NCBI GenBank assembly: GCA_951406725.2
Contig: OX597815.1
Location: 23,312,001-23,376,000, forward strand
Length of the DNA: 64,000 nt
Direction: 5' to 3'
DNA from: Octopus vulgaris
Taxonomy: Eukaryota
A program made the translations under genes and the position numbers. The notes under the pieces are model-generated. The model was not told the origin of the DNA and made no database searches. It saw only the letters and a list, made by a program, of their open reading frames with translations. Shown in pieces: positions 1 through 64,000 of this stretch; positions within the stretch are counted from its first letter, which is position 1; each line of letters begins with the position of its first letter.

Positions 1-757
1 TTGCATGCCAGAACTTAATGTATAAGATATATATAGAATGTCTAAACTGCTCCCTCCAGGACCATTGAAAGGTATGTGTTTGCAATCCAGGAACAGGAAA
101 TATCAACCAAGTACCTGATGCACAAAAGGGATAAAGATGCAGGAAAAGCAGTAAAACGTGACAACCAATGCAGACTTTGTAGAGTTAACACTGAAGATAT
201 CACCCATATCATAAGCAATTATCCAAAAATGTCATCACGGTATTATCTATCGATGAGACATGATGTTGTAGCTAGGACATTCTATAATGAAATCCATTGG
301 AAGGATAACCTCGAGTACAAAGAAATAGGAAGTCACAGTATGGTAGAAGCCATAGCCACTCATAATAAAAAGGAATACTGGTGGAATGTCCCAGTGAAGA
401 CCTCAATAAAATGTAAGCACAACAGACCTGATATGAATTGGGACAGAGAAGAGAAACTGTGCACAGTTGTGGGAATTAGCTGCCCAGCAGATGTTAACAT
501 AAAGCTGAAGATCAGTGAAAAAGAGAGCACCTACACTGAACTATTGAGAAATCTGCAGTTACTCTATCCACATAACAAGTTCAGGTTTGTACCTGTAATT
601 ATTGAGGCCCTGGGATGTGTAACACACTGCCTAAATACCAATCCGGAGAAATTAGGCTTCTCAAAATCAGAAAGGAGAAAGCTAATATGAAGACTACAGA
701 TCCAACTCATCATGGAACTGTAAAACTCTGTAAAACTTTCCAGAAGTTTATCATTTA
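1..757 (+). mobile_element. 3' part of an R2/R4(Dong)-type non-LTR retrotransposon ORF (restriction-like endonuclease domain), degraded
   Basis: ORF 76-690 shows CRLC..H..(C>Y) zinc knuckle, RHD motif, RPD..(D/E) nuclease motif and VPVII.ALG. The frame continues past a premature stop to about 757. Confidence 0.85.
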
Positions 758-990
758 AATATGTATGAGCATGTCTAGATATGCAACTATATGCATGAGA
801 ATACATACATAAAGCAAAACATACAAATCTGCACATACACATACATACATACCAACAAAAATACCCTGTTGTTGATGTTGAAATTCCAGTGAAGGAGGCT
901 TGAGTCTGGGTTAGAAACTGGTTCTTTATTGACAAGAAATTTTGTAATAAAACTGAACCATGACATGCATAATTACATACATACATACAT

Positions 991-1665
991 GGTGATTGTC
1001 TTCTCCTTATGCAGAGTTTGACCACCTCCTGCACCTACACCTTAACACCATCATGGCATCTGATGTGGCTTTTTAAACCAGACAATGTTCTGAAAAGACA
1101 CCCACATAGATTGCACCTCTGATTTGGACTACCAAGAGCTGCAGATAAATTCTACGCTTTGTGGATCTTAAAATGTCTCTTGAGGCCTTTGTTGGCTTTG
1201 CAAACCTTCTGGCATACACTGCATTCAAAAGTGTACACAGACATAGAGGCAGAATAGTTGGTGAAGGTTTGTTTTCCATGTATTCACAGATGAGATTTGA
1301 GGCCAGCAAAAGACTGGCATGGTCTGTCACAGACTGTGCACACAAAATGGTCATTGTCATTCACCTTCTCAATTGTTACATTCTTCCTTAGATCTCTTTT
1401 GAGTCTTATCCTGGTCTCTTCAAATGCTTTTACTCCACACCTTTGTTCACCATCCAACTCAATCCAGAGCAAAGGTTTCTGTATCTTCTGGAACCATTCC
1501 AAGTGACTTCATTGTAGCCTTATGCTGTCCTTAAACCATTTTTTAGGTTTACACTGATAGCGTTTCCCCTCTGCAAGCTCACCATAAAACAGCTGTTTCG
1601 GCATGCGTTCATCTACCATTCGAACAATATAGCCACACCATCTCAATTGGTTCCTCAAAATCATA
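991..1665 (-). mobile_element. 3' end of an RTE-like LINE with three C-terminal C2H2 zinc fingers, degraded
   Basis: LRWCGYIVRMVDERMPKQLFYGEL..GKR (RTE C-terminus), then CTVCDRPC..GLKSHL*IH, CSVCQKVC..GLKRHFKIH and CNLCGCLF..GLKSHIRCH. It ends in an (ATGT)n tail. Confidence 0.85.
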
Positions 1666-1860
1666 GCTACATACATAAATACATGCATACATAAATAGTT
1701 ATATACATACACACACACATACATGCATAATTACATACATACATACATATATACATACATACATAATTACATGCATACATACATAATTACATGCATACAT
1801 ACATAATTACATGCATACATACATACATAATTACATACAACACACACACACACATAAATA
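1666..1860. repeat. (CATA)n / CATAATTACATG compound microsatellite
   Basis: Direct reading. Confidence 0.9.
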
Positions 1861-2354
1861 TCATTACCTTCGTTTTAATGTCTTCTTTTCCATGCTTGCA
1901 TGGGTTGGGCAAAATTTGTTGAGGCAGCTTTTCAGTAACTAGATGCAGATGCTCTTCCTATCATCAACCTTCGCATGTTTCCAAGTAAGGTAATATTTTC
2001 CCAAATATCTTTTCACATAAGATTGGATATGAAGGACACTGCTTGCGTGATGATGATGACACTTGTATACAACAATCATACAATGTCAAAGTATGATGAC
2101 AGTAAAACACACACACATATTCATACAATCATAAACGCACACACATAATAGATAAATGATAGAAAATCACTGTGTCCTCATTATAATTCATCCAAGGTGT
2201 GAAATGTACCTCTTCAGGTCCTGTGGATGAGCTTTGCATAGCATACTACAAAGTTTTAACCTGAATCTTATTTAACTATATATGTATAAATATCTTATAT
2301 ATACAAATATCAATGTATTATATATTTATATATTACTATATTATTTTACTACAT

Positions 2355-2667
2355 ATCACCATGATCACCGTGACCGACCAGGCTATCAGATGTTGCTACA
2401 CATCGCTTGTCACAATGCGCTTCGCATTGTTTTAGCCTTCAAATGATTCCACCCCGCTGGCTAAGTGAGCAGGCCAACAGAAAAAAGAATGAGAGAAAGT
2501 TGTGGTGAAAGAGTACAGCAGGAACCGCCATGGCCCCTGCTAGAGCCTCGTGGAGCTTTGGGTGTTTTTCCTTAATAAACACTCACAACGCCCAGTCTGG
2601 AAATCGAAACCGCGATCCTACAACCGTGAGTCCGCTGCCCTAACCATTGGGCCATTGTGCCTCCACA
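2355..2667 (-). mobile_element. tRNA-derived SINE (family 'C', head TGGAGGCGCAATGGCCCAGTGGTTAGGGCAGCGGAC)
   Basis: tRNA-like A/B-box head on the minus strand, homologous to 14193-14578 and 24662-25155. Confidence 0.8.
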
Positions 2668-2839
2668 TTTAACTACATATATATATACATACATATATTA
2701 ATAAATATTTAACTATATATATATATATATATACGCACACATATATATATCATGCATGAATGAATGGTGCTTATCGTATACCACCAGCACTGATAACGGC
2801 CACAACTACAATTTCCATTTGATTGTGATTTGATATGAT

Positions 2840-3678
2840 TTTCATTTACTTGACTCAATAGGTCTCCTCAAGCATAGGATGTTGCCCAACGATTCAAAGG
2901 TACTTTTTAAATGGGCTGGTTATGCAACACTCGTATAGGCTATGGCTGGGATCTCACTTTTCTTGCCGGGTCTTCTCAATCACAGCATATCTCCAGAGGT
3001 CTCGGTCTTTCGTCATTGCCACTATGAAGCTGCCATGTAGCATGGCAGTTCACGTACATGCATCGTACAATCTACCTTTCACTTTGAATGAGAGGCCCTT
3101 TGTCACCAGTAGAGGTAGGAGCTTTCTAAACTTTGCCCAGGCTATTCTTATTCTAGTGGTAACACTCTCTGAGCATCCACCCCCACTACAGAATTGGTCA
3201 CCTAGGTAGCGGAAGCTATCAACTACTTCTAGTTTCTCCCCCAGCATGTGATGGAATCAGTTTTCTGAGCATCTGTGGTGTTTATTGCTCCTGTGCATCT
3301 ACTGCACATAAAAGCTATCTTTCCGGTTAACCTTCCTTTGATGCTGCTGCACCTCTTATGTGTCCATAGCTTACACTGGGTACATCTTATGGAGTTTCTA
3401 CCTACACCTTTTCTACAGATCGAGCAGGGCCACCTACCTGAGGGTGTGTGTGATGAGTTCGCCTTCCTACTTACTAGGACTTTGGTTTTTGTGACATTGA
3501 CTCTAAGGCCCTTACTTCCACACCTGAAATCTCTTCTCTAGTTCTGGTAGTGATTCCTGTACGAGAGCAAGGTCATCAGCAGAGAGGAGCTCCCAGGGGC
3601 AGCCTGTCTTGAATTCCTCTGTTATTGCCTGGAGAACTATGAGGAATAAGAGAGGGCTGACCCTTGGTGAACCCCCAC
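2840..3678 (-). mobile_element. RTE-clade LINE RT/C-terminal fragment
   Basis: SPLLFLIVLQAITEEFKTGCPWELLSADDLAL and FRYLGDQ..RIRIAWAKFRKLLPLL; same family as 26900, 29960 and 46900. Confidence 0.9.
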
Positions 3679-3679
3679 C

Positions 3680-4004
3680 TGACTGGCTCCCCATACCAGT
3701 GGCACATAAAAAGCACCATCTGAATGTGGTCAATGCCAGACCCCTGACTGGCTTCTGTGCCGGTGGCATGTAAAAGGCACCATCTGAACGTGGCCAATGC
3801 TAGTGTCGCCTGACTGGCCCCTGTGCCGATGGCACATAAAAAGCACCCACTACACTCTTGGAGTGGTTGGCGTTAGGAAGGGCATCCAGCTGTAGAAACA
3901 TTGCCAGATCAGATAGGAGCCTGGTGTGGCCTCCTGGCTCGCCAGTCTCCAGTCAATCCATCCAATTCATGACAGCATGGAAAATAGACATTAAACGATG
4001 ATGA

Positions 4005-4007
<3 letters not shown>
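3680..4007 (+). mobile_element. Non-autonomous retroelement / RTE 3'-UTR-derived repeat (family 'D') ending TTAAACGATGATG
   Basis: Internal GGCAC(A/G)TAAAAAGCACC repeats and a (GAT)n tail. Other copies at about 5750-5950, 22650-22945, 25768-26143(-), 26577-26880(-), 31600-31850 and 61138-61282. Confidence 0.75.
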
Positions 4008-4055
<48 letters not shown>

Positions 4056-4062
<7 letters not shown>

Positions 4063-4260
4063 TGGGGAAGGCTGGTTTATGGGATTACCTCTTTATGGGG
4101 TTTCCTGTCTATAAAGGGTTTAGCTTTATGGCATATCATCAGATCCCCAAGAAACCTGTTGGCCCATATTTTCGGGATATGACAATACACCATAAAGCTA
4201 AACCCTTTATGGGTGGGAAACGTAAGGTAATCCCATAAACCGGCCTTCCCTATTTTTAAT
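4056..4260. mobile_element. About 200-bp foldback element with head-to-head hammerhead-like motifs, next to (TA)n
   Basis: The two arms are reverse complements (AAAAATGGGGAAGGCTGGTTTATGGGATTACC / GGTAATCCCATAAACCGGCCTTCCCTATTTTT). Confidence 0.7.
4081..4147 (-). ncRNA. Type I hammerhead ribozyme-like motif
   Basis: Minus strand reads GGGAT-CTGATGA-[stem II]-GAAAC-cccataaagag-GTA-ATCCC. Stem I (GGGAT/ATCCC) is perfect and the core is intact; stem II is imperfect. Confidence 0.6.
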
Positions 4261-4319
4261 ATATACTGCTCTACATCTTAGAATGTGCTTCTTCTTTTGG
4301 ATTTATGTCTTTTACAAAT

Positions 4320-4327
4320 GATATATG

Positions 4328-4389
<62 letters not shown>

Positions 4390-4414
4390 GTGTGTGTGTG
4401 TGTGAGTGTGTGTG

Positions 4415-4493
<79 letters not shown>

Positions 4494-4556
4494 ATATATA
4501 TATGTGTGTGTATGTATATATGTTTAGATTTATATATATACTTATATATATATATC
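4320..4556. repeat. Compound (TA)n/(TG)n microsatellite
   Basis: Direct reading. Confidence 0.95.
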
Positions 4557-5054
4557 ATTATCATCGTCATCATCATTTAGTTTCTGTTTTCCATGCTGGC
4601 ATGGGTTACATGGTTTAACTGGAACTGGTAAACCAGAGAACTGTACCAAGCTCTAGTTTAAAATGGTTTGGTTTCTATGGCTGGATGCCCTTTGTAATGC
4701 CATCCACTCTTTCAGTTTCTGTTTAGCAAATCCACTCAAAAGGCTTTGGTCAGCTCGTGCCAGCCGTGAAGACACTTTCCCAAGACACTACACAGTGAGG
4801 ATTAATTCCGTATATGTGATTGAAAAGTAAACTTACCACACATACCCTTGACTGTCCCTATTTATACATATACACGTCTTTCTAACTATTTATCTATCTC
4901 TATCTGTGTAGTAAAAGTATTTTCATAACTTTATCTGTCATATGACAGATAACACTAGCTAATATATAGTAACCAAGAGTAATAGATCCAATAAGATCCA
5001 TGTTATCTCTCTTTTGGGGATGGACAGACAGAGAAAGATAGGGACACACTGCCA

Positions 5055-5206
5055 ATTATGTACATTATTTACATTTTGACGGATTTTGTCTTCATCTTGT
5101 TTGTTGTTAACATATTTCGGTTGATATACCCTCCAGCCTTCATCAGGTGTCTTGGGGAAATTTCGAACCTGGGTTCTCATTTCTAAGATATTTTTTGATA
5201 TTGTTG

Positions 5207-5260
<54 letters not shown>

Positions 5261-5360
5261 TGGTCACTGCATGGAATCAAACTCGGAATCTTGGGGTTAG
5301 CAGCCCGAGCTCTTAACCACTACGTCATATGCCCATGGGCATATGGCGTAGTGGTTAAAA
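5055..5360 (-). mobile_element. Short element: tRNA-like head + (TAA)n + degenerate hammerhead motif
   Basis: Minus-strand head GGGCATATGACGTAGTGGTTAAGAGC...GTTTGATTCC; (TTA)n at 5210-5259; GACAC-CTGATGA-aggctg..tcaacc-GAAA at 5151-5115. Confidence 0.55.
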
Positions 5361-6492
5361 TGTTGATTTCTGTTGTTGATTACGTCATTTCTTGGGTTCT
5401 CAATTCCTAATGTTGTGGCAAAGATGTCATCATGGTGTTTCTTGGGCAATTTAAACTGGTTTACCCTATCTCCCTCTAGGAGTGAATTTGAACACAGCTA
5501 TCTTCTTCTAGAGAGAAAGAGAAGAACTGATCTCAGAACTGAAATGGCTTTGAAAGGATGAAAAGCAAAGTTGGCTTTAGCAACTCAGAACACAGAGAGT
5601 GATAATGAATACTGCAAAAAATTCTACTGTCTCATCCTGATCAAACAGATTAATAATGGTTTCAAATTTTGGCATGAGACCAGCAGTTTTCGAGGGAAGG
5701 AGGAAATCTATTACATCAACCCCAGTATTTTGCTAGTATATATTTTAGTTGTGGCAGATACTTGTAGCATGTAAAAGCACCCATCACACTCTCGGAGTGG
5801 TTGGCGTTAGGAAAGCATCCAACTGTAGAAGAACATGCCAAATCAGACTGGAGTTTGGTGCAGCCTTCCAGCTTACCAGTCCTAGTCAAACCGTCCAACC
5901 CATGCCAGCATGGTCAACAGACACTAAATGATGATGATGATGATGATGATGACCCTAAAAGGAAGCAAAGTCGACCACAGTGGAATCTGAGTTCAGAATA
6001 TAAAGATGGATGAAATACGGATAAGCATTTTGCCCAGCATGCTAACAGTTCTGCCATCTTGCTGCTTTAAACAGATTAATGATAAAAAGGCTTTCCATTT
6101 GTGACCATCCCATCCATTTTTCTAGGGTAAATAGAATTACATTATCTAATGTATCCTTTCATTGGATGCTGTGATTTGAGGGAGATTTTGGTTGCTATTT
6201 CCAGCAAGTAAAATGACCATATGGAATCTTCTTTGTTGACTAATCTTGTAAGTTGCTGTAACACTGGATTATCTATGTGGCTCTATCACTAGAATGATAG
6301 TAAGATTTGACTTTGATGTGATTTGCATACCAGGATGTGCCTATGTACTGTAGTCGTGTGGGAAGGTCATTTATGTATAAGTTAAGAAGAGTAAACAGAG
6401 GATAGAGCCATCAGTCAGGAAGTTACTGATATCAAATGCGTTATTGTTATTACACTCTATGAGGGTTTGGTGACCAGAAATAATCCACCAAC

Positions 6493-6730
6493 TAAAAAGG
6501 CGGCGAGCTGGCAGAAACGTTAGCACACTGGGCGAAATGCTTAGCGGTATTTCGTCTGCCGCTACGTTCTGAGTTCAAATTCCGCCGAGGTCGACTTTTC
6601 CTTTCATCCTTTTCGGGGTCGATAAATTAAGTACCAGTTACGCACTGGGGTCGATGTAATCAACTTTATCCCTTTGTCTGTCCTTGTTTGTCCCCTCTAT
6701 GTTTAGCCCCTTGTGGGCAATAAAGAAATA
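6493..6730 (+). mobile_element. SINE family 'B' (GGCGGCGAGCTGGCAGAAACGTTAGC...), full length with target-site duplication (TSD)
   Basis: GTTCAAATTCC B-box; 17-bp TSD AGAAATAATCCACCAAC at 6476-6492 and 6731-6747. Confidence 0.9.
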
Positions 6731-7057
6731 AGAAATAATCCACCAACCAGTATTTCATGTTTTTAAGGAGCTGTTTATAAGTATTTTATAAGGCATAGGC
6801 TTGATTGTATGGGTAAAAAGCTTGCTTAACAACCATGTGGTTTGAGGTTCTGTCCCACTGCATCTTGGATATGTGTCTTCTACTATAGCCTCAGGTCAAC
6901 CAAAGCCTTGTGAGTGGATTTAGTTGGTGGGAACTTGAAAGTAACTCTTATGCATATTTGGTGCAAGCATTGCAAGTGTGTGTTCTTGTCTCAGTATCAC
7001 ATGGTGGTTCTCAACAAGCATCACTGTCATATAAGTATAGAAATGTAGAGGTTAAAG

Positions 7058-7168
7058 TGATGATGATGATGATGATGAGGAGGAGGAGGAGGAGGAGGAG
7101 GAGGAGGAGGAAGAGGAGGAGGACGACGACGACGACGATGGTGGTGGTGGTTGTTGTTGTTGTTGTTA
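7058..7168. repeat. Compound trinucleotide run (GAT)n(GAG)n(GAC)n(GGT)n(GTT)n
   Basis: Direct reading. Confidence 0.9.
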
Positions 7169-8009
7169 AGCAACAAGACGAGTAAGGGTGATTAGGTGAT
7201 GGTCTAGGGCTTAGGGGCGGGAGACCCCAGAACTTGGGAAAAAAAAACTTTGGCCATCTTATTGTAGTTGAGGGCTCTTCGTTGATGCCCGACACCACTG
7301 GGAGGTAGCCCTCGAGTCGCTGGAAATGTAAATCTCCAGGTCCAGATTCTTGAATGGCTGGTGGTGGTGGTGGTGGAGGTGGAGGTGGTGATGATGCAGT
7401 ATTTGGTGAAGCATAGAGTTGAATGTTTAGTAGTTAGAATGGTGAATGACTTGTTTTTTGCCTTGTTATAGAAACTGTGATGTGGTGGTGGTGCTGGCTG
7501 AATGTAATATTTCGAATCCATATTGTAAAAAGAAAAGAGAATTGTGAAGGTATAAATGACTGTTGGAATTTTGTTAGATTGTTTAGATAAAATTGTTTAA
7601 TGCTGACCAGTTTCTGGATTCTCAAGTTTTTGTAGTGTAGATATGAGTGGTTGTAGCTGTAGGGTGTATTCATCTTTTTCAAGTGTTTCAAGTATCTGTT
7701 GTTAAACCATCAGATGTTTGAGTTTTCATATTTTCTATTGTCTTTCTGGTATTAACTGACAGGAAGTCACTTATATTTCATTTTGTGGTATGGGTTTGGT
7801 GATGATTAATTGTTGAAGAGTATTTGGAATATGAGAACCATATTAGTAGCATCATATGCTCTTAAACAAATTTGTGCTCTGGGACCATAATCAATCTAAT
7901 GTACTTCACTGTGCTTAATGTACCCTGCCTTAATACAGCAAAGGGTGTTATTTCTATTGGAATGTATGTACTACGAGTGTAGATATGTTATGGATGTTGG
8001 ACTGAGGGT

Positions 8010-8346
8010 GTGTTAGAATTGTTGAAGTGTAGGTAATGTTATTACTGTTGGAGTGTGAATCTATGTTATTCCTGTTAGAGCATTTTACACTCTAACAGTA
8101 ATAACATAAATCCATGCTCCAACAGTAATAACATAAATCCATGCTCCAACAGTAATAACATAAATCCATGCTCCAACAGTAATAACATAAATCCATGCTC
8201 CAACAGTAATAACATAAATCCATGCTCCAACAGTAATAACATAAATCCATGCTCCAACAGTAATAACATAAATCCACACTCCAACAGTAATGATATACCC
8301 ACACTCCACCAACAGTAACATACCTACACTCCAACAGTTATAACAC
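8010..8346. repeat. 27-bp minisatellite (AACAGTAATAACATAAATCCATGCTCC, about 9 units) inside a foldback structure
   Basis: Tandem array at about 8094-8336. 8010-8080 carries inverted copies of the unit and of the array's right end. Confidence 0.85.
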
Positions 8347-8462
8347 GTGATTTAAAATTGATTTTGCGATACGTATGTTTGGCTATTATTACAATTGCTG
8401 AAAGTGGGGATTGGCACAATGATTAGTGATGGACAAAATGCCTTGCAATATATCTTCAAACA

Positions 8463-8678
8463 AAGGCGGTAAGCTGGCAGAATTGTTAGCATGCTGGGCA
8501 AAATGCTTAGTGGCATTTTGCCCGTCTTTGCATTCTGAGTTCAAATCCCATGGAAGTTGACTTTACTTTTTATCCTCTTGGGGTTGATAAAATAAGTACC
8601 AGTTGAGTATTGGGGTTGATGTAATCAACTTATCCCCTCCCTCGAAATTACTGGCCTGGTTCCCAAATTTGAAACTAA
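8463..8678 (+). mobile_element. SINE 'B'-related copy nested in an older copy of the same family
   Basis: TSD ATATCTTCAAACA on both sides; the flanks (about 8405-8460 and 8695-8830) are B-like. Confidence 0.7.
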
Positions 8679-9041
8679 AATATCTTCAAACACTTTATAT
8701 GCTGAGTTCAAATTGTGCTGAGGTCATCTTTGCTTTACATCATTTAAGGGGATAAAATAAAGCACCAGTTAAATATTAGGGCCAATTTAATTGTCTGACC
8801 TTTCTCCCTTGATATTTCTGATCATGTGTTTCAAACAATTATGAGAGATGTTGATGCTGTTTTAGGATTTATGTTGGATGCAAATATTTTCTTGCTTCAA
8901 GATACAGGTGAGCCTTTGTGGTCACAAGTTTGCTTCTCAACCACATAGTTCTGAGTTTGGCCCCATAGTGTGGCACCACCTCAGGTAAGTGTTTTCTGCT
9001 GTAACCCTGAGACGGCCAAAGCCTTGTTAGTGGATTTGGTA

Positions 9042-9077
<36 letters not shown>

Positions 9078-9207
9078 AGATGGTAAACGTTTTTAATTTT
9101 CATTCCTTTCAAGAATTTATCCTTAATTGGTGGTTTGAGTTTTCTACTACTCTTTCTAGCACAAAGCTTTCCTATTTGGAAGCCTCTTGTTGTATTTCTA
9201 TGGGAAT

Positions 9208-9235
<28 letters not shown>

Positions 9236-9239
<4 letters not shown>

Positions 9240-9860
9240 AAGTCTGATAAATAAGTATCCTGACTGTTGCCATAGTAACGAAGCTAAAGCTCACAGAGTG
9301 AAGCCACTTGGCAAACTGACCTTGACCTCAGTTATGCATGTGCACTAAGTTTTAACATTCTAGCTCACTTCTGCTGTTTACAACAGTGGTTTGAAGGAAG
9401 ATGTGTTTAATGTGTGATCGTCACATTGACCATAACAGAGAAAGTTGTCATGGTGATACCTGCTCAGAAGCATATGCAGAGTTGCAGAAAGTGTATGGAG
9501 AGGAGTGTATGAGCCACACACAAGTGTATGAGTGTTTCAGACATTTCCAAGATGGCCGAAAAAATGTTGATAGTGACGAACATTTTGGGAGACCTGCAAC
9601 TAGCAGAACTGAGAAAAACGTCACAGATGTGCATGCAGCTGTGAGGGGAAATTGTTGAATCACCCTCTGTGAGTTATCAGAGGATGTGCAGATTAGCTAT
9701 GGTTCGGTTCAGTCCATTATCCCTGAAGATTTGGGTATGAGATGTGTGTCTGCCAAGTTTGTGCCAAAACTGCTTTCAGCTGACGAAAAAGACACTCTGG
9801 TTTCAGTTGCACAAGATCTCCTTGGTTGTGTCGAGAATGATGGAAACTTTTTGAAAACTC
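9236..9860 (+). mobile_element. mariner transposon 5' fragment (terminal inverted repeat (TIR) + HTH region of transposase)
   Basis: LQKVYGEECMSHTQVYECFRHFQDGR...GRP and ISYGSVQSII.EDLGMRCVSAKFVPKLL. Confidence 0.85.
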
Positions 9861-10249
9861 TGTGTAGGCCTCTGAGCAGGTATCAAAGTCGCTGGAAATG
9901 GAGATCTCCAGATCCAAATTCTTGAATGGCTATGCAAAGCTATTGTAGCTTGATGCTGTCCTATGGTTCACTGGACCCTGTCAAACTGCACAACCCATGC
10001 CAGAATGGAAAATGGCCATTAAATGATGATGATGATGATATACAGTAGGCTTTCACACAGCTTCCATCTACCAAATTCACTCACAAGGCATTGGCCAGAA
10101 GGGGTATAGTATAAGGTACTTGCTCATGGTGTTGTGCAGTGGGACTGAACCCGAAACCACATGGTTGTAAACTGAGCTTGTTAACCACACAGCCATGACT
10201 GCACCTGAGTCATGAATATATCATTACATAAATGTAGTTTTATATATAA

Positions 10250-10763
10250 CTAGCAGTATCGCCCGGCGTTGCTCGGGTTTGTAAGGGAAATAACTATATA
10301 AGCATTTTTAGAGAGTTACTTCCCTTATAGATGCCAATTCGGGCTTTCTTAGCCATTTCTGTTTTGGTGTCTTCAAGCCATGAAGTCGTTGTTCTAAAAG
10401 AACGCTGGTCTCCTTGACAACGCTTTACGACGTTGATTTCCTTACACTCCCTTCCCCACAGCTTCACGAGGGAGGGAAGAAGGGGGAGAAGCAAACAGGT
10501 GCAGGTGTGACCATGGACGCCAACTCCGCCGCCATCGACACACGAAAAATTATGCATTAAAATGGAATAAAAAATGATGTTAAATTATTTTTAAAATCGT
10601 AGACTCATCGTAGACGCGCGCTAATACTCAGACGGGCTCGATATGAATCACGACTATAAAGATACCCGAATTTGGTTAAACTGCACCGCAAAATGTGGGA
10701 GTAGTTAGGAATTTAAATCGTAGGGGACAGACACTCACACAACTACAGTTTTATATATATAGA
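10250..10763 (-). mobile_element. Non-autonomous Helitron, complete
   Basis: Minus strand starts TCTATATATATAAAA and ends with hairpin CCCGAGCAACGCCGGG + CTAG, inserted at A|T. Confidence 0.85.
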
Positions 10764-11744
10764 TTTTATCAAGATAGTAGGATGTAGCTTAAGGGAAATT
10801 TGGTTCTTATTTCCACTAACTCACTCTCGTTGGTTCAATTTACAATATATTTTGTTGTTAACTATGTTGATGTTTAAGATTTTTAAAAAGTATATTTTCA
10901 CTTATTGAATGCAAGGGTAACTGCACTGATTGTTTGTAGAAGGTTTATCCTTACCACAATCATTATAATATATTTATATTGTTGTGTTTCTATGTGTAAG
11001 TGTATATTTAAGTATATGTGTTAATGTGAGTACATGTGAAAGAGTGTGTATGCGTGCATGGTTATGCATCTGTGCAAGTTCTTTGAAAGATAATGATTTC
11101 TTCCTGGGAATGTAATGTCTTTTAGCAAATTACTGTTGTTAAGATTCAGATTTTGTAAGTCTGCCAGGATTTTCTTCAAGTTCATATTTTGTTAACCAAC
11201 ATAAAGACAGTATTTTAAAATAGAAAGTCAAAACAGCCTTTCTTGTTATGATGCAAGTCTTATGGTATATGACTACTTTCAGTATTTCATTTAAACCCTG
11301 TTCACTTTTTTCAGAAACTTTGATTAGGATCATTTTTACTGAATCATCTCTCAATCACTCCCAAAATAAATTATAGATAATTTATTTTTACTTATACATG
11401 TAAAATATGAGCTTTCTTTTAAGAAGCTGTTTCCTTGTGATAACTACAATCACAATCATGAGTTGTGCTTGAAGTTGTTTTCACTTAAGATCCTTCTTGG
11501 ATCAGGACATGCAACATGATACTGTGCATTATTTATCACTAGCATCATTGCTTTTATGTCAGCTTTCCCAAACTGGCAAGGATTAGATGGGACATTTTAA
11601 AGCAGTGTCTTATGGCCCGATGCCCTTCCTGATGCCAACTCTTTTAGCTGCCTCTTACAGCATGCCAAGGACAGAGTGTACCTACAGTATTCCTATTCTG
11701 AAAATTGGGATACACATAGGACATGTTTTCACATAATTCACATA

Positions 11745-12126
11745 GGCGCAGGAGTGGCTGTGTGGTAAGTAGCTTGTCTGCCAACCACATGGTTCCGGGT
11801 TCAGTCCCACTGCGAGGCACCTTGGGCAAGTGTCTTCTGCTATAGCCTCGGGCCGACCAAAGCCTTGTGAGTGGATTTGGTAGACGGAAACTGAAAGAAG
11901 CCTGTCGTGTATATGTATATGTATGTATGTGTATGTGTTTGTACCTCTAGCATTGCTTGACAACCGATGCTGGTGTGTTTACGTCCCCGTCACTTAGCGG
12001 TTCGGCAAAAGTGCCGATAGAATAAGTACTGGGCTTACAAAGAATAAGTCCCGGGGTCGATTTGCTCGACTAAAGGTTGTGCTCCAGCATGGCCGCAATC
12101 AAATGACTGAAACATGTAAAAGAGAA
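11745..12126 (+). mobile_element. SINE family 'A' (GGCGCAGGAGTGGCTGTGTGGTAAG...GACTGAAACAAGTAAAAGAG)
   Basis: tRNA-like head with GGTTCAGTCCC, internal (TA/TG)n and a conserved tail; more than 10 copies in the window. Confidence 0.9.
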
Positions 12127-12197
12127 TATAGCAGTGCATTGCTATGTGGTGCCTGAATTATTTTTAGAATTCTTGTATATGAAAGATCGTTATCATT

Positions 12198-12276
12198 CAC
12201 TCCTCCACTTGCACTCCATCCTCCTCCACTTGCACTCCATCCTCCTCCACTTGCACTCCATCCTCCTCCTCTTCCA
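12198..12276. repeat. 21-bp tandem repeat (CTCCTCCACTTGCACTCCATC, about 3.5 units)
   Basis: Direct reading. Confidence 0.9.
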
Positions 12277-12385
12277 TTTTACAATGATTATATGAATTAG
12301 ATGAGTTAGCAGTAGAAAATGCTTCAACTTACCTTCAATTTCAAATTCAATTTCACCTCATCACCCATTCAATGGTCTTCCTCTT

Positions 12386-12614
12386 TGGTGAGCTGGCAGA
12401 AATGTTAGCACGCCGGGCGAAATGCTTAGCGGTATTTTGTCTGCTGTTACGTTCTGAGTTCAAATTCTGCCGAGGTCGACTTTGCCTTTCATCCTTTCAG
12501 GGTCAATAAATTAAGTACCAGTTACGCACTGGGGTCGATATAATCGACTTAATCCGTTTGTCTGTCCTTGTTTGTCCCTTCTGCGTTTAGCCCCTTGTGG
12601 GTAGTAAAGAAATA
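12386..12614 (+). mobile_element. SINE family 'B' with TSD
   Basis: Homologous to 6493-6730; TSD GGTCTTCCTCTT at 12374-12385 and 12615-12626. Confidence 0.9.
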
Positions 12615-13699
12615 GGTCTTCCTCTTCTATAAGCAGTATATGCTACTTTTTTACTCTGCAGGTGTTATGCAGACTTGTTCCATGACCTAACCAACAGACT
12701 TATCTTTGCTGTATGCAGCAGCTGAAGTTTTAATTACTTAATTGCTCCTTCACCTACTTATGTTCTAATTGCATACTTCTACAAATCTTTTTTACTTTTT
12801 TTCCATATTTAAGGCCTGTGCCTTAGTGCCATGTATTATCATACTACTTTCATTTATCTCATGCTATCAACCATTGCCACGAGCAGAAAAACAGTTTATG
12901 TCAGCCAAGATTACTCTCTGATAAACTTTTCCCTTTCTTTCTTATTAATACAAACTTACTATAACCATCTATTTTTTCACCTTTTTGTTAGAATGGAAGG
13001 CAGTGTCTATGACAAGCCTTTACTGATTTTCCAAGATGGAAGAATGGCAGGAAGGTATCCTTAACGTGGAGACCTAGCCTGAATACCCACCATAGAGTGG
13101 TCACTGTTACTCAATTAAAAGTATTTGAAGTGTCAGATGGTGGTGTTAAATTGGCTAAAAATTAGGTCTGCCACCAAAGTAGGTTATGGTGGGATTTGAA
13201 CTCAGGACACAAAGAGCTGGAAAAAATACTACATGTCATTTGATCTGATGCTCTTATATTTCCACCAATCCAATGCTCCGGATTGGTACTGTTTTATCAG
13301 CCTCAAAAGAATGAAAAGCAAAATTGATCTCCATGGAATCTGAACTCAGAACACAGAAAGTCAGAACAAATGCTGTGAGGCAATCTATTTGATGTTCTGA
13401 TAACTCTCACAATTCATTGCTTGATTAAGTATCCCAGGTAACAAAAACTGATACATTTTTTTAATGCTGCTATTGTATTGCTAAGTATCCCTTCACATTT
13501 TTCACATCTAAATTCCTGATTTCTGTTTCTCCGTCAATCTACCAGAGATTCTACTACGTATGAAAATTTTCAAAAACACCCAAATTTGAATTTTTTGCAT
13601 TATTCATGAACTATAATGATAAGAGTTATTAGAACAATAAACACTTATTTGTTTCTTAATGGACTTGATGCCAATTCTAAATTTTTTCATTTGTCCACT

Positions 13700-14100
13700 A
13701 GTAGTGATTTGTACAAATCTTAGTTGCTATTCATCTCACCTTGATTTTTCAGTACTACTCATATTACAAAACATATGACCTTACAAAGAACACCCCCAGG
13801 TTGGTGTTAGTCAAGTTTACTCTTAGTCAACTATTGCAGTTATCTCATTGAAAACGTTTTCTGTAGTTCTACTATAAACTCAAATGATTCAACTATTTTC
13901 AAGACTTGGTCCATTAGTTTGAGATCTTTGTAATTCCTCCTTTACAGTATATTTACTTTGCCCTTGTAGCAGTTGAGGATGACACATCTGTTGGGTATAA
14001 ACCTTCATGTACTGTATAATTAATTTAGTGAGTAATTAGCATAATATCTATACAGCTTAATCTTTCAATGTCTCAGTAATTATTGATGGACCTTACAACT
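13700..14100 (-). mobile_element. Ancient RTE RT fragment
   Basis: Frameshifted VILNCYKGK / RNYKDLKLMDQVLKIVE, matching CYKGK..RNNYRGIKLLDQVMKV in younger copies. Confidence 0.6.
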
Positions 14101-14192
14101 TTTCCAATCTCTAACTTTTTGTCTCACTAACTATTTCTTACTAATCTAAATAGCTATTCAATACCTGGTTCTATTTGTTAATCTCCCATAAT

Positions 14193-14578
14193 GGGATGGA
14201 AGCACTCTGTTGGTTACGACGACGAGGGTTCCGGTTGATCCGATCAACGGAACAGCCTGCTCGTGAAATTAACGTGTAAGTGGCTGAGCACACCACAGAC
14301 ACGTGTACCCTTAACGCAGTTCTCAGGGATATTCAGCGTGACACAGAGAGTGACAAGGCCGGCCCCTTGAAATACAGGTGCAACAGAAACAGGAAGTAAG
14401 AGTGAGAGAAAGTTGTGGTGAAAGAGTACAGCAGGGATCACCACCATCCCTGCCGGAGCCTCGTGGAGCTTTAGGTGTTTTCGATCAATAAACACTCACA
14501 ACGCCCGGTCTGGGAATCGAAACCGCGATCCTACGAGCGCAAGTCCGCTGCCCTAACCACTGGGCCATTGCGCCTCCA
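14193..14578 (-). mobile_element. SINE family 'C', young copy with TSD
   Basis: CpG-rich; TSD ATCTCCCATAAT at 14181-14192 and 14579-14590. Confidence 0.9.
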
Positions 14579-14852
14579 ATCTCCCATAATAACACTTCCG
14601 TGACTTTATCATTTCATTAACATTGAATGTCAGCTATTGACATTCCAACCATATTTTCTCACCCCAACCCCTCTGTCACTTCCTTGCAATTCAGAATATT
14701 TCTCGCTTCTCATCCTTACAACACAGAACATTAGCAAATCCCTCACAGTCAGTTTCTTTCTTGATTAAATAAACCAGCTTATCGGCTCTGTACCTCTAAA
14801 TTCATAATACTGGTCCTTGCTATTCTTTTTCTTCATTTCTTTCAGAACAATT

Positions 14853-15267
14853 ACTCTCTTTACTCTTTTCTCTTTTACTTGTTTCAGTCATTTGACTGCG
14901 GCCATGCTGGAGCACCGCCTTTAGTTGAGCAACTCGACCCCGGGACTTATTCTTTTGTAAGCCCATTACTTATTCTATCGGTCTCTTTTGCCGAACCGCC
15001 AAGTAACGGGGACATAAACACACCAGCATCAGTTGTCGAGCAATGCTAGGGGGACAAACACAGACACACAAACACACACACGCATATATATATATATATA
15101 TACATATATATGATGGGCTTCTTTTGTTTCCGTCTACCAAATCCACTCACAAGGCTTTGGTCGGCCTGAGGCTATAGTAGAAGACACTTGCCCAAGGTGC
15201 CACGCAGTGGGACTGAACCCGGAACCATGTGGTTGGTAAACAAGCTACTTACCACACAGCCACTCCT
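14853..15267 (-). mobile_element. SINE family 'A'
   Basis: Reverse complement of 11745-12126. Confidence 0.9.
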
Positions 15268-15559
15268 ATTTTGCATTTTATAAACCTTCCACTACATCAT
15301 TCCACATTCAAAGTTTGGCTAGGACCTTGCTTCACCCACACAATTGGTCAGTTGTTTGCATTTAGTTGTCCTTCGGAAATGTTTCCCCTTCTCAAGCTAA
15401 ACAGGTATCGCAAATGCATAATCACGAAGAACAAAACTAGAAGAATGGATAATACAGAACAGAAGCTTCACTAACTTAACATTCATCTCAGTAACAATTA
15501 AATTTGTAGCTGTCATTGAACTCTATCAAGCAATATCACGTGAATATTCATTCATTCAT

Positions 15560-15952
15560 TTACTTGTTTCAGTCATTTGACTGTGGCCATGCTGGAGCAC
15601 CACCTTTAGTCGAGGAAATCGACCCCAGGACTTATTCTTTGTAAGCTTAGTACTTATTCTATCAGTCTCTTTTGCCGAACCGCTAAGTTACGGGGACGTA
15701 AACACACCAGCATCTGTTGTCAAGTGATGTTGGGGTAGGGGGGCAAACACAACAAACAAACATACACACATATATATATATACATATATACGACGGGCTT
15801 CTTTCAGTTTCCGTCTACCAAATCCACTCACAAGGCTTTGGTCGGCCCGAGGCTATAGCAGAAGACACTTGCCCAAGGTGCCACGCAGTGGAACTGAACC
15901 CGGAACCATGTGGTTCGTAAGCAAGCTACTTACCACACAGCCACGCCTATGC
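15560..15952 (-). mobile_element. SINE family 'A'
   Basis: Reverse complement of 11745-12126. Confidence 0.9.
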
Positions 15953-16039
15953 CTGTAAATATGATAATTTACATTGAACATCTCATTTTACATCCTACAC
16001 GAAGTAAACATAAAAATGGAATATAAAACATGAAGAGCT

Positions 16040-17200
16040 GGTTTTTGACTTATCTGCTTCACAAGTCACGAATAACAACTTCCTGGTCCCACCCATTCAG
16101 TCCACATGCATTCAAGCAGCCTACTTTCAATATTGGTCTAATTGAAGATGGGGGAAAACCATTTACCTTATGGATGGTGATGGAGTGCATTGTGTATTCT
16201 GGGTTTCCCAAAAGACCTCCACTCAGCATTTTGGGTGCAGGCATCTTTATGAATTGCTCCACATCCAATGAGGAGTTCTCTTTCATTGAGGATTTCTCCA
16301 TGATGTTAGTCTTCACCAGGAGTATGTCTCCTTTACTTTTTTAAAGAGGACTAATTCTGTTCTCTCCCTATTTGCTTCAGTTTTTTTGTAATGTTTGTAA
16401 TTTTGCCAAATTCTTGTTGCCTTCGCACAGAAATTGTTGCTTTTTGCACAGAACAATTGAGGAGTATTTGTTGCTTCTGTTGTCACTCTTAGTATTGCTT
16501 TATAGTTCTTTCTGTGCTTGTTTGTGTTGTTATTGTTTCTCATCATCATTTGACAGATCCTTTACTCTCAAAATCCTCTCTCCTGTTATTTTAGATCTGC
16601 CGATCTTCAAAGTTTGGAGCATCTTTCTCCTTTTAGACTTGTAGTGATGCTACTGTGTAAGGTTCAGTGCGCATGCGCAGAATGGGACTACTTCCAGGTG
16701 GCCACCGGATAACCTGACTTCGTCTGTTATATCTAACTAAATTGAATGTGACGGGATCGGATCGGACACCCCTTCAGTGATACCGATTCCAGATCCTGTT
16801 ACAGACTCGATCAATTGTGAATTTTATGGCTCAACTTCATCACTTGTAGGTGAAGTTTTTGTGGAAGACAAAAGCAGCAGCATAAGTTGTCATCGACTTT
16901 CTTGTTGTATTTGTTATTGATGTTGGCAGCAGTAGAATTATATTTTCTAGTTATTACTTTGCTTTTTCATAAAAGGCCAGAGATGGTTAATACCACCACC
17001 ATAATTGAAGCAATTTGGTTTCCTGCTCTTTTCTATTACCACCATATTTTGTAACTAGACTGGAAATATAAATATTTTCAGGTGGGTTTAGCACCTGAAT
17101 CTCCTGCCAAATTTTCAGGCATATCTCAAGAGAGGAAGACAGATGACATGCTGCCTCACCATATTATTCTGTCATTGCCATCAAAATGCACTAATCTAAA
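16040..17200 (-). mobile_element. Probable degraded LINE ORF1 plus start of the ORF2 AP-endonuclease
   Basis: ILKVGCLNACGLN resembles the APE N-terminal motif (.G.LN.RGL). The upstream minus-strand sequence is A-rich, coding-like and full of stops. Confidence 0.4.
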
Positions 17201-17883
17201 TATAGTGGGACATTATGAATCATCACTTTAGTGGAGTAGAGCCACAACTATTTTAGACAGGAAAAAGATTAAATTCCTCAAAGACAAACTTTTTTGTGTC
17301 TCCCAGTGACTACACACAAGGAAGAAAAAGAATAAATGTTGAAAGTTTTTAAACCTTTTTCTTCCTAAAATATCTAAAACAATTACAATGATAAAAATTC
17401 CTGCTTTTATCAGAAAATTTATGAAGCTTGTTTATGGTCAAAGCAGTTCAGAAACAGAGATGATGATGATGATGATGCTGATGATTACGATTGTTTCAAA
17501 TTTTAGTAGAAGGCCATCAGTTTTGTGGGGAGGAGATTAGTTAATACTGTCAGCCCTAGTATTTGATCAGCACTTATTTTTATTGACCCTGCAAGGATGA
17601 AAGGCAAAGGTGACCTCAGAGGGATTTGAACTTAAATAATAATTATTTGGTTTATAAATCACAAAAGCCAGATGTTGGGAACAGCAGAAAGAAGGAATAC
17701 AAAACTGGGTGGATAGGGATCTACAGTAGGTAAAACAGAAAGTAATAATGACAACAACAGACAACAATACAATATCAACATAGTAAAGATCTGTAAATTG
17801 GGTATGCAACCCCAGAACTAAAGGATCTTGTAGATCTAGCATTAATCTGACTACTAAGGATAAGTGCCCTCCCCAGACTACCA

Positions 17884-17887
<4 letters not shown>

Positions 17888-17920
<33 letters not shown>

Positions 17921-18078
17921 TGTGTACAGTGCTCAGGTGCACTACAACTCATCTAAAGTCTATATATAATCAGGTGTAGTTTCGGTGGATTTCGGAAAGC
18001 ATGAGGGCCTTAAAGGATGCAGTGTCATGGCAGTCAACAACTGACGCAGGCAGTTTATTCCATGCTTCAGCAACTCTA
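17888..18078 (-). mobile_element. 3' end of a CR1/L2-group LINE with terminal stem-loop and (TTA)n tail
   Basis: RVAEAWNKLPASVVDCHDTASFKALM..YT*, a short UTR, AGTGC-ACCTGA-GCACT hairpin and (ATT)n. Confidence 0.8.
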
Positions 18079-18348
18079 ATATATAATATAATATGCTAAT
18101 TCATTCATGCTCACCACTCTCATCTATATTTGAAAAAATTTATTATATGGTAGCACCTTCCTCTCCACCCTAACCTTTCTGTTTAAGTGGAACTCAAAGA
18201 AATTGATGCTGGATGATTGAAGAGGAGAGTGTCTGTCCTTGATTATTTCAGCCATGTTAGTCATACTGCCTCTTTTGCAATAGTTTTCAGACAGGAAAAT
18301 TGTTTCTCCTTCCCAAGGATAATGAATTCCATCTTACATACAACTATA

Positions 18349-18755
18349 GGCGCAGGAGTGGCTGTGTGGTAAGTAGCTTGTTTACCAACCACATGGTTCT
18401 GGGTTCAGTCCCACTGCGTGGCACCTTGGGCAAGTGTCTTTTGCTATAGCCTCGGGCCGACCAAAGCCTTGTGAGTGGATTTGGTAGACGGAAACTGAAA
18501 GAAGCCCGTCGTATTTATGTATATATATATATATGCGTGTGTGTGTTTGTGTGTCTGTGTTTGTCCCCCTAGCATTGCTTGACAACCTATGTTGGTGTGT
18601 TTATGTCCCTGTTACTTAGCGGTTCGGCAAAAGAGACCGATAGAATAAGTACTGGGCTTACAAAAGAATAAGTCCCGGGGTCGAGTTGCTCCATTAAAGG
18701 CGGTGCTCCAGCATGGCCGCAGTCAAATGACTGAAACAACTAAAAGAGAAAAGAG
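18349..18755 (+). mobile_element. SINE family 'A'
   Basis: Homologous to 11745-12126. Confidence 0.9.
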
Positions 18756-19125
18756 TATAGCTGTTCAACAACGTTTCACAGTTGTTGACAGTCATTCCTT
18801 TCAACTGCTGAAAGGTTTTGCTTATCAAGAATGAAGCATTCAGTATCTAGCACTTGGGTCTGTATCTAATTATCCTCTCTAAATTAAACATACTGATAAT
18901 ATCTGTGTTGACAACTGACTGAAATTATGAACAGCTAATACAATCTCTGTCGACTAACCAAACAAATACTCTGTCTAGATACAACCCAGGTGACCTGATG
19001 CAGTTCACATTGTGTATACAGAAACTCAGTCAGATTCTTTTACACAGTGGAATTGTCTGAGCAGGTTTGTTGGGCTCTAACTCCCACTTTCTTATCAGCT
19101 AACTCCACAGAAACCTAGTGTGTAT

Positions 19126-19900
19126 CTACCATAAATCCTCAAGTGTAATCTGCATTTTTTTCCAAAATTTAAAGGTCAAAATCCCTAGTGCATACTATAT
19201 ACGAAGTTAAAAAGAAAAATAATTTCTAAGCAATGTCCGAGTTTCTATTTGCTGTCCGGCGATGTTTATTCAGATGCATTTTGTGATGTTGGGCATGAAA
19301 ATGCCTTCAGCTAAGCCTGAAAGCAATGAAGTCATAAAAGACTCATCCATAACTTGCAGTAAGCAACATTTATTAAAATAAAAGTATTCAGAAGACAGAC
19401 TAACATGTAACAAAAACAATTTGCAAACATATTTACATTCCATATAACAGTTAAGAACATCACCATTCTTGTATTACGCATGCGAGGAAGTGTTTGTGCG
19501 ACTAGGTGCTGCTGGCTTAATTATGCACAAATTGTGCTTAATAGTTTAGCTCTAAATAGTTCATCCTGCTGTTTGTATTGGCAGATTGCATCATTACTGT
19601 GGCAAACAATAGATACTTAATTAAATACCAGTATTAAATGTTCAAACTACTGTGGTTCTTTACTAGGGTTTTTTATAAGCAGAACTTAAACCTGTACATT
19701 AATCTCCAATAAAACATTTTATACATTACATGCCCATAAAATGCCTCGTAAATCTTATTCAGCTATGTTTAAACTTGAAGTTATATCATATGCTGAAGGA
19801 CGTTACCGTATACATTTTTATAAACCAAGGACGTTATATAGACCTCCTTGACTCAAGTTAGAGAAGAGGTGTGTATTATACATAAGGTTTAGGTTTTTCA
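19126..19900. mobile_element. Degraded Tc1/pogo-like non-autonomous DNA transposon
   Basis: TACCATAAATCCTCAAGTGTAAT terminal-like motif and subterminal GTG.(A/G)T.(C/T)TATA repeats; the right TIR was not found. Confidence 0.35.
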
Positions 19901-20709
19901 GAGGTGCAGCCCCCTAGTGGAAGGTAATTCTGTGCATGTGTGTGTATTTTGTTGGATAGGTAATTGATCCTATCCAAAAGTAACTGATGAGCACTGCTCA
20001 TCAATTACTTTTGTAGCATCTTAACCTTTCCTTATTAACAACAGTGAAATGAAAAATGTGAAATCAGTCATCTATTTCCTTCCTAGCCACTTGTTTTGGA
20101 TACAGTCCTACTGTGTGGTACCTTGGGCAAGTGTCTTCTACTATAGCTCTGGATTAACCAAAACTGAAAGAAGCCTGTTAAATATGTATGCATTTGTATG
20201 TGTCTCCTTGTATTGACATCACATGATAGTTGTAAATTGGTGTCGCTGTCATACAAGCAGTGTCAACCATTTCCAATAGTCTGTGGAAAACATATCTGGC
20301 TTTGTGGAAACATTACCTTGCTTGGAAACAGGTGAGGGGTTGGTGATAAGAAGGTTGTCCATTCAGCTGTAGAAAATCTGCCTCAATGAATTCTACCCAA
20401 CCCATACAAGCATAGAAAAGTGAATATTAAAATAACGATGATCATATACAAAAGCTGCTAATTTTATTGATTAAATGTTACATGAGGAAAAAAAACATAG
20501 CCTGCTTGATAAGCAAAATGTTGAATGGAAATGAAACAACTAGTTTGATAGATTAATTGTCCTGTCGAAATAAAACATCACTTTAACAAATTAAACAATT
20601 ACAACTTTACTTTGCTCATCAACTATATTATAAATATATACACTGAGTTTCAATTCTGCTGAGGTTGATTTTGCTTTTCATCCTTTCAGGGTCAATAAAA
20701 TAAGTACCA

Positions 20710-20930
20710 ATTTCTTTACTACCCACAAGGGGCTAAACACAGAGGGGACAAACAAGGACAGACAAACGGATTAAGACGATTACATCGACCCCAGTGCGTA
20801 ACAGGCACTTAATTTATCAACCCCGAAAGGATGAAAGGCAAAGTCGACCTCGGCAGAATTTGAACTCAGAACGTAGCGGCAGAAGAAATACTGCAAAGCA
20901 TTTCGCCCGGTGTGCTAACATTTCTGCCAG
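20710..20930 (-). mobile_element. SINE 'B' inserted in inverted orientation into an older B-related copy (about 20643-21000)
   Basis: Reverse complement of 6493-6730; it interrupts AAGTACCA...TTGAACACTAGGG. Confidence 0.8.
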
Positions 20931-22022
20931 TTGAACACTAGGGTCAATGTAATTGGTTTACCCTCTCCCCTGAATTTGCCGGCCTTCTGCTAAAACTTGA
21001 AACTAATATATTCCTTATGTTGCTTTATACATATATAGTTGCTAGTGTAGCGAGTTAATGAGTAGCCCAGTGAATAATTTTAGTAGGCAAATGTACATAT
21101 TTAGTGTGGCTACTATTAGCTATCAATCCTTAGTGATTGGTGTTGGATGAGGTTAACTCTGCAGATTTGTGGTGGGTGTTGATTTTTTAGCTTCAGGTAA
21201 GATTTGACCAAATAAATATATAACGATGTTCAAGCTATGGCTATCACATCATTTTTTCAGACATAGTATATCTAGGACCAAATTAGCTAATGTATCCTTT
21301 ATTTTTCTAGGACAGCTGGGCTAAATTTGAGGGAGATGAGGTTGCTTTTCTTGTAGGTCAAACAACTGTATAAAACCTAACCCACTAGCTCATTAGTTTG
21401 AGGTCTAATTGGGTATTGTTTCTGATTAATCCTATATGTTTCTGTTGGTTCGTGTTGCTAATCTGAAGTCTTTGAGGGCTACCATTGATAATAGACCAAC
21501 TTACATATTTCTCTAGTTATTAGTAGTAGCATTATCTTTGCTGATTAGCATTGTTAACTTGGTGATGCCAGAGTCAACACAACACATACCAAGCATCATC
21601 TTTTCGATGGCAGTTTTCAGGCAAAAACAACAATTCAAAACAAAAAAATTTAACCCATTTTTTTGTTTTGTTATTTCTGTTATGTTGTTTCAAAGAATAC
21701 TTTATTTATCACAGCTCTGGTTGGTATTCCATCAGTTTCTTGAAACTTATCACTATGGCAATATATTTGTTACTATGGTAAATAGTGCCTGTTGTTATGC
21801 AAAGATATCTATTATACATTTATCTGGATTTAATGGTACAAGGAAACATTACAAGCATAAAAAATGCAAGTGTTGGGTGTGGGATAATAGTAATAGAGGT
21901 CATTTTTCATGTGGTGTTAACTTGACAAGGAGATTGAATAAGAGAGGGAAAGTGATAGATTAATAGTGATAGAGATGAATATATGTCTAAATATGTATGT
22001 ACATATGTATGTATATTGTATA

Positions 22023-22053
<31 letters not shown>

Positions 22054-22515
22054 TCATATATATATATATATATAAACCAGCTTAGAGAAGAAGAAGAAAC
22101 GAAACGAAACCAAACGAATCGAATCGAATCGACGCGAAGGCGCTCAGTCATACAACAGTGTAATAAATAAAATATATGCATACATACAAACATATATGTA
22201 CATACCTACATCTACATGTATATATACATGCATATATAAATATATATACGTGTGTACAGGACACCACAAACAGACGTAGAACTCAACGAGAAACGAAAAC
22301 GTAAAAACAGCATGGAACGGACCATTTTTTTAACAACGAAAAAACAGAGTACAAGACAACTACACAAGGAAAAATCCCCTTCATCAGCTGTCCCTATATA
22401 TATATCCAGTGTATATATATATATATATAGTGTTTTATTTTATATCAAGTTATATATAAAAACAATTTAAACTAAAGGATTACTGACTACATTTTAAACT
22501 TTTATAAGGAAAAAA

Positions 22516-22600
22516 TTGACAGTGACATAAAAGTTTTGATTTGCTTGCCTTTATCAATCTTATGAAGGTAAGCAAGCTGAAACTTCAAAGTCACTGTCAA
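22516..22600. repeat. Imperfect palindrome with degenerate hammerhead-like cores
   Basis: TTGACAGTGAC...GTCACTGTCAA arms; CTTATGA-AGG..CT-GAAAC..GTC. Confidence 0.55.
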
Positions 22601-22941
22601 CCTTTACTTTGTAATAGTTAAGAATATATATATGTGTGTATATATGAGAATCAAAATCGATCAACATCAATGGAAATTGCAGCTGTGATACCAGTGCTGG
22701 TGGCACGTAAAAAGCACCATCCATTCATGGCCGTTTGCCAGCCTCGTCTGGCACCTGTGCCGGTGGCACGTAAAAAGCACCCACTACACTCACGGAGTGG
22801 TTGGCATTAGGAAGGGACATTCAGCCATAGAAACATTGCTAGATCGGACTGGGCCTGGTGCAGCCTTCTGGCTTCCCAGACTCCAGTTGAACTGTCCAAC
22901 CCCTGCTAGCATGGAAAGCAGACGCTAAATGATGATGGTGA

Positions 22942-22979
<38 letters not shown>

Positions 22980-23220
22980 TAAATGAAAGAAGGAAGACAA
23001 GAGAATTTTTATTAATCACTACAATTGTTTCAATACATCAAGCATCAATTCCTCACAGGTGGCATACTTAACAACTGGTTCAGGAGCATCCAATGGTGCA
23101 GATGTCTCTCTTTGGGTGATAAATAGATATAACTTGTTAAAATAACAGTTCCATAATGTATATTCTCATTTCGTGTAAAGAAAAGCAGCAAACGTATATG
23201 TATGCATACATGTGTGTGTG

Positions 23221-23406
<186 letters not shown>

Positions 23407-23730
23407 TGACTCTTCCATCAAAGACAACATATGAGTGTTCAGCTTTTGCTGAACAGCCAGCACAAATGACTTGTTTATAGTGATCAAATGTTTGTACCAC
23501 ACATTAGCTCACTCTTTCCATCAAATCAATGTTTTCTGAACAGGTGCACGGTGTACCACACATCAGGTGTCAATGTGATTGCAGAGTAACATGTGATGAA
23601 GTGTTTTGCTCAAGAACACAATGCACCACCTGGTCTAGGAATTGAAATCATGATCACTAGAGCGTGAGTGCAACACCCTAACCACTAAGCCATGCACCCT
23701 CATGTATGTGTGTGTGTGTATATATATATA

Positions 23731-24147
23731 TAATCAAAGTAAGCAATAAGGATATCCAAAGGTAATGCAGTACGATTGTTTCACGCAACTCCATTTAATT
23801 TAACACATGCAAGTATTACATCAGTTTTAAAATGTAGAGCAATCTTCAGTTGCATATAAATATAGAATTTAGTTAAATTGAACAGACTCCTTTTTATACT
23901 TATTCCATTTACCAACATCACAAAGAGGGTAAGTAGGTAGACAGAGAATTATGTTTCATCAACAGAAACATGGTAATAATTAACATTTTTTCATGGAGAT
24001 ACTGCTTATCATTGATTTTACTTTGCTATTTAGATTTACTATTGGGGAGGGGAATTGTTGTAATACTTGCATTGTTTAATTAAATGAAGTAGCATGAAAC
24101 GATCGTACTGCATTACCTCTGGATATCCTTGTTGCTTAATTTGATTA
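23731..24147. mobile_element. Element with about 90-bp inverted arms and a hammerhead-like motif (Penelope pLTR-like)
   Basis: Arms at 23731-23820 and 24059-24147. Minus strand 23855-23765 reads ATGCAA-CTGAAGA...GAAAC-AATC-GTA-CTGCAT. Confidence 0.65.
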
Positions 24148-24245
24148 TAATCACCCCACCTTGAATTATATGGATAATACTGTATCAAATTCTGCTGCCT
24201 TTAACTTAAGTACCATATTCGACTGAATCTAAATTTTTACTGAAC

Positions 24246-24247
<2 letters not shown>

Positions 24248-24276
<29 letters not shown>

Positions 24277-24436
24277 CATACATACATACATACAAATACA
24301 TACATACATACATACATACAAATACATACATACATACAAATACATACACATACATACATACATACAAATACATACATACATACATACATACATACATACA
24401 TACATACATACATACAAATACATACATACATACAAA

Positions 24437-24465
<29 letters not shown>
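24248..24465. repeat. (CATA)n microsatellite
   Basis: Direct reading. Confidence 0.95.
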
Positions 24466-24472
<7 letters not shown>

Positions 24473-24661
24473 TATATATACATATATATAAACATATATA
24501 TATATATTTATAATTATCGGAGTAAAGGCGCTAAGCAGTGTTTATGTATAATCACAATTTAGGTTAGTTGAAATATGTTTGTCCCATATTTTAACTGCTA
24601 AAGGCAAATACGCTGCAGCTACGATGCTTTTTTTTTTATTTTGATAAGCCTGGTACTTATT

Positions 24662-25155
24662 CTGGAGGTGCAATGACCCAGTGGTTAGGGCAACGAACTC
24701 GTGGTTGAAGGATTGTGGTTTCAATTCCTAGAATGGGCATTGTGAGTGTTTATTGAACGAAAACACCTAAAACTCCACAAGGCTCCGGCAGTGGGTTGTG
24801 GTGAACCCTGCTGTACTCTTTCACCACAAGTTTCTCTCACTTTTTCATCCTGTTTCTGTTGTACCTGTATTTCAAAGGGCCAGCCTTGTCACACTCTGTG
24901 TCACACCGAATCTTCTTGACTACGTTAAGGGTACACATGTCTGTGGAGTGCTCATCCGCTCGCACGTTAATAAAGGAGCTGCAACGTCAATGGTGCCAAG
25001 CTGTATCGGCCCCCTTTGACTTTCCCTTGGATAACATCGGTGGCGGGGAGAGGGGAGGCTGGTATGCGTGGGCAACTGCTGGTCTTCCATAAACAACCTT
25101 GCCCAGACTTGTGCCTCGGAGGGTAAATTTCTAGGTGCAATCCCATGGTCATTCA
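24662..25155 (+). mobile_element. SINE family 'C' (older copy with extended 3' part)
   Basis: Reverse-complement homologue of 14193-14578. Confidence 0.8.
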
Positions 25156-25672
25156 CAACAACCCAATGTACTTATTCTATCAGTTTCTTCTTGTGAAACC
25201 AGTAAGTTATGGGGATGTAAATAAATGAACAGCAGTTGTGAAGCAGTGATGAGGGAGAAACACAAAGACACACATATAGACTTACATATATACATACATA
25301 TATATATGATTGATTTCTTTCAGTTTCTGTCTACAAAATCCACTGACAAGGCTTTGGTTGGTCTGAGGCTATAGCAGAAGACACATGTCAAGTCACCACA
25401 CAGTGGGACTGAATCCAGGACCATGTGTTTTGGAACCAAGTTTGTTACCACAGAGCCACACCTGCACCTATGTATATGTGTGTGTGTGTGTGCATGTGTG
25501 TGTATGTGTGTATATATGTAGGCATGTATATATGTGTATATATATGTGTACATATTACATGTACATCTATATATATATACATCTACACATCTACATGTAT
25601 ACATATACATAAATTCATATACATCTATACATATACCGCTATACATATACATGTATAGATATACATCTCTAT

Positions 25673-25720
<48 letters not shown>

Positions 25721-26899
25721 GCATATATACACATATATATATATATATATATATACATGTATATATATCATCATCATCATCATCATTTAGCGTCCGCTTT
25801 CCATGCTGGCATGGGTTGGATGGTTCAACTGGGGTCTGGGAAGCCAGAAGGCTGCACCAGGCTCCATTCTGATCTGGCAGTGTTTCTACGGCTGGATGCC
25901 CTTCCTAACGCCAACCACTCCGTGAGTGTAGTGGGTGCTTTTTACGTGCCACCGGCACAGGTGGGAGACGGGGCTGGCAAACGGCCACGGACGGATGGTG
26001 CTTTTTACGTGCCACCGGCACGGGGGCCAGGCAAGGCTGGTAATGGCCATGATCGGATGGTTCTTTTTACGTGCCACCGGCAAGGAGGCCAGTCAGGGCA
26101 GCGCTGGCAACAGACACGGTCGGGTGGTGCTTTTTACATGCCACATATATATATACATCTATATATATATATAATAATAAATATTAGGGAATAAATCCAA
26201 ATTTACAGGGAAAAAATCAGATTTAGGATTAAATCCAATTTTATAGTATATATGTATATATTATGTATATATGTGAGATAATAGTTTCAATTTAATAGTT
26301 TCAGTATTTAAGTGAAAGTAGCTGACATTACAATAGAGATGTTATTGTTTCACTTTTGACACGTAATACTGAAATAGGAGAGAAGATATGATATTGGTGT
26401 GGGCTCTCACTAGGCAAGAAGTTATAAATTTTTTGGCCCATGACACTTACATGGATTCTAAGTAAGGCATGTGTAAAATTTGAATGAAATCGGTTGTGTA
26501 GTTCTCAAGTTTTAGGGATTCACACAGACAGACAGACACATACACACATTCTCATCTTTATATATATATATATATATCATCATCATTGTCGTTTAACGTC
26601 TGTTTTCCGTGCTAGCATGGGTTGGATGGTTCAACCGTGGTCTGGGAAGCCAGGAGGCTGCACCAGTCTCCAGTCTGATCTGGCAGTGTTTCTACAGCTG
26701 GATGCCCTTCCTAACGCCAACCACTCCATGCGTGTAGTGGGTGTTGTTTATGTTCCACCGGCACAGGTGCCAGGGGAAGCTGGCAGTGGCCACGATCACT
26801 TGGTGCTTTTTACGTGCCACCGGCACGGAAGCAGTCAGGTGGCGCTGGCATCGCCATGTTCAATGGTGCTTTTTACAACAGGTATTCCATTTGATTTTT

Positions 26900-28045
26900 A
26901 TTTTGATGTTGCTGTACTTGACTCAATAGGTCTCCTCAAGCACAGTAGGTCACCCTACGATCGAAGGTAAGCACAGCAGGTCGTTCTGCAATCCAAGGTA
27001 CTTTGGATGGGCTGGGGCTATGCGAAACTGGTGCAGGAAACAGCTATGAACTCACATTATTTGTCGGGTCTTTGCAGTCACAGAATATCTCCAGAGATCT
27101 TGGTCTTTCGTCATTGCCTCTGTGAGGCCCAACATTCAAAGGTCATGCTTGACCAACTCATCCCATGTCTTCCTGGGTGTACCTCTCCCCCAGATGCCTT
27201 CAACTGTTTGGGAGTGGCACTTCTTCACGCATCTCTCCTCATCCATCCGTAGTACATGACCATACCAGCGCAAACGTCTCACTTGCTCACCACATCCAAT
27301 GTTTCTTATGTCCAGCATTTCTCTCAGGGCGCTTACACTCTGTTGTGTGTGCACCCTGACATTACACATCCAGCGGATCATGCTTGCTTCATTTCTTTCA
27401 AGCCTACGCATGTCCTCTGCAGTCACAGCCCATGTTTCACTACCGTGAAGCATGGCAGTTCACACACATGTGTCGTACAATCTACCATTCACTCTGAGCG
27501 AGAGACCCTTTGTCACTAGTAGGGGTAGAAGCTTTCTGAACTTTGCCCAGGCTATTTGTATTCCCGAAATTTCTTTTCTAGTTCCGGTAGTGATTCTGCT
27601 ATGAGGGCCAGGTCATCAGCATAGAGGACCTCCCAGGGGCAACCTGTCTTGAATTCCTCTGTTATTGCCTGGAGGACTATTTGAGGGCTCCTGCACTATA
27701 CTTGTAGCCAATCCTAACCTTACTAACGTTGGGCCTCCCTTATCAACCATTCATCAATCTCCAGTTTCCGCATTGCCCACCAGATAAGGGATCGGGGGAC
27801 CCTGTCAAAGGCTTTCTCCAAGTCCACAAAAGCTAAGTAGAGGGATTTATCTTTAGCTAGGTATTTCTCCTGCAGTTGTCGAACCAGGAATATGGCATCA
27901 GTGGTGTTTCTACCCAGAAAAAAAACAAACTGCATCTCATCTAAGCGGACTCTCTCCCTAATGAGATGGACTATGACCCTCTCTATGACCTTCATCACCT
28001 GATCCAGCAGTTTAATACCCCTGTAGTTATTTCTATATAGAGCAT
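26900..28045 (-). mobile_element. RTE LINE, internally deleted RT/C-terminal fragments
   Basis: NNYRGIKLLDQVMK...FVDLEKAFDRV and MLHGSETW...LRWYGHVLRM...GTPRKTW. Confidence 0.9.
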
Positions 28046-28070
28046 CATATATACATATGTACATACAAAG

Positions 28071-28296
28071 ATACAGAAATAAAATTTTTTTTATTCTCAA
28101 ATGTGTGATAAAGCTAATAGATAATGTGATCAGGATTAATTATCCACAAATTGCAGAAAAATATGTTACCAGCCAGCCATGAGTATCATTGCTGGGCAGT
28201 AAAGTATTTTTCTGCAATATATGGAAACTTTATCCTGATCACACTATTTATTTGTATTATCACGTGTTGAACAATAAAAAAAATTCATTTCTGTAT
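28071..28296. repeat. About 225-bp imperfect palindrome (foldback element)
   Basis: ATACAGAAAT..GTGATCAGGAT..TTGCAGAAAAATA versus TATTTTTCTGCAA..ATCCTGATCAC..ATTTCTGTAT. Confidence 0.75.
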
Positions 28297-28439
28297 TTTT
28301 CAATACATCTCAATGCTTCTAAAACAAAATTTGTTCATTTACTTTCATTGTAACTTTGAATTATATGTATATAAATATAAATATAAATATGGTCATATAT
28401 ACACATATACACATATATATGCATACATATATATACATA

Positions 28440-28604
28440 GGCGTAGGAGTGGCTGTGTGGTAAGTAGCTTGCTTACGAACCACACGGTTCCAGGTTTGGT
28501 CCCACTGCATGGCACCTTGGGCAAGTGTCTTCTACTATAGCCTTGGGCCGACCAAAGCCTTGTGAGTAGATTTGGTAGACAGAAACTGAAAGAAGCCCAT
28601 CGTA

Positions 28605-28643
<39 letters not shown>

Positions 28644-29020
28644 ACACTACCGTCAGAAATTAATTAGCACCCTTGATTTGCTCTTCACTCAAGGTATGTG
28701 CTGTCACCTAGTGGCCATATCTCGAACTATTGCTTTGTTGCGAGTTCACTGTTGCACAGAACGATGACGTAACTTTGTTTGCAGAGCAGTTTGAGAGTCT
28801 ACAGCCTTATGATGTTGACATAGCAGTGCAACAACTTGGAGTGCGGATGCAGACAAATCTTCTTTTGTTTAATAGATATAGGTAGCGCCTCACAAGGACC
28901 GAAATCACACCATACTAAGTTTTCTCATCGCGTAAGACGTTTTGAACAGCTCATATAGGTTAATTGATTTAACCTATTTAATGTAGAAATTTGAGAAGTG
29001 CTAATTAATTTCTGACGCAA

Positions 29021-29067
<47 letters not shown>

Positions 29068-29295
29068 GTGTAGTATATGTTTGTGTGCCTGTGTTTCTCT
29101 CCCCACCCCAACATCACTTGACAACCGATGCTGGTGTGTTTACGGCCCCATAAATTTGCGGTTTGGCAAAAGAGACTGATAGAATAAGTACTAGGCTTAC
29201 AAAGAATAAATCCTGGGGTTGATTTGCTCGACTAAAGGCGGTGCTCCAGCATGGCCACAGTCAAATGACTGAAACAAGTAAAAGAGTAAAAGAGT
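28440..29295 (+). mobile_element. SINE family 'A' interrupted by a MITE
   Basis: 5' half at 28440-28640, 3' half at about 29025-29295. Confidence 0.85.
28645..29023. mobile_element. Tc1/mariner-type MITE (379 bp)
   Basis: TIRs CACTACCGTCAGAAATTAATTAGCAC / GTGCTAATTAATTTCTGACGCAAGTG with TA on both sides. Confidence 0.9.
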
Positions 29296-29299
29296 ATAT

Positions 29300-29332
<33 letters not shown>

Positions 29333-29527
29333 AATATATATACATTTATATGTACATATATATTTTTTAATAATATATTATTATTGTTATTAATATAAGG
29401 AAATTAATGTCCAAACTCCTCATAACGATATACACATGTGAAAATAGTTATTGCATTAAAAATATATAAATAAATAAATATAAACATAAATAAAAATATA
29501 TGTAAATATGTGTAAGTATAAATATAA

Positions 29528-29837
29528 TGTATAAATATATTTGATAGTTTAAAAGTTTTGAATTAATTATTTAAAGCATCTTACAGTCATTTTTAATTTT
29601 TAATTTATATTTCAAACAAACACCATTTTACAGTTTTACTTCAAATTTAAAAAAAAGAAACTATCATTCGATATGTTATACAATATTCATATTTCATATC
29701 TCTGAAGAGCAGAAGTGTTGTCTATAAATGCTTATCAGTATAGGATTTCATTATAGGAACAACTCTTCTGTGAAACGATTGTAAGATGCTTTAAATAATT
29801 AATTCAAAATTTTAAAACTATGAAATATATTTATACA
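29528..29837. mobile_element. Element with about 60-bp inverted arms carrying a hammerhead motif
   Basis: Arms at 29528-29588 and 29777-29837. Confidence 0.7.
29697..29788 (+). ncRNA. Type I hammerhead ribozyme motif with long stem II
   Basis: TATCT-CTGAAGA-GCAGAAGTGTTGT...ACAACTCTTCTGT-GAAAC-GATT-GTA-AGATG. The core is intact and stems I, II and III pair. Confidence 0.7.
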
Positions 29838-29870
29838 AAAACATAGATATATTTATATATATAGATATAT

Positions 29871-29917
<47 letters not shown>

Positions 29918-29959
29918 CACATATATATATATATATGTATATATACATACATATATATA

Positions 29960-31320
29960 TCATCATCATCACCGTTTAACATCCGCTTTCGATGCTAGCA
30001 TGGGTTGGACGGTTTGACTGAGGTCTGGCGAACCAGATGGCTGCACCAGACTCCAATCTGATCTTGCAGAGTTTCTACAGCTGGATGCTCTTCCTAATGC
30101 CAACTACTCCATGAGTGTAGTGGGTGCTTTTACGTGCTGCCGGCACAAGGGCCAGTCAAGCGGTACTGACAGCGGCCACGCTCAAATGGTGCTTTTTATG
30201 TGCCACCTGGCAACGATCTCGCTCGAATGTTTTTGTTACGTGCCACTAGCACAAGTGCTAGTAAGACGATGCAGGTAACAATCACGCTCGAATGGTGTTT
30301 TTAACGTCCCATTGGCACAGAAGCCAGCTTGTTGCTCTGGCAATGATCTCACTCATATGGTATTCTTAGCGCTCCACTAGCATGGATGTCAATCATCGAA
30401 TTTGATTTTGATTTTGATTTGATTTCACTTGCCTCAACAGGTCTTCGCATGCAGAGTTTAGTGTCCAATGAAGGAAAGGCATGCATAAGTGGACTGGTTA
30501 CACCCCTGGCATAGGCCACAAAGTTATGGTCTCACTTGCACTTGCCGAGTCTTCTCAAGCACAGCATATTTCCAGAGGTCTCGGTCACTAGTCATTGCCT
30601 CAGTGAGGCCCAATGTCTGAAGGTCATGCTTCATCACCTCATCCCAGGTCTTCCTGGGTCTACCTCTTCTACAGGTTCCCTCAACTGCTAGGGTGTGGCA
30701 CTTTTTCACACAGCTATCCACATCCATTCTCGCCACATGACCATACCAGCGCAGTCGTCTCTCTTGAACACATCTGATGCTTCTTAGGTCCAACCTTTCT
30801 CTCAAGGTACTAACACTCTGTCATGTATGCACACTGACATTACACATCCATCAGAGCATGCCGGCTTCATTCCTTGCGAGCTTACGCATGTCCTCAGCAG
30901 TCACAGCCCATGTTTCACTGCCATGTAGCATGGCTGTTCGTACCCAAATGTCATACAGTCTACCTTTTACTCTGAGCGAGAGGCCCTTTGTCACCAGCAG
31001 AGGTAAGAGCTCTCTGAACTTAGCCCAGGCTATTCTTATTCTAGCAGCTACACTTTCAGAGCACCCTCCCCGGCTACTGACTTGGTCACCTAGGTAACGG
31101 AAGCTATCAACTACTTCTAGTTTTTCTCTCTGGAATGTGGAAGTTGTTCTCTGCACATTTTCAGTGTTATTTGTTGCTCCTGAGCATCTGCCACATACAA
31201 AAACTATCCTCTCAGTTAGCCTTCCTTTGATATTGCTGCACCTCTTATGTGTCCATAGCTTACACTGGGTACATCTTAGAGAGTTTCTATCTATGCCTTT
31301 TCTACAGATCAAACAGGGCC
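29960..31320 (-). mobile_element. 5'-truncated RTE LINE with 3' UTR and (GAT)n tail
   Basis: PHD-like CRKG..C..C..W.H..C, FRYLGDQ, MLHGSETW, LRWYGHV and GRPRKTW. Confidence 0.9.
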
Positions 31321-31397
31321 ATTTACTTGTTTGATCTGTAGAAAAGGCATAGATAGAAACTCTATAAGATGTACCCAGTGTAAGCTATGGACACATA
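31246..31397. repeat. Near-perfect inverted duplication (about 70-bp arms) at the 5' junction of the RTE copy
   Basis: 31246-31315 is the reverse complement of 31328-31397 with one mismatch. Confidence 0.9.
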
Positions 31398-31816
31398 TAT
31401 ATGCGCTGGTCCTCATGGAGTCAAAGTGGCTGAGTTCCTTTTAAGTGTTGGACCTCATGGAGACAAAGCAGCTTAGTTCCTTTTCAGCGTTGATCCTCAC
31501 AGAGGCACAATAGCTGAACTCCTTTCAAAAGTTGGGCCTCATGGAGACAATGCCAGACACCTTTGGCATTATGTCGTGCCCGATATGGAGACCCGTGAAG
31601 CCGAGTAAAATCACACTTGTGGCAGATACCAGTGTCATGCAAATGGTACCCATATTGTTGGCATGTGAAAGCATGCATTACACCCTGAGGATGGTTAGTA
31701 TTAGAAAGGGCATCCAGCTGTAGAAAATGAGCCTGGAGTCTGCTGCAGCCTTCCAGCTTACCAGCCCTTGTCAAACCATCCAATCCATGCCAGCATGGAC
31801 AACAAAGTTAAATGAC

Positions 31817-31852
<36 letters not shown>

Positions 31853-31959
31853 ATACTATTCTTTTATTCATTTCATCCCTGCGACTGTGGTCATGCTGGG
31901 GCATCACCATGGTTTTGCACTTTTACTTATGATTATCCTTTGGCTGATTTCCTCAGGGT

Positions 31960-32290
31960 GGGGAGTTTCACATCCCAGCCGTTGGTCCATTTGGTGTATG
32001 AGGGAACTTATTTGTACTGCATACCAGGCTGTCGGCTCATCCATTATTGTGAAGAGGAGGATGTCTAGTTTGTTTTTGAAGATATCTGTGTCCACATCAC
32101 ATGGGTTTCTTAATTTTTGTGGCAACACATTGAAGAGCTGTCGGCCTTTTAACCCTAGGTTATTGTAGTACCTGGTCCTGGATTTGATGGAGTGGATGGA
32201 ACTTTTGTTACAATACAATAGCATCAAATTCTGGCATTTGTATAACGCTCAGTGCTTAACTTACATACTAGCCTTTCTAGAATTTTCCAT
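31960..32290 (-). mobile_element. CR1/L2-group LINE C-terminal fragment
   Basis: GRQLFNVLPQKLRN..D.FKNKLD.LL..I.DEP. Confidence 0.75.
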
Positions 32291-33195
32291 ATCTAGGGAG
32301 TAAAGTCATAGTTTTTGCAGCCAACATGAAGATTTAGCTGATTAAACACCACTTACAATACTTGAAAATGTTTTTAAAAAAACACCAAAAACCTTATTCT
32401 GGTTATTATAATACATTCAGAAACTTGGTGAAGTAGAAAGCCTCAGTGGCTCTTTCAATATAATTGCAGAAATGTTCTTCCACTCCTTCTAACCAGTTTC
32501 AGGATAATGTTTTTTTTTAACAGTCATTCTATTCCTCATCACTGTGAATATCAATGTCACACAACCTTTTTACTGCATTAGTCAGTATTTATTCTACAGC
32601 CTATAATGTTACACAGTTAAAAAATATGTAGTAATGACATATTTATTTATATCTTGTTACGTATGTCCTTCAGCAAATATTTTAAATTAATGTTACAACA
32701 GCATTTTCCTTTCTATACACTTTCAAAATTGAAAAAGAAATTATTTTTGTATGAAAAATTGAATTATGCCTTCTGAATTTTCTTGGACTTTCACTTTCCT
32801 CACCATGATATTCAATCGTGAATTTTATAAAATTTATTACATGTTCCAAATAAATGTTGGCTTTCTGTACTTTGTTACATTGGTGACGCATAGTAACTTT
32901 TGCTAAATTGGTGACTTTCCATTTTTTTTATAGTATAACTATGCTACAGAAAGTGTTTTGCATCTATATTGACTACATAAGACACAACCCAAAAAATTGC
33001 ATTAAAAGACATCCATTTTTCTATATGTTATGAGGAAATACAGTCACATACACACACTTTCTCTTCCGCACAAAAAAGATGTATGCATATGTATTTATGG
33101 GTGAAGGCAAAGAATATGCACTCCCAGTGTTTAGGGTCAGGGTTACACTGAAAACAGATGACATGTATATACTTTATCTCTGCTATGTACGTGTG

Positions 33196-33230
<35 letters not shown>

Positions 33231-34499
33231 GAGCAAATGAGTGCCACTTACACATACATGCAAAAAAAATTCATACATCACAACACACACCTTCACTCTC
33301 ACACACACGTCGATTTCATATACACGTACTTCTTAAACTTTCTTCTTTCACTTCAAAGCAAATGTCGCCTTTTCACTTTATTCTCTCTTTCAATTTCTGC
33401 TCTCTTCAAAGCATACAGAAATTAAAACAATTTTATGGAAATTAACGAACAATCATATGATTTCATATATATTGAGTTGACAAACGAAAGAATGCTATAA
33501 AATAACTTCCTTTTCCTAGGTAAAATTTGTGTGTGAATTATGTTATTTCTTGCAGTGTGTGCATGCAAATTTACAACTCAAATCCATTTGGAATGATCTT
33601 TTTCTATTATGTAATTTGTGTTTATGATGAGCATATTTAAAATCTTGATCTTCAATATAAACTTAAAAAGAAGTTTTCCCAGAAATCCCGTCCTTTATCT
33701 CTTCTTTCTAGCATGTCCGAGGTGACATTTCTGCCCACCCACTTACTTTTTTCCTAAATTTTTTCTGATTCCTATATTTGCGATACAGGAGATTACGATT
33801 TCACCCACAAAATACATTTTCAAGATTTTAATTTTCTCCCTATCCACACCAAATTCATTTTACCCTTTTTTTCAAATTTTTATTCTTGGTAATACATGGA
33901 GAAAAAAACAGAGTACAAATTTTTAAGAATTTTACCCATCACCTCACCACTTTCAAAAAGCTACACACTCCCAATGTTTCACTTTTAGCTTTTTGGAAAA
34001 CGAGAAGTTTCTTCAGAAATAATGTCGTTTACCTGTTGTTTCTAGCATGTTGGGTTTTCTGATGGTGGTCTGGTAGTTTCTAAGTCTGTTATTTCAGTAG
34101 AATTCTACGCATGCAGGAAACATCAGCCAAAAGGGAAAAATTGGGAGATTTTAGGTTTTTGAAAGCTGGTAGGTAATGAGTCGGCAAGGTGGGAGAAGGG
34201 GCGGGCATTGAGTGTTTCTTTAAGAAAAATTAAACTATAAAAAATGTATATATATATATATAGATAGATATATATACATAGATCTGTAATCTCTGTATTT
34301 TTCCTTGTAGAAAAAAGTTACAAATTAAGAAATAGCAGTGGGAATAGGGGGAAATTTAGATATTGAAAACGTTATTTCTGGACAAAATCGTATTAATCCC
34401 CTTTTATACGATGAAACAATATATAGTTTCTGATCCTTCTTGAGAACAGAAAGCACTTTACTATCAAACAAACAATAACTTCCATTATTTCATTAACTA

Positions 34500-34595
34500 T
34501 ATATCAGCTGTGCTGATTCTGCCCTTAAGAAACGAGCAAAAAATACAATGTGCTTGGAGGTCATAACAGCCGGGCAATGCCGGGATGTATTGCTA

Positions 34596-34596
<1 letters not shown>
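34500..34596 (+). mobile_element. Helitron 3' terminus, followed by (TAA)n to about 34694
   Basis: GC hairpin CCGGGCAATGCCGGG, then CTAG|T. Confidence 0.6.
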
Positions 34597-34675
<79 letters not shown>

Positions 34676-35955
34676 TATAATAATAATAATAATAAGAGAG
34701 GGAGAAGGGGGACCAGCAAGTAACCTAATTTCAATGAGGCTATATTGGCTCACGGCATTAAAAATTATCCTGTTGAAATAAACAGTACTTTTTGGTTATC
34801 ACACCCCCATTAAAAAATGGGGTTTATCTCCTCCAACTAAAAAAAAATTGTTTAACTCTCAATAAAACAAAAAGAAAAAAATGAAAAATTAATAAACATA
34901 TAAAGTGAAAAGATTAAATGTGTTATTGATAATGTTTTTATAACAAATCATACAAAACTGAAAAAATTAATAAACATGAAAATTGAGAAAAATTAAATAT
35001 CTTATTGAATCTAATAACATTCTTATAACAAATCATACAATGCCGATTAATGAGGCCAAAAATCAATAATGTGTTGAAGTACTGAATCAAAAGGATCTAA
35101 CCCTTTAAATTCAATCTCTTGTCACCACATAAACTCAATATTTTAGTTGGAAGATAACCCAATTTTTTAATGGCAATTTTTTAGTACTCGTGGAATAACC
35201 AAAAAGTACCGAAAATTTCTGTCTCACTATTGGCTAAAAATACGGTTTTCCCAATTTTTAAACCTCTAACTTTTTCCTCCATTTTTTTTTTTTCTTCACA
35301 ACATCAAACCTTCATTGCAATAAGACTGGAAGACTACATTATTATAGCTGATTTTCAGATTTTTTTTACTTCTTTTTTAAAAAAATGCATAATTTGCAAA
35401 TGGAAAAACCTAGGCCCTATTCCTCTTACACCACTCCTTACCATTATAAAAAAAGGAAGGACACAGTAGGTAATGTAGTTCTAGATACACCATCTGATAA
35501 TAAAATAGGACTAGATGGTCATGTATGGAATGTTTTAATCATAGAATTATTTGATTAAAGCACCAAAAAATAAACTTAATAAATAAATAAAACTCAGGGA
35601 AAGAATTGAAGATGACAACATGACCAACAACAGTACAAACAACAATGGCAATATCAGCAGCACTTTATCATTTAAACAATACAAAAGAACCAAGCTGTAT
35701 CATTCTCCCCAAACACAAATGTCCACACACACACACACACACATTTCACATCAAGAAGAATATAAGCTTTGTTCAAAGCCGCTCCTCAAAATGCAACCAC
35801 TTGTACAAGTATCTACTAGGAAATGAAATACGATTTGTTTACTCTTCTAAACGTATATCTGGAAGCATCTTGCATCCAGTTCCTGTTTATTACCAGATAC
35901 TGTACTCTTACTAACCCTCTTACTATTATACTTCTCTGCCCATTTCTTTGTTATA

Positions 35956-35992
<37 letters not shown>

Positions 35993-36052
35993 TTGTCTAC
36001 ATATTTATGTACAGAGATAAATACATACATACTAACACTTATACATAGATGT

Positions 36053-36745
36053 ATTGGGTCATCCCATAAATGTGGGTTTTTTTAATACTTCTTTTACTTT
36101 TCAAAATTAGGATAAACAAAGTCCTTTTTTGATCTAAAATATACTCTCCTTTATTTTCTACAATGCTCTTCCATCTATCTGGTAGACTCCTCCAGTACTG
36201 TTCTGACCTATTCTACAGAATTCATATTTTTCTGTCCAAATGATTTTGAAGACTGCGGAATAAATGATAATCAGATGGGGCAATGTCCAGCGAATATGTT
36301 GGGTGTTCCCATTCAAACTGCTCCAGCCTTTGGAATGTCATCCTCGCTGTATGTGGCTGAGCATTATCCTGATGGAAGAACACCTTTCGTCTTGAAACCA
36401 AAGATGGTTGTTTTTCTACTAGTGCTGACTTAAGCCACTCAAGTTGTTCACAGTAGATCTCCTTTGTTATCATTTGGTTTAGGTCTAAAAGTTACATAGT
36501 CCACCAAACAGATAACAACACCTTATGTCAGCGTTGTTATGACCTTCTTCAGCCTGGGGCGCTGGTGTTTCTCCTTTCCTTACCTACTGTCTTCGGCGCT
36601 TTAGATTTTTATAGAGATCCCATTTCTCGTCACCAGTCATTATTCGGTCAAAAAAAAAGGTTCATTCATGAGACATGACAGCAAAGAAGAGTACATATTC
36701 ACTCTTTGCGCGCGATTAGACTTGGAAAGTTTGTGAGGAACAAAT
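36053..36745 (-). mobile_element. mariner transposase fragment (DDD domain) with 3' TIR
   Basis: IMTGDEKW, HQDNAQPH and HPTYSLDIAPSDYHLF; TATTGGGTCATCCCATAA terminus. Confidence 0.85.
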
Positions 36746-36974
36746 TGACTCAATTTTTTAGAATAATAATCTCCTTACTTTTCCGCATATTTTGAAAAAA
36801 AAATTTCTGTAAAAAGTGAAAAATGAAGGAAATGAGGGTGGGGGTGGGAATTTAGAAATATTGATTTTTGCCAATTTTTTTGCAGATTCGTATTGCCTGT
36901 AGCTGAAAAGGGGGGTTTGTGTCGAAAAAGAAATTTTTTAAAAAGGGTGGTTTTGGCAGGGGACGGGCGGAAGT

Positions 36975-37105
36975 CTAGCTGTGACTTTTAACAAGACGAC
37001 GAAAACTTCCTGCATTGAGGCCATCTTAAGGATGGAGTCTGCATTAGCCCTTTGGATCAGTGACTGTAGGAAGAACACTGCACTGGATACCAACACCATC
37101 CGTGT
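36975..37105 (+). mobile_element. pogo/Tigger transposase CENP-B HTH fragment
   Basis: RMESALALWISDCRKN.ALDTNTIR. Confidence 0.5.
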
Positions 37106-37154
37106 GAAGGCAGGCTGCTGTATGGCAAGTTTACGGATGGCGGTGACGATGACC

Positions 37155-37350
37155 CAGATGACTCCTAAGTCAAGCATGTGACAAAACTTATCCTCAGCAG
37201 CTCTGAGTTTATCTGGAGCAAGACACCAAGGAGCGGAAACCACAGGAGGACCTTTAGTAAGAATATGATGTGTTACAGAGAGCATTGGTGATTTATTTGG
37301 AAAACCATTTTGAGGCAACTCTGGAAATTTTGATAGCAGCTCATGAAAAA
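37155..37350 (-). mobile_element. Ty3/Gypsy pol fragment (pre-RT region)
   Basis: VTHHILTKGPPV....LAPDKLRAAEDKFCHMLDLGVI. Confidence 0.75.
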
Positions 37351-37618
37351 CATTTGAAGATGGAATAAAAAAAACAGAGGACTAACAGTAGCAATTCTTG
37401 AAGATGCACCTTGAGTAGAAAGAAGAGTTTATGCCTCTATTAGTCTCTTATTCCTTAAATCAACTATTAAATAAAAATGATGCAAAAAAGTCAGCATCAA
37501 GAATTGGCTATGGCAGATCAGCAATAATAAATACCTATATAAAAGGTCTTCGAAGATTGATGTCTAAAGTGAACAACTGTTTTCTGTAGGTGCAAATTGG
37601 CGAATGATTAACTGCCTG

Positions 37619-39227
37619 TGTGGTGTATACGGGAAATTTGAAATAAAGACACCTACTTTCTCTTCATCGACGCAGACCTCCCCAGGGGTAATGCACCCTT
37701 TCACGTGGCCCGATCCGAACACTAAAAATAGCAGCTGCTTTTCCTTTACCTTGACAAAGCGCTCACACATCCAACTCTGTCGGCTACCCTGATTGAAAAT
37801 GCCCAATGCTCCCCTACCTGCGCGTGTGTCACTTCTGCCCCTTCCTCTTCCGGTCAGCCCCAAGTTCCGGTCAGCTCCCCAGCTGCTGACGTCATCCCGC
37901 ACGCCACCCTGATCTTAAAGATCACATTCTCTCTACTCCACATCGAAGTCCACCATCTAACTGGGAGGGCGCCTTGCGCATTGAGACTTTCTCAGGCTAG
38001 GCACATCGTTCTCCTCCTCTCCACAATCGTCATCCGACGAAGCAACAATCCTGCGAAGGCCCAAGACATGTTGCGACATTCCATCCATGGAGACGTTGTT
38101 TCTGGAATTGACCACCGTCACTGTTCCTCTGCTCCATTGAGACGTACAGTGCGCCTTCGGTGACTTAACCCAGACTTCCTCCACCTTCTCTTCCTCGTGG
38201 AACTCCGGCGCTTTACTTGGATGCCTCTATTCATATTTAAATACCGCTCTGTGCAGCACAGATTCTTCAGGTTGTCTGGATCAGGGAGATATGTTGTACC
38301 AGAAAACTTCTTCCAGTGGCGAAATGTGCCCTCTTTCCGCTATGGCTTTGACTGTCCGATGGTGCCTCTCTACGATTCCATTACCGCTCGGCCTATACGC
38401 TGCTCTGAACAAGCAATGCACTTTCCACCAGTCGAGCATATCCCTCAACGCTTCCAAACGAAATGCCGCCCTGTTGTCCACTACCAGTTCTTCCATGGGA
38501 CCCCTCTCTAAAATATCCTATTCAAAATCTGTGCAATCTCATCCAGCTGATATCGCCACAGCTTGTCGCTCACATGGAGCTGCAAGTATGCCGGTTTCAA
38601 GTCGACAATCGTCGCTGCCTTGGTCGACTGTCTCCACACATGTAATGTCTTGCCACACATGTAATGTCTCGCGTGACCTTTCAGGGTATGCTGGTAGTAG
38701 CTCACCCTGTTTTTCAGCATCGGGGGCTCGTCCTTCCATCGCCACTCTATTGTCCACCGCAGACCATCGAACGCCACCTGAAAATCTTTGTCCTCAATGG
38801 TGTAAGTGGCGCAGTCCTTCGCGGGGCTCTGCTCTCTCTGGCGATCCTGACTCACAGTGCACGACGCCCCCATGCTTCCAAGTATAAGGCTCGCCACGTC
38901 ACTAACCCCTTGCAGTCTCGCCACAAGCCTGATTTTACGCATCCAGGCCACTACATCGCCCTCACCATTAAAGGATCTAATAACGTTGCTGGCAATCCTG
39001 ATCTTAGCTGCCATCGTGGTGACGTCTTATATGGAGTGCCGAAATAGCTTGTGGTGTATGCGGGAGATTTGAAATAAAGACACCTACCTTCTCTTTGTCG
39101 ACGCAGACCTTTCCGGCGGTAACGCACCCTTCCACGTTGCCCGACCTGAATGCTAAAAATAGCAGCTGCTTTTCCCTTACCTTGACAAAGGGCTACCCTG
39201 ATTGAAAAGGCCCAATGCTCCCCTGCA
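37619..39227 (-). mobile_element. Internally deleted Ty3/Gypsy LTR retrotransposon
   Basis: LTR at 37619-37942 (TGTGG...CCACA) and truncated LTR at 39050-39227. Internal gag (FNGEGDVVAWMRKIRLVARL), RT (IVDLKPAYLQLHV) and integrase (DN.AAF..YRPSGNGIVERHHRTVK) pieces. Confidence 0.9.
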
Positions 39228-40632
39228 GAAGAAGAAGAAGCAGTTATCTTTACAGACCATGTTAGCAATTATCTATATAACTGATAGCAAAGTGTGTATA
39301 AAATGAAATTAAATACAGGTTTAGTCACAGATCGATCAAGTTAGTAAAGTTTTAACATTTTTGGGACAACATTTTGTTTCGATACATTCTAATGAAAGAA
39401 GTAAATGAAAGAGATAATACCACTCTCTCTTTGGAAGAGGAATTAATTTTGGTGTTGATAGAAAAGCAGAAAAAAAAAACAGAAGCAGTTAAGTGGAGTG
39501 GGAGAACATGTTTTTGGGGCAAAATCCTAATCTATATCGAAAACATAGGAATCCCAAGACATTTTTGAAAAACAAAAGGTGAGAGGGGCGCAGATGTCAA
39601 ATGAATTTCTCTTCCAAAGAGAGAACAGCATTATCTCTTTCACTATTTCATTAGAACGCATCGAGGCACTGTGTTGTCACAAAAATGATTAAAAAAATTT
39701 CTTCAGATTCCAATGTTTTCCATATAGGAGATTAAGATTTTGTTCAAAAAAATGTTCTCAAAATTTTAATTTTCCCCCTTCCCACCTCAATTTTTTAATT
39801 TTTAACTTTTTACAAAATTTTGTTTTGTAATCCATGTAGAAAAATAGAGATTATGAATCTTTAAAAATTTGTTTTTAAATTTTTCTTCAAGAAATGCTCA
39901 AATCTCCTTCCCCAACCTTCACCCGTCACCTCCCCACTTTCAAAAAGCTAAAAACTCCGAGTATTTTGAAAGCGGGGGAAGCTTTTTCAGAAATGTCGTC
40001 TAGCTGTTGTTTCTAGCATGTCGGATTTGCTGGTGGTGGTCTGATACTTTTGACGTCTGCTATTTCAGTAGAATTCTACGCATGCGTGAAACACCAGACG
40101 AAAGTGAAACGTTCAGCGTTTTTAAGCTTTTCGAAAGTGGGGAGGTGATGGGTGGGCAAGGTGGAGGAATGGGGGGAGCAAGTGTTTTTTTTAAGAAAAA
40201 TTAAAATTTTAAAAGAAAAAAAATTCTCAGATTCGTAATCTCTGTAATTTTCTATGTGGATTTCCAAAAAATAAAATAAATAAATAAAATGGGAAAGTTA
40301 AAAATTAAGAAATTGGGGTGGTGGTGGTGGGGAAATTAAAATTTTGAAAACGTGATTTCTGGGCAAAATCCTATTTTCCTATATCGAAAACAGAAATTTT
40401 TGAATAAAAAAAAAATTAAAAAGCAAAGCGGAAATGGGTGGTGGGCACGCGTTATACCTTCTTCGCCTGATTGTTTGACGACATCGAATTTATATTATTC
40501 GCGGCGTAATTTGTTTCTAGCTGTGTGCAGCATATTTCAGAATCACCATTAAACGAAGAAACAAAAGAAATGGAAACTTGAATCTATAAAGATATGACTT
40601 TCAACAGCAATTGATGAAACTAGAAAACTTTA

Positions 40633-41461
40633 CATGATGTTTTTTAGGTTAACAAGAAAATTACGAGTGGCTTGATATAGCTGCTATTTCTAGCACACGA
40701 CATGGACGGGTATAAATGACGTTCTCAAAAAGACGCTGGAGTAGTAGAAGGAGGTAAAGCTATGTGCAGCTGTCTTCTCGCAGTCGATGGCTTGTACCCG
40801 AAAAAAACGGCGAATACAATCTTGAAAAAGAGTTTGCTGAATGGAAATTTGTTTTATATTATGCCAGATAATGATATTATAGCATGTAGACCAGAATTTG
40901 ATAAACATTAGCATGATGTTTAGGTTATCAAGAAAATTACGAGTGGCTTGATTTAGCTGCTGTTTCTAGCACACGATGTGGACGGGTATAAATGACGTTC
41001 TCAAAAAGACGCTGGAGTAGTAGAAGGAGGTAAAGCTATGTGCAGCTGTCTTCTTGCAGTCGATGGCTTGTACCCGAAAAAAACGGCGAATACACTCTTG
41101 AAAAAGAGTTTTCTAAATGGAAATTTGTTTTATAATATGCCAGATAATGATATAGCATGTAGACCAGAATTTGATAAACATTAGCATGATGTTTTAGGTT
41201 ATCAAGAAAATTACGAGTGGCTTGATTTAGCTGCTGTTTCTAGCACACGACATGGACGGGTATAAATGACGTTCTCAAAAAGACGCTGGAGTAGTAGAAG
41301 GAGGTAAAGCTATGTGCAGCTGTCTTCTTGCAGTCGATGGCTTGTACCCGAAAAAAAACGGCGAATACACTCTTGAAAAAGAGTTTTCTGAATGGAAATT
41401 TGTTTTATAATATGCCGGATAATGATATTATAGCATGTAGACCAGAATTTGATAAACATTA
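40633..41461. repeat. Tandem triplication of an about 276-bp unit
   Basis: Units start CATGATGTTT at 40633, 40912 and 41185 and are near identical. Confidence 0.95.
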
Positions 41462-41999
41462 TCGATTTTTTAAACAGCAACAGTTAAAAAAAGGCCTTCA
41501 TATGCGTCACTGAAGTGATAGCAAAATATTGAGATTGAACATGGTGCTGTGTTGGGAGATGGACAAATTTTTTCTCCTTCTTCTTCTTCTTCTTCAGAAA
41601 GTTTTAAAGTTGGTTGGATATTTCTGTAAAGATTTCCAGAGCCTCGTTATTTTAAATCACGGCGGGTTTCACACCACTTTAAAAGCAGTATGATATATAT
41701 ATATGTGGAAGTATATGAATTTGCAGTGAGGTCTGTTCAATGAATTTTTCAGACCCGCAAGAAAAAAACATCAATTACAACTGCAGAAATTTTATAAAGT
41801 AGACTGGTAAGACATTTCAAATTGCTAAAACATTATAAATATTTAAATGTTCATCAAAATGTAGAAAGAAAAACCTGAATAAGGCGAAGAATACGCACAC
41901 CTGGTGTTTTAGGGTTAACGCCGAAAACGGGTGGTGTGCGTATTCTTTACCTCCGCCCCCTGAATACAGTGTCAATAATTTCTACCAAAGGTTGGTAGA

Positions 42000-43038
42000 A
42001 ATGCTGGCATAACTACAGATTTGTACCCCCACCGACTTTGGATGATCATAACTTTCAGAAAAATAGATATTTTTTAATGAAAATTTTCTACGAATATGTG
42101 TTACATCATGTAGATTCCGAATATATAAAACTTTTGGTGGGAAAGTGTTTTAGGAGGGGTGTGGTGGTGGAATGTTTGGAAAATTCACCGGAGTTCACTT
42201 CAATTCGTCTTAACTTTCAGGAAAATGGATATATTTTAACGAAATTCTCTACAAATATACCTCGGACTATGTAGATTTCGAGGACATAACGAACTTTGGG
42301 GTAAAACAATGGGGGGGGGGGTTTATTTTTGAGAACTGTTCCTCATTCGGGGGTGTTTCAGAACAAGTTGTCCATATTTGTTTCTTTTTCTCCGTTTGTG
42401 CATCCGTAGATTTCTACTGACGCAACAGGCAATGAAGCCCTCACCAGAAAACCCGTTCTGCTAAAAACAACAGCTAAAGGTCTGGTACACAGAAATATGT
42501 TATCATGACGACATATCTGTTGCATACGATTTCTTTTTTTTTTTTTTTTTACTCCAAGTAAATTCCCAGGTAAATGAAACGGTTAATGTTTACATCTTGA
42601 CTCGGAAATGAAAATCTAAAAAAGATACTGGAATGGGTGTAAAATAAATTATAGGAAACGAATATGAAAAAAAAAAATGCATGCAAAGCAACAGAAGGGT
42701 GGGGAGAGGACCTCGGAAAATTCAGAAAATCCGAGTTTTTCCTTTTTAAATTTGAGGAAAATAGGTTTTTTTTTCAATGAAATTTTTTAGAAATACCTTT
42801 CAAATGGCATACATTACGATTATAAAGAAATTTGTGAGGGAAATCATTTCCAAAGGGTAGGAAGAGGACTTCAGAAAATTCACAAGATCCAACTTTTTCC
42901 CTCATAACTATATATGTGTGCGTGTGTGTGTGCGTGCATGCATATGTGTATGTGTGTGCGTATATATGTGTATGTGTGTGTTTATGTATATATGTGTGTG
43001 TGTGTGTGTATATATATATGTTTGTGTATATGTGTGTG

Positions 43039-43091
<53 letters not shown>

Positions 43092-43362
43092 TTTCAAAAG
43101 CAGATAGGCATCGACAGCTAGCAAGCCATGCTACTAGTCTCTGATTGCTGGTTTTGCTGGGTGGAGGTGCTCATCTCCCCTTTGTAAACATAAGGACACA
43201 GGAAATGTGTCTAGGCCAACAGGAAACGGTTTTTCCTAGGGCTAAATAGCAGTAGCATTCTTCCCTTTCATGGGACTGTCACATTAAGTTGACAACATGC
43301 CATCACTTTATCATGCTGCTACTATATAAATCTTTCGGAGAGATTTAGAAATGTAGTATTTC

Positions 43363-43449
<87 letters not shown>

Positions 43450-45260
43450 TGCAGGAGTGGCTGTGTGGTAAGTAGCTTGCTAACCAACCACATGGTTCCG
43501 GGTTCAGTCCCACTGCGTGGCATCTTGGGCAAGTGTCTTCTGCTATAGCCCCGGGCCGACCAATGCCTTGTGAGTGGATTTGGTAGACAGAAACTGAAAG
43601 AAGCTTGTCGTATATATGTATATATATATGTGTGTGTGGCTGTGTGGTAAGTAGCTTGTTTACCAACCACATGGTTCTGGGTTCAGTCCCACTGCATGGC
43701 ACCTTGGGCAAGTGTCTTCTACTATAGCCTCGGGCCGACCAAAGCCTTGTGAGTGGATTTGGTAGATGGAAACTGAAAGAAGCCCGTCGTATATATGTAT
43801 GTATATATGCGTGTATACGTGTATGTTTGTGTGTCTGTGTTTGTCCCCCTAGCATTGCTTGACAACCGATGCTGGTGTGTTTATGTCCCCATCACTTAGC
43901 AGTTCAGCAAAAGAGACCGATAGAATAAGTACCAGGCTTACAAAGAATAAGTCCCGGGGTCGAGTTGCTCGATTAAAGGCGGTGCTCCAGCATGGCCGCA
44001 GTCAAATGACTGAAACAAGTAAAAGAGTAAAAGAGAAAGAGAGTATATATATATATATATATATAATATATGTATCTATCTTTCTATGTACATAGATAGA
44101 GAGTGAGAGAAAGTAATAATGAGTGAATGAGAATAACAACAAAGGGTAAAAATAATTGAAAATGAAACAAAATTGAAGCCAAAACACTAAAAATTATTGA
44201 AAGTGGGTAGAAATAAACACTATGTAGTGTAGTAGTACTACATTAGTGTATCTGTAGAAAGTTGAATGTGGTTTCAGAATATAACAAGGAAAAATTCGGA
44301 TCTTGGGAATTTTCTGAAAGTCCTCTCCCCACCTCAAAATTTTCCCCATAAATTGCTTTATAATCGTAATGTATGCTGTTTCAAAAGTATTTATATAAAA
44401 TTTCATTGAAAAAAACCCATTTTCCTAAAAGTTATGAGGGAAACACTTGGATTTTGTGAATTTTCCGAAGTTCTCTCCCCACCCTCTTGGAAAAGATTTT
44501 CCCCACAAATTTCTTTATACTTGTAATGTATGCCATTTGAAAGGTATTTCTATAAAAATTTCATTGAGAAAACCCCCATTTTCCTAAAGGTTACGAGGGA
44601 AAAGCTCGGATTTTGTGAATATTTATCTCCCCACCTTTCCATTGCTTTGCGTGCATTTTTTTTCATACTTGTTTTCTACACATTTTTTTTACACCCATGT
44701 TTTTTCTAATTTTCGTTTCCGGGTCAAGTTGTAAACTAAACATTAACCAACATTTCTAATAGGAGAGCAGAAAACACCAGATGCAAAAATAAGGAATATA
44801 CACGCACAGTTAAATATAGAAGTGTAAAGTATAATCTGTTACATAATCTCTATAATAAACATGATATTGAATGGAATAATTCCCCGTGTGTGTGTCAAAG
44901 AAATTTATGTATGCACAAACACACAAAACGAAGAAAATGAAACAGCTATGAACAACTTGTTCCGAAACATCCCCCAATTGTTTTCCCCCAAAATTCATAT
45001 GTCCTTAGAATCTACATAGTCCAAGGTATATTTGTAGAGAATTTCATTAAAAAAATATCCATTTTCCTGAAAGTTAAAACGAATTGAAGTGGACTCTGGT
45101 GAATTTTCTGAAATTCCCCCTCCTACATTTTGTATATTCAGAATCTACATGATATAACACATATTCGTAGAAAATTTCATTAAAAAATATCCATTTTTCT
45201 GAAAGTTGTGATCATCCAAAGTCGGGAGTGGGGGATAGAAATCTGTAGTTGTGCCGGAAT
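42000..45260. repeat. Pair of about 0.9-kb diverged inverted repeats (about 42000-42905 and 44290-45260)
   Basis: For example, CGACTTTGGATGATCATAACTTTCAGAAAAAT at about 42032 versus its reverse complement at about 45195-45224. Confidence 0.75.
43448..44043 (+). mobile_element. Two tandem SINE 'A' units (5' half + near-full copy)
   Basis: Head repeated at 43448 and about 43636. Confidence 0.85.
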
Positions 45261-46899
45261 GCTAAGCTTAACTTCAAAGATTCTGGCTTGAAATCTGTTT
45301 AAACTGCATACTGAAATCAAAATTGTTTTCAAGTCAAAGCCCCTGGTCGCTCGTAACATAACTCTCCCCACTAGGGACTTAACGAGCCAGAACTTCCCAT
45401 TTTATAAGTGACGAACAAATGTCAGGTCAGTCCATCACATTAAAGATGTTAGCAGCCCAAATAAAATTTAATGGATCCAACCATGATGCAGTGAACCAAA
45501 ATGGGCAGTCAAAAGTAAAAAGCTACAATGTGGGCAGCTAAAGTTCACAAGCGTTCATGCGTCCTCTACAACCATATATGGCTTGTGTGGTAAGAAGCTT
45601 GCTTTCCAACCATATGGTCCCAGGTTCAGTTCCAGTGTGAGGCACATCGGGCAAGTGTCTTCTACTATAGCCTTAGGCCAATCAAAGCTTTGTGAGTGGA
45701 TTTGGAAACTGAAAGCCTGTCGTATATATCATCATCATCATTTAACGTCTGACTTCCATGGTGGCATGGGTGGGATGGCGTGATAGAAGCCGGCTAGGCA
45801 AAAGTCTGCACTTGACTTCTGTGACTCTTTTGACAGGATTTTTATAGCTGAATGCCCTTCCTAAAACCAATCACCCAGCATAGTGGACTTAGTGCTTTTT
45901 ATGTGGCACAAGCACAGGTGAGGTCAGTTTTGGCTGGGGTTTTACAACTGGATGCTCTCCCAAATGTCAACCACTTTACAGTGTGGATTGGATGCTTTTT
46001 AAGTGGCACCTGCACTGCTAGAGTCACCAAGTAACCTGCAAGACTAAAATCTTTTGAGAGCATTGGAGCATTGGAAGAGGTGATCTTGTGTCAAATGATA
46101 AAAGGTTTTAGTGAGGCAGGGACCAAAACAGATGTCTTGTTGTAAAGGAGGTACAAGGTTACCCAGCCAGAGAGAGAGAGATCAGGAATGAGGACAGAAA
46201 CAGGTGTGCTGCTGCAAAGGAGATACATAGTTACCCAACCTGAGGGAAGTGCAAGAGAGGGAAAGAGAGAGTGAGAGACATTAGGATAGAGATGGTGACA
46301 GTGCTGGGCATGCTCACAAGGGCTGGGAATCAGATTATAAATGGGATGGTCAAGTAAAGGCAGAGAGAGATATAGATGGTGGCAAGTGACAGGGCATACC
46401 CTTGAGGTTCGAAGGTCGTAATGTAAGTGGCAGGATATTGCCAAAGAAACGTGATTAGAGAGTGGGGTTGGGAAGTGAGTGGTGAAAAGTTGGGTGTATA
46501 AAGTGGCAAGGGGGCTACCAGATAGCAATGATACAGAGAAGTAGGGCCATGAGGACAGGTTTGGGGAGTGAGAGTTAGGCATAGTGCATGAAGGAGGAAA
46601 TGTGAGGAAGAGAAGAGATGCAGAGATGTAGATTGGTTTGTTGGGGTAAGGTGTATGAAAAGGTTTCTTGTTCCATGTGGTGGAACACAGTTTGGGGACT
46701 AGCAGGGTCAGGGTTGTGGACTAGTTTGGGGACTAGTTAGGCATAGTGCATGAAGTGGAAATGTGAGGAAGAGAAGAGATGTAGTTTGGTTTGTTGTGGT
46801 AGGTGTTTGTTGTGTGAGAAGTTTTCTTGTTATGTGTGGGTGGAATACACAGTGCTTCTAGAACTCAGTTTCACTGATGTGGGTGGATCTTCTCAAGAA

Positions 46900-48990
46900 C
46901 CTCATATCATCAGACATCTCAATCCATTGTCATTTCCTCCTTGAGGCCCAATATCCTGAGGTTGGTCCTTATCATTTCAACCCCGGTCTTCCTGAGTCTC
47001 CCTCTTCTGCAGGTACCAGCCACTTTCAGCGAACGGCATGTTTTTATGTAGCTGTCCTCATTCATACACATCTCATGTCCAAACCAACATAATCTTCTCT
47101 CTTGCATGCTACATTTGACTCCTCTTATGCCCAACTTTTCTCTCAATACATTTGCACTTTGTCGAACATGCACACTGATGCTGCACATCTAATGGAGCAT
47201 ACTGCCTGCATTTCTCTCCAGTCTACGCATGCCTTCTGCATTCAGAGCCCATGTCTCACTGCCATGGAGTATAGCCGTTTGTACATAAACATCATAAAGT
47301 CTACATTTCACTATTAGACAGAGTCCTTTTGTTACCAACAGAGGTAGTAGCTCTCTGAACTTCTGCCACACTATTCTTATTCTAGAAACAATACTGTCAG
47401 AGTATTCTCCATCATTGCTAATTTGGTCATCTAGGTAACAGAAACCATCTACAACCTCAAGAGAGCCTCCTGGGCATTTGAGAGAATCTAGTCCTGTGTG
47501 CTTTTAGTGTTTATTGTTCCTGCACATCTGCCATGTACAAAGACGACTTTATCTGTTAATCTACCTGTGATTCCACTGCACCTCTTATGTGTCCATAGTT
47601 TACACTGGATGCAGTGAATGGAATTTCTTCCAACTCCTTTCCTACATATTGAGCATGACCATTTACTTGACGGAGAGAGAATTGCACCTTCTTTCTTACT
47701 AACAACTTTGGCCTTTGCTAGTTTAACTTTGAGGCCCTTTGATTCCTGGTTTTGCTTCCATACCTGGAATTTCTTCTCGATTTCTGCTAAAGATTCTGCA
47801 ATAAGAGCAAATTATCAGCATATAGAAGATCCCATGGGCATCCAGTTTTAAATTCCTCTGTTTATGGCCTGTAGGACTATAATGAATAAAAGTGGGCTGG
47901 GAACTAAGCCTTGGTGAACCCCCTACTTTTACACAAAATTCATCACTGTTTTCATGGCCAACTTTCACCTTATTGACTGCACAACTGTACATGTCTAGTA
48001 CAACTCTTAACAAGCCACTCCTCTACTCCTAACTTTCTTAGAGACCACCATATAACAGAGCGGGGAACTCTATTGAAAGCTTTCTCCAGGTTGATGAAGG
48101 CTAAGTGCAATGGCTTACTTTTGGCCGAGTACTTTTCCTGCAGCTATCTCACTAGGAAGATAGCATCTGTGGTACTCTTCCCAGGTACGAAACCAAACTG
48201 CATCTCATCTAGTTCAATTCTATTCCTAATCAATTGAGCTATAACCCTTTCAGTAACTTTCATGACTTGGTCTAGTAATTTAATACCTCTGTAGTTGTTT
48301 CTATCTAAGGCATCACTTTTACCCTTGTAGCAGCTAACTATAATACTACTACACCAGTCATTGGGGATGGTGCCTTCCTGAATAACCTGATTAACTATAC
48401 GGGTGACTAAGCTGTATCCTACACCACTGGAAATTTTAATCATCTCAGCAATGATTCCTGATGACTCAGGGCCTTTCCTTGTTTTCATTATCTATTATGC
48501 TGCTATCAGTTTTGGTCCCTCAATTGGTTCAATATTTGGTAGACTCTTCTTCTCCCATTCATTTTCCACACTTAGTAATCTTTCATAGTGACACTTCCTT
48601 GAATCTTTCTTCTCTGAATCACTAAATGCAATTATTCATTCATACACATTTCTCACCCACCACATCTCTATTCTCTCTGATACACTGCTTTGCAATCTTG
48701 AACACCTCATGCCTCTGATCTTTATGCTGTAGAACATTTGCAAATCTCTTACCTTCAGCTATTCTTTTTGCTATGTAAACCTGATCCCTAACTGCCCTTT
48801 TGGCTACCTGATATAATTCTCTTCTTCCACCATTTTTCTAGTTTTTCCATGCTTGTCTCTTTGCTTTTATAGCACTGCCTACCTTCTTGTTTCACCACCA
48901 TGTCACCCTTGGTCTAGCTGGGACTCTGCACCAACCACAGATTTTGTCTGTAGCCCTCAGTAGATTGTCCTGCAGGAACTTCCAATTGTC
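46900..48990 (-). mobile_element. RTE LINE ORF, about 2.1 kb, degraded
   Basis: IPNDWCSSIIVSCYKGK..RGIKLLDQVMK..QFGFVPGKSTTDAIF, ILHGSETW and LCWFGH. Confidence 0.9.
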
Positions 48991-49069
48991 TCCTAAGCTA
49001 TATGTCCCCAACTACACCATCTTTGGCCCACAGACTACATTTGGAATGCATAAGACCCGCGTGTAGTGC

Positions 49070-49215
49070 TATCCCAGCGTTAGAATCAATGCATGATTTG
49101 AGAATCCATATGAGTAATGATGCAACATTCTATGTGCATATTACCGAGATGGCAACACTGTGCAGGCAAGTAGCTGGATGGATCCTTAGATCATTCAGAA
49201 CAAGGAATAAGGATT
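49070..49215 (+). mobile_element. CR1/L2-group LINE RT fragment
   Basis: HDLRIHMSNDATFYVHI......GWILRSFRTRN. Confidence 0.6.
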
Positions 49216-50759
49216 AAAGATTAAATTGTTGCGTAAATTTCTAAGTCAGTCATAACACAATGGTCAGTTCAACTCAGTTGAACTCACCATTGTGAAAAGA
49301 ACGACAAGGCAAGTAAAGTGTTGATATTAAAGTCGGTAAAAGTATAGTTAGGGGATGAAGAAGCAATAGAAGGAGATGAGAGAGAGGGAAAGAAGAAGAT
49401 GAAGGAAGAGGAAGAGAAGGTTTCATAGGCTATTTACATTTTCATCTTTATTTACTTTTTGTTTCCTCTTTATATAAGCAAAACACAAAGTCTGGCAGGC
49501 ACACAATGTAAGAGTGCAGCTTTGATGCAGGTCTGAAGAAGTGTCGCTGTAATGTTTAAAACTGCAAATATTATGCAAATTTTCATTTGGAACTTCTGTG
49601 AGAACTGGCATGAAACAATTGTAGCTGATCATTAAAGATGTGTTAAAGACTTTCTTCGCCTTATTTGGCTTATATGCGTTCACATATGCATATATAGCTC
49701 CTACACGCATTTTTTTCTCTCCTTGTTTTTTTCTGTGTATCTTTATGTCGAAGAGCATAGGCTCGAAACGTAAAAGACTTTTTCTATTTCTATTCCTGAG
49801 TGCTATACTAATACATTTGTTTGTTTGTACTCTACCTGCGTTCGTCTTTTGTTTATTTTTGTAAAATTTCCCTCTATGTATATACATACATACATACATA
49901 TGTGTATACAATGAGTTTCTCTCAGTTTCTCTTTATCAAATCTTTGGTAGGCTATGGGCTATAGTAGAAGGCACCTGCCCACAGAAGACTAAACATAGAA
50001 CCGTGTCGTTGGGAAGTAGATTTCTTAACCATGCTGCAATGCCTGTGCCAAATATATTTAATAATTTCTGTACTTGTATTATAACAAAATTAAGTTGAAA
50101 AAGTGAAAGAAAAGTTTTAAAATAATAAAAAGGAATAATGAAAAAAAGATGATTATACCCCAAAACAAACGGTTTTATGTTTATGAATTTGTTTTGTTTT
50201 GCAAGATTCCTAATGTGAAATCGTCTGTTGAAACAAATATTGTTATATTTCGGGATGGTAATTTTTTTTTTTACCAAATAAACACATGCACTATATATTT
50301 ATTCTTCATTTGTTTATTATTGTTCTTATTTTATCTTACGTCCATTGTCTGGAAATCCTTTGTCACACATCTGTGACCTCTTCAGCAACTCTTCCATTCA
50401 TGTGTTTCTTCCTGTTCTGATTAGTCCATTCTGTGTCTGTATGATGTGTATCTCTTATTTGGTGATGTGTGTCTGTGTTTTGTATGTGTGTCTATGGGTT
50501 TGTTTACTATATTATTTGTACCTGTGCCCTTTATATAGTTTTCTTTTTCATTTATTTACTTATTTATCTCTATTTCTTATATTTTCATATGTGCATGTGT
50601 GTCTATGTGTATACATGAGTTTATGTATTATACTGTTTGTATCTGTCTTTTTTTCCCTTCTGTCTTTAGTCATTGTGTTGCATGATGTGGTGGTGGTGGG
50701 GTGTTATTGTTCCATTTGTGTTCTCTGTTGAGGCTCAGTCTGTCTATTACTATGTGTGT

Positions 50760-51350
50760 AGCCACTGTAATCTATCTAAATATCATGTCTGTTCTAAGCA
50801 TTGCTAATATCTTAGTTTCTATGTTTTGATTGAGCATGTTGGTAGAACACTGATGAGTTTTTCTCCTCTTTGAGCTTCCACCAGTGGTCGCCTATCCACT
50901 CCACTATGTTACATGCCATCTCTCCAGTGTAAGCTATTGTCTTGTTTCTGCACCATTCCTCAGTACATAGTCAACTATAGACTATGTTCCTAATCTTACA
51001 GTTAACCTGTAGGTTCATTTTAAATACTATACAATTGTTCTCTGTACATGGAGATAGATCAGGGATTTTATGGACGTTCTTGGCCTTTCTACCACTTTAA
51101 TCCGTAGATTTACATTATCTAATGTTTTTCTAAAAAGATATGCTAGTTTGCCACCAGGGGTAGCATCAATGAACATGACACTCTGGTATTTTTTGGTGTC
51201 ATACCATGAGTTGGTCTTATCTATCTTTTTCTTGGTCCTTTCTATGCTATTCTAGGATTTACTCCTGTATAACTGGCAGATCCCATTTGCATCATTCTCT
51301 ATCATAGCCTTGTACTTATCCCTGACTCCTTTGTACACTCTAACCCTGTC
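50760..51350 (-). mobile_element. Penelope-like element C-terminus (GIY-YIG endonuclease), degraded
   Basis: Manual translation: MFIDATPGGKLA..LRIKVVERPRTSIKSL / PCTENNC..NCKIRNIVYS*LCTEEWC..AYTGEMACNIVEWIGDH. Confidence 0.75.
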
Positions 51351-51548
51351 CCTTTGGTTATAGCCAGAGAATTGCATGTAAACAAATGACACTTATGAAC
51401 ATCCTTCTATAGAAGCAACAGCTGTCAATGAGAGATGACTCAGGTTGAGATGACCTGTCTAACCCATGCCAGCATGGAATGCAAACATAAACATGCATGC
51501 ATACATACATACATATAAACACACGCATGTGTGCACACACACACACAC

Positions 51549-52826
51549 ACAAGGGTTGACTAAAAGTTCATAGGCTAACCAAGATACTCTCATGGAATGT
51601 GACCAAATGAAGTTTATTTTCCAACATAGTCCCCTTTGCAGCTCACACAATTCTTCCACTGGTGTTGCAGAGCTTGGATCCCATTGGTAAAGCTTATGTC
51701 CTTCTTGTCAAAAAAATAATCAAAGTAGATATGAAGTCATCATCTCTGCAATAATGGTTTCCAACCAAGTTAGGGAACAGACAATAGTCAGATGGTGCCA
51801 AATCAGGAGAATAGGGAGGGTTATTAACCAGTTCAAAGCTATAGTCATGGACAGCAGTCATTGAAACCAAGTACTTGTGTACTGGAACATTGTCCTGATG
51901 AAACAAGACCCCTTTTCTTAGTTTTCCTGGGTGTTTGGTCTTGATAGCATTTCGTAACTACTTCAGCAAGTTGGCATAGTGCTCTTCATTGATGGTGTGG
52001 CCCTTTTCAAGATAGTCAATAAGCACGATTCCTATTGCACTCCAAAAACCTGAGGCCATCACTTTCCCTGCAGGTGAAATGATCTTGATCTTCTTTGGAG
52101 CAGTTGAGGAGGGATGTTTCCACTGCATGGATTGTCTCTTGTCTCTGGTTCAAAGTGTTGAACATAACACTCATCATGTGTTAGGAAACATTCAAGGAAA
52201 CTAGCTGGATCTGCATCAAACACTGTCAGATTTACCCATAATGTGATCAGCCTGATGTGCTTTTGATCAGGTGGTAGAAGACGTGGCAGCCACCAAGCAG
52301 AAATCTTCATCATACCAAGTTCATTGTGCACAATATTCTCAACTCTCTCACAGGATATGCTAATAGCATTGATTATTTGATTTAGTGTCAATCACCTGTC
52401 ATCCATCACTATGCGGTGAATTCGATCAATGTTTTCCTCAGTGGTGGCTGTTGCAGGACATTCAGGTGTTGGATCATCTTCAAGACTTCCCCTTCTTCCT
52501 CCTAAATTCAGCTGCCCAGTTTTGCACTGTTGATAGAGTGTCATCCCCTATTGTAGCAACCATGTCAGCATGAATGTTGTTGGGGGGCTAATCCCTTTTT
52601 CTGCAGGTACTTGATAACACCATGATGCCAAGTTTTGTTTGTTTTCAAGAGAAGTTACAATTAGTTACTTTAGAAGTCTTCTTTGAACAGTGATATATCA
52701 ATTTACCTAATAACAATAACAATGTTATGAAAACTAATAACAATGCAGTTATGAATAAGACAAGAATTCACAGCTCTAGTATCACTCCTTTATAGTCAGC
52801 CTATGAACTTTTCAGCTTTCCCTCAT
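51549..52826 (-). mobile_element. Near-full-length mariner element (about 1.28 kb), decayed
   Basis: TIRs (AAAAGTTCATAGGCT / AGCCTATGAACTTTT); WLPRLL, THDE, HQDN and PPYSPDLAPSDY. Confidence 0.9.
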
Positions 52827-53935
52827 AGTACAGATATAGACATCTCCTCCGCCTCTTCCTCCTTCAAGAACACTCTGAAAGTTTGTACACCTGGCTTCTC
52901 ATAATGAGACTTTTGTTTTCGCTGGGTTCTGGACTTTGCCTCGGGATGCAGTCCACTCCAATTACAAACAGAAAAGGAGTTATAGTGTCTTTTTGTAGAA
53001 CTCCTGTTAATGTTTGAAATTCTTCAATTGAGCCAGAGATGCAAAGGTGGACAAGGAGGAGAAAAGAAAAGAGAGAGATTGAGAGAAAGACAACTAAGGA
53101 GTACCCCAAGTATTTAAAGAAGTTTATTTCAAGTGTACTCTGAGTACAAACTTCTTGTGTGCATCTGATAGATATGAAGTCAGTTTTCACTGTCAGCCAG
53201 TTGTGAGCCTATGACAGCTTTTGTGCATCCATAGTTTATACTAGGTATGCTGTATGGAATTTCTACCTACTCTTCTTCCGCCTAGCAAGAATGACCTCTT
53301 TCCTGTTGGCAGGAGATTCATATCTGTTTTCCGGTTATCTTTCCTGTTAACTAAATCCATAGCCTTTGGTATGTGTACTTGGTGACCTCTCATTTCTAGA
53401 TTTTTGTTCCTCTTTATTGAGAGCTTGGTCATCTAGGTACAGGTATCTGAACAACCATTAGTACATAAATGAATGCATACATACATACACCCCCACTCAC
53501 ACACACACACATACACATATTTTTATATATCTTCATATATGTACTGATGACTGTGGGAACTCCTGTACCAGTCCAATCTAACCAAGCTCTCACCACAGAA
53601 CTGGTTAAAGATTTTGAGAAGGCCAAAATCTAGAAACAAGAGGTCACCAAGTAAACAGGAAAGACTAAAATTTTATTTCGTTTTTTGATTTGGTTTGCAA
53701 GATTCTTTATATGAGTTCGTGTGTTGAAGCATATTCTGTTGTGTCTGGGGAGAGTCATTCTCTTTTAGTGCCTTATTATTTAACACACCGGTAAAATTTC
53801 CACTTATTTCTTATTTTTATTTTCTAAAATTTTGCGTCTTGCAACCTTTTCAATAGTTAACAAGAAATATATATATATATATTTTAAAATACATACACAT
53901 ATATATGATTGTGTTTACAATACAAATATACATGC

Positions 53936-53967
<32 letters not shown>

Positions 53968-54675
53968 GTTCAATTTGAAGACTCCACTAGAATGGACGAA
54001 AGCGCTAATATATGATACATGATGTATAAAAACATGTAACATACAAATAAATATCTGTAAATATAAAACCATCCAAATTTCTGAGTACCTCATTTCTTCT
54101 AATATAAAATACCTGTACATCATCTCCAAACCTTCTAATATATATATATAATATATATACTAGTTCGAACACACTATCTTTAAGATAACATATTTTACAT
54201 TGTGTCATATATTTGTGCAACATATATGCATAAGTATACATATAGAATGCAGTAATTAAGAATGGAATAGAAAAGTCTTTGCATCTGATATGGAGTAGCT
54301 GAAATATTTTTAAACTCCATAGTCCGATAGTATTCACAGTCATCATATACTAAACCCAGTTTCATTGCAGTCTCGTTGTAACTATGGCAAACTACACCAT
54401 TAATAGTCCACATATCTTCAAATGATGTAGCTCCAGGAATATGATATAGTAAAGCTCTCAGATAGAATTGCTCTTGTTCCATTGGTGAAACAAAGTAGAT
54501 AGGCCCAATTGAGTGTGTATTAATTTTTCTGAGATGCCACATTTTCTCACTATTATTCCATGTGTAAAATTCAGGGAAATCATTATAGTGTAATGTATAT
54601 GCAAATGAGTTAGCTGGTGATTTCCAGTTAATTAGCATCCATTCAGTGAGAGGGGACCTATCATGTGTAAATAAC

Positions 54676-54778
54676 TGCTTCGGCAGTACATATATTAAAA
54701 TTGGAACGATACAGAGAAGGTTAGCATGGCCCCTGCGCAAGGATGACACGCAAATTCGTGAAGCGTTCCATATTTTTT
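54676..54778 (+). pseudogene. RNU6: U6 snRNA retrocopy 1 (about 5 nt 5'-truncated)
   Basis: TGCTTCGGCAGTACATAT...ACAGAGAAG..AGCATGGCCCCTGCGCAAGGATGAC...CCATATTTTTT; no upstream PSE/TATA (the flank is Helitron ORF). Confidence 0.95.
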
Positions 54779-54795
54779 GTACTTGCTTCGGCAGT

Positions 54796-54827
<32 letters not shown>

Positions 54828-54886
54828 GTTAGCATGGCCCCTGCGCAAGGATGACATGCAAATTCATGAAGCGTTCCATATTTTTT
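54779..54886 (+). pseudogene. RNU6: U6 snRNA retrocopy 2 (full length), abutting copy 1
   Basis: Starts GTACTTGCTTCGG directly after the T6 of copy 1; carries two CpG-type transitions. Confidence 0.95.
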
Positions 54887-54916
54887 GTTGTGGTGCACCT
54901 GAGCACTGTATACAAT
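54887..54916 (+). mobile_element. LINE 3'-terminal stem-loop fused to U6
   Basis: 28/30 identical to the reverse complement of 17919-17948. Confidence 0.85.
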
Positions 54917-56834
54917 AATTTCATTATCATTTTTAATATCATCATCATCATTAAAGTAAATTTATTGCTGTTGGGGTAAATGAACTGTGAGCTGTTGGAC
55001 TGCAGGATGTGAACCATGTAATTTGAACCCTAAAATCCTCCAGCCTGCCTCTGATGAGAATACATAGCAGCCATTGATATAATTTTCAATTTCATCTTTG
55101 TTTGTTGTGCATTGGTTTGTACACTAATATTGACTGTCCACTAATATTGGTTTGTCCACTAATTATGACCTTTATGAATATATTTGCTAATATATTTAAC
55201 TGATTTTACAGATGCACATATCTCTACATTACAATGACCTCTATATTTGACTAAAAAGAACGGGGAATATGGTACTACTGGACGATTATCTAATTCAACA
55301 TTAGACTTTGTAAATGTAAAACCATTATTTCGATGTCGGTAAAGTGGATTGCCATTATAACTGTGTAATGTATTTTCTTGAAAGTTTTATTAGTATAAAA
55401 AGTATGGTTGTTTTTCAAACAATTGGTTTAAATGTTATGTTTAAATAAAGTAATTTATAATTTGGTGTATGGGCATATAAAGTTTTGATCTTTAAGGAAA
55501 AGGTTCAAGTCCATTTTTTTGTAAAGAGTTTTAAGTTAAGTTAAACTATAAGTTTTCAAGATTTGAAATAAATAATGATATTTAAATTCTCTATGAGGTG
55601 GTCAAAATTTTTAGTCGGTAGATTGTAAATCTATTTATAAGTATAACATGTTTTTGGTGACATGTTGAAACAGAATTGGTTGTATTTGTGGATTTGGAAG
55701 TTCTGCATAAATAAATTTATCATAATGTTCTGGAGCTTTTTGTTATATGAACAACATATGACAATGGGGTAGTCCATGCTTTTGAAACTCTATACTCCAC
55801 ATATACCCTACAACCTCTCCCAAAACATTCTTCAAAATATCATGCAAGAGATCCTTAAGTTTTATGTTAAATACTTTGTCAATTAAATCTGGTCTGTCAG
55901 CTGGTGTCTGTCCTGGATAAAGTTCGTCTGTGATACTGGTCAAACAACAAAAATTCTGACACAAATGAAAATTAAATTATGGAGATGTACTTGCATAGCA
56001 AGTGACTTGATCTGAGATTGTGTGCTGAAACAACAATTGCAACGTGGAAGATGATTGTAAGCCATTTAAGAACACACAAAAAACTGTTAGATTCACTTCA
56101 ACATTTAAATTTAATTTGTGTCAAACTATTTTCAGTGCTCTGAATCCGTGACCTGTTCACTGACAAAATTTCTTGCTGCACCTAATCTGACCTTTCCGAT
56201 ATTTTTTTTCCACTGGATTCCCATGTTTTCGATGATGGAGATTCTGAATATGCAAAAAACTACGTTTTCAAAATTTTTAATTGTGGCAAGAGAAACATTT
56301 ATGGAAATGAACTTGTGCAATGTTATGCCTCTGAATTTCTTTTTAATTGTGATAATGAATGAAGTTGTTCAGTCGTTACCACCAAAATTAATTTCCTTTG
56401 CATTTTCTCTCTCTCTTTCAATATTCACTTAAAAGAGAGAATTTGTTGTTACCAACAGCATTAAAACTTTAGTAACGTGATCAATCTGTTATTGAACCAG
56501 GGTTTTAATTTCATTTGATGCACACTTTGCTATCATTTATATGGGGAATTGCAAGCGTGGCATATAAACACAACTTATTTTGATAGAAATTTTATGAGTA
56601 CATTTCTGTAAATGTTTTCCTTGTGCACCCTCCCACCTCCACATACATACACATATACTCACGTGGATACACATGGATGAAGTCCCATTTTGGAAGTATA
56701 TTAAAGTTTTTATTATTTTGGAATGAAGAACACAAACATGGGTGCTGAGCCAGTGACTAAACTTGTAGTATTTTGTTGGAATTAATCCAATGAATTGACA
56801 GCAAGGTAATTGCTTCTATCAGAATTCCTTTTCC

Positions 56835-57218
56835 TTTTTACTTATTTCAGTCATTTGACTGTGGCCATGCTGGAGCACTGCCTTTAGTCGAGCAAATCAA
56901 CCCCAGGACTTATTCTTTGTAAGCCTAGTACTTATTCTATTGGTCTCTTTTTTACCGAAACGCTAATTTTCGGGGACATAAACACACCAGCATCGGTTGT
57001 CAAGCGATGTTGGGGAGACAAACACAGACACACAAACATACACACACACACACACATACGATGGGCTTCTTTCAGTTTCCTTCTACCAAATTCACTCACA
57101 AGGCTTTGGTCGGCCCGAGGCTATAGTAAAAGACACTTGCCCAAAGTGCCACGCAGTGGGACTGAACTCGGAACCATGTGGTTTGTAAGCAAGTTACTTA
57201 CCACACAGCCACTCCTAC
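56835..57218 (-). mobile_element. SINE family 'A'
   Basis: Homology to the other copies. Confidence 0.9.
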
Positions 57219-59263
57219 ACCTACTTTTGTTTACTTTTAAAGTGAAAAACAAAACTGACGTATATGACAGGTATGTAAAATACATTTTGTGTACTTCTTC
57301 CTCTGTCCATTCAGATAAACTGTAGAAATTGATGCGTGCACACACACACACACACACAAATTCTCCAGACATTTAGCTGTTATTTTTAGCATATCGAGTG
57401 TTGTGGTGAGGGTTTCACATGCTGTGGTCCTTTTGCTGTTTCACTATGAATCTACAAATGTGGAAACAGACAAAACAGCCTTTCATTTTCACTTTTAGAC
57501 AGCAGAATGGGGTGTGAATCAATTTTGGAGTTTTTCATAAAAAATTTGAAATTGAAATTTGTTTTTTTTCACCATATTCTTAATCTCTGTAGATTAATCT
57601 TTTATCTATTCAATCTTTTCCACGTAGATTGAAAAAAAAATTTCGCAAAAATGTTAAAAATTAAAAATCGGAGGGAGGGGGAATTAAAAATTTTGAAAAC
57701 GTGGTTTTTTGCATATTCAGAATTTCCATCATCAAAAACATAAGAATCTGGTGAAAAAAAAAAAAATCAGAAAGGTCAGTTTAGGGGGTGACTGTGCACC
57801 AGGTCCACCGTTTTTATTGTGCTCTTTAGAGTCTACACATTCATTTTACCCTAGAAAACTTTTTCTTTTTAATTTGTTGTTGGGAAAAATTCTTCATATT
57901 TACCAAAAGAAAATATTATTAGTATTAAAGAAACAGACACTATGCAATAAATATTTTTAGATGTCTTATATCACAAAAGCAAATCAAATTGTATGAACAG
58001 ATCGTAAGATTGATCTGTGAAAATTTCAAATAACATTGACGATAATTTTTGTCTTCATGCATGCGCATAAGCATGTACTCCGGTCTGGGAAATGCTATAA
58101 CTGGTTAATGAGTATCACTGGGTAAGCGTAACAGGACATACAGAGAAACACATTTTCTTTTGAATATATTACTAATGATCCAATATATGTGCATATGTAT
58201 ATATACATATATATATATATGTGTGTGTGTGTGTTTATCAATTTGTTGGAGTAAGTGGAACAAGAGCACACATGGAAAAAGTGTTACTGAAGAGGTCACA
58301 GATGTGTGACAAAAGATTTCCAGACAATGGAAATGAGTTAAAAAAAAAAAAAAAGAACAGTAGTAAACAAGTGAAGAACAAATATATAGTATGTGTGTGT
58401 TTATTTGGCAAAAAAACCAAAAATGACCATCATCCCGAAATACAACAATGTATGTATGTATGTATGTATGTATATATGGTATGGTATGGTATTGTTCTGG
58501 TCAATGTATGTATTGTGCTGCTCTTCACCCCTATGTATCATGAGACACCTCTAGCCCTTATTCACTATTCACTACATTCACCTCTCAACACTTGTTCTTC
58601 ATTCACTATATTCACAAAACATCCTTATCCACTCCTTATCACTCTCTCTCTCTCTCTCTCACATACACTCTTGTAACCTCTACCCACCTGCACTCCTTGT
58701 GTCTCTGTTCCCACTCATTTTTACATGTCTTGTACTTTGAAAGTCCAGCTAGACATCTCACCATCATTATTTTTATCTCTTCCAAACACCACCCTACAAC
58801 TCTGACTCTCTTCTAAAAGGTGAGTCATCATGCAGCCTGGAATTCCATTTCTAATTCTCCTACAGATTCAGCTGTAAGAATTAGGTCTCTAAAAACAAAA
58901 ACTTTTCTTTTATGCTTTTATTCTTTCTTTTTCAATTCATTCTTCTTCTTGACCTGTCAGCTCAAATCAGGGCTTAGTTTGTTTGATTTGAATTGTAATA
59001 TGTAAAGGCAATCATTTAAATATGCCCAACTTAGTATAGGTATAGATTATTGTTCACTCAAGTTTCCACAGCAAATAATTTTTATGTTTGATTCCAAAGA
59101 ATCAGCCTTTGATTTTGTGTCCATGATGCCTCATATAGAAATGGTTGCATATTTTATTGCATGATAATATAGTAATGCTTATATGATCATCTTTTTGATG
59201 AAACAATTGTAAATCAATGTAATAAAAAGACTTGCTCATTTCATTCTCCTTGGTTATAATTAT

Positions 59264-59313
<50 letters not shown>

Positions 59314-59397
59314 TGTGTATGTATGTACATACATATTAATGTTTGTCTCTTTCTGTCTGTCTGTCTATAAGATTGCTGCTATTTTTTTTTACAGTCA

Positions 59398-59451
59398 ATG
59401 AAGACTTTTCCAGTATACACCATTCTTTGGGTGGTCTCATTCCTTGTAAAG
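59398..59451 (+). CDS. First coding exon (signal peptide) of a putative secreted/membrane mucin-like glycoprotein
   Basis: T-tract+ACAG acceptor (59394), ATG at 59398, MKTFPVYTILWVVSFLVK, strong AAG|GTAAGT donor in phase 0 that matches the next exon. Confidence 0.7.
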
Positions 59452-60211
59452 GTAAGTTAACATGGTATTTTTTAGTTCTATCCCATCTTGAGAGATGCTA
59501 GTGAAACTGGATGCTTGAAGAATCATCTCCCCTTATTAATTAAAAACTAATTAACATAATTTATATTCCCTTGTATTTCCCATTCTTTATAGAAACAGCA
59601 TGGTTAGGTAAATTTTGAACAATTAAACTATCAACCTCTTATTTTGGGCCTCTTTCATCACTCTCTGTACTCCTTGCTTCATCTGAACAATTTATTTAAT
59701 GCTGGTGAACAATAAATGAACGGAGTCAACATAGGGTAGAGGGGGCCCGTGAGTCTTGTCAGGGACAATACAACATCTCTAGTGCTGGTGCCATGATAAA
59801 GTCCACCCTGTATCTTCAGTTAAGTGGTTAAGCAAGCAAACAGACACAATATAGAGCAGGGGCAACTTACCTGCCTTGCCACTACAAAATACACTCAGTA
59901 TACTTTATAAAGTGGTTGAAGATAGGAAGGACATCTAGCAATAGAAAACATATTAAAAATGAGTTATATGAGTATGATGTCCCTAACCTATCTGAGAGGG
60001 TAGTAGCATTTACAAAGAACTAATTTGGTTTGTAATGACCTATCTAACCCATGTCAGCATACAAAGGTAAATGCAAAAATGATGATAATGGTGATGGTTT
60101 TGGTGATGAAGGTAATGTAAGAGTTTGAGACATGTTTCCAATGAAGGTTCTGCAAGGTGGCAATGATCCTGCTCTCCCTCATCTGATTCAGTCATTAAAC
60201 AAAAAAAAAAT

Positions 60212-60624
60212 AGGCATAGGAGTGGCTGTGTGGTAAGTAGCTTGCTTACCAACCACATGGTTCCGGGTTCAGTCCCACTGCGTGACACCTTGGGCAAGTG
60301 TCTTCTTCTATAGCCTCGGGCCAACCAAAGCCTTGTGAGTGGATTTGGTAGACAGAAACTGAAAGAAGCCGTTGTATATATGTATATATATAAGTGTATG
60401 TGTGTGTGTATATATTTTTGTGCGTCTGTGTTTGTCCCCCCAACATCGCTTGACGACCAATGCTGGTGTGTTTATGTCCCCGTAACTTAGTGGTTCGGCA
60501 AAAGAGACCAATAGAATAAGTACTAGGCTTACAAAGAATAAGTCCTGGGGTCGATTTGCTCGACTAAAGGCGGTGCTCCAGCATGGCCATAGTCAAATGA
60601 CTGAAACAAGTAAAAGAGTAAAGA
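60212..60624 (+). mobile_element. SINE family 'A' (intronic)
   Basis: Homology to the other copies. Confidence 0.9.
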
Positions 60625-61316
60625 GGTCTGGATTCTTGTAGGACGGTAATATTAGAGGATGAAGATAGACAGTAAGATAGAGAGGATGAAGAGAGTTTTC
60701 AAAATATAATTCTTGTACACCAGTGTTTCCCACAGTTATTTAGTTGTGTTGAACCACTAATTCAAGAATCCTAAGTTGACATATAATTACTGACTCTTAA
60801 AGAAATTCAACTATGCTACTTCTCATTTCACACTCAAGTAAATGGATTTAGAAATGACAATTTACTACAAAAATTTTTACAGAAAGAGCAATTTTGGATA
60901 GACAAAAATCTCATACTGGTGAAGCATAGCTGTCACCCTCCTCATAAGCATTGTATGTCCACTCTTTCAAATAGGCACGGATTAGATGGTTTTCTGAGGT
61001 AGTTTTTTTTTTATGGTAGGATACCCTACATATCGCTGACCATACAACTCGCATGGATGCAGTGTACTGTTTCTAAAATGAAGATGCACATAGTATAAAG
61101 TAAGCAACTGTAGCAAAACATTTTTGTTTTGTTATTTTGGCGTTAGGAAGGGCATCCAGCTGTAGAAACACTGCCAGATCAGACTGGGCCTGGTGCAGCC
61201 TCCTGGCTTCCCAGACCCCAGTTGAACCGTCCAACCCATGCTAGCATGGAAAGCGGACGTTAAACGATGATGATGATGATGATTTTGGAGAATAAATGTA
61301 ACAGAGTTACATTATA

Positions 61317-61479
61317 GGCGCAGGAGTGGCTGTGTGGTAAGTAGCTTGCTAACCAACCACATGGTTCCGGGTTCAGTCCCACTGCGTGGCATCTTGGGCA
61401 AGTGTCTTCTGCTATAGCCCCGGGCCGACCAATGCCTTGTGAGTGGATTTGGTAGACGGAAACTGAAAGAAGCCTGTCG

Positions 61480-61520
<41 letters not shown>

Positions 61521-61730
61521 TTGTGTGTCTGTGTTTGTCCCCCTAGCATCGCTTGACAACCGATGCTGGTGTGTTTACGTCCCCGTCACTTAGCGGTTCG
61601 GCAAAAAAGAGACCGATAGAATAAGTACTGGGCTTACAAAGAATAAGTCCCAGGGTCGAGTTGCTCGATTAAAGGCGGTGCTCCAGCATGGTCGCAGTCA
61701 AATGACTGAAACAAGTAAAAGAGAAAAGAG
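61317..61730 (+). mobile_element. SINE family 'A' (intronic)
   Basis: Homology to the other copies. Confidence 0.9.
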
Positions 61731-62158
61731 AGTGACATGGAATACAATGATCAATAACAAGTTTGTTGACCAATCATTTTCTAAGTGACCTTTTAGGTTA
61801 ACTGACAATGTAAGAACAGCACCCAACATTAAATACATGCTCCATGAATTTTGACATATTTTTTCTTAACTTTCTGTCTTACCCACCCTTTGTTAATGTG
61901 GAAAAATAGAAAGAAAAACAAATTTTTAAAAAATATATCAACGAAAAATTATTAAATGTAATTTGGATGACTTCTTATCAATATTTTGTCACCCAATTGT
62001 ATTGTCTTCCTCCAAGTGAAATGCTTTCAATATACACCTTTTCTATCTCCCCTGCTCCCTCCTTAATGTAACGGAGAGTAATTAACTGAGCTCTAGATCC
62101 CTGGTTACTCTGAACTAAAGGGATCCAGCAAGATAAGAATAGAGGTTATATATGAATA

Positions 62159-62555
62159 CTAGCAGCTAAGCCCGGTTTCGCCCGGTCTGTTTGGATGATG
62201 TGGCTGTGATCGTTTTCGGTCAAGCATAATCTATAACAGCATTTGTCAACCTTATCATTTCGGGTCCCCTGTTTCGATTGGAGTCTCCAGCTATATGAAA
62301 ATTTCTTGACCCCACCCCGTCAGAAAACAGCTCCTAAGCAACTAGTTGTTTTAATGGCAGAAGAAAGAGGGAAATTCCATTAGAAAAAGTTTTAATCGAT
62401 TTTTTTCAGTATGGGGGTTAGGAAAAAAATACAAACTGCATTCCAATCTATGCACTTGTCTCCACATTTTCATGCAAATCCACCCAGCCGTTTAGCTGTG
62501 AACCTCAAGACAAGAAAGAATAAGACGATCGCCCATATCCAATTTATATCATAGA
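62159..62555 (-). mobile_element. Non-autonomous Helitron
   Basis: Minus strand TCTATGATATAAA...CCGG hairpin...CTAG at A|T. Confidence 0.7.
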
Positions 62556-62593
62556 TTAAGGACTCTGTAGTTGAAAAGAAAATTGAACTAAAT

Positions 62594-62978
62594 ACTCTTT
62601 ACTCTTTTACTCTTTTACTTGTTTCAGTCATTTGACTGTGACCATGCTGGAGCATCGCCTTTAGTCGAGCAAATCGACCCCAGGACTTATTCTTTGTAAG
62701 CCCAGTACTTATTCTATCGGTCTCTTTTGCCGAACCGCTAAGTGACGGGGACGTAAACACACCAGCATCGGTTGCCAAGCAATGCTAGGGGGACAAACAC
62801 ACACACATACACATATATACAACAAGCTTCTTTCAGTTTCCGTCTACCAAATCCACTCACAAGGCATTGGTCGGCCCGGGGCTATAGCAGAAGACACTTG
62901 CCCAAGATGCCACGCAGTGGGACTGAACCCGGAACTATGTGGCTGGTTAGCAAGCTACTTACCACACAGCCACTCTTG
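62594..62978 (-). mobile_element. SINE family 'A' (intronic, inverted relative to 60212 and 61317)
   Basis: Homology to the other copies. Confidence 0.9.
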
Positions 62979-63163
62979 CATAGATGCATAAAGATTATAT
63001 ATTTCATTCCTTCCATTTCACAAACAGAAAAGAAAAAGAATGGACTTCTGGCAAGATGATTTTTTTTCTCTTGCATTAAAAATGAATGACCAAAACTAAA
63101 ATCTTTTCATATGTTTTCTTATATTAATTTCCAATTGTTTTTTTTTTTTTTTTTTTTTTTTAG

Positions 63164-63635
63164 CATGGTCAGCCAGCATCTTTTCCTTCCTCACCAAATC
63201 ATTACAGTAGTAAAAACAATGATTTCATGACAGAATCAAAAGCAGGCCAAATAGAGGCAATGCCAGATATAAAGGAAATCAGGGTAAAAAGGAATATAGC
63301 AGAAGTATCACGAGCAACAGATATACCTGCAAATGCGCAACCATTTAATGCACAAGGAAATTTAATATCATCAACTGTATCTTATGCTTCAGCATTACTT
63401 GCCGCACTTGAGAATGGAACAAAACTCAATGATTCTGAACTAACAACTCCATTCAGTGCATCTCGGAATACAATGTTAATTAACACAACTGGAGAAGACG
63501 CTTCTTATGTAACAGCATCGACCAATGACACTGAGAATGTAACACAGTTTGACACACAAACACGATCAGTGAACACATCTGAAGAAACATCAACTCCATA
63601 TGTAACCACAACACCTTTAATAACTACGACTACTA
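63164..63635 (+). CDS. Second coding exon: Ser/Thr-rich, N-glycosylation-site-rich (mucin-like) segment
   Basis: Poly-T+AG acceptor at 63163; open frame HGQPASFPSSPNHYSS...TTPLITTTT; several N-X-S/T sites (NGT, NDS, NTT, NDT, NVT, NTS); A|GTAAG donor in phase 1. Confidence 0.75.
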
Positions 63636-64000
63636 GTAAGGAATTATTAGTTTTTCTCTTCATCTTTTTCTGATTGCTTGATAATTTGCGCAATATACCA
63701 CATGAAATATATCAGACATGTTCTCTGATATACTTACTCTCTAACTCTCTCTTTATCTATCTATCTTATCTATCTCTCTTTATATACATACTTACATTCG
63801 TACAACATACTATATATATATTATTGATCATGCATATGCAGTGTATGTGTTTTGTTTATGTGCCAAATTTGCTGCAAGATAGCATCTGGGAAAGCTCCCT
63901 ACACAATGTTGAGTGTCAGAGAACACCTGAATGGAATGTCACAGACCAGGTAAGACAACTTGCATCAGAATGAATCTGGGAGTGATAGATACTGATATTT

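Follow-up and report, generated by a model that had tools for sequence, protein, structure and literature searches.

Results

In the 64,000-nucleotide stretch of Octopus vulgaris DNA analysed here (the window), a U6 copy comprising nt 6-107, a second copy comprising nt 1-107 and the 41-nt 3' end of a LINE follow one another in that order, antisense within a Helitron (Table 1). The locus lies on contig C2 of a 2.8-Gb assembly of 227 contigs, and its structure is known from the assembly sequence alone. The initial annotation had described a near-full and a full U6 joined head-to-tail with no spacer, a description borne out by two adjoining Rfam matches at 54674-54777 (103.6 bits) and 54779-54885 (111.9 bits), the only Rfam matches of any kind at gathering score in the whole window. 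The copies meet without extra bases, six T close each of them, and they differ at three positions as well as at the 5' end. As in a U6/LINE chimera, the U6 is sense, its T tract is fused directly to a 5'-truncated LINE 3' end, and native U6 gene flanks are absent, the flanks being those of the Helitron. The cassette is a dead chimeric retro-insertion, and its product is most likely without function.

Table 1. The cassette, its Helitron host and related repeats, in window coordinates.
Feature	Position	Strand	Remarks
Helitron Rep-like remnant, downstream of the break (left flank)	54195..54675	-	translated frame, paralogues
Helitron-borne match to the element found upstream of genuine U6 genes	54598..54621	+	16/20, 78 nt before copy 1
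U6 copy 1	54676..54778	+	nt 6-107 with terminal T6; alpha gene type; A50G as in copy 2, plus C25T of its own
U6 copy 2	54779..54886	+	nt 1-107 with terminal T6; alpha gene type; A50G as in copy 1, plus two CpG changes of its own
3' terminal 41 nt of APE-RT LINE subfamily	54887..54927, maybe to 54931	+	hairpin plus start of ATT repeat
Helitron Rep-like remnant, upstream of the break (right flank)	54928..55300	-	translated only to 55300
3' end of sister subfamily of the same LINE	17919..18080	-	comparator of the initial annotation; same ORF2 C-terminus, shorter 3' UTR
tRNA-type SINE copies	11759, 18363, 28454, 43462, 43641, 60227, 61331 and others

The two flanks translate as one broken minus-strand frame, in agreement with the earlier view that the cassette interrupts a Helitron Rep-like frame. 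One of the four paralogue ORFs tested (L191) matches Pfam Helitron_like_N with an E value of 4e-18; a Pfam search of the window's own Helitron fragment gave no match. Of 42 Helitron matches, 19 were fetched besides the window. These are paralogues and not orthologues, and U6 or the hairpin is found at the insertion point in none of the 19, while 13 read ATAAC-ATG-TTCAAT across the site. The 30-nt tail might have been part of uninterrupted Helitron copies, a check proposed from the outset, and the absence of the hairpin from the site in 19 of 19 speaks against it. Judged from these related copies, the cassette represents a single insertion into an otherwise empty site.

The claim that the cassette has no U6 promoter holds in part: there is no TATA box in register before copy 1, but a Helitron segment agrees at 16 of 20 positions with the element found upstream of genuine U6 genes, at a distance from copy 1 that falls between the 77 and 79 nt of the genuine genes. 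Because several Helitron paralogues also score 15-16, this element is older than the insertion of the cassette. The reference for this comparison was drawn post hoc from two types of genuine U6 gene; over a background of 1.45 million positions, one scores 16 and 28 score 15 or more, and the match may have arisen by chance over about a thousand loci. Helitron coding sequence thus resembles, when read antisense, what real U6 genes carry upstream.

Past the second T6, the next 30 nt agree at 28 positions with the LINE end at 17919-17948, as first reported. This LINE was considered as donor and set aside in favour of a sister subfamily, which fits better: exact copies of a 27-mer that covers both hairpin and downstream AATAA number 5,332 in the genome, and over 41 nt the window tail is identical to this subfamily. 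All 30 of the copies viewed run on into an ATT repeat; two of these 30 are as short as the tail in the window, and the others share 59 to over 1,500 nt. Since the AATAA recurs within the 27-mer in LINE copies, followed by the ATT repeat, the downstream AATAA counts as LINE tail, and the suggestion that AATAA on both sides is a target-site duplication (TSD) falls. Any TSD is 2 nt or less, and the cassette enters after ATAAC. The 16-mer of the hairpin occurs twice within the window against a shuffle mean of 0.05. The terminal hairpin is meaningful because it is homologous to the LINE end and not because of its stability, which alone is not above that of shuffles (z -0.65).

A long copy of the LINE encodes an APE endonuclease and a reverse transcriptase (RT), with PF03372, PF14529 and PF00078 as its only families, and the same Pfam search found no RNase H family in ORF2. 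The donor thus has APE and RT, no RNase H, a 3' hairpin and a microsatellite tail. Its RT gives atlas hits to generic RVT_1 clusters, and from its C-terminal motif we take it to be of CR1/L2 type. Elsewhere, the window is dense in tRNA-type SINE copies, with 11 SINE-A heads in 64 kb, and contains RTE-like and mariner-like remnants at 47189-48491 and 51694-52391.

An 18-mer from the U6 3' end has 259 exact genome matches, of which we examined the first 100 listed; a DNA search for U6 gave 1,002 candidates, 40 of them scored. Among the 100 sampled 3' ends, 79 run into SINE, LINE or 5S sequence (63 assigned by motif, 15 by BLAST and one, L125, into 5S). SINE-type sequence lies at most 25 nt from the U6 end in the 63 motif cases, as a SINE head in 33 and as a short SINE-type tail in 30, and one insertion accounts for six of the 63 through segmental duplication. 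At least 33 of the 100 join the full-length 5' end of a SINE (25 A-type, 7 B-type and 1 C-type). Among the partners assigned by BLAST are an RTE-like piece (L117) and a member of the LINE family that supplied the tail in the window (L138). Two further ends run into U6, eight belong to genes, eight to inverted or shared-flank structures, and three are without assignment. The eight genes are L003 and a seven-gene cluster on C1. The cluster (L080-L086, at G000:C1:139.42 Mb) has a variant 5' stem-loop, and L003, on C2, is a single alpha-type gene; the gamma type was seen as retrocopies only among the loci examined.

Counted as exact junctions in the whole genome, U6 is fused to a tail 53 times and to a SINE-A head 45 times, with none in the reversed-pattern control. 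U6 fused to the LINE hairpin of the window occurs once exactly, again with a control of 0, and L007 is a mismatched second case. Solo SINE-A copies start ATA-GGCG, and the chimeras join at that start, with extra bases in 15 of 25. By gene type, 59 near-full U6 copies comprise 28 beta, 16 alpha and 15 gamma, and the changes that they share follow these three types and not a master chimera. Fusions of U6 beyond this locus, which the initial annotation had raised only as a possibility, are therefore genome-wide, and they are a population of independent chimeras, not a family. The U6-derived SINE-like family that had also been envisaged is contradicted by partners, junctions and U6 gene types that all vary: where a snRNA-headed SINE would show many copies with one structure and junction and the diagnostic changes of a master copy, the linkers here are variable and G50 is found in 4 of 235.

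Several features of these fusions deserve separate mention. A G-U wobble signature was considered, given that 20 of 63 linkers begin with C and none with G, but was discarded as solo SINE-A copies are equally biased. In U6 and 5S chimeras alike, four related SINE-type tails of ~50 nt (L034-L063 and others) have the same start, which lies 5' of a predicted hairpin, and for one tail type most solo copies sit in full SINEs; the common start is possibly a processing site or a protected footprint. Recurrent inverted duplications of 300-720 bp are centred on U6 at L123, L148, L026, L115 and L128, with one arm starting from nt 1-7 and the other from nt 56-67, and these are likely to derive from snap-back of cDNA via internal complementarity of U6.

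Capture is not confined to U6. There are 101 exact 5S/SINE junctions in the genome, most of which keep pre-5S trailers of varying length, and of the dispersed single 5S copies, each of the 11 viewed is joined to a SINE head or tail. The idea of a U6-specific capture system is thus not sustained, pre-5S being captured about as often. U2 was tried as a negative control and rejected: 20 of 30 fetched loci were viewed and all are gene-like, in a ranking that favours genes. These U2 genes (L236-L255) are dispersed over at least eight chromosomes, near-identical and with conserved flanks, and may be carried by a mobile element.

Multimers like that in the window are rare. Either search pattern finds two U6-U6 junctions genome-wide, so that a second dimer exists, as the proposed search for U6/U6 and U6/LINE-tail junctions might have revealed, but no frequent class. 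The other (L002, 1424-1628; G000:C1:187.75 Mb) consists of tRNA-Lys, U6 29-106, CT and U6 1-41; its U6 makes 1.1 turns and looks internally primed. The flanks of L002 belong to a host remnant, which we take to be Tc1/mariner-like, and are contiguous in distant paralogues; the tRNA-Lys trailer is unique in the genome. Two 5S-5S junctions were found. L297 (L264; G000:C25:5354954-5355202, minus strand) is a pre-5S dimer whose units are identical including the trailer, and no microhomology was found at its ends. A Penelope-like element that has a 413-aa open frame surrounds it, with the 3' end, inverted, on one side and the 5'-truncated body on the other (Penelope-like RT/GIY-YIG by an atlas lead, with no Pfam match), which suggests that Penelope RT captures small RNAs too. 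In L298, the much decayed units have a common trailer and one common change. There are also U6-5S-SINE trimers, at L299 (1408-1740) and L125, and a genome search for 5S-U6 junctions returned none. The trimers, with the tRNA-U6-U6 of L002, demonstrate that different RNAs are captured in series. Where the 5' end of the partner is known, the junctions have the extra bases CT (L002), C (L299) and A (L297).

Both U6 copies in the window carry A50G, which elsewhere is present in 2 of 233 exact matches, both decayed chimeras. Chance sharing of a non-CpG change between unrelated near-full copies occurs in 89 of 1,711 pairs (5.2%), and between little-diverged ones in 6 of 561 (1.1%). As some U6 gene copies carry private changes, a variant template may have been copied twice. 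An allelic or lost U6 gene with G50 is possible, and conversion between the adjacent units is another possible source of the shared change. Two further sources were discounted, namely a variant U6 gene with G50, since the two other G50 copies are decayed chimeras, and site-specific A-to-I editing, since A>G changes are no more frequent at A50 than elsewhere.

The 5' end of copy 1 has a fold-back form that is also found at four other loci; none of the five has gene flanks, and one has an 18-nt fold-back on the U6 5' stem. Recurring as it does at four single chimeras, this form looks like a primary junction, against a later deletion. A fourth U6 gene type that lacks one T was considered as the source of copy 1 and rejected on the same grounds (five loci, none gene-flanked, one clear fold-back).

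Discussion

We propose, with a probability of roughly 70%, that the cassette stems from one LINE-RT event in which the RT primed on its own 3' tail and made two end-to-end jumps onto the oligo-U 3' ends of U6. By analogy with known stringent LINEs, ORF2 would bind the 3' hairpin of LINE RNA and prime at the Helitron site, leaving a very short TSD or none. The copied part of the LINE is no longer than about 41 nt. The RT would next have jumped to a U6 3' end and copied to nt 1, and then jumped again to a U6 3' end, presumably ending at nt 6 by folding back briefly on the 5' stem-loop. The second template may have been the same molecule or another, and a template would survive an ORF2 that has no RNase H. 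The initial annotation had a LINE RT copying two U6 molecules in series. LINE-primed insertion and an RT origin are indeed most likely; the "two molecules" are unproven because A50G is common to both copies. We put the odds at about even between the same RNA as second template and another molecule combined with conversion or parallel mutation. An excess of homodimers would be one sign of the former, but four homodimers against two U6-5S and no 5S-U6 junctions do not discriminate.

These observations allow a further and more tentative proposal, one that we hold to be possible although we would not yet favour it: that an animal non-LTR RT re-copies one small RNA in vivo, giving rolling-circle-like concatemers from a linear template. 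The A50G-sharing U6-U6, the identical 5S-5S and the 1.1-turn U6 of L002 would be fossils of this process, and the hundreds of U6/pre-5S fusions would then be attributable to end-to-end jumping, and not RtcB ligation, as the builder of chimeras in this lineage.

Of the competing explanations, duplication at the DNA level comes closest, although we regard it as unlikely. One full U6-LINE chimera would have gained A50G, been duplicated by slippage on GT and then suffered a small 5' deletion in copy 1. This accounts readily for the common A50G and for there being only three private changes, GT at the U6 start and the tail start could guide the slippage, and the 5S-5S dimers likewise have matching units. 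Both breakpoints would, however, have to coincide exactly with RNA ends, and the left Helitron flank is complete to ATAAC. The recurrence of the copy 1 form at single chimeras, one with a clear fold-back, also argues against it, as do the identical 5S dimer, with its lack of microhomology, and L002, which simple duplication cannot explain. The earlier argument that the intact 5' end of copy 2 speaks against simple duplication is thus strengthened by the recurrent 5' form of copy 1 and weakened by the shared A50G.

Ligation before retrotransposition appears quite unlikely for the cassette as a whole. RtcB would have used the 2',3'-cyclic phosphate of U6 to attach a cleaved LINE tail, and would have linked another U6 to that one (unless the U6 was circular). 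Both junctions in the window, with six T and no extra bases, fit ligation equally well, and the fixed point just 5' of the hairpin at which SINE tails begin in U6 chimeras could be a cleavage site. U6 nt 1 is capped, and ligation would require a 5'-OH on it; a circular U6 gives no reason for entry precisely at the T tract. SINE RNAs carry a 5'-triphosphate and pre-5S has a 3'-OH end; if this end chemistry applies in octopus, the cyclic phosphate and 5'-OH of the RtcB model are not expected at SINE 5' ends or pre-5S trailers. In place of the cyclic-phosphate acceptors, 5'-truncated partners and clean junctions to which RtcB would be limited, the genome-wide set holds full-length SINE partners, varying pre-5S trailers and extra junction bases, which ligation leaves unexplained and which favour end-to-end jumping. 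RtcB ligation has been described for human U6/L1 (PMC6789731), where RtcB is reported to need a cyclic phosphate plus a 5'-OH and joined U6 to 5'-triphosphate RNA in 0 of 26 full-length products. The R2 enzyme, as described in PMC8857657, jumps in vitro with non-templated additions. The extra bases ahead of SINE heads may instead be leader from the source locus, and ligation could still hold for the U6/tail junction alone.

An assembly artefact that doubled one U6 is very improbable: the dimer is read from assembled contigs only, but three positions and the 5' end distinguish its copies, and comparable multimers lie on other chromosomes. A U6-headed SINE family with the cassette as one of its copies or its master is scarcely credible despite hundreds of U6 copies with LINE-recognised tails and the 'U' (19 insertions) and 'U-L1' (2 insertions) SINE classes that an octopus repeat annotation tabulates, without comment in the text available (PMC13282606), since the genome has one exact junction of U6 to this tail and two U6-U6 junctions, and since variation in partners, linkers, T-tract lengths and the three gene types fails the criteria given in PMC4494074.

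Whether template switching or RNA ligation makes U6/LINE chimeras has so far been argued from mammalian L1. The octopus genome offers hundreds of junctions at which the two models predict differently (SINE partners, pre-5S trailers, extra bases and multimers), and the question thus becomes testable by counting. Small-RNA fusions have been proposed as raw material for new SINE heads. The value of our findings resides in the genome-wide set more than in the single locus, itself most likely a functionless fossil.

Comparison with known systems

The closest parallels are the chimeras of U6 with L2, Mon-1, RTE and AnolisSINE2, 40 in platypus and 16 in Anolis, which the main text of Doucet et al. 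2015 (PMC4476161) ascribes to template switching, with almost no solo processed U6 and with short or absent TSDs in the L2-type chimeras. As there, U6 in octopus is joined to a brief stretch from the 3' end of a stringent LINE or of its SINE, and any TSD at the window locus is 2 nt or less. Unlike these vertebrate cases, octopus has two U6 units, many near-full U6, many full-length SINE partners and capture of pre-5S. That main text does not contain the terms 'U6-U6', 'two U6' or 'tandem'. A literature search covering openly available main texts found no U6 homodimer and no molluscan U6/5S chimera; the supplements of PMC4476161, PMC2104539 and PMC13282606 may contain either.

Mammalian U6/L1 chimeras, as portrayed in the text available of Moldovan et al. 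2019 (PMC6789731) and Law and Burns 2025 (PMC11838501), share with the octopus cassette a sense U6, 4-6 T and a 5'-truncated LINE; mammalian L1 is poly(A)-dependent and has long TSDs, whereas any TSD of the octopus cassette is 2 nt or less. Tripartite chimeras such as mouse B2-U6-L1 and WEIRD-MgSINE-MGL of Magnaporthe are explained by double template jumps (Gogvadze et al. 2007, PMC2104539, in the portion available), yet they unite three different RNAs, whereas at the octopus locus one kind of RNA appears two times and both units carry one rare variant. SINEU of crocodilians, in the account accessible in Kojima 2015 (PMC4494074), likewise places an snRNA-derived head on a retroposed element; it comprises U1/U2-headed families from master copies, and the octopus U6 copies are independent one-off chimeras. 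Tandem units of ~110-120 nt made from linear RNA by template jumping recall the concatemeric cDNA of DRT2 (PMC12039810) and R2 jumping (PMC8857657), as far as the available parts of these papers describe them. This is an analogy only, as DRT2 makes a programmed bacterial defence product and the octopus dimer is a rare accident with no sign of function. Altogether, the literature on vertebrates and a fungus already includes triple chimeras and fusions of U6 to L2, RTE and SINE ends, and what is new here is the small-RNA homodimers and a genome-wide set that bears on ligation versus jumping.
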